DNA of 54,287 bases, the filler included, from Bipalium vagum (lineage: Eukaryota), in assembly GCA_037834085.1 (NCBI GenBank). It is 3 parts of 3 records of this genome, joined end to end, with 100 filler letters (N's around TTAATTAATTAA, not from the genome) between each part and the next. Parts side by side here need not be neighbours in the genome. Positions count along the whole stretch, not along the records: positions 1 to 17,085 come from JBBMKC010079177.1; 2 more parts are not named here. One strand, written 5' to 3'. Position numbers and translations under genes: made by a program. Under the pieces are notes generated by a model. The model was not told the origin of the DNA. It was given only the letters and a program-made list of their open reading frames with translations, and made no database searches. Positions 1-54,287 of this stretch are shown piece by piece. How positions within the stretch are numbered: position 1 is the first letter of the stretch; each line of letters begins with the position of its first letter.

Positions 1-400
1 CAAAGCCGGATCTGCATACAAAGAAAGTGATGTTATGCATTTGGTGGGATTGGAAGGGCATTGTTTATTATGAGCTGATTCCATTTGACCACACTATAAA
101 TGCGGAAAGGTATTGCGTTCAGTTAACAAAATTGAAAAAAGAGATCCAGAAGAAACGACCGGAATTGGTGAACAGAAAGAACGTGGTCTTTTTGCAGGAC
201 AACGCTACACCACATACTGCTTTGGCGACAAAACAATAAATAAAGGACTTTGGTTGGGAAGTAATGCAGAACCCACCGTACTCGCCAGACTTAGCTTCTT
301 CGGACTATCACCTCTTCCGATGTCTTCATAATCATCTGAACAATAAAACATTTAATTCAATGGAGGATATCAAAAAGTACCTGGAGAATTATTCTGCAGA
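1..400 (+). mobile_element. Mariner transposase relic, C-terminal DDD region
   Basis: KPDLHTKKVMLCIWWDWKGIVYYEL...FLQDNATPH, then after a stop/frameshift PPYSPDLASSDYHLFRCL. These are canonical mariner motifs, disrupted. Confidence 0.92.
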
Positions 401-1071
401 AAAATATATATTATAATATATTTGAAATAAAAGTTATTTTGAAATCACAAAGACAAACAAAAATACAGTCAGCATGTAAAACAAACTATATTAATAGTAA
501 ATTGTTTATTGATTCGTAGACTTTAAATGTTATTTCCTGAAAAAATTCTTATTCCAAATGTTATTTAATTAAAATGACAAAGTAAGTCTATTTATTATCA
601 GAAAATAGTCCTCTATATATCTTATTAACTAAGGCTCTAACACGTCTACTAAAGTTAGTGTAGGAGCATGGATTTTGAGATCATCCATAACTTCAAAAAC
701 AAGAGTCTCAAGTTCATCAGCTGAATTTGGATGAAACATATTGATAAATATCTGTATTTTTATTTCAGCATGAAGTAATTCAGTTTGACAGCATAAAGGT
801 TCATTTGTGGGATTATTAATGGTCAACCTAAAATGTAGGCGACCGAATGACCTTTGAAATATTATAGAACGTGTCACATGTAAAAAATTGCATAATTTTT
901 AGAGGCTAGTAAAACGCGTGTCTTGGAATTAATTATACCTTAAGATAATCATCACCTATTATCCAATAGCTGTCAAGTAAAGGTAAGGTTTGCTTTTTAT
1001 GTTGACTTTGTCTGAGTTACAAAAAATTTAAGTCCAAATATTTTAAATAAATTGAGTATTATTATTTGGAT

Positions 1072-1950
1072 ATATTAGGTTGGTAAATAAGGAAGGTCGT
1101 TTTCTGCATAGTTGAACTAGATGCAATGTTTTTTAAAATTTTTAAGTACCTAATGAATGATATATATCAATTATATATAAGTTATATCAAACAGTGAATT
1201 CTGGAATGTAATATGATAATATTTTTAAGTTATTATTTAAAAATTTGGAAATGAGAGCCTTGAGGATAGAAGGCATAGTATCCTAATATCAGCTCTTTAC
1301 AACGAAATAATAATGGTATAAATCGATGCAGATTTATTTATAAGGTGTGTATCAAAAGTCAAGATAGCTCACTGAATAATTGAGTCTATAATATTAAAGA
1401 AATAGGACTAAGAAAAACAGAGAAAGAAATGGAGATGCGAAAAAACTAGAAAAATGATTTTCACCTGAATTGTAAGAAAAAAATTAGAGTTATAAATTTT
1501 CGTTGATACTGATTATTGTTACAGAAAAGACATATTCCTCAACTATGTTCTAAGGTTTGACAAGAAATGGAATCTCAATCAAGATGAATTACTAAAATAC
1601 TTTCTCAAATACTTTCTATCTAAAGAAGATAATGTTAACAGCATAGTGGTCACAATCCGCTTTGTTTCATTACAGTCTCATTCTAGAAGATTAGAGTGGA
1701 AATATAACTGATGAAATCAAGGAAAAAAAAGTTTCAACGTATATTGGAATTCAGAAAAAAATCCTGCGTGTTTCAAATTTAACTCTGCAATCAGTGAAAC
1801 TTTGCTTTATCAACATTATTTGCCATGCTTGGCGCCGACGGATTACTATTTATTCAAACATCTCAGAAATTTCCTCATTCAAAAATTGCCCTAAAACCAA
1901 GATGATACTGAAACGATCCTTTAAGAGTTAGTCGACTTCAGAACTCTTTT
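1072..1950 (+). mobile_element. Highly decayed mariner element
   Basis: TIR-like TATTAGGTTGGTAAATAAGGAAGGTCGTTTT at ~1072 and a PCLAPTDYYLFKHLRNF (YSPDLAPxDY-like) motif at ~1823-1873. Confidence 0.65.
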
Positions 1951-2339
1951 TTTACGTTTTTTACTATTTAAACTCTTAGTTGTAATTATAAAACTAAAAG
2001 TTATGTTTCAATCTGACTATTTATTAAGTAGTGTAACAAAAATCAGTTTGAACAGGTAAAACTTTTTTGGTATTTCAGTGCTGTTAACTTAATATTCACA
2101 GTGAAAACAATACAAATAAAATAATTGATCAAGGTAACCGAGAGAAAAATAATCAATTGATTTTAAAATAAAATATCGATCAACCAATCCAATCTCAATC
2201 TCGATCCAGTCACTAGTGAATAATCACAACAAGTAAACAAATAAATAAAACGAATCTATCTTCAAATAGCTCAAATTCAAAATTCATAACAATTATAAAT
2301 AAAATATGAAATTTTAAAAAAACTAATAACAATTAATCG

Positions 2340-4240
2340 GTTTAACCAATAGGGAATTTTATTCAACCCATGGGCCATCAGACTACTTTCGGCTGTCTAA
2401 AGATGACGGAGGGCCACAGGATTGTCTATGTTGACTGTTGATACAGTATGCGGAGAGACTAGACTTACCACAGGTCTACAATATGTGCTAAAGGCGAAGA
2501 TTGAAATGACGGAATGGAATACAACTCAAATTCTGCACATCCATAAGCCCAAAAGGATGGCATTAAACGTTCCAAAACTTCAAACACCGTGCATTTTGGT
2601 GGATGAAGCAAAATCCATTCGTATTGAAAGAGCTATGAAATTATTGAATAAAAGGAAGGAAATTCCATAAAAAAATCAACCACAAGATGAATCACTATCA
2701 TTGTTATCATCATACGAGGACATAAACTTTTTTGGAGGCAATATATCTGGTGAGGAAATATTTGTAGTTGATGCTTCCAAATATCAGATAAAATCCTCGA
2801 AATGTCCAAACAAAAACTATGTAATTAAGAACAAAAAAACCACAGGATTGGATAAACACATTCAAACATATCACCACACAACCTTAACAAGACTCCAGAA
2901 AAAGAGGTGTTACTGTGGTCTAATCCTGCAGAGAGATATGTTTTATCATCTTATCGATGCGCATCCGGATAGCGGCGTTTTATCACATCAGTTGTTTACG
3001 AATATCTCTGAGATTTCGGTCACTTCCGGTGACCTAGACTCAAATTGACTAAGCCGGCTGGGAATCGAGGCTCTAATCCGATTTAGAATCTCAAATGATA
3101 CTACAACCTCATTCATTCGACCGGGTCCTGCTGTAGTCCTCCTTCGAAAGAAGATTGAAGATTTTTACACAAAACTTCCCTTTGCTATTACATTTGACTG
3201 GAAAAACATCCTCTGGTTGATGAACTGGGAGGGGAAACATTGACTCCTCTTTATTGCTGTCAATTCATCGCATCAGGCATTCCTCCTGGATCCAGCTCAA
3301 AGTGAATTGGATGTGAAGCAAAAGGTGTTTCACAACTTTCTCACAAAAATTGTGCAATATTTATCCTACCCCCAAAACAAATTGTTCCTCATGCCATCTG
3401 TCATAAGGGGTTTACCACTACAGGGAGATGACAATAATTGTGGATATTTTGTCTACAATTATGCCATCGACTATTGCCTAAAGGATCGGGCCTTTACGGC
3501 ATCGAATATTAATAGGATTAAGGAGGAACTAGTAGCACTGGTAGGAGGGATAATTGACCAAAGAAGAAAGCCTAAGAAGCGAAGAAAGAAACACAAAAAG
3601 AACTCATCTCCATGCTCCCGATACTCGAGGACGAAAATGCGGACTTGGAGATGATTTTGAAGGCAGGGAGAAGAGCTATATCTTCCCTGGATCCGATGCG
3701 TTATTTTGTCTAAGGTAAATAAAGTAAGTAATTACTTGTCAGTAATTACTTCCCAAGTAATGATGATTTTATAAATAACTTAACTAAGTCGGTTCCGCTG
3801 CCAATAGATAGGAACTTTTGGGATGAATTTCCATCTGTTAAGGAGACCATATAAGAGCTATTAACGATCGGAAAGGTGGAAGCGGCGTTTAAGAGGACTG
3901 GAAAATCCTCTCCTGAATCGGCCGGATTGACGTACGGGGACTGGATGAGTATAGACCCGGATCACTGGTTTTTCACCGCGGTCTATAACTTCATAGTTAG
4001 ATCTGGATGAATCCCCTCACAGTGGAAGAAATTCAATACAACACTACTCCCTAAGCCAGATAAGGACGATGCATTGCACTTAGTATCCTCCTGGAGACCT
4101 ATAGCTGTGATGGATACATCCTATAAAATCGTCATCCTCATTATAAATGCCAGAATGTTTGTATGGATACTGAGAGGGGTATCATCCATCGAAACCAGAA
4201 AGCATTAAATGCTTTCGATAGATGTGCGGAGCACAATGAA
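2340..4240 (+). mobile_element. 5' part of an RLE-type non-LTR retrotransposon (NeSL/R5-like): zinc fingers, Ulp1-like cysteine protease, N-terminal RT; truncated and decayed
   Basis: C2H2-like CPNK..HIQTYHH and CYCG..HLIDAH (2701-3048). Protease-like H(W->stop)...LLD...QGDDNNCGYFV (3238-3460). RT N-terminal motifs GKSSPESAGLTYGDW, IPSQWKKFNTTLLPKPDK, SWRPIAVMDTSYKI, NQKA..DRCAEHN (3850-4240). Confidence 0.85.
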
Positions 4241-7166
4241 TACATAATCAAATACCTAATGAAAATAATCAAATTGACGAAGAGACTTTATTTTGATGTA
4301 CCATATATTGTAATATTAAATAAATCGTTGTAAACTAATGTTGTATCATGATATTTTATCCATTACATTAAGTTCAACAGTGAAGCAGGTACTATTTAAC
4401 AATAGAAATGCTTCCTAAACTTTTGAAATGGACTGATATAACTTCTTACTGAGAAGGTTAACAAGTTTTAAGGTTTTTGTAACGGTTTATTTTATTAACT
4501 GAGAAATAAATGTTTGTACGTACATACTACGACTCTAGAATTAAAGAGCGTAGCATAAGTTTGCAATGGCAATCCCAAAAAAATACATATCCGAAGATAA
4601 TAAGTTATGTATAAAAGCTAATCCAGGGAAATTATTTAATGATTCAAGTTTATGAAAAGAAGTGGCAATTTTTGACACACCTGCTAACGAATATTATAAC
4701 ACTAAATATTATTTCATTTAGTCATAGAATAAATAATAGGGTAAGAAGTTAGCTTGAAATGAAACTGTATTACTTTATATAAAACCAGAGGAAATTGTTT
4801 GAAAGGGATCAATGTATTAATTACTATTACTATTAAGCAATTTTTTAACAAACAGAACATTAATTAATTAAATGCAAATTAAGAATTTCACCAGACCACA
4901 GTCTAAATTTGTATCTAATTTAACAAATTATTTCTTAATTTATTATGAAATATTAAAGCTTAAAAAATATAAAATGACATAAAATTCAATTTTTATTTTA
5001 ATATTTAATTATATTTCTTAATTTTATTTTCAACTTATTAAAAAATAATGTTAAATTATTTAATTTTTCAATATTTTTTGTATCAAATTTAAACCTCACT
5101 CCGACTCTTAGATGGTGAAAAATATCAACAATCAGTAAAGCAATATAATTTGTATTTATATCACAATGGTTCGCACAAACTATAATAATAACAATAACAA
5201 AAAATCGTCAAACTCAACAAAAGGATCACCAGAAATAGTAATTGTCAAAAATTAACCGAGGTAATCAAAACCAAACAGTTAATGTTAAATTTTTAATTGA
5301 ACATTAATCAAACTTACATAGTTAATTATAATATAGTTATATATTTTGCACGCTTATTGAGGGGTTGAATTGTGAGGAAATGCTTCTCCTTATATACTGA
5401 TTCTAAACTAACCAGTTTGGAGACGAGAACCCTCCAATTTCCCAAATTTGCTTCTTGATGATCATTTTTGGAGAGCTAATTGCTTCGTTTTCCCCATTTT
5501 CTCCCAAAATCTTCCATTAATTACTCTTTACAACGTATCATTATTATTTAAATTATTCTTGATAGGTTTTAATTAGGCTAAAAATAATCTTAGAGAAAAA
5601 TTTTTAAGGACGTTTTATGGGGTTAATTAAAATTTAATTAAACCTTAATTAATTAATTAAAAATTTATTTACATTTTAAAGGGGTATTTTATGGAGTATC
5701 GGATTTATTTTTTGAAGTTCCTGTGAGAAACTCAACATAATCAATAAATATTAAATGAATTTCAAAGAATTTGAAATTAATTATCAAAATTAAGTATTAA
5801 GTAAGTAAACATTTATTTATTATATTTATTTATTTATTTTATAAATTATTTATTATTATTATTATTTTACTTTATAATTTTTATAATTTTTATAATTTTT
5901 AATTTCAACATAAATATAAATAGGGAAGATTAAGATTTTAAGCATAAGATTTATATCAAGATTTTAGATCAAAAATATAAAAATTGAGTAATACATATTT
6001 ATTTTTAAGGTCTGGATATTAAGCTTTTTTTCGTAACCACTGATATATATAGCGTCCGAAACAATATTTTGACAATCTCTCTCAATAAAACTAAGGAAAA
6101 TTTTTGCAAATTTTATTTTCAAAGTAAAACAAGAAAAACTATGAAAACTTGAAAGAATACAACTATAAATATTTTAACAAAATTTTTAATAATAAGAAAT
6201 CATTCAAAGTAGAATTCCAAGGATAGTCAATTCACAGACCTGTGTTATTTTATCTGAAAATATAAATATATTATATATAAAATATAACAAATCATTGAAA
6301 ATTATTATGTTATGACTACTTCAAACTTTTTATTTCTAAATGAGTAATATAATTTTAAAAGTTAAGGTTTGAAGCTGTTATATTTTAAATATTTTGAATA
6401 ATATTTCATAAAAAATTTAATTTCAGATTGAAAATTGGTCACATCCCCCAAACACACAAGACTTTGTCCCAATTAATTATCATTTTTAAGAATAGTGAAT
6501 TAACAGAGAATAACAGTTTTGATCATATCTATGAAGCTAGAAGTTATTATGGTATGGAATTTTAAAAATGTTTGCCATAATGATAACAAGATGACAATAT
6601 TAACAATTGATTTTCTTCAATAAATCGAAGTTATCAAACAAATTTAATTATTTCACAATGAGATTTTCATTTCATTATTTAAATTTATTGATTTAATTTA
6701 AACATAAAATGTTATTATTTAATTGTTTACTTAATTAATATTCCATAATATTATTTTTCACATTCGATTATATTTAAAATGAAGNNNNNNNNNNNNNNNN
6801 NNNNNNNNNNNNNNNNNNNNNNNNNNNNNNNNNNNNNNNNNNNNNNNNNNNNNNNNNNNNNNNNNNNNNNNNNNNNNNNNNNNNNNNNNNNNNNNNNNNN
6901 NNNNNNNNNNNNNNNNNNNNNNNATATACCATATTAATATTAATATTATTTAAATTATAAAATTTCATAATATAATAACTCTTTATAACCTTAACATTTA
7001 AACAGGACGTAAAATTTGTAGAATATCTGAATTCTAGACAACGCTATGTTGAAATCTCCTATCATTTTTTTAAGAATTACCTTTTTTTTAAAGACCTCTT
7101 ACTTATTTTTATGAACAATCAATTTTAATCATTACGAATTTTGAGATGTCTATTTTATTGTTACCT

Positions 7167-10100
7167 TTATAAACTTTTTTCTAATGGTACACCATCTTCA
7201 GGTGTAATGACAACCAAGTAGGTGTCAATGTTACTGTTTTCTGTTACTGTTACATTTCCATGATATACGAATTCAAAATCTTTCTTCAACGTCTCTGCTA
7301 CGTAATCTGGAACTAGAATGCAAGCTTTATCGGGTGAGGTTTGACACATCAGGTCGGCCACATGTACAGTATCCCCCCAAACATCAAATATTGGTTTACT
7401 TGTCCCGATTAAACCTGTTAAAACCGGGCCAAAATTGTAACCGATTTTAAGATACAATTCAGTAGTTGTCACTCTGTTTTTTTCAATAATCAATTTGAAG
7501 TTATGATGCATTTCCACAGCAAAACTCATAAGACATTTGAGATGGTCGTCAGATTGGTCCCCATCATCAATCAATCCCGATGCTACCATATAACAATTGT
7601 TGATGGACCTAATTTTTTCCAGTTTTTTATAAACGGTTTTAACGTACATGTTATCGAATTTGCATATAATCATATTCAATAACTTCAAAGCCTTGTTTCC
7701 ACTTTCTATATCTTCTCTGTCGAATGATAGCAGAAAATTGGAAATGTACCCAAATATGATGCCCGCTTTTTCAAAATCTTTGGCATAATTGAAACTCATT
7801 TGCTTTTGATGTTTGTCTCCAACGATCTCCGAAAATACTGGTTTTGGAACTATGTTATAAAAGAGGCGTTCAGCGATGCTCTTTTCTCGTATTGCCTCAT
7901 CCTTTCGAATATCGGCTTCTCGAGCAATGAAAAAGTGCATTCTAATAATTCTTTCATTTTCTCTCGTTAAATAATAAACCAAAAGACAAACGTTAAGAAG
8001 CTGAAAAGTAAAATTACATTGGATCTGTATCATTCTATAGTTCAGGGCAGATGTAATATAAGAAGTACAATTGATAACGGACAACGGACTGTTGTTCGTG
8101 TTACCTTTCTGACCAAATATGACAAATTGTATGGGCAGCACTGTAAAGAGGCCTATTGTGACCAGTTTGACAATGCTCAATGTAGCAGATGATATGCAGC
8201 TGCCAATTAAACCGAAAATTGTCAAAGTCAAATAGGCTGCTGTATATGAATAATGGAGGTGGACCAGTTTCGTCTCGTGGAATGAAAATATCAAAACACT
8301 TGGCAAAGCGGAAATATAAACGCTGAAAAACAGTCTCATTACAGGATGGCTGCAGAAACAGTAGATAAACCGCAGGGCTGTGTTGTTGATCTCACTTTTA
8401 TAGAATAACGATATGAAAGCAACTATTACAACGACCAAATAGCTGCTACAATAAATCATTAGAGAATCGAGCTGAAATTCAACGATATCAGGAATCATTG
8501 TAAAAGCAACGAGCAATAAAACCGAGCTGTATATCAGACTTGCTATAGCATCAATCAATAGAGCCAACTTGATGGATACTATCCGTAGAGGTTCCACTTG
8601 ATCGGTCGTATGAAATAGATATTGGTGTTCGATCTCATTATCGAGAAACATTTGGGTCACTTTGTTGATGGGAGGATTTTTGAAAAATTCAATTGTCTGA
8701 TCTGGATCATGTTGAAGCATCTCAATTAGCTTCAATTCTCTTTTCACCTTTTGATCTTTCAAGATATATCTGCGAGACTGTTTGTTTTTCAGATACTTTT
8801 GTATGGTAAAAGAAACATGCATTTTATTCGATAAATTTTCTTGAAAAGTTGGACGGTGTTTAACTCTAAGGATTTTTTCCGGTCTCAAAATATCGGAACT
8901 ATCTAACGTTAAAAAATACGTTTGAATCTGAGAGGGTTTTGTAATTAATTGATCCATTTCAACCAGTTCAACTTTCTGTATTTCTAGTAAATGGCCTTCT
9001 TCGAATTTATATAAATTTTGTACAAATGAATAGGTATCCTCTGAAATATGGATCGATCCCGATTTCCCTTGGCATTTTAGACGGTGGGCAATTGTAGCAT
9101 CATAAGAAATGATATCAAATCGAAAGCGATGATTTCCCAATATGGCTGCTATCACTTGGCCGCTGTGAACTCCAATGCGCATTTCGATCTTTTCTTTATA
9201 ATCGAAATTGAATTTCACAATCATTCTAATGATTCCTATTCCCATTTCTATACAATGTATCGCATGAGCTGACTCAGGAGTCGGACATCCGGAAACGCAA
9301 TAATAACAGTCTCCCATTGTACATATCTTTTCACATTTATTTTCGGTTCCCAAATCATCAAGCCTGTCGAATAAATCATTCATCAACAAAACGACTTGTG
9401 TGACAGTTTTGTGGGAAATCATTTGATCGAATCCCACAATGTCAGCAAACAAAATACTGACATTGTCAAACTGTTCACAATAACACAAGTTGGACAGATT
9501 GTTATTTCTTACTTGATGTAAGATTTTTTCTCTGGCTCTGGTAGGAAAAGTAGCATCAACCCAGTATTGTTGGACTTCAATGGCCGAATCTATTTTCATG
9601 TTGGCTTCAACCTTTTGGGTCAACTTCATAAAGGCAGATTTTCTTCTGATTGAGTTGAAAAAACGCAAATACAAAGCCGTAAGGTATATCAAACAAAACA
9701 GAATACACTGGCCAGTTAGGAAATATTCCTTATTGCTCATACTGACTCGAAAGGCTCGAATGGATGTCAAAGGAGAATCGTAAAACTCCGTCATATTTAT
9801 CTTTTCAATGAATTTCTTCCGGTAATTGGAAATCAACACAAATATCATTATATAGATAACACTGAGCAACATGGTCAATAGAAATTTCAAACGGAATAAA
9901 GTGTACATCATCAAGATAATCAATACAGAAAGTGAATAGTGTACTTCCATGACTTCCATGTTGTCCGCTCCCAATATAACAGTATAGGTCATACAAATGA
10001 CGACCATTATTGACGAAAGGCGCATCATGACCACCGTTTGAACGACGTTTTTTGAGGCTATAAAGATGAAAAAGAAAATGCAAAAAATAACGAGGGCTAC

Positions 10101-10298
10101 GGACGGTCTGAATATTACTCCCCGTTCAGAAATATGGGACGAAATGATTTCGCAATAACAATAGAAAATTAAGATCTTCATTCCATTTCTCATTGACTTG
10201 ATATTGTTATTGTTCATAAGGGTATTGAAATAATCACTGAATATCGATGACTGTAAACTCATATGCTTGTTTAACTTGTCACAGGTAGTTTTGAACAT
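7167..10298 (-). CDS. ADCY9: Transmembrane adenylyl cyclase, ADCY9-like, intronless; probable catalytically impaired paralog
   Basis: 1043-aa ORF with M1-C1-M2-C2 layout. C1 has SILFADIVGF and KICTMGDCYYCVSGCP (AC9-type). C2 is degenerate: KIRSI, WGDTVHVADLM, no VKGKG. Confidence 0.9.
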   Translation of the reverse strand: MFKTTCDKLNKHMSLQSSIFSDYFNTLMNNNNIKSMRNGMKILIFYCYCEIISSHISERGVIFRPSVALVIFCIFFFIFIASKNVVQTVVMMRLSSIMVVICMTYTVILGADNMEVMEVHYSLSVLIILMMYTLFRLKFLLTMLLSVIYIMIFVLISNYRKKFIEKINMTEFYDSPLTSIRAFRVSMSNKEYFLTGQCILFCLIYLTALYLRFFNSIRRKSAFMKLTQKVEANMKIDSAIEVQQYWVDATFPTRAREKILHQVRNNNLSNLCYCEQFDNVSILFADIVGFDQMISHKTVTQVVLLMNDLFDRLDDLGTENKCEKICTMGDCYYCVSGCPTPESAHAIHCIEMGIGIIRMIVKFNFDYKEKIEMRIGVHSGQVIAAILGNHRFRFDIISYDATIAHRLKCQGKSGSIHISEDTYSFVQNLYKFEEGHLLEIQKVELVEMDQLITKPSQIQTYFLTLDSSDILRPEKILRVKHRPTFQENLSNKMHVSFTIQKYLKNKQSRRYILKDQKVKRELKLIEMLQHDPDQTIEFFKNPPINKVTQMFLDNEIEHQYLFHTTDQVEPLRIVSIKLALLIDAIASLIYSSVLLLVAFTMIPDIVEFQLDSLMIYCSSYLVVVIVAFISLFYKSEINNTALRFIYCFCSHPVMRLFFSVYISALPSVLIFSFHETKLVHLHYSYTAAYLTLTIFGLIGSCISSATLSIVKLVTIGLFTVLPIQFVIFGQKGNTNNSPLSVINCTSYITSALNYRMIQIQCNFTFQLLNVCLLVYYLTRENERIIRMHFFIAREADIRKDEAIREKSIAERLFYNIVPKPVFSEIVGDKHQKQMSFNYAKDFEKAGIIFGYISNFLLSFDREDIESGNKALKLLNMIICKFDNMYVKTVYKKLEKIRSINNCYMVASGLIDDGDQSDDHLKCLMSFAVEMHHNFKLIIEKNRVTTTELYLKIGYNFGPVLTGLIGTSKPIFDVWGDTVHVADLMCQTSPDKACILVPDYVAETLKKDFEFVYHGNVTVTENSNIDTYLVVITPEDGVPLEKSL

Positions 10299-11099
10299 AT
10301 TTTATAATGTATAGAAATATAATTAATCAATCGATTATTCATAAAATCATTATATGAATTTCGACATGTTTCATTATTGACTTTCAGTGAAAATTTTCTC
10401 TTCTAAATTTTCATTGTTTTTTAATAGTAAAGATTTTCTCAGGTCCCCCCTTTTTTCTCACATTTCCAATCTTCTTTTGACTACTTATTTAATGTTCTTA
10501 AAGCTTATTGAAGATATTATAATATGATAATATCAAAAGGTTGAAATAATAGCTCTTTAAGTGTGAAACATCCAACTTTAGTTGATATTTTGAATTTATT
10601 ATTTTAAATAATAAACATAAATATATTATGATAATCAATTAAACAATGAAAGTGTCATGATAATATGAACAGTTCACCAACTTATCGACAATGGAAGATA
10701 TGACAAAGATGATGTAAAAGTCTGCTGGTTCCAAATCTGGCAAATATGGATCGTTACGGATGTAATTGGATATGGATTTCTATTGAACTTAGCAAATATT
10801 TAGTATGAATTTAAAGTCTTATGTTAAAGTGAAGGCATTTGGTGACAGGGACTATATGTTTCTAAAGTTTTGAAAAACAAGTCCAGCTTTTGTATCACTT
10901 ATGTTCATCTAACCTCTCTCATAACCTATTCACTATTTTATAATGAAATCAAAAAAAGTAAGTATTCAATTAAATAAAAAAACAATTTGTCTCCAGAAAT
11001 TTCAATAAACAAAAATAATTATGGTGGCTCTCTTCTCAAAAAACTTAAAGGAATTATCTAAGTCACAAACCAGTTCTAATCCAAGATAAAATAAATTTT

Positions 11100-11980
11100 A
11101 CATTCTGTTTCCCACAAACCAGCATCTGTGCTAACAGCCTTTATTCATTATGGTAATTCTTCGTCACTTCAATTTGTTTATTTGTCTTATTATCCCTTAC
11201 TTGGATCCTTTCAATTATCAGATATTAAATACATTTTCAATAGGGTTCATATCTGGATTAGTAGTAGGCCGTGGCAGGACATTTAAGTCATTTCCTTGAA
11301 AAAAGTTTTTTGTTGATATGGAAACAAAAATTTTTTCTGTTGAAATAGTCTTTCAGTTGCTAGCAAAATATATGAATAACACAGGAGAACTGTTTTAACA
11401 GTATTTGATATACCTCTGAATTCAATATTCCTCATTGCACACTGTACAATGGTAAATAGTCATTAATGAAAAAGCACCCAAAATCATACAGTTGACTTGA
11501 CTTCGATTCTGCCACGTAGCTGGATATTTCTCAGCTTAATGTTCTCCCACAGGTGGACGAATATGTTGTGCAGGTATTTACGGAAAAACAACTCTCTTTA
11601 CTAAATGCTATGCGTGTCCAATCATCTATAATCCAGTACTGATGATTAGCTGCCCAATGGTTTTTTAGTTTCCGTATTATGTCATTCAACTTTAGTTTTA
11701 CTGATGGTCTATAAATTAGCAGTCCATTTGATATTAGTCTTCGTTGAATTGTCTTGACAAGAACAATAAGCAGAATTTTACTCTGTATTTGTAAAACATT
11801 ATGAACCTGTCACTTTCTCACAGTCACACAATGCACCACTCATCGCGAAGACTTGTAATTTTTATATTTCCATATAATTCTCCTCGACTTCGTTCAAGAT
11901 GGCCATTGTCTCATCTGTTGATAGCATCTTAAAACTATGGTTTGATTCAGCTTTAAATGATTTACCATTCTTTTGTAGCT
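11100..11980 (-). mobile_element. Tc1-like transposase relic
   Basis: Minus-strand WAANHQYWIIDDWTRIAFSKES and NVLPRPTTNPDMNPIEN (WP..SPDLNPIEN-like), with multiple disruptions. Confidence 0.75.
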
Positions 11981-11989
11981 CGATCTAGC

Positions 11990-12298
11990 ATAGAATTTTA
12001 CGGAAATAGTCAAAAAAGATGGAGTGTCACTGCTCAAACTTTTTTCATCTCTTCGAATGATTCACTGTCTTTTAATCCACACCTGTAGTCATATAGCATG
12101 CAACTGCACACCTGTTCTTTTGTCATCGGAGGATATGAGTCATTTGTACTTTTATTCAGCGTTTCTATTTTTAGTCTGGTGATGAAAATTTTGTTTTCAG
12201 GTTAGAAATTATTAAAGATTCAATAAAAAAGAATGCCACGTTCGCTTCTAACGACTGCTTGAGATTGACTCTGAGAACTTTTGTTAGAACCCTCGTAT
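11990..12298 (-). mobile_element. Mariner 5' end fragment
   Basis: TIR-like TACGAGGGTTCTAACAAAA at ~12298 (minus), followed by MTKEQVCSCMLYDYRCGLKDSESF, resembling the mariner N-terminal HTH. Confidence 0.6.
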
Positions 12299-12435
12299 AC
12301 ATGAGTTAATAAATATAAAATAAAACAAATAATAAATAACTTTTTCTTTAAAAAATTGATTTTAAAAAAACGAAAAAAATAATAATTTCTTGATGAACAT
12401 ATTTAATTAAAATTAATAATAAAAAGCTACAAAAG

Positions 12436-15400
12436 TTACCTTGACTTAATATTTTTCAAAAACAAATATTTTTTTTCATACGATCTCATCACCAAGTATG
12501 TTGTCATTTCTCCTTTTCCCTTCACGCTAACTAATCCATGGTATTTAAACTCAAAATAGACACTTAATTTTTCAGCCACATAATCTGGAACTTGTATACA
12601 ACTACCATGAGGAGACGTACTGTACATGCGACTAGCAACGTTCACTGTATCTCCCCAGATGTCATATAAAGGCTTTGTGGTGCCAATTATGCCCGCAGTA
12701 ATTGGACCAAAGTTATAGCCAATTTTAAGATAAAATGTGTTGGTACCAACTATGTATTGTTCGTTAAACAAGCGCAATTGGTGATGCATATCTAAAGCAA
12801 AGAGCATTAGAGATTTTAGATGATCATCAGATTCGGTATCGTCTTTTATTGAGGAATTCAGTCCAGATGCCAACATATAGCAGTCGTTGATGGTTTTAAT
12901 CTTCTCCAATTGAGAATAAATTGGCTTGCGCAATAAATTATCAAATATACATACAATCGAATGTAATAATTTTAGAGCTGCCACTCCCTTTTTGTAATCT
13001 TCTCTATAATATGATGAAAAGAAATTACTGATACAGGCAAATACTACTCCTGCTTTGAGAAAAGTGTGAGCATAAGAGAAACTCAAGTCTTTCTTGTTGT
13101 ACCATTTATTACCAACAATTTCGGAAAAAACTTGCTTAGGAATGATATTATAAAGAATACTTTCAGCAATCTTCTTTTCTCGAATTGCTTCAGCATTTCT
13201 GATGTTAGCTTCTCTGGTAGCATAAAAGTTTATGCGGGTATTTTTCTCATTTTCTCTGGTCAAATAATAAATAAACAGACTGACCTGAATGAATTGAAAA
13301 AGAACTTGATATCGAATCCTTGCCTTTATCATTTCAATGTTATTTCTTAAGTATATGGAACAATTACTAAAGAAAACCCTTTGTTTAAAACTATGATATT
13401 CGGAAGTATCTACTATAAAATAAATGGAAATACATGTATAAATGATTGTCGTGACATGTTTTAGTAAGCTGCAACACGTTGTCGAAATACAATTTCCAAT
13501 CAATGCAAATATGGTTATGCTAAAGTAGGCCGCAGCATATGCGTAGTTTTTGCTCATCAAATCCCTATCGAAAAATGTAAACGTTAAAAGACTGGGCAAC
13601 GATGACATGTAGATACTTAAGAACCCCCTTAACAGGGGATAACTCCAGAAACCATAAAAATATCTACAGAAAGAATTATTGATCTCGTTTTTATAAATCA
13701 ACGAAATGAACAATACTATTAAAGTAAATACATATCCACTGATGTATAAGATTGGACAGTAAATGGGAAATCTAAAATTCTGAGGAATTAGAATATATGC
13801 CGATATCAGAATAATAGTGGAAAATATCAGACTAGCTATGGAATCAATTAACAGAGCAATTTTAATTGAATAAATATGGAGCTTTTCCACTTGATCTGTT
13901 GTATGGAAAAGATAATTGTATTCTATTTCTTTGTCAGTGAACATCAATGTGATCTTGCTCATGGGTGGATTATAGAAGAACTCCACAACTTGCTCTTTGT
14001 CTTGTTGAAAGGATCGAATTATGTTTAAGTCCATTTTAATCCTTCTGTCCATCTTCTCAAAATTTGTTATAGGCTCATTCACTGTCTTAGGTTTTGTACT
14101 TTCAGTAATTGTAAAATTTTCATTTGATATATTGTGCATTTCGTTGATAAAGCTGAACTTTTTCGAAGGAGATCTCTTTTTCATTACAACGTTTTGTATT
14201 ACAAAGTATGTCTGTATAGGAATAGTTTTTTGGACCATTCCCGAAATTCCGTGCACTTTTTCTTTTTTGATTTCCAGCATTTCTCCTGTATCAAATTTGT
14301 ATGCATGACGTACTAGTACATATGTATCTTCTGAAATGTGTACTCTTCCAGGCTTACCACTTGATTCTAATAAATTGGCAATGATAACATCATATGAAAA
14401 TACGTCAAATCGAAATCGGTGATTTCCTATTATTGCTGCTATTACTCTTCCGCTATGGATTCCGATTCTCATATTCACTCTTTCATTGTGATCTCGATTG
14501 AATTTCAGAATCAGTCTGCACATTCCCAATCCCATTTCCACACAATTCATGGCATGGTCCAAACGAGGAGTGGGACATCCGGACACACAATAATAGCAAT
14601 CTCCCAATGTTCCGATTTTCTCACAATTAGTTTCCTTTCCTTTTTGGTCAAATCGGTTGTACAAATCATTCAAGAGAAAAACGAGCTGAGAAGCCGTTTT
14701 ATTTGAGCTCATTGCCGTAAATCCAACAATATCACCAAACAAAATGCTGACATTGTCAAAATTCTTAAAATAAAACAAATTGAATGCATCATTATTTCTG
14801 ATCTGTTTCAGAAATTGCTCTTTTACAGAATTAGGCATGCATGCCTCGATCCAATAGATTTGAACCTGAATAGCAGATTTCATTTTCATCTTGGCAACTG
14901 CATTTTGGGCTAACTTCAGAAAGGCCGACTTTCTTCGAATGGAATTGAAAAACCGTAAATATAGCCCAGTTAAATATGCTAATAAAAACAAAATAGTTTG
15001 TCCACATGTAAAGTAAAAACCATCTTTCATGTCTATTGGAAAAGCTCGAATATTCTCCAGATTTGGCTCCCTGTAATAGGTGAAGTTTATTTTTTCTATA
15101 TAATGGATTCGATAAGTCCCAATAGCAACGAAAATTATTATGTAAAGCAGACCCAACAGCAAGGTTATTAGGAATTTCAATCGAAACAATGTAAACATCA
15201 ATAATATAATGATGATGGTTAGAGAATAATGGATTTCCATTAATTCCAAACTATCATTACTGATAAGGACAGTATATATCATGCCGATCAAGACCATGAT
15301 CGATGCAAAATTCAACATAACACTCGTTTCATTGATTTTCATTGTTGTGACAAAAATTATAAAATAAATACAAAAGAGAATGAGTGCCAGTATTGGTCGA

Positions 15401-15588
15401 ACAATGACCCCTCTCTGAGACATGTGGGATGAAACTACTTCACAACAGCAATAATATATTAAAATTTTCATCCCATTTCTGATAGATTTAATATTTTGAT
15501 TTGTCATCAGGACATAAAAGTATTCACTTAATACTGCCGATCTTAGGCTCATAACCTTTCCTATTTGATCCAATAATAATTTAAGCAT
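12436..15588 (-). CDS. ADCY9: Transmembrane adenylyl cyclase, ADCY9-like, intronless; catalytic residues intact
   Basis: 1050-aa ORF. C1: SILFGDIVGFTAMSS, KIGTLGDCYYCVSGCP, GRVHIS. C2: KIKTI, YDIWGDTVNVASRM, VKGKGEMTTY. Two hydrophobic multi-TM blocks. Confidence 0.95.
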   Translation of the reverse strand: MLKLLLDQIGKVMSLRSAVLSEYFYVLMTNQNIKSIRNGMKILIYYCCCEVVSSHMSQRGVIVRPILALILFCIYFIIFVTTMKINETSVMLNFASIMVLIGMIYTVLISNDSLELMEIHYSLTIIIILLMFTLFRLKFLITLLLGLLYIIIFVAIGTYRIHYIEKINFTYYREPNLENIRAFPIDMKDGFYFTCGQTILFLLAYLTGLYLRFFNSIRRKSAFLKLAQNAVAKMKMKSAIQVQIYWIEACMPNSVKEQFLKQIRNNDAFNLFYFKNFDNVSILFGDIVGFTAMSSNKTASQLVFLLNDLYNRFDQKGKETNCEKIGTLGDCYYCVSGCPTPRLDHAMNCVEMGLGMCRLILKFNRDHNERVNMRIGIHSGRVIAAIIGNHRFRFDVFSYDVIIANLLESSGKPGRVHISEDTYVLVRHAYKFDTGEMLEIKKEKVHGISGMVQKTIPIQTYFVIQNVVMKKRSPSKKFSFINEMHNISNENFTITESTKPKTVNEPITNFEKMDRRIKMDLNIIRSFQQDKEQVVEFFYNPPMSKITLMFTDKEIEYNYLFHTTDQVEKLHIYSIKIALLIDSIASLIFSTIILISAYILIPQNFRFPIYCPILYISGYVFTLIVLFISLIYKNEINNSFCRYFYGFWSYPLLRGFLSIYMSSLPSLLTFTFFDRDLMSKNYAYAAAYFSITIFALIGNCISTTCCSLLKHVTTIIYTCISIYFIVDTSEYHSFKQRVFFSNCSIYLRNNIEMIKARIRYQVLFQFIQVSLFIYYLTRENEKNTRINFYATREANIRNAEAIREKKIAESILYNIIPKQVFSEIVGNKWYNKKDLSFSYAHTFLKAGVVFACISNFFSSYYREDYKKGVAALKLLHSIVCIFDNLLRKPIYSQLEKIKTINDCYMLASGLNSSIKDDTESDDHLKSLMLFALDMHHQLRLFNEQYIVGTNTFYLKIGYNFGPITAGIIGTTKPLYDIWGDTVNVASRMYSTSPHGSCIQVPDYVAEKLSVYFEFKYHGLVSVKGKGEMTTYLVMRSYEKKYLFLKNIKSR

Positions 15589-16039
15589 ATCTTCTTTTAC
15601 AAGATTGATTGTTTGAAATAATCGATCTGATAGATCTGATTTTTGAAATAATTTATAAATTATAATTATTTTTTTTTCAGTTTATAATCTAAATGTTTTT
15701 AACGACATGTTCGACATTGTTGATTGTAATAAATAATTATTTATTTTTAACAATTGATATGTTGTTAAACTTTTATGTTATATTAGTTTTTTATTTGAAA
15801 TATTAAGCTCCTAAAAATGTGTTTGATGTAAGAGAAATGGTAACTTAACATAAAATAGGTTATCCAAAAGAAATGTGTACGTTAGAATAAAGTTTTACAA
15901 TATTTAAAATTAATTTAGTAAAGAATAATCAACTGTAGATTAACTCCAAATAATGTTGGTTTGGATATTTGACAAGATAAAGTAATTATATACAGGAAAG
16001 GAAAGATGAAAGAACATCACAAACATACAAAGATATCAC

Positions 16040-16510
16040 AGAATAGTCAGATCAGCAATGTTTTTCGAATTACAATAATCTAATAATTTCAGTCGTGTGT
16101 TCGATATGGCTGCCCTATGAGACTGGTTGAGGCATTGTTGATTTGATTCCCACTCAGTCCGAGTCTGTTGAGGGTGTGATCATTTTGAGGGTCCCATTCA
16201 ATTGTCACAGTCCATCATTGGTATTTTCTCCTCGACAGTTCGGCTAGATTCTGATATATCCTCTCATTGTTTCTCCTTGATGAGCATATATTTTCCCATT
16301 CATCGTACAGAGATTTAATATCCAGAAGAAAGATGTGTTTGCTTTTTCAGATTAGAGCTGAATATCAGGTCTGTCCTGGCTTTCAACATCTGGAAGTGAA
16401 CTGTTAACAAGAATTTTAAAGTTAACTTGTTGTAGGAATGGTATCAGAGTGTTCTGAATATTGTTATGCCGGCTATAGACTTTTTCATATTGCAGTGGTT
16501 GAACTGTAAA
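16040..16510 (-). mobile_element. 3' fragment of an RLE-type non-LTR retrotransposon (restriction-like endonuclease)
   Basis: Minus strand reads NHCNMKKSIARHNNIQNTL...QDRPDIQL...IFLLDIKSLYDE...WDPQNDHTLNRLGL: RHN, RPD..D and WDPxN motifs. Confidence 0.75.
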
Positions 16511-16572
16511 ACACTAATTTTTTTCAGAATAAAGAATAATCACTATATTGTCATTTATTGTTATTTTGTCTA

Positions 16573-16610
16573 GAATTTGGGACTGAATTGGGGACTGAAT
16601 TGGGGACCGG
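16573..16610. repeat. Short tandem repeat (GAATTGGGGACT-like unit, about 3 copies)
   Basis: gaatttgggact gaattggggact gaattggggacc read directly from the sequence. Confidence 0.8.
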
Positions 16611-17205
16611 GTCTGGTAGTCTCCACACTATATAATATTTTATTTATTATTTTTATAACCATATAATCTGACTAATAAAAAAAGAAAAATACTTTTTTGT
16701 TTCGGGTTCTTTCTTTTACGAAAAAAGCTAGAAATAAAATCATTTTTATACACTCAATAAGTGTCACATTGGATTAAGAATATTGAAATTTTGTACGGCG
16801 TGGGTCAAGGAGGCTCTACAAATATAATTCGGTTTATCTACAGATCTCTTAATCGACTTAGATATAAATTTTATTACCATTATGGTATTTTAGAAATTAG
16901 GTATATATATATTGAGTTGTTCAAAAAGTCAGTGCGTTTTTTTTGTAGTTTTGTTAATTTGAGATTTTTTACTTAATATACACCGCTATATATCAATATT
17001 TACAATTAATTGTTTATTTACATTAAAAATTAAAATGTAAGTACAGTTTGACCTTCATTTTTTAAACTTATCATGTTTTTATAGGNNNNNNNNNNNNNNN
17101 NNNNNNNNNNNNNNNNNNNNNNNNNNNNNTTAATTAATTAANNNNNNNNNNNNNNNNNNNNNNNNNNNNNNNNNNNNNNNNNNNNGTGGAGTTAAATCGG
17201 GAGAT

Positions 17206-17440
17206 CTTGCTGGCCAAGTTACTGTGGAACCACGACCAATCCATCTTTGAGGAAAGTGTTGAAATCTCGTACGCAGAGCGCAAAGTGTGGTGCTGCACCA
17301 TCTTGTTGAAAGTATAAGAGCGTAATTTTCGATGGCTCTTCAAGTATGGCACCAAAAGATCTTTCAGCATTGCTTTGTAATTGGCTCCAGTGACAGTTTC
17401 CAGAAATTAGAACGGGCCAATTATACCATTTTGTGACATT
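17206..17440 (-). mobile_element. Tc1/mariner-superfamily transposase fragment abutting a gap
   Basis: GIIGPF..TVTGANYKAML..TFQQDGAAPHFALRVRDF..TWPARSPDLTP, with frameshifts. Confidence 0.85.
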
Positions 17441-17938
17441 TTGTATTTTAAATCATTGGTTACCTTAATAATCAAATATATTTAATTCCTTTTCAGCAAA
17501 GAGACTCTTTTTAGAGGGATATTGTATTAGACAAGTGTTAAGGCTCACTGCTTCTGTAGCACCCTTTCAAAGCCTTTCAGAAAGCAATTTGTGAAAAATT
17601 ACGAACAAAAAGATGGAACATTTATTTTTTCTGAAAATATGAATTCAACATCTCTATCTAAAGGTATTGCAGTTGTATCGTTGGTCGATTATTGTACCTC
17701 CACTTGAATCTTTTATGTATTTCCGTCAACATCAAAACAAGAAATATGTGTAGACTCCAAAAACAATTGTTAAGTTCCTAAAAGGTTGAATGATTTTACA
17801 AGAACTGAACTAGGACTTTTAGGTTACTTAACAAAGTCTATGCTATCAGAAGGATTCACGGATGAACGTTTGGAACACTACTACTATTCACTGGCACAAA
17901 TAAAAACAAATCGATCACCAGAAAAATATAAACAAACA

Positions 17939-18011
17939 CAAATTGTAGCTCAGCAGTCAGAGCAGTGCATGCGCATGTGAAGGTCCCGGGTTCGAATCCC
18001 GGTATCAGTCA
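17939..18011 (+). pseudogene. tRNA-like sequence (tRNA pseudogene or SINE head)
   Basis: A-box-like TAGCTCAGCAGTCAGAGC and a perfect T-arm CCGGG-TTCGAAT-CCCGG (B box). The acceptor stem does not pair and the anticodon arm is irregular. Confidence 0.7.
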
Positions 18012-18379
18012 CAAAGCTAACAACATAAAAATAAAATTAAAATATTTATTAGAATCACGACACTTATGGATCAGTAAAGTTAATAAAATGTCATAAAAAT
18101 GTTTATTGTGGGATGCTCCACACAATCAATTCCATCAAGGTCAACAATCCCAACAAAACCAAAACCAAGATCAAAACCGTCAATTCCAAATTCTAAACAC
18201 TCAAATTGATGAAGACAATAAGTGATAAAAACAATATATGATCCAATGATTATAATAATAAATCTGATCCTTTAATTCCTTAATTATATGTAAAAAACTC
18301 CTCTTTTGTGAAAATGAATTTTATGTTACAAAATTTTTTTTATGTTGTATGATATGAATTTTATCTTACCAACTTTTAT

Positions 18380-19190
18380 TCAGAAATATTTGGATGGATT
18401 CCAGATAGAGAAAAAGAAGATCCAACTAAAGATAATAAAGAATATAATAGTAGACAAATATACTCATAAAATAAAATTTCTGGAAATTTTATATGAAAAT
18501 TAATGTTTTACTTTTTTATAATAAAAATATTTATAATATGCGATGAGAAATTACATTTACAAGAAAAATAGATATAAATAAAGAAATACTTTATAGACCA
18601 AAAGGAGATGCCAAAATAAAATACTTGATTTAAAACTATTTATTCCAGAATGAACTTTAAATTTTGTTAATAAAGTAAATTTAATAAGTAGAATAAAGGA
18701 TGTAAAATCTATTAATGTAAGTCTTTTGTAAAGACATTGTGAAGAAAGAAATCTTTCAGAAGGTACAACACTAGCTTTACAATTATATAATGTACCACAT
18801 AAACAAATTTATATATTTATATCTTTTAAAGAAACAGAATTTGGTTTTAACAAAAATAATATTTTGTTTATTCGGGATAAAATTAAAAGTTTAAGGTTAA
18901 CATAAAGTTAACATTACATTATCCTTTAAATCCTATACAATTTGCAAAAGGTAGAAATAATATTTATTCAAATTACGTACAGGCATGTAAATATTTTAAT
19001 AATAATCCTCAATTAGGTTTATTAGAATTTCAAAATTTATATTCAACATTTTGTGTTTTTTTAAAATATCAACCGGAAGATTTGTGTTTAAATGGTGCTA
19101 TAGTAACTTAACTATAGTAAAAGATACAGATTTTAAAGGAGTAATAAAAGTTATTTTGTTAAAAGAGAAATTTGGAGAAATAAAAATAAA
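18380..19190 (+). mobile_element. Putative Polinton/Maverick major capsid protein relic (frameshifted)
   Basis: Open segments RHCEERNLSEGTTLALQLYNVPHKQIYIFISFK...IKSLRL and HYPLNPIQF..IYSNYVQACKYFNNNPQLGLLEFQNLYSTFCVFLKYQPEDL resemble, by recalled pattern only, the C-terminal half of Polinton MCPs. Confidence 0.45.
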
Positions 19191-20970
19191 TAGTGGTAGA
19201 ATGTTTAATACTTAAACAAAGAAAAGGGGATTGAGAAAAAAATAAAATAGAGAAAGATGGTAAAGATTAACTTACGATTTTAAAAATTAGTAAAGATTGT
19301 CATTTATTTTTCATATTGCTTTATAAAATATTTTGCTTTAATTTATGAAATAACGTATTATGGTGTTTTTTTATCTATTGAGAAATATGAATATAAATGG
19401 AATCAAAATGATATAATGTTTGATTTTTTTTTAGAAAATCTAATAATTTTTAAACAAATGAAATAAATTATGCTATTATAGTACAATTGATAATGTAAGT
19501 TTTGCCATTCAACTTAAGTATTTCTAGCACGGCACAGGCGATGTAATTATTTCTGATTTTTAGCCTTCCTCCGAGGATTTTCCAGCTTGAAAAAAGAATT
19601 GACTTTAATAGAGGTGAATAGTCAGACCACTACAGAAGTTACAAGATGTTTAAAAGAATTTTTGGATTTTGGATGGACAAAGTGCTTTATAAAACGATAA
19701 TTAACTAAATTGAAAATAACAAATCTAATGTTTTTGAATCAATAGACTGCCGAGCGGTCATTATGAGCTCCTGCTTCTTTCAGACAAAGTTTCACCATGT
19801 ACAAAGATAGAATACTTAGGTATGTAAACTCCATTAATGTCACTGTCTCAAGTTTGATTTGGAAGACTAAGTGCATCATTGCGTTTGAAATACCAATTCT
19901 TTATCTTCAAACACTCTTCGTGGTCTACCATGCTCTTAGTCCATTATGTCGTAATCTCTATTCCTGAATCGGCAAGACCACTCTTAGCATTTAGCGAAGG
20001 AGCATATTTGTCTTAAACTTCTTCCAACAAAGGGAGTCTTTCTACACAGATTTTTCTTTGCAAAAAACTAATGCAGCATTACTTCCAGCAAAAGACGTTT
20101 ATTTGAAACAAAATTGACCATTTTGAATTTCTGAATTATTTAAATAAAGTTATATTTTTTTTGAATTTTTAATATATAATCTTACAAATAATATATGATA
20201 GCAACTTAATGTTTTATGTGAACCACAACGTTTAGCTCATTTTTGTAAAAGCCAGAATCATACTAATACATCTAATATAATTACAGGAGTTTCATTTTGG
20301 ATTTCAGTATTTTCATTTTGAATGTCATTAGTTTCATTTTAATCTATACATGGTATAGATTGACATATTTTTGATGTTATTAAAGAATTAGAATTATATC
20401 AGTAAAAATTTAAGAATAATCGTCCGGTTATGTAAGAAGTTCTATGTGGTGATAAATAAAAATGCTTCTCACGTACTGATCTAAGAACATTCCAATAATT
20501 TTCACGGTTATTATAGATTTTAAAAAGGAGTTAAAGTCGAACAATATTTTTAAAAGTTCTCTTCAAAATACAAATAAACATAGTGAAAATGTAGCGATGC
20601 TCCGCTATCAAGAAAGAGTAAAGTTTCAGTATATTAGTCTACCAAATAATTATATAGTATAAATCATTATATTAAATTATATAATATAAATCTTTATATC
20701 TGATATTGAAGTAAAACAAACATTTCAATATCGATAAAATTGAATTATTTACGAAATTATATAAGATAATGATTTTCAAAGTTAATATTTTTTATTTCTA
20801 ATACATTTATATATTTAAATATGTAAAGAAAAACAAATTATTTATTTGCCATGGAACAGTATAATGGAAGAGCCTTTAACTATTTAATGTTTTCAAAGAC
20901 TCTAATAAGAAACTAGAAATTCTTTTAAAAATAATATAATATATAAATAAAATTCATGCAAAATTACTTA

Positions 20971-21375
20971 TTATGAGAAAGAATAATTTTGTAATTTAAA
21001 AATCACATCATCAATATCTGGACGATCAAATGGATTTAGATCCCAGCAACTATTCATTATTTCCCAAATAGTGTCAGGAAACTTTTTCAACTTTTCAGGT
21101 TTCATCTGAATTGTTGATTCAAATTGATTTCTATCCCAGATAACTTGAGAAAATGGTCTGACACATATAGAATCTCGTGGATTCCCTCCTTTTCCTTCAA
21201 ACAGGTACCATAATATAATTCCAAATGCATACATATCGCTTTTTTTCGTAAATACACTATCCTGACATATTTCGGGAGCAATATGAATTTGTAGTCCAAT
21301 CTCGTAGGTTTTAGCAATCACTTCCGACTTACAATATCCATAGTCAGAAAGATATATCTTTTCGTTTTCGTCCAC
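20971..21375 (-). CDS. DSTYK: DSTYK-like kinase, exon 5 (C-lobe, stop)
   Basis: aaacag|GTG acceptor. VDENEKIYLSDYGYCKSE..IHIAPE..SDMYAFGIILWYLFEG matches DSTYK DLGFCKPE..IHMAPE..DVYAFGILFWY. Confidence 0.85.
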   Translation of the reverse strand: MDENEKIYLSDYGYCKSEVIAKTYEIGLQIHIAPEICQDSVFTKKSDMYAFGIILWYLFEGKGGNPRDSICVRPFSQVIWDRNQFESTIQMKPEKLKKFPDTIWEIMNSCWDLNPFDRPDIDDVIFKLQNYSFS

Positions 21376-21679
21376 CTGTTTTTCATTAATTAAAATAATC
21401 AGTGAAAATTGCATTCGTAAAGTAATAATGAAAATTTCACCAAAATTTTTCTTTTTATTAATTCAGAATACCTATGAAGAGGATGATATAAAAACATTGA
21501 TATTAACATTCGGTATACATTTATAAATATATTTGATATACTGCACAAGAAATATAAGATTAAGTTAAAATTAAAAGAAGTTTTTCTTTATCATAAAAGG
21601 GAATATTGTTTGATTTCAAATGTAGATTATTTAATATTATTTACTACTTTAATTATTTTGCATTAATTGTTTGGTTTAG

Positions 21680-22274
21680 TTTGACTATTTTCTCAAGTGC
21701 AAAAACCCAAAGGACTTCTGTGAAAAGTTAAAATAAGGCGACATTGGGTTTACGGACATTTGCTGTCTTCCGTGATAGTTCGAAGTCTTCTATTAAAAAG
21801 ATCAATTGTCATTTACTTTTTAAACATGCTTCAAACAAGTGATTTATGATATCAAGTTGGTATTTGTATTAAAGTTTTTGTTTACATAATTTATTCTATT
21901 TCACTGTTTATTCTTATTAATAGTAGTTGTCTGTATTTATTAATTGTTTCTAACCATAGTAATAAAGTAAATAATATATTATTTCAGTGATAAAATGTGT
22001 TATCTTTTCAGACGTTGTTTGAGACCTGTCACCATAAACTTTTCGCTAACTTAGCGTTCCTGTTTCTCTTTGTGATAGTAAAATAATAAAACATCTAAAA
22101 TTCATATTTTCGCCTTTCATCTCAAATTGTTGCTAATTCAGTGAAAATTAAAACAAATCGTAAATTTTTTACCAATTAATAGATCTATCTGCTGATGATT
22201 AATACATTAATAAAAACTTGTAAATAAATATCGGATCTCAGAAAAAAGTCACAATTTTTCCAACAACCTAATAG
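21680..22274 (-). mobile_element. Decayed mariner 5' fragment in kinase intron 4
   Basis: TIR-like CCAACAACCTAATA at 22261-22274. The coding remnant is weak. Confidence 0.45.
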
Positions 22275-22580
22275 TTAAATTTTGAAACAATGTACAGAAA
22301 ATAGAAAGAAATAATGTGAAATATTATTGAAAAATTGAGAAAAATGTAAAAATAAATTGATATTGAAAATTAATGATAAAAATGATGATAAATTAAAGAC
22401 CTTGAATCAAATCATTTGATTTGATATTAAATGTTTGATATCAGTAACTGAAAAAATGTACATTAATGTTTATGTATTATTTTTCATTATTGATCAGTCT
22501 GTTGAATTAATTTGTTGAATTGAATTTTTTTCCAATAATTATTTCCATTAGTCTCTATGCTAATATTTTTGCCTTCTTTT

Positions 22581-23540
22581 TTAGGTTGTCCGTAAAGACT
22601 GTACATAAAGTCAACATTTATTCAACAAAGAATTTTACAAAAAACGACATCATTCTTTAAAATACAAGCCATTTTTTTATGACAGCCGTCCATCTTTCTG
22701 CAGGAATTCAATTTGTCACCGATACTATTCCTTCTGTTAAGAGGTAAAGAACACCTGACATGCCTCGTTAAATTTATTGAACTGTCGACCACGTAAGAAA
22801 GTAGCCATGGAACGGGATAAGTCGTAATCTGATGGTGCGATACTCAGTCTGTACGCAGGATGCGTTAAAACTTCTATTTCCCCTAATTGAGCTATACGAG
22901 AGTGGTGTGCAGAGGCATTATAAAAGTAAAGTAAACGCCTTCTAGTTTCTAAAGCTGGATAACGATTGCTCAAAACGGTGTATACTCGATCAATTTGCCT
23001 AGCATAAAGACAGCCGTGTACAGGTCTGTCACTTGGAAAAAGTTCGAAGTGTATGATACCTTCGAAATTCAACCAAACACACAACATTATCTTGTGTCCG
23101 AAACCATCCCGTCAAACCTCTGGTAAAAGTTGTGTCCCTTGCTAAACCAATCGCCATCGGTTGCTAAGGATTACGCAGAAATATCCATTTTCATCGCACA
23201 ATTCTTTTTGAAAATCTAATGTAAACTTGTTTTTGAAGGAGCTAATTGCAAAATTCAATTCGTTTTTTTGCTTGCGCGACTGTCACTTGATGTGGATTTT
23301 GTCTTGGTCGCTTATATTCATAATTCAAGTGAATTAAATGTCCATAGACGGTTGACTTAATAATGGCAAGTGTTGTTGACAATTCTCTGCAACTTGACTG
23401 TGGTTTTTCTGTAAGGTGAACAATAATACCCATTTATCGAGATCTGATAGGATACTGGTGTCGCCTTCGATGAAGCACTTAAGCCAGACTGCTGTGGTAT
23501 TTTGATGGACTATATCTATACCTTCAGCTTCAACAATTTG
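22581..23540 (-). mobile_element. Mariner element relic in kinase intron 4
   Basis: RQNPHQVT (WVPH-like), CDENGYF, KIMLCVWLNFEGIIHFEL, YNASAH, THPAYRLSIAPSDYDL; TIR-like TTAGGTTGTCC at 22581. Confidence 0.9.
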
Positions 23541-23671
23541 TAAGAAAAAAGGACTTTTTATGAATTTGTGAAATAATATTTTTATTTATTTAATGATTAT
23601 AATATTTATAGTAATATTTATTTTTTAAAATAATATTTTAAACATGATCAATGTTTTCTTAATTCACTTAC

Positions 23672-23900
23672 CAATACATTGGACAATTTCAGATCTTTGT
23701 GTATTACCTCTTGATCATGCAGATACTTCAGGACGACCGCAATTTGTAATGATATATTTAACATACTTTTTAAATTAATAACATTAAAAGTCATGTATTT
23801 TCCAAGGTCCATCTCTTTTAATGGGCGGAAAATTCGTATTTCACTTTGATTAGATATCACAATACCTGTAATTGGCAGGAGGTTGATATGTGATAATTGC
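23672..23900 (-). CDS. DSTYK: DSTYK-like kinase, exon 4 (subdomains IV-VIb)
   Basis: tttcag|G acceptor, TTG|gtaagt donor; QLSHINLLPITGIV...LKYLHDQEVIHKDLKLSNVL. Confidence 0.88.
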
Positions 23901-24158
23901 CTGAAATAAAAAAAATATAAAATATTACAATAAATATAATTAATAATTATAAATACTCATAGTATAATATTAATAAAGATTGTAATTAATTGAGAAATTT
24001 TTTTAATAAATTTTGTAGTGTCTTAAAAAATTTTATATAAACGAACTTTTTTATTAAAGTAGATCATAAGTTGAATAGCCACACCTATCGACACTAATAG
24101 TTGAAAATTATTATTAAAGTATTTTGTAATTAATTTAATATATACGAAATGAAATTAC

Positions 24159-24279
24159 TGAGAATAAAATATTTCTTCCGAAATATCGAGTAGTTGATAA
24201 ATATTTAAATTCAGTGTTTTAACTGCCATTTCTTCTTCTTTCAAAATATATCTCTTAACGTTAGAGGCTGGTCCTTCTC
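24159..24279 (-). CDS. DSTYK: DSTYK-like kinase, exon 3 (Gly-loop and VAIK)
   Basis: ccttag|GA acceptor, CA|gtaatt donor; (G)EGPASNVKRY..EMAVKTL..DISEEIFYS. Phases match the neighbouring exons. Confidence 0.85.
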
Positions 24280-24493
24280 CTAAGGAAAAATAAAAATTAA
24301 TTTAAATGAAGGTAGCAAAAAATAAAACGATAATAATTTTAAGTCTATTTTATATTTATGATTGGGTTTTTAAATTTATAATTTAACTTTAAATAATAAT
24401 AAGTTAATTTATTTAATAATAATTCAATATACTGGACTTCCGTAGACACTGAACTTTACACAAAACCAATATGAGAAATTCTCAAATAAATTA

Positions 24494-25100
24494 TATTAGG
24501 TTGTAAAAAAATTAAAAGCGGTTTTTATGACTTCATTTTTACATTATGTATTGTTAAATGAAATTTTGTTTTATTAAATAAATTTGTTTATATATTTAAC
24601 CGAAATCTTTGAAAAGGTAACTCAACAAAATATTAAAGAAAAAATATATAAAATTTTTAGGCTTTTGAAAACGAGATGAACGACATCCAAATTAGAGCAG
24701 TGTTCCTTTATGTACACTAAATGGGTGGTAATGTTGTACAAACCGCTCGAAATTTGATCCGTATATTCGGAGAGGGTACCACTAGTAAATGTAGCGCTCA
24801 ATGCTGGTTTCAAAGATTTAATGATGGAGATGAAGATATTTAAGATAAAGATGGTCGTAGACAAAAAGTCAAAGAAACTCGACAAATGGGTTCCACACGA
24901 TTTGACAGAAAATCAGAAATTATTTTGTTTTGAGTTGTCGTTAGCACTTCTTTTGCGCAACAAAAAGGAACCTTTCCTCGATCACATTATGACATGTGAT
25001 GAAAAATGGGTCCTGAATGATAACTGCCGACGTTCTCAGCAATGATCAAATCGACATGACCCTTCTGAACCTAAGTTGCACTAAGGGAAGGTTTTGATGA
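24494..25100 (+). mobile_element. Mariner relic, 5' half
   Basis: TIR-like TATTAGGTTG at 24494; KKLDKWVPHDLTENQK and MTCDEKWVL motifs. Confidence 0.9.
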
Positions 25101-25319
25101 CTGATACAAATATCAAATTTGTATGTAATTCAAGATATATAAATAAATTAATAATAATGTTTCTTTTGATAATTTAGATTAGTTAAAATTATTATTTTCA
25201 AAGCTATTGTTGCCGTTTTTCTTTGTAATCAATTTTATAAATAAATGTTTATTTCTGTTTCTGTTTTGTTAATTTTGAATGTAAAGATTAAAATTATTCA
25301 ATAGAACAACTCACACAAT

Positions 25320-26519
25320 TATTAGGTTTGTTCGCTTTTTAAAATCATTTATTAGTCAATATATAAGCAAAAATAAAGACATTTATTTCATGATAAACAA
25401 AAAGATCAATCAGTTACGTATTCTCTACCATTATTTACAATCTTTTCCCAGCGTTGTATCAATTTGTTGATCCTGTTTGACAAAAATTGCGCTTGTCTGG
25501 AATCAAATTCTCAAGCCAATTTTTCAGATCGTCATCATTGTTAAATGTTAGGTCGCGCATTTGGTTAAAAAGGGAAAAATAGAAAGAAATCTGATGGAGT
25601 CAGGTCCGGACTGTTTGGAGGATGAACCAAAGCCTCCCAACCAAGCTCATATATTGTCGTCTTTGTGAGCTGTACTGTGTGTGGTGAGACGATTTCGTAG
25701 TGCAAAATTACTGGCTCTTGGCGATCAGGTTGCTTCTCTTGAATAACTTGATTCAAACGATGCAATTGATCTACGCAGAGTTACAGATTGATTGTGCGAT
25801 TATGTGGTAGCATTTCAAAATAAATGAGACCCTTCCAGTCCAACCAAACATTTGCAAACATGAAGATCTTTCTTATCTTGACACGTTGCTGGTTCACTTC
25901 TGCTTACCCATTCTTTACTTTTTCGGTGATTTACATATAAACATCACTTTTCGTCTCCAGTGACAATTCGATGGAGAAATCATGAATTGTGACCATTAAG
26001 GACTCTGACGCGAAAGCAAATCTGCCGCAATTGTGAAGCGTTGATGTTTTTTGTTTACTGACAACTCATGCGGTATCCAAACTTCCATCATTTGAACTTC
26101 TCCCATTGATTGTAAGTGACAACAGGTCTTCATCTCACTTAAACGGCAACCTCACACATGCTTTGTCATCGAAGTCAGTAGGTCGCCAGTAATGCATTTT
26201 GCCTTGTACTTAGAATTTATCACTCTTAAAATTTCTGAGCTGTCCGAGGACTTATGGCACTTTTTTCATATATCTCAGAAATTTCTTGCAGCTTTACAAC
26301 AATGATTGTAAGCAAAAGTAATGTATATCTTTATCAGTAAATTCCATAGTTCAATGTAAAATGTCCGCAAAGTAAATATTTTAAATTTGTTCAGTAGAAC
26401 AAAATTATATATAATGGACAATTAGCTTTCAAAAAATTCACAATACTTTACTAAATACAAACAGAATTGGGACAAAAACTCATTTGACAAAACGAACGAA
26501 CTTATGCTTCAACCTAATA
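25320..26519 (-). mobile_element. Near full-length decayed mariner element
   Basis: TIR-like ends (ATTAGGTTTGTTCG at 25321, CGAACTTATGCTTCAACCTAATA ending 26519); WIPHEL, IVTGDEK, HPPNSPDLTPSDF motifs. Confidence 0.9.
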
Positions 26520-26599
26520 TTATCTTTAACCAAATGACTTATAGCTTCTTAAAATGACTCTTTGCGATGTGATATTTATTATGATATTCTTTCAAACTA

Positions 26600-27352
26600 C
26601 TCGTGAGCTTGCAGAAAGGTTGGTTGCACTCATAGTACTATTAAAAACCACCTTCACGCAATTGTAAAAGTAAACAGAAGCGGAAAATGGTTTCCGCACA
26701 AACTTAACAATCACAAACCAATGTTTGATACCTTCTTTAATAATCAGAGAACATCGGATTCCTTGACTGCATTGTAACATCATATGAAAAATGAATATCA
26801 TTTAATAATTGGACAAGAAAAGAAAAGTGATTAGACGTTGGTGAACCTACTCAAAGGCCAAAAATTCATGTATTCAAGGTCATGCTTTGTGTATGAATGA
26901 ACAAAAAAGATTTTGTATATTTTGAGTTGCTGGATAAGGGTCAGACGGGTAATGCAGAACAATACACTGACCAACTCAACTATTTTTTTTGTTCAAATAA
27001 ACACCTATAAATACCTCCAAAACAGAATTTCTCCTTCACAATGAACGCCCACACATTGTAAAAATCATTCAACAGCAAAACAAGCTATATATGATTATCT
27101 TTTATTCAGATTGATGCAGCATTCTATGGACAATAAAACATTCATAAACAACGAAGAGGTCAAAATATAGAAGTCACAGTTCTTTGAATCACAGACAAAA
27201 GACTTTTATAAGAATGGTATCCATTCTTTGTGTAAAAGATGACAAAGTGTAATTGACAATAATGAAGAAGATCTTTTGAATTGAAACTGTTTTATTGTTG
27301 TTTCTAAAAAAATTTTGTTTTTGATAAAAAACCGACTTAAAACGACCTAATA
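26600..27352 (+). mobile_element. Mariner relic, 3' half
   Basis: VMLCV..VYFELLDKGQTGNAEQYTDQL, DFYKNGIHSLCKR; terminal ACGACCTAATA at ~27352. Confidence 0.8.
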
Positions 27353-27852
27353 CGATGTATGTCATATGTAAAAATAAGCGAAATTTAAATATTTTCCTTT
27401 AAAAACTAATAATATTAATAATAACTAAATAACTTTAACTAATATTTTCCTTTTCCTTTCAATTTATTGTACTAGATTTTATATTTTTCAATTATATTTT
27501 AATTAATTAATTCCTCTTAAATATTTTTTTAATTGCTAATAATTTTCATAAACAAGATATAGGACAATTTAGCAAACTGAATAAAAATAAATAAATAAAA
27601 CTACATGTTTATTCTTGGCCAAATACTTTATTTATTATAACTTTATTATGTGAAAATTTTATCAATTTTGATAATAAATGTCTTTTCTCCAAGCAACATG
27701 TCTTAAATGCTTATACATACTATACGTACCATATTATACTTTCATATTAAAATAGAGGAGCTTATACTTTAATATTGTTTGGTTTAAATAAAAAGGTTTA
27801 CATTTTCAAAGGTTTCATAAATCAATTATAGTAATCCACAATTATATCATAC

Positions 27853-29164
27853 CGATTAGATCCTTTTCCTCTCCATTCTCTAATAAATATCTTCCTTTAA
27901 TATCCATGGTGTGCAGGAAAAGCATCAATAAAGTTGGTTTCGTTTTCGAAATATCAGATCTTGATTTTTGTGAATCGACTATTTTTTTCTGAATTAACAT
28001 TGTTTCAATTTCCATAGATTTGAGAAATGCGTTATGTTTCATTTCAAAGTCTTCAAAAAGACCTTTACATACATCTTCCGCCAATATATGGTGATCACAT
28101 CGATTTAAACATTCTTCTGCTTGTTTTAATTTCCATTCTAGATTTTTTACATTTACCTCATTTCCTTTTAGCTTGTCTATTAAACTGTTTGATATGAAGC
28201 TTTTGATACTTGATAAGATAACGTTCATAAATTCAATCACCATACTCTGACCATTATCTGGCGATATGGAGGACAGTCTTTCCAATTTATATTTTCTGTT
28301 TAATGTTCTTTCAAGAACAACTTTATAAGGTGACTTTCCTAATTTCAAAGAATTATTATTTACATTTCCTTTGAAAACTTGAAAAACATTTTCCTCAACA
28401 GCAATCTTGTAATTCTTAAATAATTCTTCCTCGACAAACTTTTTCAGTACATTTTCAAGTCCTTGAATTAAAACTTTCATAATGGAAATCTGGCATTGGT
28501 CCACAATGTTTGGATCATCAACAATTCCATTTTCAGGTATTTCTATCGATGAGGGATATTGAGTGTCTTTAAGTGGGTTGATAATAGACGTGGATTCCTG
28601 TTCCAGGCGAGTAATTAGACGATTTACCAATTCATCTTTTGAATCTGAAATTGCATGTTTAATCTTTTCATACATATTTCCTTCTATTTCTTTCATTAAA
28701 GCAATTTGTTCAAAGTTTTCTTTATTTTTTATCATGAAATTTTGATCATAATTAATGATTTTTGCAGAAATATCCATTTGGAAATTTAGCAAAATTTCGC
28801 AATAATCGAAAATTTTTGTTTCAAAATACCCTTTAAGACAAGTGAAAAGGTACATTTGAAATTTACAAAACTGTTTAAAATTGAATATGACTTCCTGATT
28901 GGTCTTACTTTTACTATATTCCAATACCATTTTTAGTGAAGCTCCGTGAAAATACGGACATTGTGTCCAGTTTTTGTAAGATGTTGGTATAAAATTATGA
29001 TGCTGGAGCTTTCTAAATGCTTTATCCATTTTCATTTTAGCTATTTCTATGGGATCAACAATGCCTTCATATTCCTGTATATTTTCTGTATCGAGAAATG
29101 TAACGAAATATATAATTTTTATATTTGGATCAAGATTTTTCAATTCCAGAAGATCAGCTGTATC
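27853..29164 (-). CDS. DSTYK: DSTYK-like kinase, exon 2 (end of GTPase-like domain and long helical stalk)
   Basis: ttattag|GAT acceptor, ATC G|gtatga donor; 437-codon open frame DTADLLELKNLDPNIKIIYFVTFLD...EKDLI. Confidence 0.85.
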
Positions 29165-29534
29165 CTAATAAAATAAATTGTGAATATAAATACATAGACA
29201 AATAGTCAATATTAGTTATATTTATTTTATATTATATTTATTTTATTTTATATTTATTTAATCTCGAAAACAACATATATTCATTTAATATTTGTTATAA
29301 AAGTTTATAATATTTAATTAGTAAAGATATTTTACTTATTAATTTTAATACATTCACTTGGTAAACATTGTAATTTGGTTACTTTACTTTAAACTGAAAA
29401 AAACTTAATCTATCTATAAATTTAATATAATTAATATTATTGTGCTAAATAATGAAACAAATAAAATTAAAGATTCCTTTTACTTATAATTTAAAAATAA
29501 AATAGAACATAAAAATAAAAGCTATTAATCTAAC

Positions 29535-30248
29535 TGTTTGTCTGATTCCAGCTTTACCTTCAATTATATAAATAACTATTGGTAAAACGTTTTCCTTTAA
29601 ACATTCCGTCAAATCTGTAATATTAAATCCTTCGTTTAATCCAGGAGTATCTATAAGATCGATTCCGTTTTTCAAGAAATTGATATTCACTCCAGCCCTG
29701 ACGAATCGAAGAGGTTCAGACTTTGCTTTTTTTACATTATCTAATTTGACGTATTTCTCTGGAATCTTGCATGTTTTAAGATTTTTCTTTTCAAAAGAAT
29801 TTCTCTTATTATCTATGACTTCGACAAAATTTTTCTCATTATATGTGATTCTAATAATTCTTTCAGTACAACGAGCATACGTCTGTGGGACTACAGATTT
29901 TCTTAATAGGCTGTTAATGAACATGCTTTTCCCGGCATTTACCTGACCAAGTATAAAAAGCCCTGGATTCTCAATTTTCAGATTTTTGCTCTTCAGTTCA
30001 TTTTCACTTTTTCCATCTTTCGTTCGATTAACTCCAAGCTTTTCTAACAGATCTGTTAAGCTTTTCACATCGAAACACTTTGAAACATCAGAACATAATA
30101 AATCGGAAACTTCATTGAAAAAGTTTATCGTATCGACCGTTAAAGAAACCAGTAATTCTCTGCGTTTTCGGTAGCTCTGGATACATTCCATTAGCTGTAA
30201 TTGAGAATTTTCATATTCAGTATTTTTCCTAATAAATGAACGCATCAT
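29535..30248 (-). CDS. DSTYK: DSTYK-like kinase, exon 1 (dynamin-like GTPase N-terminus)
   Basis: ILGQVNAGKS (G1), RCT (G2), LIDTPG (G3); ACA|gttaga donor. The five spliced exons total 2781 nt = 926 aa plus stop. Confidence 0.88.
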
Positions 30249-31779
30249 AATTTATGAAAAATAACCGATATACTAAATGTACACCGGATATCACCTAGTA
30301 TTTGTGCTATTTTGATAATGTCTTTGACATAAAATCAATAAGTTTTAGTCTTAGTCAATAATAATAGTTTCAAAATGGGTTTTAGGTTGAAATAATTATT
30401 TTTAATATTTTTTTATTTTTATTTTTCAGTATTTATGTTAATTCTTTTAATTATAACATATATAAAAATATTATTCTTTCATCCTAGAAATATATTGAAA
30501 AGATTTTACAAAATTTTAAAATTTTCGTAAATTTATTAAGTCATTAAATAGAAAGTGTTCTATTTGTATTTTATAATTTGAATTAAATAACACAGTAAAC
30601 ATAAATATGCAGTTTGAGAAATTTTGTGAAATCTAGTCCTAGAAAAAAACAACAAACCAAACAAAAATACTTTAAAAGCCTACACATATTTGCATTTTAT
30701 CGAACCAATTTTCGAAGTATGTGTTCCATTTTGAAGTTGGCACTTAGACATAAATTACTAAGTCATAAATCAGTGATGATTTAGAATAAAAAATCATAAT
30801 GTGATAAATTCGGTGAATAAGTAATGTTATTAATTATATCGAGTTGGCGTTATCATAAACAATAATTTGTCTATTTTGGTTGCTCTATAATTTTGGAAAT
30901 CGCCAGTGGTAGTCAAAATGTTATATATCATTCAACATTGATGATTTGCTTCTCTAAATATTATTATTTCCACATGTCCTTTAAAACCAAAGAAACAGAC
31001 AATCATTTTCTTGCACCACTATGAGACTGAACGACTTTTGTTGGTTTGGATAAACTTTTAAATAATCCAACAGTAAATTTTTACTTATTTTTAGAGTTTT
31101 ACGAATAAATCTAAGTTTTATCATCATTGAAGATATTGAAAATTAATTATGGACAATTGTTAAATTTCTTGAGCATTTTTTATTCTACTAAAAACGAAAT
31201 TCTTTTCAAAAGATGTAAAATTGTGTTGGATCCAATGACCGCATATTTTTTATGGTCGTACAAAATATTTTCAATTTCTTTCATCTCAATACCAACGGAT
31301 GCTTCAATGTAACGCTATGCTATTTATCTATCTCTTTCAATCAATTAAGTACACTTTCAATATTAGGGACTAAGAAGATTTCTATGAAAACAAAGAGAAG
31401 CTTTCTTTTAAATGATTTTTACATTTGAATTAAAAATCATTTTATCGTGAATAATTTGTTTGGAGTTATTCCTATCTTGCTTTCTCTAACCATCTTCATT
31501 AAAATATGTGAATCACTTCTCTATTTATCTTTAATTGTGAAATCATCGCAACCAAGTTTAGAAATGACTTGTTGCGATCAATACCCAAAGATCAAATTTA
31601 TATTTTTTCACGATTTTTATGAATTTTACAATTTTATTAAGTGTATTGGTATGATTCAGGATTTTACATAAATGAGTTAAAATTTGTGGTTCAATTAATA
31701 AATTAAGTTGCTATTATATATTATTTTTCAGATTATATATTAATAATTCAAGAAAAATATAACTTTATGAAAATAGATA

Positions 31780-32410
31780 TTGTTTAAATAATAAAGAAAT
31801 TCAAAATGGCCAATTTTGTTCCAAATAAACGTCATTTGCTGGATGTTATGTTAAATTACTTTTTTGCAAAGAAAACCTGTGTAGAGATACTCTGCTTGTT
31901 GGTAGAAGTTTTCGACAAATGTGCTCCTTCCGTTACGGCATGCTAAGAATGGTCTTGCTGATTCAGGAATAAAGATTAAGACATCATGGTAGATTCCAAC
32001 AAGTTTTTGAAGATAAATAATTGACATGACAAACGCAAACCGATCTGTTCGTTGTGTTAAATGTGAGCCAGGGATGCATTTCCCAACGTTTGAGAAGTAG
32101 TGGAATGATTAAAAAATTATGAAAACAGGTTTCACATAGATTGACGGAAAGAGATATTAAAAGGAGACTGACAATTTATGATATTCTTCTTCAGATGCAA
32201 TAAAGAAAATGTTTCTTATATAGGATTGTGACAGGAAACGAGATTTGGATTCCATGTGACAACCCAAAATTCAATGCATCTTGAGTGAAGCATGGCGAAT
32301 TGAGTACATCATATCCATGAGTCTAAAGTGATGCTGTGTATCTGGTGTGATAAAAAATTATGATTTATTATGAACTGTTGAAATCATCAGAAACGATAAC
32401 TGGTGACTTT
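31780..32410 (+). mobile_element. Mos1-like mariner relic
   Basis: MANFVPNKRHLLDVMLNYFFAKKT..., RIVTGNEIWI, KVMLCIWCDKKL.IYYELLKSSETITGD; multiple stops. Confidence 0.9.
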
Positions 32411-32699
32411 ACCTTTTTACTGGTGCCTCGGACGATAAATATTTTCGTTTTTTCTTTGAATATGTTCTCCAGTCATCTAGTCCATCAATGGAAAACCACT
32501 TATCGTCAGAAAAATGGTTTGTTCTCACACAGTGCGCCACAAATTTATTGCCGCACTTACAAAAATGACATTATCTTTTGTCCAAAGATTTCAAAATATT
32601 TACGCAATGTAGCTATTAGTGTCTTATTGCAAATGTAAAAAAATAATTGAAAAATTCTTAATATAACCAACTATATTAAGCAGAGAATAAAAATATAAA

Positions 32700-33384
32700 G
32701 AAAAAACTGACACAAATTAATTGCCACAATTTCCAAAAAATCGATTTTTATTCACAAAAATGTACCAATACGATTCTAATAGTTTACTGAGCTGCCATGA
32801 GCATAAATAGTCTCAGAAATTCTATTTGGCATTGAAGTTACCAAATTTTCCAGGATGTATTGATCCATGTCTTCCCAACATCCAATAACTGTCGATTGCA
32901 GCTCATCAATTGAATTGCTTTCCACCATCATATACCTTCCGAATCAACACTCCCCATAAGTATTCTATGGGATTTAGATACGGTGAGTACGGCGGCCAGT
33001 CCATAACTTCAATATTTTTGCTTTTTAGACATTCCATAGTTGGACGGGATACATAGCACGTGCAATTATCTTGCTGAAAGACAGGGCTGAATCCGCCAAA
33101 ATCTTTATGAAAGGTAGTAGATTGTCTTTCAGGAGTCTCTGAGTCTCATTTTTGGTATTTTCAGACTTGGGAATTGTTGATAACACGGCGGATGGTCTCC
33201 TTACTTACATTTAAGTTCATGTTTAATTGTTGAGTTTGAAATCGATTTATTGCTGGATTTACGAATAATCAATCGTTTCATTTTTGGCGAAATCTTTGTC
33301 TTTGAGCTAGGCTTACGATTTTTGCTATCTCCATTTTTCAAATAATATTTTATGGAGCTTTCATTTCTGTTTAACTTATTTCCG
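32700..33384 (-). mobile_element. Tc1/Tc3-like transposase relic ending at a gap
   Basis: VFQQDNCTCYVSRPTMECLKSKNIEVMDWPPYSPYLNPIEYLWGVLIRKVY. Confidence 0.9.
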
Positions 33385-33485
33385 ANNNNNNNNNNNNNNN
33401 NNNNNNNNNNNNNNNNNNNNNNNNNNNNNTTAATTAATTAANNNNNNNNNNNNNNNNNNNNNNNNNNNNNNNNNNNNNNNNNNNN

Positions 33486-33677
33486 ACCGACCATGTAATT
33501 AATGCCTGTAGTCGGTTCCGATCCCGTTTGGAGGCCGTCATCGAAGCTAAAGGAGAATGGATGAGTGGCATTGAAGATAAACCTGTAAATTTTGAAACCT
33601 ATAAATAAATTTTATAATTTGCTTGATAATTACAAAAATACTGATAATTTTCCCGATTTAAGTGGTGCACCCTGTAC
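33486..33677 (+). mobile_element. 3' end of a Tc1/mariner-superfamily (maT-like) element
   Basis: NACSRFRSRLEAVIEAKGEW followed by a terminal ...GTGGTGCACCCTGTA (reverse complement TACAGGGTG). Confidence 0.75.
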
Positions 33678-34299
33678 AAGAGAAATTAAAGTAATTACAT
33701 ATTGATAAAACTCCTGTGGTTAAGTTTCATCAACTTTTTTCATATTGTTATTGTCATCAATAATTTGAGTTATTTTGCGAAGTAGATTTATATATTAATT
33801 ATTTTATTCATTTACATTGTAATCAGTATCCATGTTATTTAATTCGATTTATATTAAAATTACTTAATTAAATTCATATTTACATATTACAGTATAACCT
33901 GCCTAATTTGGACATCTTTGATTGCCTAATTGTATGGAACATTTTAGAAGGTGCACAAATTATTTTTTAAAATGTTATAATACATAAAAGTTATGTAATT
34001 ACATAAAAATCAAAAAGTTAAATATATTCCAAAAATTTATTTACAGAATCAATTTTTAGTTGCTTCTAATTATGGAATGATTCTTCAAAATGCATAACTT
34101 TGTTATATGAAATTATTGATTTCTCAATAACTGATTTTTATTTTGTTGATTAATTGGTAAGGCAAAAAACTATTTAAAAAATCTTGATGCATTGAAGCAA
34201 TTCATTTTTTAACATTATAAGAATTGAAGGCCTATCTACCAAGAGAATGCTGCATGAATCGAAAACAAATGGAATTTATATTCCTCTAAGTCTGCTGAG

Positions 34300-35202
34300 T
34301 ACGGACGATGAAGTAGAATCTACCGGCCATGTCTTTTCAATGTTTCTTTAACTAGTTTGAGAGTGTGGTCTGGTATGATCGTGTTGCAAAATGACCTGAT
34401 CATGTCTTAGATCATATTGTGATCTCATGGTACTTCTTGGTCGACTTAAATCGAGTAATTACTGCTCATATCGATAGTTACAGTTTCGGATGGTTAAAGA
34501 TTCTCATGGTACAATGCTCCCGTTTGTTCTCAACAGATGCATAGCATCACTTTGCTTCTGCTCGTCCATCTTTTAATATCGATGTTGATTGCTCTCCAGG
34601 CCTTGCCCATGATTTTCTGAGCTTGGAATTCTTATACGACACCTATTTTCATCACCAGCTGAAATTTGATGCAAAAATGAATGCCTTGTTAGTAACATTC
34701 CGCAAACAGTTTTGCGATTTTCTTGCTATCTTTCGGTCAAATCCATTTTCCATACTTTTGAACATTCTCAATTAGTGCATCCGTTTACCAGCAGTTGACC
34801 TGTCAATATTCAATGTCTGTACTATTTCTTCAAGCGTTTGACATGGGTATTCTTTGAAAATTCCTCGTAAATCTTCGAACTTCTTAAGTTTTCCTGAACG
34901 TTCTTTGTCTTTCACGCTAAAGTCACCTGTCTTAAATTCTCAATATCATTCTCGGCATGTTGGTTCGGACAAAGCATTATCACCGTAATCTATTCAGCTG
35001 TTGATTTCTTTAAATTGTAAAAAAATAATGATTCCCGCAAATGCTGTTTTCTTGGTTTATGATTTTCCATTTTCGCTAAAATAAATAAACTACTTAATCA
35101 GTTAAAACAAATACTAACTATTGATATCTTAGATATATTACAGTATATTTATAATAATTAATCTATAACAAAACAGTGAGAACTAATTCCAATAACTAAT
35201 AA
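34300..35202 (-). mobile_element. Mariner relic
   Basis: MENHKPRKQHLRES..YGDNALSEPTCRE..FKTGDFSVKDKERSG, FLHQISAGDENRC; TIR-like end near 35200. Confidence 0.85.
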
Positions 35203-36958
35203 TTAAGATGATCTGCCTTGATTGATAATTAATTTTATTTAAATATAAGTTAGAAAATTATCTATTTAAGAATAAATCAATTGAAAACTCCACAACTAAA
35301 AAACCATTTTCTTGCTTATAGAATGAAATATTTTGTTAACTTTTTAAAAATAATTTCTGAATGAAAATCAATATTGAAAATTATTTTAATTTTGAGGCAG
35401 TAGGACAAATCTCAACACCAGATGTATAAGAATACTAATTTTGGAACTTCAACATTGTAAATGTCCTATGCTTTTACTTTTGTTAAAGAATAAAAATATT
35501 TTAAAATATATATATTGACGGAATTTTTTAAATGGATGTTTAAATACTTCATTTGGTAAAATTGAAAATTTTAATTGGAATATCTGATTTTAAAAGAAAA
35601 TTTCTTTGTTTAAATTGAAAGGATTTCTTTTAAAATCATCATTTTAATATTTACGTAACTGATATCAAAATCTAAAAAATAATAATTCAAATTTCAATAA
35701 AAGTAATATCAGGCCTAAATATGAGTATATTTATGAATCCATAATTTTTTATAATATTTCACATAATTCAGTAGAAGATTTTATTATTTTATTGAGTTAT
35801 CAATAAGATTGGAATTTTTGATGATGTTGAAAATAAGAAACCAAAGAATCTTGCTTTTAATAAAATCTCTAATTATATTTTTAAATTTTCTTTATAAAAT
35901 ATTTGTATTACTTAATACCTAAATTTATGATGTCAAATAAATTCAAAATGATATTAGGTTACGAGAAAAGTATTGCGGTTTTTCTACATATATTATTAAA
36001 ATTTCAAATAATATTTCTTAATAATTGATTTAAAAGCCACGAATTTCTATTTAAATATAACTATTTTACATGTTCATATCAAAATCAATTATTGTAAACG
36101 TTACACTTAAATTTAACGTGATTTCTGTACTAAAAAATGTATATTATATAAATAAAAGTATTTATTCAATTATCTGGAAAAGAGAATCTTTAGACTTTAT
36201 AAATGATTATACTTCATGTACAGATTTATCGATCCAAAAATTTTCTCCTTGTCCCTAACCCACTAATCATTGCTAATATAAAGAGAAACATTTATTTAAC
36301 ATCTCTGAAACCAATTCGAAAAGCCATACATTTCGTTAGTGGTTATTTCTTTATCCAAATAAAGTAAAACTAAAAAAACGTGAAAAATAAAAGTAGGAAA
36401 CGGTACCGATTGAAAAGAATTCCGGTACATTTTATAACTATCAAAGGGTCCTAATTTTAAATCGGAAATTAATTACGAAAAAATATTGATTTTTTAGAGA
36501 GTTGCTGATCTCGACTTGCATCAGAAACGTTGATGATTTTTTTAATTACATTTTTTACAATTTAATTATTAATATAATTTCAAAAATGTTAAAATATTAA
36601 TTTTTCTTCAAATTTAAACAAGTTTGTTTTAGAGATATTTTTGGCAATTAGTGAACAAATTTAATTAAATTTGAACAAGTTTCCTAAAAAGAGTTAAATA
36701 TGATTTATTGTGCAAATTAACCCTAGTCAGTCCAAAAGTGAGATAGAAGGATTAGAGATGTCAAATACTTCTCATTTCTGTGAAAATACCAAATGGAAAT
36801 TATTTTCCAAGTTTTGTTAAAATAAATTATTTAATAATTAATCCCTGGTTATATTACCATGACATATATCAAATTATGGATAAATGTCGAAGCTATTTAG
36901 CTTAATTTGGAGAAAAATTTGATTAAATAAATGGAAAAGTTAGGAAAACATATTTTAC

Positions 36959-37416
36959 CTTAAATGCGTAATGTAAATTGACAAGGAAAGGAAAGTTTAC
37001 TGATTGCAGAATTCTTTTCTCATTAAGGGTGTGTTCAACCTGCTTCATTTTCACTATCTTCAATCAAAATAAAAGTATTGGTCAATATAACTATACTTTT
37101 TGTTTGTTTAAAACTTTCATAGCATAATACCTATCTGTTTCCTCTTTATATACCAAAATAACAGTCCCAAAGGTTCCAGTACCAAGTGTTTTTACCCTGG
37201 TGAATTCACTAAGCGAAGCATTCATCTAAAAAAATGAATATTACTTTATATTTTAATCTTAATATATTACATGATGAGTAGAATCCCATTTTTCGAAGAA
37301 TTCACGCCTCGCATTTTCTAGGAAGTCTTCAACTAAATTTTATTAATTATTATAATTATTGTGTAATTTTGAAAACCTTCACATATGTTGTCTTTCTTTG
37401 ATGAATTTATACCCAT
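36959..37416 (-). CDS. PRKACA: cAMP-dependent protein kinase catalytic subunit, exons 1-4 only (37416-37377, 37332-37271, 37225-37097, 37057-36959); rest not found
   Basis: Spliced: [114 protein letters not shown] introns of 44, 45 and 39 nt at the positions typical of metazoan PKA-C genes. Confidence 0.92.
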
Positions 37417-39011
37417 TAAAATTATTACAATTTACAATTATATTTTAATTATGTATGATTTATAATTCACTACTTAAAACATAACCTTAAACTGTAACAA
37501 TTAAACAAAATATCGCTTTACATATAACGTAATTATACAAATATTATTTAATCATTCTGGAAAGTAATATAATTATTTTCTATGATTATTAAATTTTAAT
37601 TTTAGATATAATAGTTTTAAGTTAGTCGTGTATGACTACATATGACTTATTTAATAAATAATTTATATTTTTAGGTGTTATATTAGAAAAAAATTTATGA
37701 AGAAATTCTAAAAATGTGAATAAATTTATTCATTTTCAAAAATATTACAATTGAATGATACAAGTTTAAAAGACAATTTGGTTCTAAAACCCATGGAATA
37801 AATATAACTGTTGCTCTTACTGAAATTTATACTATATTATTTTACAAATATCAATATTTTGCAACATTTCTTTGTTAAAGATTTTTTACATTCATGTATA
37901 GTAAGGAAAAGAATTTTTGTAAATCTCTAGACATGTCTCCTTAACTTCTAAGAAAAGAAAAATACTTCGAAGAGAATACTGAGCCAGATTGGCTTTAAAG
38001 ACAACGCGAAGAAGAGAGGACCAATAACAATTAGGAAGACTCAGAGCTTGTGGAATATATCCATGGAGTCAACAAGATTACCAGGCTATTTAACATTAGA
38101 GCAGCACTTCTACCAGTTTCCGTGATTGTAAATTCCGACAACTGCTAATTACATTTTGTAACAGGGAATTTACATGTTGAAACGTAACCGGCAATGTTAG
38201 GAATAAGGACATGGAAGCTATAATGGAATGGAGTAACATAGGATCATCCGGTTCATATACCGGTAGAAAAAAATACAGGAAAACAGAAAAAAAATGAGTG
38301 GTTACAAATTTAAATTACAATATACTCATCGAAGTATTCCATTCGTCACATGGAAAATGCTATTACTTTTGCAATCTCAATCATACCTCATTATTAGTGT
38401 ACACAGTGCCGATTACTGAATATATGACGGTATTTTTAAAGAAAATATTTTTCCAGATTTCAATTGTTTGATAAAGTTACATGAAAAACAAGTATGATTT
38501 CTAAAGAATTAGATAATATACTTAATAACAGAAATATTCAATTTGAGATTTGCATATTTTGGCCTCATCTCTGACTAGAATTTCTTTCAGATAACCTCAT
38601 GTGCTTTCAAAATCACATCTTATTTCAAAGTAATCAGAAAATACAAACTTAACTTTACTTGAGTAATTTAAGATAATTACTTCAGCACATGTCATACAAG
38701 AGCGGTGTTTCATTGTGCAACTAATTCAAAGATATAATAAAAATTGGGTGCAAGTAATAATATATCTAAACTAATAATAATTAAATTTTAAGAAATTATA
38801 TTTAACTTTCACACCTGGATTTAATTTTAATCGCAAAATATAATTATATAATTTAAAATAACTTTGATAAAAATCGCTAAGAGCTTCTAATAATAAAGAA
38901 TAAATAAGTTTAAATATAAAAAGAAGCACATTCTAAAATTTATTGTACTTATTTTTCTTAAAACAGTTTGTGTGATAAATTAAGTATTAAAAAGACAATA
39001 GATATATTTTT

Positions 39012-41474
39012 CTAAAACGGAAGACCATTGGTTGAAATCTGTGGTTGAAACGAATATCTGAATCGAAAGCATCTGCAAATATAGGACATGGACTGGGGAG
39101 AAATGAGCAATAATAATGCTATTGTCAATAGTAATATTAAAATAATCTTGAAAAACATTGACTTTTTGTCGAATACCATAGGCGATTTGATTGGATCGAT
39201 AGGAACATTTTCCAGGAAATTATTAACATTATTATTTTCAATGAAATCACAGCACTGTTCTCTGTTCATAATGCATTCACCATATAATTGATCTCGGGGC
39301 CCGGTTTTTAAATTAGGCGCATTGAGTAACATTTTAAAATTTTTATTTACAATTGATAAATCACCGGCGGTTTCTTGACGTTTAATGTTTTTATCTTCTA
39401 AATGTTGTTCTAGGGTAGTTTCTAAAGATTCTGGTTCATTCACATCACTGGTTCCTCCATCTCTAGTCATAGTTTTGTGACTTTTTTTATGAATCTCACA
39501 GGAATTAAATTGTTTCTTTTTCGTTGATACATTACCACCGAAATGTAAAACGACGGGTTCCGATTCAACAATTACCCCGTCCGAACAGGATCGTTTGTCA
39601 ATCACATTTCCCTGTCGACAAGTTATGTCGCATGAAAAATTACACGGATTTTCCAAAACAACAAGTGAATCCATCGATTTGGACAAAGTTAATTCTCCAG
39701 GTTTCACCACTGAATCCTTTTCAACATCAGCATGATGATGACCATCAGTAGAAGAAAAACTGTCGACATTAAAAGTTTCTGAATATTCAATAAACAAATT
39801 GTTAGCAGAATGATAAACGTTTTCAATGATCGACTTATCGGTTGAAAAATCTTTCTCGAAACATGCGTGCCTGCACTCTGTAACCACATCATCAAAAAGG
39901 ATTTCACAACACACCCCATCAACAGATTCTGTGTTCAAAGATAGCAATGAAAACTTATTACCCGTGACAACCAGTGGTAGAATTCTTGGTGTATCACTAC
40001 TCTCCATCATAAAAGACTTCAAATCATCAGCACTGTCGTTACCTTTATCGCCTCTTTCTCGGTTACACAGAGTGTGACAAGTTGGAATGTTTACCTGTGG
40101 TCGATCTGGCTTATCATAAAACGAAAGTTGGTCCTGAGCGGCAGAAACGTGTTCCTGTTGTTGCACTGAAGCCGTCTGAATTGATTTCTTTTCCATCGTT
40201 TGTGTTGATAGAAAGCAAACATTCTCATTGCGCATTTTTATTGAAGAAGTGATGGCACTATTAATTTTGAGCATTTTCATCACTTCCGAGGCCAATTCTT
40301 CAACCATTTGATTTGATTGGCTGTTGAGAATATTGAAAAAAATTTGTTCAAGAGTCAGTTTTGCCAAAGGCGATTTTTTCATGGACAAATTATCCACAGA
40401 GCTCTGATTGAAATGCGCAACCAAATGAGATATTTTATTGTTCCTGTTGAATTTTTTCATTTTTATAGATTTTGATTGACAACATTCCTGGTTCTTTGCC
40501 ACATGAAAAAATTCATTGATTTCCATCGATTTATATTCTGAACTAGTCAAAGAATGATGGATCGACAAATTCTGAGAGAATAAACTCGAATTACACGCAC
40601 AGCTAACTACTAGGATCTGATCTAATTCTGAATTTCCGTTTACTACATCAACTAGTGCCAGTTTAGATGAAGTGAAAAACGTGGAGCAATCATCATTGCA
40701 ATAACATTCACTTGGTGCCTTTTCCTCAGCGAATATTGATTTTTTCAAATTAATTTGACAATGATCTAATTTTCTTGAATCGATCCCAGTTATTTCGGAG
40801 TTTTCTTGATTATCTGGCACATAGAGTGAACGACAAGAAACATCCCCACGAGGATTTCGGTAGTCCAAAAAACAATCAATCATGTCCTTTCGACAAGAAT
40901 CCATCTGCATTTCAAAATATTTCACAGTTCGATGAATTATATCATGAATTTTCTCTTGCAACAATATTTCCGTAACGATTTCCAATTCATCATTCTTGTA
41001 AGCTAATATTTCATTGATCGTAATATTTGTTATCATCGATACAATTTCGTCGAAAACGTTGTCAAAGAACTTTGTGATTTTAACATCACAACAATCCGTT
41101 TCGCTTTTCTGCCGATTTCTACGACCGACCCATTGATTTTCGCATTCATAGAAAATTAACGAAATATTGCTGATTGTAACACTGGAAATTATATGAAACA
41201 TTTCTTCTGCAATTAATATTTCACTCAAGTCCTCCAATATATCATTTTGCAATATTGTCTTTATCAAATTATAAATCAATAATTTATAATAACAATTACA
41301 GAAAATTACCAAGTTTTCGTTTTTTATCGTTAAACACTTATTTTTTTCTCTTACGTTCTCTGAGTGAGAAATATAAACAGGATTCACATTCGATATTTTA
41401 TCTGCCACAAACTCAAATATTGCTTGACTTCTGTCCAGTAGTTCCCGAGTATCTTCAGAATGGAGATTGGTTTT
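39012..41474 (-). CDS. Terminal exon of a large KASH-domain (nesprin-like) protein
   Basis: tttaag|AAA acceptor in frame with the 798-aa ORF. It ends in a TM segment (FFKIILILLLTIALLLLIS) plus a 28-aa tail PQSMSYICRCFRFRYSFQPQISTNGLPF*, similar to KASH SFxPMLRYTNGPPPx. Confidence 0.8.
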   Translation of the reverse strand, partial: KTNLHSEDTRELLDRSQAIFEFVADKISNVNPVYISHSENVREKNKCLTIKNENLVIFCNCYYKLLIYNLIKTILQNDILEDLSEILIAEEMFHIISSVTISNISLIFYECENQWVGRRNRQKSETDCCDVKITKFFDNVFDEIVSMITNITINEILAYKNDELEIVTEILLQEKIHDIIHRTVKYFEMQMDSCRKDMIDCFLDYRNPRGDVSCRSLYVPDNQENSEITGIDSRKLDHCQINLKKSIFAEEKAPSECYCNDDCSTFFTSSKLALVDVVNGNSELDQILVVSCACNSSLFSQNLSIHHSLTSSEYKSMEINEFFHVAKNQECCQSKSIKMKKFNRNNKISHLVAHFNQSSVDNLSMKKSPLAKLTLEQIFFNILNSQSNQMVEELASEVMKMLKINSAITSSIKMRNENVCFLSTQTMEKKSIQTASVQQQEHVSAAQDQLSFYDKPDRPQVNIPTCHTLCNRERGDKGNDSADDLKSFMMESSDTPRILPLVVTGNKFSLLSLNTESVDGVCCEILFDDVVTECRHACFEKDFSTDKSIIENVYHSANNLFIEYSETFNVDSFSSTDGHHHADVEKDSVVKPGELTLSKSMDSLVVLENPCNFSCDITCRQGNVIDKRSCSDGVIVESEPVVLHFGGNVSTKKKQFNSCEIHKKSHKTMTRDGGTSDVNEPESLETTLEQHLEDKNIKRQETAGDLSIVNKNFKMLLNAPNLKTGPRDQLYGECIMNREQCCDFIENNNVNNFLENVPIDPIKSPMVFDKKSMFFKIILILLLTIALLLLISPQSMSYICRCFRFRYSFQPQISTNGLPF

Positions 41475-41556
41475 CTTAAATATATTTCAATCAGATCACT
41501 TTATTTTATAAAATAATTATTATTTCTTTCAGAGGAAAACCGATCGATTTCCTTAC

Positions 41557-44500
41557 CTTTACGTAAATATCGTTAGATATTGATCTATTGAGTCTGATTG
41601 TTATTTCCTTTCAGAGAATAAAACTTAAAATAATGACCACACATAAACTAAAGCCAAACCTCCAAATCAATAAGTGCCCTAAATATATCTTCGCTGATAT
41701 TTTTAAAAGAATTTTCATAAGGCAAGATCGCCTCGTTATTAATCAACGCATTTCTGGTCAACATTTTCCCAATCTCAACGACCGAAAAATTCTGAAGACT
41801 AGCACAATAATCCACAATGTCGTTTACAACTCGGACTGCCTGACGAAAACTGGAACCATAGAAATATTAATTAAATTAAAATTATACATTCTTCAAGAAT
41901 GAAACGCGAAACAAATTGAAATAAATTCTAAAATACTCACTCAAAAAATAGAAAAGCTCTAATGAAAAATAAATAAAATTTATAAAATCACATTTTTATA
42001 ATGAAAATATTTTTAAAAATTTACTCTTTCTTAATTTGATTTGCCAATTCAGAAATTGTGCTGATGTTTTCATTAAGATATTTGTGGATATCATCATAGA
42101 ATTTGAATCTTTTATTTGTCATTCTTTTCAAATATATGATGGATATGCACATCTCAACCTCTTCCAACCAACTTGATATCCTTTGTTGATAATTCTACAA
42201 GATAAAAATGTCAATAAGCAAATCTCTTTATAATCTGTTGCCTACTTGTAAAGAATAGATGTGAGTTTTCATGGTAGTACTTATGTTATTGGACATTGGA
42301 ATGGTACGCAATATCGAATCCATAACGACAATCATAGAGACCAATTCAATGTAGGATCGTTTTGTTTTTACTAAAACATGATGAACCATGCTTGTGCAGC
42401 ATAACAATCGATGACATTCTCCGTCAACTGCACGCCAAATAATCAATAAATCCTTTGTCTTGGCTTCGACAACATTCTTATCTTAAATCAATAAAATGTG
42501 ATTAATGACAGATAAAAAATAGTAAAAATATTGATATTCGACATTTTAAAGTCTGAAATATTTATAGAATAAAGAAAAAATGAAAATACCGAGGCAACTC
42601 TCACTGCTCAATTTAGTTAACATGACGTGCAAATCAACGATATTCAAAGCACAAATGGCCGTTACTCTCCTCAATTTACAGAGTTTTGGAAGTAGATCCA
42701 CCTCGTTTAGGTAATTACCAATATTGTGGTTCAAAGCTAATTGATTGCTCAACAAATGAATATTTTTCATCAAAGAAAGTCGCATTAAGTAATTGTAACA
42801 CGGATAGTGTGACAGGGCAGAAATGGTTGTCTGCAGTCTGTGCGTTGAAATCGACAAGACGATTTCAAAATCATTTGGTTCCATTTTAATCAACAAATCA
42901 TTGGGTAGTTCGTGCTCGAAATTGTAACAGCCAATCTGAACCGATTACAGACAATTCAATTTTTATTAATATCTCGAAATAAAATCAATAATCTATAACC
43001 TTTTCCAGTTCCCAACCATTCTTTTTCACCCACTGTTCAAAATCAAAAGACAATCGGACAAGGTTTTCCGACTGGTCGTATAACTTATTGATTCGGTTAA
43101 GAATATCATCATTATGTGTCGAAGTATCTGAAATATGTACTATAATAATTATGTACTATAACATAAAAAAGTTTTTAATCAAAATATGGACAAAAACAAT
43201 TTTTGAATAATATTTATTACTCCATATGCTTTAATTTGCAACTATTGATCTTATATATATAGATGTAAGAACAATAACATAAACCCTCAGAAATTGATAT
43301 TATTGATTACATTATAATAATAATAATTTTTAATCCAACGTTATCATGTTCATCGATTATATAATTGATATTTTATTAATCCGTAACTACTTTTAATAAA
43401 CTTCGTTATCTCGTTGATCAAAAATTATTAGAACATTTTAAAACGATTAACATTCAGTTGATGGAAAATGTATCAGTGCTCCTTGAAAAAGGAGAAAAAT
43501 ACTTACTAAAATTCCGACGAGTAGCAAATCTTAAATTACAAAGAATTTTTATTGCCATTTTCAATCTTTTGCGCAAAGCGAAAACCGACAATGATTTATT
43601 TCGCAAAATGGTCGATTTTGTTACGGAACTGTTTTTATTGAACAAAGTGAACATGAAATTCAGCTGATGCTGGGTCAGGTCGAGTAGTTTCTTTGTCAAT
43701 ATCACAGTGTGAGAAATACGACGGTAAAAGTCTGATGTTTTCATGTCACTGGAAGTACTGTAGTTCTTACAAGAAAGAAACTTATTACTAAATCGATAAA
43801 ATTTAGTAATAATAAATACTTCTGTTTGAAAATTGTCTTTCTCCGCAACACTTTCGTTATTAGAACACTGTCCAATATTCAAAGAACATTCCATGATCAA
43901 GCTACTTGAGAATTCTGTGTCGGTCCTTTCATTTATCACATTTGTTTTATCAACTGAAGTATCCTAAAGAATTTTTTCATAAATTTCGAGAATCAATCAA
44001 GAAAAAGTCAATAACAAATTCAATCTCAAAATTAAATCAATATCTTGAATTTATTTTAATTTTATAAAGAAACACATTTGCACACATGAACAAAATTCAA
44101 TAATAAGTTGTTTCATTTAAAAATTTTGATTAAAAAAATTAGATTTATATCAATCATTTCTAAGATCTTTAGATAATTATTGAGTTAGATTGGAAAATGA
44201 TTCGACTGGGATCATATACCATTGATCAATCAGAAAATTTTAGTGGAAAAATTTACTTGGATTATTGATTTTTCGGAAATATTTATCATTTGACTCCGAT
44301 TCTCGGCTCTATTATTGACTGATGAATTATATTTCTCTAAATTTACTTCAAATTCAATGTTCAAAGGGCGTGGTTCACCTTCGTTCACAGAAAAATCATT
44401 ATTTTTAAAGATATTGGACAATTGAGAATTTACAATTTTGTAATTATCCAAAATCCGATTTTTATCTGAAATGAAATCAAGAAACCCACTCATCAGATTG

Positions 44501-47500
44501 TTTTAAAACTTCAACAAAAAATCAAACCATAAACCATAATTGATTGATTGTGTATATCACTTTCAAACTCAGATCTCAACTGCAACTCCGATAATTTGAC
44601 AATCAATTCCAGATCATCAATACACACAGAGTGTTCACTGCTTTTATCATCAAATTGATCTTGATCTTCAAAACCCGAACTATTATCGTTCCAATCTTCA
44701 TTTTCAGAACTGATCGTTGAATCGTTTGCACAAACATCTCTATAGCTCGTAAATCTGCTATCGGACTTCGAAATGAAACCACCCATTTCACTCGATCCTG
44801 AATCGATCAACATGTTTTGGAAAGCACCCTGAAATCCATTGTCCAAAATTATTGATTCATCATTATTGACCAGTTCAATGGACTTGGTGCTATTTTGTTC
44901 TGCCGACTCGTCATCTTTTGAATTGGCATTGTTGTTGGTATTTTGTTTATCAGCACTAATAAAAAATGTCATCAATGCTGACAATAGAACACACAAAACT
45001 CCAGTGAAATATCAATTTTTATGTTATAATTTGCAAGCAGCTTTGTTGAATAGTTTAATAATCATGAAAGAAACTCAATAATATGATTCTCATCAGAAAT
45101 TAATCAATGCGGTCATGTATATAAGGAACGTTGAGATACAAGAAAAAGCTCAATCGTGAAAAAAAAATAAAAGAATTTTGAAATATTGACCTTAAAAAAA
45201 TTAAGTTTTCAGTAAAACTATAAAACATTTATGTAGAAAACCAATAGAAAAACAACTGAGAGTGATATCAATATAATCGAGAATCACATTTTTTTGAAAT
45301 CAAATCACATTCAATGTTGGAAATGTTTATACAGTAACTCCTGCTATAACATACTTCAAATAACGACCAAAAATGTATTTAAAAATTGCTCTTTAATTAT
45401 TTTCATTTTTAAAAGATCCTACCGAAGCTCGCACTGAACAATTGAAAAGAGAACAGAATCATTTAAATAAAGATTTTAAAAATATAGTATCTTAAAAAAG
45501 TAGGTGAAAGTAATGAATATATTTTTTAAAAATCTCAATATCAGATAATAAATAATGAAAAAATTAATTAGCTTTATCCTCTTGAAATATTGATAATTTT
45601 ATTTCAAAATATCTTTTCCCTTTTATATATGCAATTTATTATATATGTATAAGATAGAGGTTATATATATTAAATAATTGTGTCAATTATTATTCATTAT
45701 TATTAAATAATAAACTCCGAACTAATTTATAAATACTTACTTTATTTCAGCGTTCAACACGAGACTCTGATGAGAGGTACAAGCATTATTATTAAATTGA
45801 GTATCCACCGAAATCTTAGACTTAAATTCCTTTGAATCTTCCTGTTTCAAATAAAAACTATAGGATTTCCACATATTTTCGATATATTCCAATCCTTCCT
45901 GTTCACTTCCAAAATCATTTTGACGAATTTTGTAAATAGCCATTCCCAAAATCGCATTAAAATATGATTCCCGTTCCTTTTCTTCCATAAAATCCATTAT
46001 CTTACTTTCTGTTTTTTCTTCTCCGTCTTTCTCTTCTTCGAATTTGGTACCTAATCTTGAATCTTTATCAGCGCTAACATCGAGATACGACCAATCGCGT
46101 AATTCAAATGAATATTCTTGTTGATCGAACTTGTTCCGAAAAAGAAATTCTACGTTTTTATTAAGGTGACAATAACAATTGTCTCTGCAATATTCTTTGG
46201 CATTGAAGTGGTCATTGATAACAATGTTTGTTTGACGGTCTGTAAAATGATTTGACGAATTGAAGAGATACTCAGATCTGTTTGTTATTGATTCACAAAG
46301 ATCAGAATCATCTTCATTTGCGCGATGAGCTCCATCACCTTCATCAATTTTCTCATATTCATCTTCTGAAGAAATTTTTGTTTTAAATAATAAATTAAAC
46401 TCCAATATGCACAACTGATAACATTAAATTAAAATTGAATATACAACCTATTTTTATCACAAATTAAAATATATTCCCTTTCTTAAACTAGTAACCAAAA
46501 ACATGTTTATAGTAAAATGTTGGCTCCCCTCTTTTAATCAATAATCAAAGATAAAATTTACACTTACCTGAAAATGGAATTATATCGACATTATCATAAC
46601 CATCTATGATTGATTGTTCGCTACAGGGTGTAATCAAAAATCCTGAATCAAGTGAAGACAAGCTTTCGTCGTTTAAATCACCAAGGTTTTCCATTGAGTT
46701 AGGCATGACAGAGAAAGAATTCACACTAGTCACAAATGAACTTTTCGGAGCTGGGGTTGAGGATAAAAATGAAGGGTTTTGGAAGGAATGCGACTCTCTG
46801 GTTTGTAGAGTTTTACGAATAGGAGACAGAAAATTTTGAAGCAGTAACTGCGTTCTATGATATTTGTTCTTGTCGTCATTCCTTACTTTGTCATTCATAG
46901 CCGAGAATTCCATAATCACCAAAATATATTCCAAAAGTTTCGATTCCAGTTCCAGCAGAAATGATTTAAGATTGACAATTCTCTGAAGCTGTTCTACATT
47001 TATTTCCACGGAGAACTCGTTTATTTCCTCTTCCGTGGAATGGAAATATTTGAAATTAATGGTACACTGGTTACCGGAAATAAGCCGTTTCAATATTTTT
47101 CCGATGCAACACATTTTTTGACCAACTTCATAGAGCCATATCAAAGTCTGAATGAAAATAACAATATAAACAGAAAGAAAAGTTAATTTTAACACCACCT
47201 TATCACAATAAGCCAAAAAACGAGCCGTTTTATATATGCACTGCTTGGAATATCTCATTAAATTCCGTTTTTTATCGAAATCTGATATTAATAAGAAAAG
47301 AAGAAAATTAAAACATTCTTTCATTTAAAAAAATAAGGAAACGTACTTGAAATATTTGCGCTAAGCAGTTTGTGCAAGCATGATAAATCGAATCCACAAT
47401 CTGACAATAATGTTAAATTAAAAGATCTGGAAGAAGAATTACCATTTATTATAAAGTCAATGGAAGAAATTGATAAACGAAATCCACAGGTAACTTCCAG

Positions 47501-49105
47501 ATCATTAATTGGATGATCAACACAAAAATATGAAGCTTGATCAAACTCTAAAATGGCTGTCAAAATTTCGCGGAGAAGGTAAGAGTTCTCGGAGAAAAGC
47601 TTATTTAAATGGAAATTTATGGTATTTCTGCTCATTATCATAAGTTTAATGAGATCAACTAACTTTATCTAATTACTTTATATATAAATAACTAATGTCG
47701 ACACAAATCTAACTTTTTCAAAATTATATAATGACTTTACATCACTTTTGACCAGGCTTTTAATATTATTATTTTGTTGTTTAATGCAGGATACTATTAA
47801 TCTTAATCGATCAATCAAGTTGAAAATAATACTAGCTTCATTCGGACAAATAAATGTTTCTTGAAAACTCAGATCCATTTTTGGCAGGAACCTAAAATGT
47901 TCTAATTTCTAAATGTTAAATAAAATATGAATATTGAAATATACATAAAACCATATTTTTCAAAGAATTTTCCATCTCATTAGGAATAAACTGATTCAAT
48001 GAAAAGTTACAACAAACAAAATTATTCATCTAAGGGTTCAATAATTATGGTAATATTTAGTTTTTAAATTGTGGACTCATTATTTGTTATCTAAAAATAG
48101 TTTATAAAAATTATATTTAATATAAAATTTCATATTAAATACAAAAATAAAAATAAAGTAGTATACAATTACGATTTGAATTACTTAAAATGAATAAATC
48201 ATATATTTAAACAATAGCGATAATTTATGATTTATTTTCAAATTTTACCTTCATCTATATTTCACTAAATAATTACTGAAAATTAAACAAATTTATTAAT
48301 ATTATGTGATTATTAATCTCCGATAATAAAACGAAAATAACCTAAATATTTTTAAAGATAAATCATTACAACATTTACAAGCTTAAAAATTACTTAGACT
48401 TGTATAACTTTTTTTATCTAGTCTTTATTCTTGCTATTTAATTTTATCACAATATATAGTTTTAAACTGTAAAATTTATTTTTTTATAAGTTATAGTAAC
48501 TATTGTACAACATTTTAAAAAAATCACATAAAAACAATAAAATAAATATTTTAAAATTATTACAATTTTAATTTTTGATTTGATTTTATAAAAAAATTTC
48601 AAATAAAAAATATTAATGAAACTCGATTAACTTGAGCCGTTAAGCAGAGTTCCACGTTAACCGATTTTCACAATGTCACAGTACAATCCGTACAATAGTA
48701 GTAGTAAATAAATATTAGCTTAAAATGTATTTTACTATTTTTCCACATAAAATCATAAAGGAATAAATACAAAAAAATGTTTATATAAAAACAGTTAAAA
48801 TAAGCAAAGATGACACTGACGAAATAAAATATATGTATATAACATTTATCTCTAAGGCATTGTCTTGTATTTTCCTCAAATTCACTATAAGTTCTACCAT
48901 GCTTCACAAGAAAAAGGTCAATGTCTTGAAATAGAAATTCCTGATGTCTGATTCTACAATGATATGGTCTTAATTCGCATATTCTTTTCATGAAAATGTC
49001 TCTGTAGTCTACAGAATCGACTTCATCGATCTCATCATCCACATTTTCATTTTCAAGATTCTTATCTTGAGTACGAAATTTAGACTTACGGAACCATTTT
49101 TTCAT
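41557..49105 (-). CDS. Upstream exons of the same KASH/nesprin-like gene (about 15 exons)
   Basis: Phase-compatible GT-AG junctions read for 49105-48821, 47990-47952, 47908-47714, 47668-47347, 47281-46568, 46365-45741, 44955-~44530, and for the last small exons near 42195-42025, 41850-41659 and 41607-41557. Middle exon boundaries (44470-42240) are approximate. Spectrin-like ISSWLEEVE at ~42170. Confidence 0.65.
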
Positions 49106-50309
49106 GGTCAAATTTAACTACTTCTAAAATTTAAAATAAATTACAAAACCTTTAATTTTTACATTTTAAATAAGTAGAAATAAAAATAATAGGAAAAAAT
49201 GATAATAAAAATAATAGTATGAGAAGTATAATTAACTAATAAACTACTCTAAATGCTGTTTTGTAAAAAAATAAAATTCAAACACGAAAAGATCATTAAT
49301 GAAGTAATTAAATTAAAAAATTAAATTTAGAAAAAATGATAAGACCATCTTGATTTATCGAAATCTTAATCAATAATTCTTTGTACGCTTTAAATATAGA
49401 TAACCTTATGTATGAAATTATTTTAAAATGTATCTTGTAATTTAACATCAATAGTGGGAAAATTACCAATCACGGTCAACACCAAAGCCCCAATATCGAA
49501 TATCGAAAAGGCTCAATTTTTTTATTTTTTAATGTCAAATACCAAATATCGAATAAACCTAAATTGGTTTTGACTCTTCAATTTCGAATACAGGATACTG
49601 CAATACTACAATATCAAATACAGAATAGCGAACATTGAATACCCATGTAATCCTTATTTTTCTTACTACTATCACTTTTTTCCAAATTTTATTGTTTTTC
49701 ATTGATTATTGATTTTTCATAATTGACTTCCTAATGAGTCAATATTTTCAATTTTATGAATATCATGATTCATGATTGTAACATATAATCCATCAATCTA
49801 TCATTTTATTTTTTTACAAATGGATGAGAAATATTTTTGCGAAACTTGTAATAAAAGTATTTCAAAATATTATAATAGTAAACATTTGAATGAAAACGTA
49901 CATTTTAAAAATAGTACTAATAAAAGTACAGATGAAAAAAGTAAAAGAAAAATATTCAAGCATTTTTTTAAAAAAAAGTGGTGACATCCAATAAGCTATT
50001 ACAAATAATAAATTTTTAAATAAATTTGCAACAGGAAAATGTCCAGAAAAATGTTTAGAGGCCCTTTTATATCATTTTTGTTTTCCACCCTTCAGCCTTG
50101 GGATGTCAAACTACTCATGGAATATATTGACCTCTGTATAAAATTATCTTGAGCCTTGATTATTTTAAGTGTATAAATTATTAGGATAAAAATAAAAAAA
50201 ATTCAAGAATATAGTTTAAAAGGTTAGTTTCCATTTGATAGGTTAATTTATATAGTAATGATAGAGATACTTAATATAGTTTATTTTGTCATATTAAAGA
50301 AATACAATT

Positions 50310-50760
50310 TAGTTATTAAGAGTTATTAAATTTTGGTAAATTAATTATAGTATTACTTAATATAGTATATGTAATGATAATAGAGATATAAGTTACTGCT
50401 AAATAGTCAGGTCATCCTCCTTATCCTACATGTTGTAGGTAGATATGATATGATTGCGCGATAACAGACGCAATCATATCGGTTGATAACCTATGATCTC
50501 CTTGAAGCCAATTCGACGAAGTCTGTTATCATTTTCTGGATTTCAAGAGGCACCCGAGATTAATCGTCCAGATATCGATTTAGTTGCGGGTTGCAAGTGC
50601 CATTTGTTGAGCGAGCTCCTTATATTTCTTCTGGTTTCTCTTTCTACCTTCAGAAAAGTTCGAGCATTCGTCATATGGCACTTTTAGGTCGATGAGACTA
50701 ATAACTCTCTTGAAGTTGGATCTGACAATTAAGTCTGGTCGTAGCGTGACTTGCACCTCA
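50310..50760 (-). mobile_element. 3' tail of an RLE non-LTR retrotransposon, copy A
   Basis: Minus strand EVQVTLRPDLIVRSNFKRV..LIDLKVPYDE..RNQKKYKELAQQM..LSTDMIASVIAQSYHIYLQHVG*. Confidence 0.8.
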
Positions 50761-52375
50761 ATGAACGTTCAATCCAATAAAATCATGATTACCAATATAC
50801 TGCTTGCAGCGCATTAGCTTTTTATGATTAAAGCACGGAGCAAAAATTTGATGTTTAAGTTTCGTCCTCTGAATATTGTGAATGGGAGAGACATCCATTG
50901 CAGACTCTGCAAAACTACAGTGGAAGCACAAGTCACTTCCTCGCCCGGCCACACCAACCAAGAACAAAACACAATCACGTGTTAACGTTGTTGTTCAACT
51001 TTCTAAAGGATTCTGGATTTGACTTAGATATGGACATATGTCCACATGAGGTGAAAACCACACTACGGGCAGACCCAATTGTCAGATCCAAGTACAAGAA
51101 AGTTATAAGTCTCGTCGACCTCCAAGTGCCGTGTGATGAGTGTAGTAGAAGGTCGTAAAAGAAATCAGAAGAAACCGTTGCACGTTACCTTAAGAAAATA
51201 AGAAAAGTTTACTACTTAAACCATTGGACAAGGCTAAACTAGCGAAGAAGTGGTTGGCAGAAAATCACCTATGGGAGAGAACCATTTTTTCAGACGAAAA
51301 ATGGTTTTCCCTTGAATGCCAGATGACTGGAGAACTTACACTAAGAATCAGAAATCATTTATCGTCCCGGGCACCAGAAGAAAGGTGGGGTAATTATGGT
51401 ATGGGGCATGGTTCTCCCAAATGGTCTGTTATCTTTTAGAATATTAAATAGAGACTTCAAAAGTCAGGATTACATAGATTTACTTTGCCAAACTATTGTA
51501 TCAATTTCTAAATTTAATTATGGGGGACAATTCAAGATTCCATACGGCAAGGATCGTTCAAAAATGGATGGATATAACCAATTTCCAAGTATTACCATGG
51601 CCTGCTTGATATCCAGACTTGAATATAATGGAAAATTATGGAAGATGTCATCTATGACAGGTTACCACTTATGTCTGTAGATGATTTAACGGAAGGAATT
51701 CCGAAAGCCTTTCACTTGATCAATACGACAAATCGAAGAGTTATTAAAAATCTTTATGATATTTTTAGAGGACGTTTAGTGAAAATAATTGTAAAAATGA
51801 TGATCAAATAAAAAATTAATTGTGTGTTGCTTTTTTTCAAGGGGTGGCCAATAATTATGCACAGATGAAAAATAAAATTTTGTAAACATCAAATATAAAA
51901 GTTCAAAACTATAATTTAAAAGTGCAAAAAACAACTTTTAACATTTTTCGATGAAAATACTTAACAGAAAAGTTGTTTAAAATGATTAAAATTGCCTTAT
52001 TCAAGGTGGCCAATAAATTTGCTCATCAGTATATAAAGGACTCGCTTAGCAAATGGTAATTTTAACCCGCAACAAAGTCGATATATGGACAATTAAACTA
52101 GAGTGCCTCGGCTCCTGGGATCCAGAGAATAATAACGTGCTCTGTCGACTTGGTTTCAAGGAAACTAACATATACAGACTATCAACCGATATGATTGCGT
52201 TCGTTATTGCGCAATCATATCATATATATCTACAACACGTAGCTAAAGGTTGATAATCTTATTATTTATAAGTACCTTTTACGTTTATTCTCATAATACA
52301 TACTATATTAAGTAGATTATCAGATATTATACAAATTTAATTAATTAATAAGAAAAAAAACTTTAATAACTTGAA
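50761..52375 (+). mobile_element. 3' tail of an RLE non-LTR retrotransposon, copy B, interrupted by Tc1
   Basis: CRLCKTTVE..SHFL..KHNHVL..LRADPIV..LVDLQVPCDE (50900-51174), resuming at ~52032 with CLGSWDPENNNVLCRLG..DMIAFVIAQSYHIYLQHVAKG*. Confidence 0.8.
51175..52031 (+). mobile_element. 5'-truncated Tc1 (IR/DR-type) element
   Basis: WERTIFSDEKWFSLE, GGVIMVWGM, LPWPA..PDLNIMENYG. The right TIR carries a direct repeat GTGGCCAATAA at ~51844 and ~52006 and is followed by TA. Confidence 0.9.
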
Positions 52376-54194
52376 TAATCAAAAAAGTAATAAATTATAT
52401 AATTATAAGGTTTTAATAAAATAACTTTTAATAAAAACTTTATACAAAGTTTTCAAAATAAGCTTTAAAAATCTTTAAAAAAGCTTTATTAACTTTAAAA
52501 AACTTTTCATATTTTTTTATTTAAAAAAATTTTTTCTTTCAAAATTTAAATATCATAATAAAAACATTAAAATTATGTATTGTCTATTTCTCTTTTTATA
52601 CGAAATTTTACTCAAATTGTACTTATTTTTATTATTATTTTATTATCTTTATGTTTATCCTTCATTATTTTATTTTATTTTGCCTTTTCTTTATTAAACT
52701 AGGAAAAAATCGTAATTCTATCCCCGGCTCAGGATAGGATTACACCGGGGATTACTTAATGGCCTGAAGTAGTTTGACACTCAAGGCTCATGGGTTGAGA
52801 GCAAAAAGGGTCAATAAGTAACCTTAAATGAATGAATCAAGGAATTGTATCCTGATTCATTCACTTATCTACACAACAATATCCTGAATTAGACAGACTG
52901 CAAGGCTCAAGGCAGAAGGGTGAATAGGGATATGGTAATGTTTCTTGTCTACAATATCTTTTTATTGAAAAACGTTTTATGGTGGTGGGTTTAAAATTTT
53001 ATGTATAATTTTTATGAATTTTACTCGAAGGATTATTTATAAGAACTCCATTCATATAAAAAAATCTATTAGTATGTTTCGATAAAAAACAAAGACTATG
53101 TCTTATTTCTTTTTTTTACTGTGATATTATTTAATTTTATGACTTACGGTATAGGGTAATTTCGAAACATCTAATAGGTGATGGATTGAGAAAGATATAA
53201 AAGATTCTTCTTAGATGCAATTTAGACGGTTAACTTCTTTCCTTAAGTTTTATATGTGCGGCTAAAGATTGGCGAAGAAAAACAAGTAAATTCCTTTAAT
53301 GTTTAATCATTTCCAATCTGCTACCGATCACTGGCAAAAAAGAGCTGATGAGACTGACGAGGCTGATGACGAATTCTCGGAGAAGAAAACCCAAACGATG
53401 ATATCAAAGATAAGCTTATATAAAGTGAAAATATCAAATATTCCAATGAAGATGGTCAAAAAGTGTTTTTTTAAATAAAGTATTGTTTTTTAATGTTCGA
53501 TATTCGGTATTTGATATTGTGGTACAGTAGTATTTGGTATTCAAAATTTGAAATTTGAAATAAATCCAAACCAAATTGAGTTTATTCGATATTTGGTATT
53601 CGATACTGGGGCTTAGGTGTTGGCTGTGATTAGTAATTCTCCCACTGCTAACATCATTGTGAGCGAAAGAAAATCATAAGAAAATTTATTATAATTTTAC
53701 AAATATTAAGTTAAAAAAATTAATTAAAATGATGAAAACTATTATAAAAAATTAATGTATTACGACATTAATATTTTCCATTTTCCACAGAGAAACAAAT
53801 TTAATCACGACACGTGTCGCTCTTAACAGAATTAAAATATATATTTTTTATCTAATCCTTAAATGAATATTTTATTTATTACATTTAATATTTAATTTTC
53901 AAACTGTTTTCAACTTGACAAAAATTTAATTTTTAATTTTTAAAATTTTATTAATTGAAATTAGATATTTTTGGGAAATTTGACTTTCAAGTAAAATTTT
54001 TTAGAATTTTTGTTCAGATTTAAATTTTAAATTTTTAGTGAATAATTATTTTTAAAGGCAACAAAAATAAATATTTTTTTCTGAAAAATAAATTTTACAG
54101 TTAAGCATTAATAAATACCAGTTAAAAGGGTAATCACAAATTTTTTTCTAAAACTTTTATGAGAATTAAAAAATAAATTGAAATTGAAATTGAA

Positions 54195-54197
<3 letters not shown>

Positions 54198-54236
<39 letters not shown>

Positions 54237-54287
54237 TAATAAAAATAATAAAAATAATAAAAAAATAATAATAAATAATAATAATAA
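54198..54287. repeat. (AAT)n microsatellite / A-rich low complexity
   Basis: Read directly from the sequence. Confidence 0.95.

Follow-up and report, generated by a model that had tools for sequence, protein, structure and literature searches.

A class III cyclase dimer can accommodate one pocket without catalytic residues, and this pocket is used for regulation, the forskolin site being the example. In the C1/C2 membrane cyclases and in the alpha/beta heterodimers of soluble guanylyl cyclase the second site is degenerate, while one site stays active. The Drosophila ACX genes, a cluster of rapidly evolving adenylyl cyclase paralogues from the male germline, are reported to be active. We know of no described case of a natural full-length membrane adenylyl cyclase pseudoenzyme; a full-text literature search for 'pseudocyclase' and 'pseudo-cyclase' retrieved no paper, and searches on cyclase expansions in planarians or flatworms also came back empty. 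Pseudoenzymes such as pseudokinases and pseudophosphatases conserve the fold, lose the catalytic motif and are kept by selection, their usual roles being those of allosteric partner, scaffold or competitor of an active paralogue (PMC5106787, PMC10211241). An engineered, catalytically inactive AC6 produces biological effects (PMC5540275). Dimerisation of membrane cyclases relies partly on their transmembrane (TM) domains, and the role of these large membrane domains is an open question, "a signal transduction blind spot" (PMC12414865). The TM domains have also been described as lipid receptors (PMC11606603).

The window analysed here, a stretch of 54,287 nucleotides from the flatworm Bipalium vagum (assembly GCA_037834085.1), contains on its minus strand two intronless AC9-like genes arranged head-to-tail, copy B (12436..15588, 1050 aa) followed by copy A (7167..10298, 1043 aa), at the place where the initial annotation had put a tandem ADCY9-like pair. 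All positions given below within either copy refer to this strand. The two are the only ORFs of at least 150 aa in the piece that spans them. Both belong to the class III membrane adenylyl cyclase family and are AC9-like: each protein carries two PF00211 cyclase domains (E 4e-75 for copy A and 4e-91 for copy B), the best PDB match is AC9 (E 3e-118 for copy B), AC9 chains score ~400 bits versus 307 for AC5 and 299 for AC8, making AC9 the closest isoform, and the closest named database proteins carry AC9 annotation. Like vertebrate AC9 (6R3Q, 7PD4, 9U3R), both copies follow the order six TM helices, helix, C1, six TM helices, helix, C2. However, the flatworm genes lack introns, are ~300 aa shorter, have no extended C-terminal tail past C2, share only 22-29% overall identity with AC9 and fall within a flatworm-specific clade; copy A additionally lacks the C2 catalytic residues. 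Like the Drosophila ACX genes, they form a lineage-specific expansion of membrane cyclases in tandem arrangement, although ACX belongs to a different subfamily and the flatworm genes are known here from DNA alone.

Copies A and B share 51% identity from end to end, which bears out the strong divergence between neighbours that had been pointed out initially. The 1043-codon frame of copy A is open and its TM layout is unbroken, also as described: the hydropathy peaks of both copies match in position, and an AF2 model of copy A (pLDDT 78, pTM 0.71) places helices in residues 18-250 and 576-814, giving 12 helices plus two cyclase folds, with a six-helix membrane bundle ahead of each cyclase domain. 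The best fold match of this model is to full-length AC9 structures (TM-score 0.85 on target). As modelled, the enzyme fold is kept in copy A while key catalytic residues are lost.

These losses were mapped in a motif table of 22 aligned family members. Copy B retains the full canonical set of class III catalytic motifs that had been listed for it, and translation of copy A agrees with the GFD, KIRSI, HVADL and VTENSN readings and with the retention of both C1 Asp residues. Four motif changes occur in copy A alone among the 22 members: GFT>GFD in C1 (DIVGFD, 9426-9443, with T291D at 9426-9428), and, in C2, KIKTI>KIRSI (IRS, 7605-7613, with K897R/T898S at 7605-7610), NVASRM>HVADLM (HVADL, 7350-7364, with N979H at 7362-7364 and S982D/R983L at 7350-7355) and VKGKG>VTENS (TENS, 7233-7244, K1019T-G1020E-K1021N-G1022S). 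The NxxSR motif reads N[VI][AS]SR in copy B as well as in the 20 remaining aligned members, the KGKG loop is invariant in the 21 others, copy B included, and the C2 Asn/Arg motif is kept in 120/120 of the nearest database proteins. Every one of the C2 residues lost in copy A is shared without exception by the 20 other full-length members under comparison. Across otherwise invariant sites, copy A has changed 29 of 116, versus 0-3 in other members; these changes are conservative at hydrophobic sites and radical at polar active-site residues. The C1 metal Asp pair (in DIVGF and GDCYY) is present in both copies (D286 at 9441-9443 and D330 at 9309-9311 in copy A), and copy A retains the adenine-specifying C2 Asp (FDVWG). 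The initial annotation had also counted the loss of the RVHIS Arg as a sign of degeneration. This part did not hold, because the corresponding C1 position ('GRVHIS') is R/K/Q/F/M in other apparently normal members, bird AC9 included, so that the Ser of copy A is not diagnostic.

On these replacements, cAMP production by copy A is very probably low or absent. It seems unlikely that copy A continues to work as a nucleotide cyclase, or as another enzyme with a remodelled site, in which the fast change of C1 and C2 described below would represent adaptive retuning. Activity would fit the retention of both metal-binding Asp residues, of the adenine-specifying Asp and of the fold, as well as the fact that selection still filters replacements in the catalytic domains; the Lys-to-Arg change at the adenine position is conservative, and His occupies the Asn position in the active mycobacterial cyclase Rv1900c (PMC4886424). 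Since His is tolerated there, the case for inactivity rests mainly on R983L, the KGKG loss and T291D. These turn the transition-state Arg into Leu, strip the phosphate-binding loop of both Lys and both Gly and put an acidic Asp in place of Thr beside the triphosphate site, all against the invariance seen in the relatives; the coupling helix is heavily altered as well, and no compensating basic residues were identified in copy A. A swapped active site, in which C1 has an Arg where the catalytic Arg of C2 would align, was considered for copy A and rejected, because the first metal Asp is missing from C2 and in copy A the second is changed too (INDCYM>INNCYM).

Copy A is therefore best described as a candidate pseudo-cyclase. 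It differs from the cyclases with a degenerate second site in that the normally active site has lost its C2 half, leaving no complete site within the chain. As read here, it resembles the AC6 mutant (AC6mut), a full-length membrane cyclase that has cellular effects without synthesising cAMP (PMC5540275), but AC6mut is a laboratory point mutant whereas copy A is a natural paralogue with several motifs lost and, apparently, a long history of selection. A kept fold, a lost catalytic motif and selective retention are what it would have in common with known pseudoenzymes.

The distribution of changes along copy A was examined by relative-rate tests with P0002 as outgroup, counting A-only versus B-only changes. 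The whole protein has evolved 2.4 times faster than copy B, and the excess is confined to particular domains. The first membrane-helix bundle, delimited by AF2 helices and hydropathy (residues ~30-215, 9654..10211), changes as slowly as that of copy B (15:26), and the second, delimited by AF2 helices (residues ~576-775, 7974..8573), at the rate of copy B (35:27, p 0.37); the linker gives 18:14. By contrast, the C1 domain (Pfam stretch 273-463, 8910..9482) shows 38:8 (p 9e-6) and the C2 domain, which holds the lost catalytic residues (838-1030, 7209..7787), 46:7 (p 4e-8). The most altered part is the helical coupling segment ahead of C1 (residues 233-272, 9483..9602), with 11:1 (p 0.006) and, among sites at which the outgroups agree, with 52% changed in copy A versus 9.5% in copy B; a count over such sites reproduces the domain pattern of the relative-rate tests. 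Altogether, C1, C2 and this helix are 5-11 times faster in copy A than in copy B.

Pairwise dN/dS per domain (NG86 and YN00) among copy A, copy B and P0002 gave saturated or undefined synonymous sites, so branch-restricted pN/pS counts were used alongside the relative-rate tests. Along the copy A branch, synonymous change is saturated (pS ~0.77), whereas pN stands at 0.12 for the membrane domains and 0.19 for the catalytic ones. Split by codon position, changes amount to 0.24/0.15/0.49. Scored with BLOSUM62, catalytic-domain replacements come out more conservative than random mutations would (0.21 against -0.39, p 0.001). In a neutral simulation the probability of finding no stop had dropped to 0.027 once divergence reached 2%, and to less than 3e-4 at 5%. 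Replacing 25% of the invariant residues by neutral drift needed ~12-13% divergence, and drift sufficient for the catalytic changes would bring ~15-20 stop codons, with a probability of no stop of ~1e-7 or less.

The domain-specific acceleration, the low pN with saturated pS, the conservative replacements and the open frame amid broken transposon ORFs argue well, as judged from one genome, for copy A being selectively maintained, that is, under purifying selection and not a decaying pseudogene, and the initial annotation had read it in the same way, as a maintained pseudo-enzyme instead of a young pseudogene. It is very unlikely that copy A is a dead duplicate that has so far escaped stops and frameshifts by luck. 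The lost catalytic residues, the faster overall evolution, the decayed transposons around the gene and the presence of the locus in a single DNA-type run, with no orthologue found elsewhere, are what a pseudogene might show. A dead gene should, however, accelerate throughout, and the membrane domains are no faster than those of copy B; the branch pN/pS is far below 1, the replacements are conservative, all length differences from copy B (9/9) are whole codons, and the required drift would almost certainly have introduced stops. A very recent death, at ~2% divergence or less, could have left no trace and is compatible with the open frame, but would leave the pattern of change unexplained.

An error of assembly or sequencing, by which a chimeric or mis-assembled copy A would yield apparently degenerate residues, is more improbable still. 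The assembly is highly fragmented (272,664 contigs), and copy A is followed, 245 bases downstream, by an N gap. Nevertheless, the degenerate residues fall in four distinct motifs within one uninterrupted 3.1-kb frame, this frame differs from copy B in 40% of its nucleotides, all sampled 31-mers of the region occur in one public run, possibly the source of the assembly itself, and domain-specific, codon-position-biased divergence is not produced by errors.

The explanation we favour, with a probability of about 70%, is that copy A arose by an old tandem duplication and has been retained as a membrane cyclase with impaired catalysis, next to an ordinary cyclase, copy B. Copy A would have lost the C2 residues that position ATP and stabilise it in the transition state (the NxxSR Arg, the KGKG loop and the adenine-contacting Lys) as well as the GFT-loop Thr in C1, while selection would have kept it as a full-length, folded 12-helix membrane protein. 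Both its membrane domains would be under the same constraint as those of copy B, and its catalytic core and the helix coupling membrane to core would no longer be bound by the demands of catalysis, though still required to fold. Most likely, copy A would then work without catalysis, entering cyclase complexes by way of its membrane domains and cytosolic core; its partners would be an active paralogue (copy B, for instance), Gs-alpha or scaffolds. The outcome could be a tuned or localised cAMP output, for instance through a dominant-negative or regulatory partner, or else a membrane-domain 'receptor' without enzyme output. Action as a partner, scaffold or dominant-negative, like the regulator and sensor-partner roles first suggested, is a plausible guess, and what ties it to copy B is adjacency alone; the role of C1 donor, which had been proposed as well, has no specific support.

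More tentatively, selection may have kept the 12-helix cyclase membrane domains after catalysis was given up, for a function of their own that does not depend on the same chain making cAMP; we regard this as possible, at somewhat less than even odds. Catalytic residues that are dropped while the membrane domains stay constrained as in the active neighbour would imply that these domains do more than anchor an enzyme. If so, their function could be, for example, to sense a ligand, to build complexes or to control an active paralogue, and copy A would be the first natural membrane 'pseudo-cyclase'. Membrane adenylyl cyclases would then join the enzyme families that have spawned regulatory pseudoenzymes, as known from one fragmented genome. 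An active copy and a putatively dead one, side by side, would offer a ready pair for studying heteromerisation, dominant-negative control and ligand sensing.

The best reading of the origin of the pair is an old tandem duplication within a lineage-specific, intronless AC9-like family of this planarian-like flatworm. In trees of copy A, copy B and P0001 the best topology groups copy B with P0001 (support 68/65), but the AU test does not reject the grouping of A with B (p 0.26), so that the duplication may lie before or after the P0001 speciation. The search for a copy A orthologue in other species gave nothing closer than a 52% database match. A blastn comparison of the flanks of the two copies gave low-complexity matches only, with no shared duplication unit detected, and an Rfam scan of the window returned zero matches. 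Among public sequencing runs the locus occurs in a single DNA-type run; contigs from the DNA run are patchy over it, with repeat pile-ups over transposon remnants, and holes in them prove nothing. No mention of run SRR21676451 was found in the literature.

The pair is surrounded by decayed DNA, in keeping with the first description. The 2.1-kb spacer between the copies (10299..12435) holds short open frames only and broken transposon remnants, with weak matches to HTH_48 (12037-12201) and HTH_Tnp_Tc3_2 (11534-11809) that represent Mos1 and Tc3 HTH remnants. All the nearby transposon remnants are interrupted by stops or frameshifts. Outside the gene pair, a decayed, frameshifted mariner-type transposase remnant lies on the plus strand at 3..413, matching PF01359 over 3-236 (E 5e-23) and continuing in a different frame at 240-413.

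The contig carrying the gene pair (JBBMKC010079177.1, positions 1-17085) comes from a 440 Mb assembly in 272,664 contigs and is AT-rich, with a GC content per kilobase of 17-41%. Just two open reading frames of at least 150 amino acids are present on it, both on the minus strand in head-to-tail order. Copy B occupies 12436-15588 (1050 amino acids) and copy A 7167-10298 (1043 amino acids); both are intronless, and the spacer between them is 2137 bp long. The initial annotation had described a tandem ADCY9-like pair, and this is correct: each protein contains two PF00211 cyclase domains (E 4e-75 in copy A, 4e-91 in copy B), the two are 51% identical in an end-to-end alignment starting at the first Met, and their best solved relative by sequence is AC9 (~400 bits; AC5 307, AC8 299). 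A run of Ns at 6786-6922, either an assembly gap or a masked stretch, lies 245 bases 3′ of the copy A stop codon. A 12-bp tandem repeat, GAATTGGGGACT (2.9 copies, 95% matches), is found at 16573-16607, ~1 kb upstream of copy B.

Catalytic motifs were compared in a 22-row alignment. Besides copies A and B, it includes four more paralogues of the host genome, seven flatworm sequences taken from public assemblies, AC9-like proteins of trematodes and cestodes, one bird AC9 and two mollusc or nemertean proteins. All canonical catalytic elements are present in copy B. Copy A retains both metal-binding Asp residues of the first cyclase domain, C1 (DIVGF, GDCYY), and the adenine Asp (FDVWG). Unique to copy A among the 22 rows are the changes of GFT to GFD (T291D), KIKTI to KIRSI (K897R, T898S), NVASRM to HVADLM (N979H, S982D, R983L) and VKGKG to VTENS (K1019T, G1020E, K1021N, G1022S), their coordinates being confirmed by direct codon translation; WGxTVNxASRM is retained in 120 out of 120 nearest database proteins. 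The motif readings first proposed, namely a full canonical set in copy B and, in copy A, both C1 Asp residues kept with GFD, KIRSI, HVADL and VTENS(N) altered, are thus borne out. The C1 Arg of ‘GRVHIS', also used as a marker, fails: R, K, Q, F or M occupy this position in apparently normal members, including the bird AC9, so the Ser of copy A says little. Several otherwise canonical flatworm members (the host paralogues C233889 and C24738 and the cyclases P0001, P0003 and P0004 of other species) carry Phe or Gln there, and from this alignment the Arg seems dispensable in the flatworm AC9-like family.

Class III cyclases use the Asn/Arg pair for transition-state stabilisation and the Lys/Asp pair for adenine recognition (PMC4886424). 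Rv1900c, an active mycobacterial cyclase, has His at the Asn position (PMC4886424), so N979H alone is not inactivating. This precedent would favour a remodelled, still active copy A, a reading we consider unlikely given that Arg and KGKG are also lost; we infer inactivity from three changes: R983L, a KGKG loop that is gone and a GFT loop that now carries an acidic residue. Residues 395-409 in C1 of copy A (9072-9116, minus strand) include IAHRL versus IAN(L/S/D/T)(L/M) in relatives, placing an Arg at the position equivalent to the catalytic Arg of the second cyclase domain, C2. A swapped active site built on this Arg is unlikely, the position being variable in the family and C2 lacking metal Asp residues.

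Copy A is altered at 29 of the 116 sites invariant in all other full-length members, as against 0-3 for the other members tested; these changes are conservative at hydrophobic positions (L>M, V>I, F>L) and radical at polar active-site residues. Relative-rate tests, with P0002 as the outgroup, counted changes private to copy A against changes private to copy B. The ratios were 15:26 for the N-terminus and first membrane-helix bundle (p 0.12), 35:27 for the second bundle (p 0.37), 18:14 for the linker (p 0.6), 38:8 for C1 (p 9e-6), 46:7 for C2 (p 4e-8) and 11:1 for the pre-C1 coupling helix (p 0.006), and the pattern was unchanged with other outgroup sets. By this measure, the membrane domains of copy A are as constrained as those of its active neighbour. 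At sites with agreed ancestry, 30% of positions in the catalytic domains of copy A are changed versus 19% in the membrane domains (p 0.009), inverting the usual order.

Since pairwise dS is saturated, branch counts were limited to codons with the ancestral state fixed by identity between copy B and the outgroup. On the copy A branch, pS is ~0.77 and pN is 0.19 in the catalytic and 0.12 in the membrane domains; for copy B, pN is 0.035 and 0.107, respectively. Changes on the copy A lineage at codon positions 1, 2 and 3 amount to 0.24, 0.15 and 0.49, and within C1 and C2 the 84 replacements private to copy A score as more conservative than non-synonymous mutations drawn at random (mean BLOSUM62 0.21 versus -0.39, p 0.001). 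When AT-biased neutral mutation of the 1050-codon frame was simulated, the probability of the frame staying open dropped from 0.16 at 1% divergence to 0.027 at 2% and <3e-4 at 5%; drift replacing one quarter of the invariant residues would need ~12-13% divergence, adding ~15-20 stops. All nine length differences between the copies are whole codons, and the transposon reading frames around them are broken, in agreement with the decayed surroundings first reported. Sites of change, relative rates, codon counts, replacement type, simulation, whole-codon indels and broken neighbours together show, in evolutionary terms, a catalytic core remodelled in a gene still selected for full-length translation. 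A young pseudogene, the alternative considered in the initial annotation, is very improbable: it would be expected to accelerate everywhere, contrary to the domain-specific pattern, and rates, pN against pS, replacements and simulation independently argue that copy A is not dead. A very recent death, at ~2% divergence or less, is still compatible with the open frame but would leave the observed pattern unexplained.

An AlphaFold2 model of copy A, built on the 22-row alignment, shows two bundles of helices together with a pair of alpha/beta cyclase folds (mean pLDDT 78, pTM 0.71), and Foldseek places full-length human and bovine AC9 at the top (TM-score 0.85 on target). Being driven by the alignment, the model is weak evidence, consistent with a folded protein.

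We consider copy A to be a maintained pseudo-cyclase, with a probability of 0.72. At the level of sequence, it has lost active-site residues and remodelled its coupling helix, keeping its frame, fold-type constraint and membrane-domain constraint. It would produce little or no cAMP and act non-catalytically, and may still bind nucleotide, since it retains the two metal-binding Asp residues as well as the adenine Asp. Most economically, copy A would become part of cyclase complexes, in which copy B may be a partner, or would bind cyclase regulators, so that cAMP output would be tuned or localised. Such a role is plausible because membrane cyclases dimerise, in part via their transmembrane cassettes (PMC12414865), cyclase membrane domains can serve as lipid receptors (PMC11606603) and AC6 without catalytic activity has cellular effects (PMC5540275). 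The case is an evolutionary one, drawn from one fragmented genome; that copy A is an assembly artefact is extremely improbable, as errors do not produce divergence of this kind.

To our knowledge, no natural membrane adenylyl cyclase of full length that has lost catalysis and is nevertheless maintained has been described, and a full-text literature search for ‘pseudocyclase' and similar terms found no paper using them. Pseudoenzymes as a class are well known (PMC5106787, PMC10211241). The main value of copy A would lie in offering a natural way into the question of what the membrane domains of cyclases do.

Remnants of mariner/Tc1-type transposases both flank and separate the two genes. A strong match (PF01359, E 5e-23 at 3-236) identifies the remnant at 3-413 (plus strand); those at 11534-11809 and 12037-12201 (both minus) have weak Tc3 and Mos1 HTH matches, respectively, and those at 1715-1891 (plus) and 10642-10779 (minus) come from motif reading alone. 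Two adjoining frames of 125 and 136 amino acids at 2671-3651 (plus) fall within the sole GC-richer kilobase (41% GC), the second with a Lys/Arg-rich tail and a ‘DDNNCGYF' motif recalling Ulp/C48-type cysteine proteases; a Pfam search gave nothing beyond a weak aberrant zinc-finger match, and the frames may belong to a mobile element of unclassified type. A short frame at 4011-4205 (plus) containing SWRPIAVMDTSYKIV, with no Pfam match at E 0.1, looks like a non-LTR reverse transcriptase fragment.

The same genome contains at least three further full-length intronless paralogues, C24738 (L003), C233889 (L004) and C57432 (L005, a long branch), one truncated by a contig end (C255226, L006/L007) and several fragments, in an intronless AC9-like family of at least 5-6 members; the genome also has a locus, C237 (L008, L012, L015), that matches exon by exon. 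Catalytic motifs are canonical in all the intronless paralogues at these loci. In this flatworm clade, C2 carries INDCYM, with an Asp matching the second C1 metal Asp that is missing from AC9 of other animals. In the tree, these paralogues pair one to one with sequences of other species (P0002-P0004), and copies A and B group with P0001 in a clade that has full support but no clear branching order within it. On the tree, the duplication is therefore old, of roughly the same age as the split from the species bearing P0001, which fits the saturation at synonymous sites and the flanks that cannot be aligned. A database protein search found no orthologue of copy A in other species (best match 52% identical), and trematodes provide the nearest named cyclases only because planarian proteins are scarce in protein databases. 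An intronless mortalin frame from the host genome shares 88% identity with mortalin of Dugesia japonica, 93% with a protein from a public assembly and 66-83% (mostly 80-83%) with the remaining named matches, so the host is probably a free-living, triclad-like flatworm absent from the protein databases. Two 335-bp contigs, C32108 and C32081 (L013, L014), bear near-identical N-terminal cyclase fragments differing at a few residues; these are either haplotypes that the assembly kept apart or copies from a very recent duplication of the C255226-type paralogue. Ten or more long HSP70-family open frames, mostly uninterrupted and some with 1-2 stops (C136370, C225884, C225715, C163577 and others; L023-L026), suggest that the HSP70 family in this genome is intronless, expanded and partly decaying.
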